10,429 nt of DNA from Candidatus Dadabacteria bacterium (GCA_040289575.1 PSLL01000052.1:1-10429), one strand, 5' to 3'. Positions 1 through 10,429 are shown, counted from the stretch's first letter. A program made the numbers and translations. Notes: a model not told the origin generated them from the sequence alone.

Positions 1-81
1 TATGGGCACTGGGGAATTGCGGCCATAATCATGAAGATAGATACTTAACTTAGGGGGACAGATGAGTAATGAGCTAAGAGA

Positions 82-1083
82 ATGGTGAGGTATAAGAAGT
101 CCTTACTCAACGACAAAGTAATACTGCTAACAGGAGGAACCGGGTCTTTTGGAAGAGCGTTTACTAAAATTGTTCTCAACGAGTACGGTCCAAAGGCAAT
201 TCGGATATTTTCAAGGGGTGAATATCTTCAAATGCAAATGCGTCAGCAATTTGGTGATGACCCACGGCTCCGCTTTTTCATAGGTGATGTACGCGATAAA
301 GACAGGGTATATCGCGCTATGGAAGAAGTCGACATAGTAGTTCATGCAGCAGCTTTAAAGCAGGTTCCCGCATGTGAGTACAATCCAATCGAAGCTGTCA
401 AGACGAATATTGAAGGGACTGCAAACGTTATCGATGCAGCCCTTGACAACAATATAGAAAGAGCTATTTTTATCAGCTCAGACAAAGCAGTAAACCCTAT
501 AAATCTATATGGGGCGACTAAGCTTGTTGCTGAGAAAATTTTTGTACAAGCTAACGCTTATCGGGGAACAGGCTCAACCCGCTTTAGTTGCGCTCGGTAT
601 GGCAATGTTGTGGGAAGCAGAGGTAGCGTTATTCCCCTGTTTTTACAACAACGTAAGAATGGTAAAGTGACGGTAACTGATTCACGAATGACGCGCTTTT
701 GGATTACGTTGGAACAGGGAGTACGTTTCGTCATTTGGTGTATAGAGCATATGCACGGAGGTGAGGTTTTTGTGCCCAAAATTCCTAGTATGAACATCAT
801 GGACCTGGTGAAAGCGATAGCTCCTGATTGTGAAGTAGAGTTTGTTGGTATTCGCCCAGGAGAAAAATTACATGAAGTCCTAATTTCGGAGGATGAGTCC
901 CGTCATACCTTAGAATTGGACAATATGTTCATTATCCAAAGCGCTCATCCTTGGTGGAAAGTGGAAAACTGGTCTGATGCGAGGCCTGTTCCTGAAGGAT
1001 TTCGATATGCTAGCAATACCAACGATCGTTGGTTGACGATTGAGGAGCTACAGCAAATGGTGCAGGAATTGGAACTAGAGTGA
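82..1083 (+). CDS. pseB: UDP-N-acetylglucosamine 4,6-dehydratase (inverting), PseB
   Basis: 333-aa ORF with TGGTGSFG Rossmann motif, GDVRD, HAAALKQVP, SSDKAVNPINLYGATK (SDR YxxxK plus the D-K pair), RYGNVVGSRGSV, RMTRFWITL and GIRPGEKLHE. First gene of a Pse-type set. Exact start is uncertain because the SD is weak. Confidence 0.93.
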   Translation: MVRYKKSLLNDKVILLTGGTGSFGRAFTKIVLNEYGPKAIRIFSRGEYLQMQMRQQFGDDPRLRFFIGDVRDKDRVYRAMEEVDIVVHAAALKQVPACEYNPIEAVKTNIEGTANVIDAALDNNIERAIFISSDKAVNPINLYGATKLVAEKIFVQANAYRGTGSTRFSCARYGNVVGSRGSVIPLFLQQRKNGKVTVTDSRMTRFWITLEQGVRFVIWCIEHMHGGEVFVPKIPSMNIMDLVKAIAPDCEVEFVGIRPGEKLHEVLISEDESRHTLELDNMFIIQSAHPWWKVENWSDARPVPEGFRYASNTNDRWLTIEELQQMVQELELE

Positions 1084-1088
1084 GGAGG
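1083..1088 (+). promoter_or_regulatory. Shine-Dalgarno for pseC
   Basis: AGGAGG overlapping the pseB stop, 6 nt before TTG 1095 and 12 nt before ATG 1101. Confidence 0.75.
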
Positions 1089-1094
1089 GAATAA

Positions 1095-2273
1095 TTGGAA
1101 ATGAAGGACAACGTTACTCAAAACAGGGTGATTCCTTATGGTCGTCAATGGGTAGATGAAGAAGATATCCAAGCTGTGATTGAAGTGTTGCGCTCAGATT
1201 GGTTGACAACGGGACCGAAGATAAGCGAGTTTGAGCAGGCCTGTGCTGAGGTAGTGGGGGCAACATATGCAATTGCCGTAAGCAGTGGCACAGCGGCACT
1301 GCATGCGGCAATTTGCGCCACTGGGGTCCAGCCCGGTGATGAAGTGATTGTCCCGGCGATGACCTTCGTGGCCACTGCCAATTGCGTAGTGTTCCAGGGC
1401 GGGACGCCGGTCTTTGTGGATGTCGACCCCGATACGCTTCTGATAGATCCTGAGCAGGTGAAGGCGAAGATCACCCCTCGCACGAAGGCAATAATTGCCG
1501 TGGACTATGCCGGGCAGCCCTGCGATTATGATGTGTTGCGGCAGATTGCCGATCAGTACGGGTTATTGCTGGTAGCGGATGCCTGTCATGCGCTGGGAGC
1601 AACATATAAGGGCCGCCCGGTGGGCTCCCTGGCTGATCTCACCACCTTTAGCTTTCATCCGGTAAAACATATCACGACCGGAGAAGGAGGGATGGTTACT
1701 ACGGACAACCCTGATTTTGCCGAGAGAATGCGCATATTTCGTAATCATGGTATTACTACCGATTATCACCAACGGGAGAAGCATGGAACCTGGTTTTATG
1801 AAATGGTTGACCTAGGATACAATTACCGCATCACAGACATCCAATGCGCTTTAGGCTTAAGTCAGCTCCGAAAACTAAAAGTGTGGGTGAAACGTCGGCA
1901 GGAAATAGCTCGGACATACGATGCTGCATTTTCGGAAATCCCAGAGGTCCGGCCGTTAATGGTTCGGTCGGACGTATCTCACGCTTACCATCTCTACGTG
2001 GTTCGATTTGATCTGCGACGATTGAAAGCAACAAGGGCGGAAATCTTCGCTGCTCTGCGCGCTGAAGGTATTGGCGTGAACGTCCATTACATCCCAGTGC
2101 ACCTCCATCCTTTCTATCGGCAAATGTTTGGAACTCGACTGGGTATGTGTCCTGTGGCGGAAGCGGCTTATGAGCAGATTATTAGCCTGCCGATATTCCC
2201 TCACATGTTGGACGATGATGTGAACAAGGTGATCGCTGCGGTAGTCAAAGTGATAAAAGTGTTTAGCACATGA
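1095..2273 (+). CDS. pseC: UDP-4-amino-4,6-dideoxy-N-acetyl-beta-L-altrosamine transaminase, PseC (DegT/DnrJ/EryC1/StrS family)
   Basis: IPYGRQWVDEEDI N-terminus, SSGTAALH, TFVATAN, DACHALGA, SFHPVKHITTGEGG (PLP lysine), LGYNYRITDIQCALG, VHYIPVH, ISLPIFP. Directly follows pseB. Start is TTG 1095 or ATG 1101. Confidence 0.92.
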   Translation: MEMKDNVTQNRVIPYGRQWVDEEDIQAVIEVLRSDWLTTGPKISEFEQACAEVVGATYAIAVSSGTAALHAAICATGVQPGDEVIVPAMTFVATANCVVFQGGTPVFVDVDPDTLLIDPEQVKAKITPRTKAIIAVDYAGQPCDYDVLRQIADQYGLLLVADACHALGATYKGRPVGSLADLTTFSFHPVKHITTGEGGMVTTDNPDFAERMRIFRNHGITTDYHQREKHGTWFYEMVDLGYNYRITDIQCALGLSQLRKLKVWVKRRQEIARTYDAAFSEIPEVRPLMVRSDVSHAYHLYVVRFDLRRLKATRAEIFAALRAEGIGVNVHYIPVHLHPFYRQMFGTRLGMCPVAEAAYEQIISLPIFPHMLDDDVNKVIAAVVKVIKVFST

Positions 2274-2305
2274 GGAGTTCAAGCGGTACAGCGGGAGGAG
2301 TAGAA

Positions 2306-2923
2306 ATGGGTGAGCAGCTGAAAATCTGGATGAGTGAATTCGGCAAATCCTGGACAGAGCGCAATTTAATAGATTGGCGTAAACGTCTCCCTGCCTTTAG
2401 GGACATGTTGAGATTATTACCTGTCAAGCGAGTGCTGGAAGTGGGATGCAATCGGGGTCATAACCTGATTGCCCTTGCCGAGCTTCTAGGCGAAGAGAGC
2501 GAGTTAGTGGGTGTTGAGCCCAATCGGTATGCGCTGGAGCTTGCTCGCGCCTCAAGCGTGAAGATAGGTGTCCTGTGGAGTCATGTGTTTGACCTGCCCT
2601 TCAGGGATGGTTATTTTGATCTAGTGTTTACTGCTGGAGTGCTGATCCATATCCCGTTGACGGATTTGCCTGCAGCTTTGGCGGAAATAGTCAGGGTTAG
2701 CAAGCGATATATTCTCGCTATAGAGTATTTTGCAGAAGAAGAAACGGCTATCCCCTATCGGGGATACGATAATCTGTTGTGGAAGCGGAACTTCCTGAAG
2801 CATTACCAGCGCCAGTTTCCAGAGCTATGTCTGGTTCGCAGCGGATACTGGGGACCTGAACATGGCTTTGACGGGACGCACTGGTGGCTCTTGGAAAAGC
2901 CTTTTGCTGGGGAACGGGAATGA
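2306..2923 (+). CDS. Pseudaminic acid biosynthesis-associated class I SAM-dependent methyltransferase
   Basis: WMSEFGKSWTERN N-terminus, VLEVGCNRGHNL (motif I), GVEPN, FDLVFTAGVLIHI, IEYF, YRG...LWKRNF, and a C-terminal WWLLEK match the Pse-associated methylase family as recalled. Start moved from 2270 to ATG 2306 because GGAGGAG lies at 2294-2300. Confidence 0.85.
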   Translation: MGEQLKIWMSEFGKSWTERNLIDWRKRLPAFRDMLRLLPVKRVLEVGCNRGHNLIALAELLGEESELVGVEPNRYALELARASSVKIGVLWSHVFDLPFRDGYFDLVFTAGVLIHIPLTDLPAALAEIVRVSKRYILAIEYFAEEETAIPYRGYDNLLWKRNFLKHYQRQFPELCLVRSGYWGPEHGFDGTHWWLLEKPFAGERE

Positions 2924-3216
2924 AGGTTGCGGCCATCATTGAGGGTCGTACGGGAAGCACCCAGTCGCCGAGAAAGCGAATGATAGCTCCGGCTGGCGAA
3001 CCCATGCTCGCAAGAGTAGTGGGTGAGTCGAGTTCGTTGGCCGCAAAAGGTGGCTCACGTTGTGGTTACCGCCACGGTCGACTCTAGGACCATGAGATTG
3101 TCAATTTTTGTTATGGGGAAATAATCACATTGCCCATCTTCCCACGCACGAGTGACGATGATGTTAGAAGTGTGATTGCTGCAGTGAGGCGCGTGGTGGA
3201 TCTACATCGAAGATGA
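2920..3216 (+). pseudogene. Chimeric pseudogene: decayed SpsF-type cytidylyltransferase N-terminus (2920-~3111) joined to a DegT/PseC-type aminotransferase C-terminus (~3112-3216)
   Basis: ATG 2920 overlaps the methylase stop and reads MKVAAIIEGRTGSTQSPRK..AGEPMLARVV. After a frameshift near 3020 it reads SRVRWPQKVAHVVVTATVDS. After a second shift near 3085 it reads DHEIVNFC, then YGEIITLPIFPRTSDDDVRSVIAAVRRVVDLHRR* (TGA 3214-3216). The parts align by eye to the N-terminus of the 4260 ORF and the C-terminus of PseC in this window. Confidence 0.85.
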
Positions 3217-4256
3217 AAACTGAAAATAGAAAAGGGTATCAAGGCATGGATACCGATGTAAATGGCTTTCTTGTCATAGGATGTGGTTCAATAGGCAAAC
3301 GGCATATAAGTAATTTGTTGAGCCTTAGCATAATGGATATTATTGTTTTTGATGTTCAGGCTTCGCGCCGTGAGGAAGCGAAAAAACGATTTGGTGTTAC
3401 TGCTGTGGAGACTCTTGAAGACGCATGGGTATACGAACCTGAGGTGGCAATTATTGCGGTGCCCAACAGTTTGCATATTCCCATAGCCTTGGAGGCTGCT
3501 GAGCACGGTTGTCATTTGTTTATCGAGAAGCCCCTTTCCCATACAATGGAAGGTGTCGACCGATTGTTAAGCTTGGTCGAGCGTAAGCGCCTGATTACCC
3601 TTGTTGGATGTAACATGCGCTTCCATCCGGCGATCAAACGCGTGAAGGAGTTATTAGATCAAGATGCAGTGGGGAAGGTGGTTGCCGCTCGCGTCGAGGT
3701 AGGGCAGTATTTGCCGGATTGGCATCCGTGGGAGGATTACCGGCAGATGTACAGCGCCCGACGTGACCTTGGAGGTGGAGTAATCCTGGACGCGATTCAC
3801 GAAATCGACTACATTGGCTGGCTGCTTGGTGAGGTGGAGGCTGTGGCTTGCTTTGCTGGGAAGCTCAGTTATCTCGAGATTGAGACGGAGGATACGGCGG
3901 GAATTCTCTTGCGTTTCACTAATGGAGCGATCGGAGAGGTCCATTTAGACTACGTACAGCGCGTATACAGTCGCACATGCCATATCATTGGCGATGAAGG
4001 AACCATCCGATGGGACTATTCATCCGGCGAGGTCCGTTGGTACTCGGCGGAGGCGGGCAAGTGGCAGATATTTACCAATCCCCCAGGTTGGGAGCCTAAT
4101 CAGATGTACTTAGACGAGATGCGACATTTCCTGCGATGCCTAACCGGCCAAGAGGAGCCAGTGTTGGACGTGTTTGAAGCGGCACGTGTGCTGGAAGTAG
4201 CGCTAGCTGCTAAGACGTCCTCTCAGACGGGCCAAGTGGTGAAACTTCGGAGGTAA
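3213..4256 (+). CDS. Gfo/Idh/MocA family NAD(P)-dependent oxidoreductase
   Basis: VIGCGSIGKRH Rossmann motif, HLFIEKPLS, VGCNMRFHP, GQYLPDWHP..DYR..YSA, GGGVILDAIHEIDY, ETED, VHLDY. Start is ATG 3213 (overlapping the pseudogene TGA) or ATG 3246. Confidence 0.9.
   Translation: MKTENRKGYQGMDTDVNGFLVIGCGSIGKRHISNLLSLSIMDIIVFDVQASRREEAKKRFGVTAVETLEDAWVYEPEVAIIAVPNSLHIPIALEAAEHGCHLFIEKPLSHTMEGVDRLLSLVERKRLITLVGCNMRFHPAIKRVKELLDQDAVGKVVAARVEVGQYLPDWHPWEDYRQMYSARRDLGGGVILDAIHEIDYIGWLLGEVEAVACFAGKLSYLEIETEDTAGILLRFTNGAIGEVHLDYVQRVYSRTCHIIGDEGTIRWDYSSGEVRWYSAEAGKWQIFTNPPGWEPNQMYLDEMRHFLRCLTGQEEPVLDVFEAARVLEVALAAKTSSQTGQVVKLRR
4249..4254 (+). promoter_or_regulatory. Shine-Dalgarno for the cytidylyltransferase-aminotransferase fusion
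   Basis: GGAGGT 5 nt upstream of ATG 4260, overlapping the end of the oxidoreductase gene. Confidence 0.75.
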
Positions 4257-4259
4257 AGC

Positions 4260-6326
4260 ATGGCGCGGAGGCCAAGGGTTGTTGCCATTGTACAGGCCCG
4301 TATGGGTTCCACGCGGCTTCCGGGCAAAGTGCTAGCTGAAATCGCCGGGCGCCCAATGCTCTGGTATGTGGTCGAACGAGTGCGCAGGGCCCGGACTGTG
4401 GACAAGGTCGTTGTAGCCACGACCGGCAACTCCGAAGATGATGCCATTGCTGCATTCTGTGCTGACAATTGCATCCAGTGTTTCCGGGGCAGCGAGATGG
4501 ATGTACTCGATCGGTTCTATCAGGCTGCCAAGCACTTCGGCGCAGATGTGGTGGTCCGGATCACAGGCGATTGTCCACTTATCGACCCGGAAGTTGTGGA
4601 TAAGGTGGTAGGCACGTATTTAGAAGGCGATTACGATTATGTGAGTAATACCCTGCGATATACATACCCCGATGGCTTGGATGTAGAGGTTTTCTCATTC
4701 GAGGCTTTGGAGCGGGCATGGAAGGAAGCACACTTGGCATCTCACAGGGAACATGTAACACCTTATATCCGTACCTCGGGAAAGTTCCGTGTTTTCAACG
4801 TAGAAAATGAGATAGACCTATCGAAAGAGAACTTACGATGGACCGTCGACGATCCCGCAGATCTCGAATTTGTAAGAGCTGTGTACTCTCGGCTTGGTAG
4901 AGGGCAGCGACCTTTTGGTCTTACAGATGTTCTCCAACTACTCAAGAGGGAGCCATATCTCATGGAAATCAACAAAAAAGCTATTCGCAATGAAGGCTAC
5001 TATCGGTCTTTGGTGAACGAGCTCCCTGTACCTCCAAGGAGTAAAGAGCTAAGGCGCTCTTACCTACTCAAAGAGAAGGCGGAACGGCTGATTCCCTCCT
5101 GCACCCAGACGTTCAGTAAAGGGCCTACACAGTTTGTCCAGGGAGTGGCACCGGTTTTCTTGGCACGTGCTCAGGGCAGTCATGTCTGGGATGTGGATGA
5201 GAACGAATACATTGATTACGCTATGGCTCTGGGGCCAATAATCCTAGGCTATAACTATCCGACTGTAACCGAGGCCGTAATGCGCCAAATGGAGAGTGGA
5301 ACGACATTTTCGTTGCCCCATCCACTGGAAGTGGAAGTGGCCGAACTGCTATGCGAGGTCATCCCTTGCGCTGAAATGGTGCGCTTCGGTAAGAACGGCT
5401 CCGATGCCACCTCAGGAGCAGTAAGAGTAGCGCGAGCTTATACAGGGCGTGACATAATTGCGTGCTGCGGCTACCATGGCTGGCAAGACTGGTACATCGG
5501 CACAACCACGCGCAATAGGGGAGTACCCGAAGCAGTGCGCCGTCTTACCATCCCATTTGAGTACAACAACATTGAGAGTTTAGAACGTATTTTCGCCGAG
5601 CATCCAGGCCAGGTGGCAGCAGTTATTATGGAACCAATTGGTGTTATGGGGCCTCAAGACAATTTCCTGCAAAAAGTACGAGCCTTGACGGAGCGAGAAG
5701 GCGCCTTGTTGATTTTCGATGAAGTGGTTACAGGCTTTCGATTAGCCTTAGGTGGAGCTCAGGAATATTTCGGGGTAATACCTGACTTGGCCTGTTTCGG
5801 TAAGGCCATGGCAAATGGCTATCCTTTGGCTGCCATTGTAGGGCGCCGCGAAATTATGGAGCTTTTTGACGAAGTGTTCTTCTCATTCACCTTTGGTGGG
5901 GAGACGCTTTCGTTGGCGGCTGCGAAGGCGACCATTACAGAGATGCAGCGAAAGAACGTTGTTGGTCACCTGTGGGAGCAAGGGATGAAACTGAAGGACG
6001 GTTACAATACACTTGCCCGCGAGTTCGGTGTGGAACGTTACACGGAGTGCATAGGCATACCTCCACGCACGGTGGTCGTCTTCAGGGGCGAGGAGGGCAA
6101 GGAGTCCGTGGTCCTAAAAAGCCTTTTCCAGCAAGAATGCCTCAAAAGAGGTGTGTTATTTACCGGTAGTCACAATGTTTGCTACAGCCATAGCGACGCA
6201 GACGTTGAGTACACCCTGCGGGTTTATCGAACAGCCTTAGAAGTACTTGCGGACGCCATTAAAGCGGGAGAGGTAGAGCAGAGACTTGAAGGAGAACCCG
6301 TACAACCGGTATTTCGTAGACCGTAA
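4260..6326 (+). CDS. Fusion of a SpsF-type (acylneuraminate-like) cytidylyltransferase and a class-III PLP aminotransferase (glutamate-1-semialdehyde aminomutase-like fold)
   Basis: N-terminal ~245 aa carry AIVQARMGSTRLPGKVL, FRGSEMDVLDRF, VRITGDCPLIDP, YPDGLDVEVF, REHVTPYI and RWTVDDPADL. C-terminal ~425 aa carry WDVDENEYID, RFGKNGSDA, GYHGWQDW, AAVIMEP, LIFDEVVTGFR, CFGKAMANGYP (PLP Lys) and SFTFGGE. One uninterrupted 688-aa frame. Confidence 0.9.
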   Translation: MARRPRVVAIVQARMGSTRLPGKVLAEIAGRPMLWYVVERVRRARTVDKVVVATTGNSEDDAIAAFCADNCIQCFRGSEMDVLDRFYQAAKHFGADVVVRITGDCPLIDPEVVDKVVGTYLEGDYDYVSNTLRYTYPDGLDVEVFSFEALERAWKEAHLASHREHVTPYIRTSGKFRVFNVENEIDLSKENLRWTVDDPADLEFVRAVYSRLGRGQRPFGLTDVLQLLKREPYLMEINKKAIRNEGYYRSLVNELPVPPRSKELRRSYLLKEKAERLIPSCTQTFSKGPTQFVQGVAPVFLARAQGSHVWDVDENEYIDYAMALGPIILGYNYPTVTEAVMRQMESGTTFSLPHPLEVEVAELLCEVIPCAEMVRFGKNGSDATSGAVRVARAYTGRDIIACCGYHGWQDWYIGTTTRNRGVPEAVRRLTIPFEYNNIESLERIFAEHPGQVAAVIMEPIGVMGPQDNFLQKVRALTEREGALLIFDEVVTGFRLALGGAQEYFGVIPDLACFGKAMANGYPLAAIVGRREIMELFDEVFFSFTFGGETLSLAAAKATITEMQRKNVVGHLWEQGMKLKDGYNTLAREFGVERYTECIGIPPRTVVVFRGEEGKESVVLKSLFQQECLKRGVLFTGSHNVCYSHSDADVEYTLRVYRTALEVLADAIKAGEVEQRLEGEPVQPVFRRP

Positions 6327-6333
6327 GGCCGAG

Positions 6334-7842
6334 ATGGACGGGAAGGAATTCCTTATCATCCGTGTCGATGCTGGGACGCGTCTTGGCACCGGCCATTTGA
6401 TGCGTTGCTTGGCCCTGTCCCAGGCCTGGAAGGACCGTGGAGGACAGACGATCTTCGTTACGGCATGTGAAAGCAAGACTTTACAACAGCGGCTATTAGA
6501 TGAAGGGTTCGAAGTTGCGCTGTTGAAGCATGCGTATCCTGACCGACGCGATTGGGAACATACCTCGCGGGTGCTGGCGCGACATCCGGGGGCATGGGTG
6601 GTGCTGGATGGCTACCATTTTGATTCCGATTACCAGCGCCGTATCAAGGAAGCAGGGCATCGGCTACTGGACGATATGGCTCATCTGCCCCATTATTATG
6701 CCGACATAGTACTTAATCAAAATTTACATGCTGGCGAATTGCATTATTCTTGTGAACCCTATACCAGGCTTCTGCTTGGCACCAAGTATGTGCTTTTGCG
6801 CCGGGAGTTTTTGGATTGGCGGGGGTGGAAGCGGGAGATACCCAAAATGGCCCGCAAGGTTTTGGTAACACTGGGTGGTAGTGACCCTGAAAATGTAACC
6901 CTCAAGGTAATCCAGGCTCTGCAATTGGCGGATGTGGATGGGCTGGAGGCGGTAGTTGTAGTTGGTGGGAGTAATCCACATTATGAACAATTGGTGTATG
7001 CTATTCGGGAATGCCGCTTCCCCATCCGGCTTGAGATAAATGCAACGGACATGCCCGAGCTTATGGCATGGGCAGATGTGGCTATCGCTTGTGGGGGAAC
7101 TACGGCTTGGGAACTTTCTTTCATGGGCTTACCAGGTATTATTTTGGTTCTTTCAGGGAACCAGCAGAGTGTTGCCGAGCAACTAAGCATGATGGGGATA
7201 GATATCAATGCGGGTTGGCATCGGGATCTTCACCCAGCTGAGATAGCACAAGCAATCATAAGGTTACTGATGTCGCCACAGATGCGCATGGACATGGCGG
7301 AACGCGGGCAGCGGTTAGTGGACGGAGAAGGAGTCGAAAGAGCTTTGATGTGTATAAAGGGTGAAAAACTCAGGTTAAGGCGAGCGTGCGAGGATGATTG
7401 TAAGCTACTTTGGGAGTGGGCTAATGACCCACAAGTAAGAGCAGCGTCATTCTCGTCAGATCCGATACCTTGGGAAGAACATGTACAATGGTTTAGGAGA
7501 AAAATGAATGATCCTTCATGCTTTTTTTTCATTGCGCTGGATGATCAAGATATTCCAGTAGGACAAGTACGCTTTGACATGCACAAAGAGCATGAAGCAG
7601 AGATTAGTGTAAGTATAGATCGAAAGAAGCGCGGATTGGGGTACGGCCCCCTTTTGATCAGTAAAGCGGTAGAAGAATTATTTCGCACGACATCGATAAG
7701 AACCATCCATGCGTTTATCAAGCAACGTAATGAAAACTCCATTAGGGCTTTTGAAAAAGCTCATTTTGAGAGGTTAGGTATTGAGACTGTCAAAGGGAAT
7801 TTGGCTATACACTATGTGCGGAGGAGAAATAATGAGCGATGA
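6334..7842 (+). CDS. pseG: Bifunctional PseG (UDP-2,4-diacetamido-2,4,6-trideoxy-altropyranose hydrolase) / PseH-like GNAT N-acetyltransferase fusion
   Basis: IRVDAGTRLGTGHLMRCLAL (catalytic His motif), VLDGY, LLGTKYVLLRREF, VTLGGSDP, MPELMAWADVAI..GGTTAWE and VDGEGVER. From ~7369 a GNAT domain reads LLWEWANDPQVRAASFSSDPIPWEEHVQWF..VGQVRFD..RGLGYG..NENSIRAFEKAHF. ATG 6334 is preferred over TTG 6286, which overlaps the upstream gene by 41 nt. Confidence 0.88.
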   Translation: MDGKEFLIIRVDAGTRLGTGHLMRCLALSQAWKDRGGQTIFVTACESKTLQQRLLDEGFEVALLKHAYPDRRDWEHTSRVLARHPGAWVVLDGYHFDSDYQRRIKEAGHRLLDDMAHLPHYYADIVLNQNLHAGELHYSCEPYTRLLLGTKYVLLRREFLDWRGWKREIPKMARKVLVTLGGSDPENVTLKVIQALQLADVDGLEAVVVVGGSNPHYEQLVYAIRECRFPIRLEINATDMPELMAWADVAIACGGTTAWELSFMGLPGIILVLSGNQQSVAEQLSMMGIDINAGWHRDLHPAEIAQAIIRLLMSPQMRMDMAERGQRLVDGEGVERALMCIKGEKLRLRRACEDDCKLLWEWANDPQVRAASFSSDPIPWEEHVQWFRRKMNDPSCFFFIALDDQDIPVGQVRFDMHKEHEAEISVSIDRKKRGLGYGPLLISKAVEELFRTTSIRTIHAFIKQRNENSIRAFEKAHFERLGIETVKGNLAIHYVRRRNNER

Positions 7843-7952
7843 GAACATGAATCTCTTCTCCCGAAGCCATCCGTGCCATTGCTCAACGGTGGGGAACCGC
7901 GGCAGGGTGCAAGGCTGCAGAAGCCTTTGAGCTAATATGTTCTATTCGTTAA
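7832..7952 (+). pseudogene. Deletion remnant: gene start (RBS + MSDENMN) joined out of frame to the C-terminus of a probable PIG-L/LmbE-family deacetylase
   Basis: GGAGGAG at 7820-7826 with ATG 7832. In another frame 7857-7952 reads SPEAIRAIAQRWGTAAGCKAAEAFELICSIR*, resembling the (HPR)S.EAI.A.A..(R/W)G...G...AEAF.L.R tail of PIG-L-like deacetylases found in glycan clusters. Its stop is followed immediately by the pseI RBS. Confidence 0.7.
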
Positions 7953-7954
7953 CA

Positions 7955-7962
7955 GGGAGGAG
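7955..7962 (+). promoter_or_regulatory. Shine-Dalgarno for pseI
   Basis: GGGAGGAG just upstream of ATG 7966. Confidence 0.8.
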
Positions 7963-7965
7963 TCC

Positions 7966-9039
7966 ATGAGTGGTTATATAGAAATTGGAAATCGGCGCAT
8001 CGGGCCAGGCGAGCCGGTTTACATTGTCGCCGAGATGTCAGCCAATCACAATCAGGATTTTGATCAGGCAGTCCGCATCCTGCACGCTGCCAAGGAAGCA
8101 GGTGCAGATGCTGTCAAGCTCCAGACCTATACTCCTGATACTCTTACTATACGCTCCGACAAAGAATTCTTCCGCATCAGCGGAGGCACTCCCTGGGATG
8201 GAAAAACCCTTTACGAGCTCTACAGCGAAGCATATATGCCCTGGGATTGGCAACCCAAACTGAAAAAAATTGCGGATGAAATAGGGATTGATCTTTTCTC
8301 CACGGCCTTTGACCCTACAGCAGTTGATTTCCTCGAAGAGATGGGGGTACCCGTCCATAAAGTAGCTTCTTTCGAGATCGTGGACATCCCTTTAATTGAA
8401 AAGATGGTTCGTACAGGTAAGCCATTGATCATCTCCGTAGGCATGGCGACGTTAGGAGAGATAGAAGAGGCAGTCCAGGCTGCTCGGAATGCGGGAGCAA
8501 CGCAGATAGCTTTACTCAAATGTACTAGCGCGTATCCTGCCCCACCCGAAGAGATGAACCTGCGGACCATCCCCCACCTGGCGGAGGCGTTCGGCGTGCC
8601 GTTGGGGCTCTCCGACCATACCCTCGGTATCGCTGTGCCCGTCGCGGCTGTGGCGTTGGGCGCCTGCATCGTGGAGAAACACTTCACCCTTTCTCGTGAT
8701 ATTCCCGGACCCGACAGCGCCTTTTCGCTGGAACCTCACGAATTCAAGGCGATGGTAGAAGCCATTCGCACGGTGGAGAAGGCACTGGGCAAGGTGCACT
8801 ATGGCGTAAGTGAGCAGGAAGCCAAAAGCCGTGTGTTCCGGCGCTCGCTGTTTGTGGTGAAGGATATGAGAGCGGGAGAAGTCTTCACCGAACAGAACGT
8901 GCGTTCCATCCGCCCTGGATATGGTCTGCCCCCCAAGTTTTTGAAAGACGTACTGGGTCGACGGGCAACACGTGATGTGAAGGCCGGCACACCATTGACA
9001 TGGGAACTAATTTGTGTGATAGATAACCGCCATGATTAA
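7966..9039 (+). CDS. pseI: Pseudaminic acid synthase PseI (NeuB family with C-terminal SAF domain)
   Basis: IVAEMSANHNQ, GADAVKLQTYTPDTLT, LYELYSEAYMPWDW, KVASFEIVD, LLKCTSAYP (K as in PseI, where many NeuB have H), GLSDHTLG, EKHFTL, GPDSAFSLEP, FRRSL and RSIRPGYGLPP. Confidence 0.93.
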   Translation: MSGYIEIGNRRIGPGEPVYIVAEMSANHNQDFDQAVRILHAAKEAGADAVKLQTYTPDTLTIRSDKEFFRISGGTPWDGKTLYELYSEAYMPWDWQPKLKKIADEIGIDLFSTAFDPTAVDFLEEMGVPVHKVASFEIVDIPLIEKMVRTGKPLIISVGMATLGEIEEAVQAARNAGATQIALLKCTSAYPAPPEEMNLRTIPHLAEAFGVPLGLSDHTLGIAVPVAAVALGACIVEKHFTLSRDIPGPDSAFSLEPHEFKAMVEAIRTVEKALGKVHYGVSEQEAKSRVFRRSLFVVKDMRAGEVFTEQNVRSIRPGYGLPPKFLKDVLGRRATRDVKAGTPLTWELICVIDNRHD

Positions 9040-10429
9040 GCTGAGAGGATTCCATTTGGGCGTGAACCGGGGTAGTGTGGTGCAGAGGACTGCCTCTTCG
9101 GATAGAAAGGCCACATACATAGAATTCCTGAATAGTAGCGTTCTAGCCGGGCTTGTTGGCATTGTCCGAATAGGCCTTTACTCCATCGTATTAGTGGCGG
9201 TCCTTACTAAGACGTTGGGGGCTGAACAATATGGACTTTGGGTACAAGCGTTAGCTCTGGTTGCTTTGATGCTTCCGTTGTTGGACTTGGGTCTCATCTA
9301 CTCTATGACACGATTCGTGGCTGGGCACAAAGAGCCAACGAGGAAGAGTGAAGAGTTCTATTCAGTGGCTTGGTATGTGCTTGTAGTTGGAATAGGAGCT
9401 GGCTTGGCCCTCCCTTTAATCGCACATTGGTTTTTACCAGGGGCTAGTGATAGTCGATTCTTAGGAATCACAGGCCTGCTTCTAACAACGACAGTGTGGC
9501 AGACGCTCTATATAGGATTCCTGAGAGCGAACTTGAGCATCAGGGTATATGTAACGGATATGTTGATATATATGTTTTGTGAGGTTTTAGCGGTATCTCT
9601 CCTGGCTATATATAACCACACAATATACGATATACTCGCAGCAGCTACGATTATCAGAGGGATCAACGGTCTCCTCTTGGCGATTTATGTCACGAGATCC
9701 ATCCCGTTTGTATGGCCTAATGTTAGCCTATTTGTTGACCGTATAAAATTCAGTGTGCCTCTGGCTTTATCGGAACTATTTAATGTGATAACGATATACG
9801 CCGACAGGTTTGTTCTGACGTACTTCATGAATAGTTGGTGGGTTGGAGCCTATTCAGCAGCGTATACACTGGGGAACCTACCTACTGTATTTATCGGGTT
9901 ATTCGGTTTGACCTGGCCGGCATTCATGTCTAAACAGTATGACAGTGAAAGGCGTGAGGTAGTCCTCGAGCTCACGCGTAGACTTTTGAAGTATTTCCGC
10001 CTGGTAGCAGTGCCGTCTATATTCCTGTTATTGGCGTTGGGCAAAATAGCGCTGGAATGGATTGCTACTTCGTCAATTGCCAGTGCGGGCTATCATATTA
10101 CGCCTTTGATTGCCGTAAGCGGTCTTTTTCTCGGCGAATACTCTATCGTTTCACACATTATCTTTCTCGGCAAAAGAACATCATGGCTATCTTTTGTTTG
10201 GTTTGTAGTAGCTATTCTCAATCTTAGTCTCAATCTAGTCTTGGTGCCGTTATGGGGACTATATGGTGCAGCGGTAAGTACGGTCGCTGCCTATCTCTTT
10301 TTGGATTTTGCCACCGCCTACCTAGCCAGGCGAATTCTCGACTTTTCATATGATTGGCACGGCCTTCTCAAAATCTGTGGAGCTTCTGTTCTCCTCTATT
10401 CAGGCGTCCGCGGCGCGTTTGAAGTGTTC
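9032..10429 (+). CDS. wzx: Wzx-type oligosaccharide/polysaccharide flippase (MOP superfamily), 3'-truncated by the window
   Basis: Manually translated frame, open for 466 codons from ATG 9032 (overlapping the pseI end) to the window edge. Many hydrophobic segments and the motifs LTKTLGAEQYGLW..LLDLGL..SMTRF, KFSVPL..YADRFVLTYF..VGAYSAAYTLG and NLSLNLVLVPLWGLYGAAVST. Alternative GTG starts at 9077/9080 follow GGGGT. Confidence 0.88.
   Translation, partial: MIKLRGFHLGVNRGSVVQRTASSDRKATYIEFLNSSVLAGLVGIVRIGLYSIVLVAVLTKTLGAEQYGLWVQALALVALMLPLLDLGLIYSMTRFVAGHKEPTRKSEEFYSVAWYVLVVGIGAGLALPLIAHWFLPGASDSRFLGITGLLLTTTVWQTLYIGFLRANLSIRVYVTDMLIYMFCEVLAVSLLAIYNHTIYDILAAATIIRGINGLLLAIYVTRSIPFVWPNVSLFVDRIKFSVPLALSELFNVITIYADRFVLTYFMNSWWVGAYSAAYTLGNLPTVFIGLFGLTWPAFMSKQYDSERREVVLELTRRLLKYFRLVAVPSIFLLLALGKIALEWIATSSIASAGYHITPLIAVSGLFLGEYSIVSHIIFLGKRTSWLSFVWFVVAILNLSLNLVLVPLWGLYGAAVSTVAAYLFLDFATAYLARRILDFSYDWHGLLKICGASVLLYSGVRGAFEVF

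Follow-up and report, generated by a model that had tools for sequence, protein, structure and literature searches.

A predicted oxidation and amination trio in pseudaminic acid operons and a candidate route to 8-amino nonulosonic acids

Several Gfo/Idh/MocA dehydrogenases are paired with an aminotransferase to convert a hydroxyl of an activated sugar into an amine, including WbpB/WbpE (WlbA/WlbC), GnnA/GnnB and NtdC/NtdA. Their site is C3 of UDP-hexoses or glucose-6-phosphate and their aminotransferases are DegT-type, whereas the operon described here encodes a class-III enzyme, fused to a cytidylyltransferase domain and preceded by an oxidoreductase (together, the trio). It lies on a Candidatus Dadabacteria contig of 10.4 kb (PSLL01000052.1, 10,429 nucleotides), henceforth referred to as the window, which is the whole stretch of DNA that was analysed. 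In Shewanella, KdnB/KdnA oxidise and then aminate C8 of a 2-keto-3-deoxy acid sugar, yielding 8-amino-Kdo before CMP activation; these enzymes belong to other families than those of the window, and their site is a primary alcohol, so that the intermediate is an aldehyde. The existence of 8-amino-Kdo in Shewanella is recorded in the accessible part of a review (PMC3210612), which also describes a Pse-like 8-amino sugar with a free 8-NH2 in the O-polysaccharide of Flexibacter/Tenacibaculum maritimus, confirming what the initial annotation of this locus had cited. [quoted passage not shown]

Oxidation at C8 of a nonulosonate has been proposed for Acinetobacter baumannii KL49. [quoted passage not shown] Set against that text, the genes of the window likewise combine a cytidylyltransferase and a Gfo/Idh/MocA oxidoreductase for the predicted tailoring of a 5,7-diacetamido nonulosonate and, compared by family and structure match, ElaA and the window oxidoreductase share the same nearest solved structure, 3EZY. 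The second Ela step is catalysed by the SDR reductase ElaC and gives the epimer, whereas the window has the fused class-III aminotransferase instead; no ORF for an ElaC-like SDR (a second NAD(P)H enzyme) is present in the window, whose eight large ORFs belong to other families. ElaB is PseF/LegF-like, in contrast to the SpsF-like domain of the window. For C8 oxidation, ElaA is a closer precedent than KdnA/KdnB. The structure 8w9s (‘NADH-dependent dihydrogenase’) was considered as a candidate for ElaA; its length fitted, but its composition was unlike that of an Acinetobacter protein and it was set aside.

EpaA and EpaB of A. baumannii prophages are described in the accessible part of PMC12053666 as converting Pse5Ac7Ac to 8-epi-Pse. 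As in the window, a tailoring enzyme carries a fused CTP_transf_3 domain and has a partner oxidoreductase; the site of action in Epa is C8 of pseudaminic acid, which is also the likeliest site predicted for the window. In EpaA the fused partner belongs to the aldo-keto reductases, and EpaB is an SDR, with no PLP enzyme in the system as described there, whereas in the window the aminotransferase is fused. Both C8 epimerisation systems, as far as these partly accessible sources describe them, use two redox enzymes (ElaA and ElaC, EpaA and EpaB; PMC13656337, PMC12053666). In a tblastn search with the window cytidylyltransferase domain, phage sequences were recovered only as weak matches, at 32% identity and 41% query coverage in records of Acinetobacter phages annotated ‘kdsB’.

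Subgroup IA islands of Aeromonas have the order pseB-pseC-[aldo/keto reductase]-pseF-[class III aminotransferase]-pseG-pseI in the accessible text of PMC7874193, the supplement of which places A. hydrophila AH-1 in this subgroup. By gene order, the property that was compared, the group I islands match aldo-keto reductase-type loci of the set analysed below (e.g. L008, L039, L043 and L044). In group I the trio is unfused, the glycan is transferred onto flagellin via Maf, and the paper, as far as accessible, assigns no function to the trio (PMC7874193). The flagellin of AH-1 bears a Pse derivative of 403 Da (PMC4691044), a nominal mass that is odd and therefore implies an odd number of nitrogens by the nitrogen rule, the Pse5Ac7Ac residue having 316 Da and two nitrogens; a third nitrogen could also be that of an acetamidino or aminoacyl group.

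Gene content of the window

Gene calls were made from long ORFs together with family models (Pfam, NCBIfam), and each of the eight large ORFs was assigned to a family (Table 1). The window holds one operon, running on the + strand from PseB to a Wzx-like flippase, and all genes named in the initial annotation were recovered as long ORFs with strong family matches. That annotation had counted all six Pse steps as covered. This holds for PseB, PseC, PseG and PseI, which score above their NCBIfam cut-offs, but not fully for the remaining two: the cytidylyltransferase fails the PseF model, and the GNAT domain fused to PseG reaches 59.6–62.8 bits on the PseH model TIGR03585 (cut-off 93.1). The source genome, 95% complete, has no full NeuB-family gene besides PseI, and neither a flagellin nor a Maf acceptor was found in it.

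Table 1 Features of the window, with coordinates counted from its first nucleotide.
Feature	Coordinates	Strand	Evidence
PseB, UDP-GlcNAc 4,6-dehydratase (inverting)	82..1083	+	TIGR03589, 497.8 bits (cut-off 407.75); PF02719
PseC, DegT-type aminotransferase	1095..2273	+	TIGR03588, 497.1 bits (cut-off 423.5)
SAM-dependent methylase, Pse-associated family	2270..2923	+	TIGR03587, 139.2 bits (cut-off 112.05); Methyltransf_25/11
Recombination/deletion scar	2920..3213	+	ORFs 2884-3087 and 3130-3216; blastx remnants
Gfo/Idh/MocA NAD(P) oxidoreductase, proposed dehydrogenase giving a keto intermediate	3213..4256	+	PF01408, PF02894, PF22725
SpsF-type CTP_transf_3 domain of the fusion, proposed CMP-nonulosonate synthetase	4260..5039	+	PF02348, 137.7 bits, residues 8-205
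Class-III (GSA-aminomutase-like) PLP aminotransferase domain of the fusion, proposed aminating step	5040..6326	+	PF00202, 178.5 bits, residues 297-588
PseG (UDP-sugar hydrolase) fused to GNAT N-acetyltransferase, probable PseH	6286..7842	+	TIGR03590, 224.6 bits (cut-off 153.55)
PseI, pseudaminic acid synthase	7966..9039	+	TIGR03586, 493.9 bits (cut-off 340.25)
Wzx-like polysaccharide flippase, ORF open at contig end	9032..10429	+	PF01943, PF13440

The methylase start at 2270 overlaps the pseC stop; position 2306, previously taken as the start, is an internal Met. Its family, TIGR03587, is named ‘pseudaminic acid biosynthesis-associated methylase’, and the window member does sit inside a Pse operon. 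A homologue is present in only 9 of the 67 related loci analysed below, which makes the methylated product suggested earlier a weak idea; more speculatively, the methylase may modify the product, for example by methylating the new amine. The 290-bp ‘gap’ downstream had gone unremarked and consists of the remnants of two genes, with about 40 codons of a cytidylyltransferase::aminotransferase 5' end followed by about 45 codons of a pseC 3' end, both interrupted by stops. Using blastx against ORFs of related loci, this scar matched the PseC C-terminus (best hit E 5e-7) and the fusion N-terminus (E 7e-5 to 9e-5); it also weakly matches PRK13368 (E 0.0021).

The oxidoreductase and the fusion protein

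Scores of the oxidoreductase exceed the cut-offs of PF01408 (68.3 bits), PF02894 (70.5 bits) and PF22725 (83 bits), and the N-terminal Rossmann and C-terminal alpha/beta domains are both present by Pfam. Its best solved relative is 3ezy (E 5.9e-22), followed by 3q2k and 3q2i, which we take to be WlbA structures. The lysine of the EKP motif and a downstream His/Asp are catalytic in the Gfo/Idh/MocA family, and the ‘fiEKPl’ and ‘aiHeiD’ segments of the window enzyme align with the same motifs (EKP, HxxD) of all three structures.

The cofactor motifs of the aminotransferase domain are also intact, with the ‘GK’ PLP lysine and the ‘FDEV’ aspartate kept in the alignment to the GSAM structures 2cfb and 4e77. 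Against PRK06209 the domain scores 467.6 bits (cut-off 486). Assignment as the HemL of this genome was ruled out by the TIGR00713 score of 284–286 bits (cut-off 527.3) and by a separate true hemL, located on another contig, at 631.7 bits. GSA aminomutases are the best PDB matches (226 bits), and the best solved relatives outside that group are the aminopentol aminotransferase FumI (6hbs, 180 bits) and the gentamicin C-6' aminotransferase GenB (7lld, 167 bits). FumI acts on an amine next to a terminal methyl, and GenB, following a dehydrogenase, on a sugar at its exocyclic C6'; both are class III like the window enzyme but differ in having unrelated substrates and no nucleotidyltransferase fusion.

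Members of the aminotransferase clade were also found outside nonulosonate loci, an observation that counts against C8 amination. A stand-alone copy on a Haloprofundus plasmid (57.6% identity) is flanked by transporters, a DegT enzyme, two Gfo/Idh/MocA genes and RidA, and a copy in Sinorhizobium fredii NGR234 (44.5% identity) lies in a polysaccharide locus without Pse genes. Placement of the NGR234 homologue in rkp-3, which we take to be a Pse region with known polysaccharide structure, was rejected, as it belongs to this different polysaccharide locus.

The cytidylyltransferase domain reaches 32.7 bits on the PseF model TIGR03584 (cut-off 205.7), matching over residues 8-58 only. Its best solved relative is 6oew (151 bits), and the PseF structure 6ifd is absent among its 17 PDB matches at E ≤ 0.001. 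These comparisons indicate an SpsF/KdsB-like rather than a PseF-type domain; no other strong CTP_transf_3 match occurs in the genome, which is 95% complete. ‘SpsF’ is also the JGI name for close homologues of the fusion, and SpsF is presumably of the same type as the window domain. SpsF is described as a putative cytidylyltransferase acting last in a proposed CMP-Leg pathway; in an spsF mutant Leg was still made, without transfer to the spore surface (PMC7439481).

Conservation of the trio in related loci

More than 8000 relatives scored in a protein search, and 544 genome stretches in a scan of genome contigs. Co-occurrence was determined in 67 related loci flanked by 3.5 kb or more on each side, genes being labelled by blast with the proteins of the window. 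In 59 loci the aminotransferase and the cytidylyltransferase are fused, and a cytidylyltransferase lies within 3.5 kb of it in 64. A Gfo/Idh/MocA gene is found within the same distance in 50 of the 67, of which 16 are single-ORF triple fusions; triple fusions of 1031–1032 aa (P0082, P0112) were also recovered by the protein search. PseB and PseC each occur in 59 loci, a nonulosonate synthase accompanies the trio in 62, and PseG is present in 58. Most often the genes run PseB-PseC-oxidoreductase-fusion-PseG(GNAT)-PseI, and the gene maps (8 full loci; 80 loci with labelled genes only) showed no separate PseF. In its minimal conserved form the operon consists of Pse genes and the trio and nothing else; acyl-tailoring genes are common in related operons (formyltransferase, PIG-L deacetylase, FemAB-like GNAT, B12-radical SAM).

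Synteny, together with the fusions of two or three of these genes, shows that the oxidoreductase, the cytidylyltransferase and the class-III aminotransferase are one conserved functional unit inside Pse operons, and the earlier view of the oxidoreductase and aminotransferase as a unit is thereby upheld. An aldo-keto reductase, confirmed by Pfam, replaces the Gfo/Idh/MocA enzyme in 10 of the 67 loci, and the two occur together in none. No redox partner was found within 3.5 kb in 7 of the 67. Aldo-keto reductases usually work in the reducing direction; this replacement and the loci with no redox partner speak against C8 amination.

A predicted route to an 8-amino nonulosonate and its alternatives

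One redox partner with one aminotransferase is the pattern expected for conversion of a hydroxyl to an amine. The trio is predicted, with about even confidence, to swap a hydroxyl, most likely the C8-OH, for a third amino group. PseB, PseC, the GNAT domain (as PseH), PseG and PseI would yield pseudaminic acid, a bacterial sugar resembling sialic acid, by the usual route, and the SpsF-type domain would activate it with CMP. A free secondary hydroxyl of the (CMP-)sugar would then be oxidised to a ketone by the Gfo/Idh/MocA enzyme, and the ketone converted to an amine by the fused class-III PLP aminotransferase. The C8-OH is considered the likeliest site because its oxidation would yield a methyl ketone beside C9H3. 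The product would be CMP-5,7-diacetamido-8-amino-3,5,7,8,9-pentadeoxy-nonulosonate, i.e. 8-amino-8-deoxy-Pse, probably destined for a Wzx-dependent glycan and not for flagellin. Since only one N-acyltransferase is present in the minimal operon, that of the window included, the new amine would be free or handled by genes elsewhere. For the trio we infer which substrate is used, which position is modified, at what stage relative to CMP activation this happens, and what donates the amino group. C8 amination is the best reading because of the conserved trio, the ElaA precedent at C8 and the odd-mass Aeromonas glycan, and in our estimate it stands an equal chance of being right or wrong. In the literature searched, no biochemical or genetic test of trio genes was found and no enzymology for a triamino-nonulosonate route, in agreement with the initial annotation, which knew of no characterised enzymes for it.

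It is unlikely that the trio instead builds or activates an amino-containing side group, or another CMP/CDP-linked small molecule, for later attachment to the glycan. Such a role would fit the non-PseF-type cytidylyltransferase, the aminotransferase clade in loci without Pse genes and the abundance of acyl-tailoring genes in related operons. Pse needs CMP activation, however, and the 95%-complete genome has no strong cytidylyltransferase besides the fusion; the minimal operon holds only Pse genes and the trio, and SpsF, presumably the same type of enzyme, is placed last in the proposed CMP-Leg pathway cited above.

No nitrogen would be gained if the redox and PLP enzymes isomerised or epimerised Pse, or shifted an amino group in the manner of GSA aminomutase, the enzyme that provides the best matches of the aminotransferase domain; but both amines of Pse5Ac7Ac are acylated, and therefore no free amine would be available to a mutase. 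The class-III fold includes the GenB2-type 6'-epimerase and isoleucine 2-epimerase, and C8 epimerisation of CMP-nonulosonates is an established tailoring type, yet the known systems, as far as their accessible descriptions go, rely on two redox enzymes without a PLP enzyme. As this reading also leaves the odd-mass Aeromonas glycan unexplained, it is judged distinctly unlikely.

The same oxidise-then-aminate chemistry could act on the (CMP-)nonulosonate at the C4-OH, which in the established structure of CMP-Pse5Ac7Ac is the one other hydroxyl that is free, to give a 4-amino derivative. The comparative locus data are compatible with either position. No 4-amino nonulosonate is known to us, DegT-type enzymes are the usual catalysts for amination of sugar ring ketones, and the class-III relatives found here act at exocyclic or terminal positions. 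The ElaA precedent, as described in the accessible text, concerns C8, and amination at C4 is quite improbable. Running the module in reverse, with the aminotransferase removing an amine and a reductase turning the ketone into a hydroxyl to leave a less aminated nonulosonate, would suit the carbonyl-reducing habit of aldo-keto reductases and the close stand-alone homologue in a catabolic-looking locus with RidA, but is very improbable, as it needs a free amine, PIG-L deacetylases occur in only some loci and are absent from the window, and the operon spends PseC on adding that same amine.

Returning to C8 amination, its broadest form is advanced tentatively, with somewhat less than even confidence: the trio (oxidoreductase or aldo-keto reductase, SpsF-type domain and aminotransferase) would be a pathway to 5,7,8-triamino nonulosonic acids in hundreds of mostly uncultured bacterial and some archaeal lineages, and would account for both the O-antigen sugar of Tenacibaculum maritimum and the 403-Da flagellin glycan of A. 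hydrophila AH-1. If true, the trio would provide the first enzymes for triamino nonulosonates, a function for the very common ‘glutamate-1-semialdehyde aminomutase/SpsF’ annotation, and a means of preparing amino-Pse probes chemoenzymatically. Flagella, capsules, S-layers and lipopolysaccharides bear nonulosonic acids, which influence how immune systems and phages recognise these structures. The charge of the sugar would be altered by a third amino group, which may be free; if the prediction is true, a zwitterionic sialic-acid-like sugar would result.

Gene content of the window and domain assignments

The window is the whole of contig C27 (10,429 bp) of a genome of 3.06 Mb in 126 contigs, 95% complete. 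An ORF scan of the window identified eight large open reading frames, all on the plus strand and with short gaps or overlaps between neighbours.

Open reading frames of the window, with the model scores or family matches behind each assignment
Feature	Position	Strand	Evidence
PseB	82-1083	+	497.8 bits (cut-off 407.75)
PseC	1095-2273	+	497.1 bits (cut-off 423.5)
Methylase, 'pseudaminic acid biosynthesis-associated' family TIGR03587	2270-2923	+	139.2 bits (cut-off 112.05)
Gfo/Idh/MocA oxidoreductase	3213-4256	+	family scans
Cytidylyltransferase::class-III aminotransferase fusion, 688 aa	4260-6326	+	CTP_transf_3, residues 8-205; Pfam aminotransferase match, residues 297-588
PseG fused to GNAT	6286-7842	+	family scans
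PseI	7966-9039	+	493.9 bits (cut-off 340.25)
Wzx-like flippase	after PseI, open at contig end	+	family scans

The initial annotation held that all six steps of pseudaminic acid (Pse) synthesis are covered. This stood for PseB, PseC and PseI, which scored above their cut-offs, and for PseG, which is present, but not for PseF: the cytidylyltransferase domain of the fusion scored 32.7 bits against the PseF model TIGR03584 (cut-off 205.7) and, by this profile score, is not of the PseF type. The GNAT domain of the PseG fusion scored 59.6-62.8 bits against a PseH cut-off of 93.1. The three activities described as surplus to the pathway (methylase, oxidoreductase and class-III aminotransferase) were all identified in the operon by family scans.

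The top solved relative of the cytidylyltransferase domain was 6oew ('cytidylyltransferase', 151 bits), and alignment to this structure indicated that the 'ARmGStRLPGK' and 'GDcP' motifs are kept. The Aeromonas PseF structure was absent from the PDB matches of the domain. In the 95%-complete genome, CTP_transf_3 matches strongly to the fusion alone (140.8 bits; runner-up 35.3), and a single full NeuB-family gene is present. A short NeuB-like match on another contig (G000:C70:57767-58291; 40.3 bits, model positions 78-239, 181-aa open frame) could be either a fragment or a protein of different domain type.

The aminotransferase domain, covered by the GSA-aminomutase-like model PRK06209 over residues 262-687 of the fusion, aligned full-length to GSA aminomutase structures with the 'GK' lysine and 'FDEV' motifs retained. 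It scored 285.7 bits on the HemL model (cut-off 527.3), while the true hemL was located on contig C25 (G000:C25:83716-84978, minus strand) with 631.7 bits; by these scores the fusion's aminotransferase is distinct from the cell's HemL. A second GSA-aminomutase-like paralogue stands alone on contig C90 (G000:C90:6282-7562, minus strand; 316.5 bits, 452-aa frame). The top solved relatives other than aminomutases were an aminopentol aminotransferase (6hbs) and gentamicin C-6' aminotransferases (7lld, 7lm0), which act on an amine beside a terminal methyl or on the exocyclic carbon of a sugar. The top PDB match of the oxidoreductase was 3EZY, and its EKP and H-x-x-D motifs were conserved in alignments to 3ezy, 3q2k and 3q2i, the last two being WlbA structures.

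Conservation of the trio in related loci

Protein searches with the fusion returned more than 8000 scored relatives. Among the matches listed, many from Thermodesulfobacteriota, Dehalococcoidia, Syntrophales and Bathyarchaeota were 70-80% identical, and two proteins of 1031-1032 aa add Gfo/Idh/MocA domains to the fusion. A genome scan using one genome per species yielded at least 599 candidate stretches, at least 544 of them encoding relatives; the best 80 were carried forward as loci, and their ORFs were labelled by blastp with the window proteins and Pfam-identified proteins. Thirteen loci were excluded (two without a complete aminotransferase ORF and 11 in which one flank was shorter than 3.5 kb), leaving 67.

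The aminotransferase was fused to a cytidylyltransferase in 59 of the 67 loci, and a cytidylyltransferase lay within 3.5 kb in 64. A Gfo/Idh/MocA gene was present within 3.5 kb in 50 loci, 16 of which encode all three domains in a single ORF, and an aldo-keto reductase took its place in a further 10. No locus contained both redox partners, so that the two are mutually exclusive across the 67 loci; seven contained neither, including three (L022, L027 and L048) in which an oxidoreductase match was present at a greater distance or with a weaker score. The trio of oxidoreductase or aldo-keto reductase, cytidylyltransferase and class-III aminotransferase is one unit. PseB and PseC were each found in 59/67 loci, PseG in 58 and a nonulosonate synthase in 62. 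The commonest gene order was PseB-PseC-oxidoreductase-fusion-PseG(GNAT)-PseI, and neither eight full gene maps nor the genes labelled in the 80 loci include a separate PseF.

Forty-five of the synthases were at least 55% identical to the window's PseI. Fourteen of the others were scanned (L005, L006, L009, L014-L018, L021, L027, L030, L048, L053 and L068), and in every case the NeuB model outscored the PseI model, with both scores below cut-off; these may be a distinct synthase subtype. The NeuB-leaning synthase of L006 adjoins true PseB and PseC equivalogs.

Judged by gene content, the tailoring repertoire of the related Pse operons is large. Some (L001, L002, L006, L014 and L015) contain B12-binding radical-SAM enzymes and FemAB-like Acetyltransf_6 proteins, inserted between pseC and the oxidoreductase gene or after the fusion. 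N-formyltransferases, PIG-L deacetylases, WbqC, a TylF-like methyltransferase or an asparagine-synthase-like amidotransferase were observed in other loci. In two loci from Desulfobacterota (L002:12114-12506 and L003:12113-12505), the fusion and pseG are separated by a 130-aa gene of the PD-(D/E)XK nuclease family (PDDEXK_3).

Proposed amination of a nonulosonate and its probable site

The reading that the trio would aminate a nonulosonate, with C8 as the favoured position, stands at about an even chance; four rival readings together hold most of the remaining probability, and anything beyond these is improbable. In CMP-Pse5Ac7Ac the hydroxyls at C4 and C8 are the two that are free, and oxidation at C8 produces an exocyclic methyl ketone. 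C8 would be the likelier site because its ketone resembles the sites attributed to the solved relatives of the aminotransferase, because a ring ketone would usually call for a DegT-type enzyme, and because the tailoring enzyme ElaA and a natural 8-amino sugar both point to C8. Aldo-keto reductases usually work as reductases, and their occurrence in place of Gfo/Idh/MocA in 10 loci counts against the oxidation reading.

The presence of the aminotransferase clade outside Pse operons also counts against amination of a nonulosonate. A Haloprofundus salinisoli plasmid (L091, 8641-17136) carries a stand-alone aminotransferase with 57.6% identity to the domain in the window, accompanied by ABC transporters, a DegT aminotransferase, a GH28-related protein, two Gfo/Idh/MocA proteins, an amidohydrolase and RidA, in what looks like a catabolic amino-sugar locus. 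A polysaccharide locus on pNGR234b of S. fredii NGR234 (L090, 3847-14487) includes a class-III aminotransferase of 44.5% identity together with genes for a pyruvyl transferase, a flippase and an Acyl_transf_3 protein; it adjoins an integrase and an IS91-type transposase and has no Pse genes.

By the nitrogen rule, a compound of odd nominal mass must contain an odd number of N atoms; the Pse5Ac7Ac residue, of 316 Da, has two. The flagellin of A. hydrophila AH-1 bears a 403-Da Pse derivative (PMC4691044), and since this mass is odd, the glycan is compatible with a third nitrogen, at a position that the mass does not fix. Aeromonas group I flagellin glycosylation islands carry, in this order, pseB, pseC, an aldo/keto reductase, pseF, a class III aminotransferase, pseG and pseI, with no function proposed for the extra genes, which in subgroup IA, including AH-1, are those two only (PMC7874193). 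The 8-amino nonulosonate that the initial annotation named for Tenacibaculum (Flexibacter) maritimus was confirmed in a review: the O-polysaccharide contains a 5-acetamido-7-(3-hydroxybutyramido)-8-amino-3,5,7,8,9-pentadeoxynonulosonic acid of the manno type, its 8-amino group free (PMC3210612). The free amine fits an operon with a single N-acetyltransferase. In the Legionella pneumophila serogroup 6/12 O-antigen cluster, genes for a PseG-like protein, a 'glutamate-1-semialdehyde aminomutase' and a cytidylyltransferase adjoin, and an aryl-alcohol dehydrogenase is listed five genes later in the table (PMC3694923).

For redox tailoring at C8 linked to a cytidylyltransferase, one case has been shown by experiment and a second is proposed. 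In the first, EpaA, in which an aldo-keto reductase is fused to a CTP_transf_3 domain, acts with the SDR EpaB to convert Pse to 8-epi-Pse, as determined by complementation and NMR (PMC12053666). In the second, proposed from knock-outs, structures and docking, ElaB makes CMP-Leg5,7Ac2, the Gfo/Idh/MocA enzyme ElaA is proposed to oxidize its C8 hydroxyl to a ketone, and the SDR ElaC reduces this to the 8-epimer (PMC13656337). The nearest structure to ElaA in that description is 3EZY, as for the window's oxidoreductase; the likeness of ElaA, the Aeromonas islands and Tenacibaculum to the window is drawn through published descriptions only. Both systems use two redox enzymes, whereas the trio pairs one with a PLP aminotransferase, which is the pattern expected for replacement of OH by NH2. 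A literature search covering few subscription journals found no enzymology of such an amination route, in agreement with the initial annotation, to which no characterised enzymes for it were known.

The methylase, the adjacent scar and the probable destination of the sugar

Support for a link between the methylase and the trio is weak. Homologues of it or of a second methyltransferase type were found in 9/67 loci and in 12 of the full set of 80; in nine of these 12 the methyltransferase is the labelled gene that adjoins the trio. N-methylation of the new amine by the methylase is a guess.

Between the methylase and oxidoreductase genes lies a scar at 2920-3213 (290 bases), broken by stops, whose first part resembles a cytidylyltransferase N-terminus (ORF 2884-3087, weak PRK13368 match) and whose last part resembles the C-terminus of a DegT-type enzyme. 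A blastx search of window positions 2900-3230 against related-locus ORFs, with E-values that relate to this small database, matched PseC C-termini (best E 5e-7; the window's own PseC, 2e-5) and N-termini of cytidylyltransferase::aminotransferase fusions (7e-5 to 9e-5). The scar looks like the 5' end of a second fusion gene joined to the 3' terminal part of another pseC. Since pseC lies immediately upstream of the oxidoreductase gene in related loci, and a methyltransferase immediately upstream of the fusion in some, it appears to be a junction from recombination of two Pse-type clusters or from deletion between them. The scar also suggests that the window's methylase once lay directly upstream of a fusion gene.

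A search of the window's 95%-complete genome for a flagellin N-domain, a Maf/MptE-like transferase or a strong KdsB-like cytidylyltransferase found none of them; the organism may be without flagella and classical LPS. Because neither flagellin nor Maf was found in this genome and the next gene encodes a Wzx-like flippase, the sugar is more likely destined for a lipid-linked glycan or polysaccharide than for flagellin.
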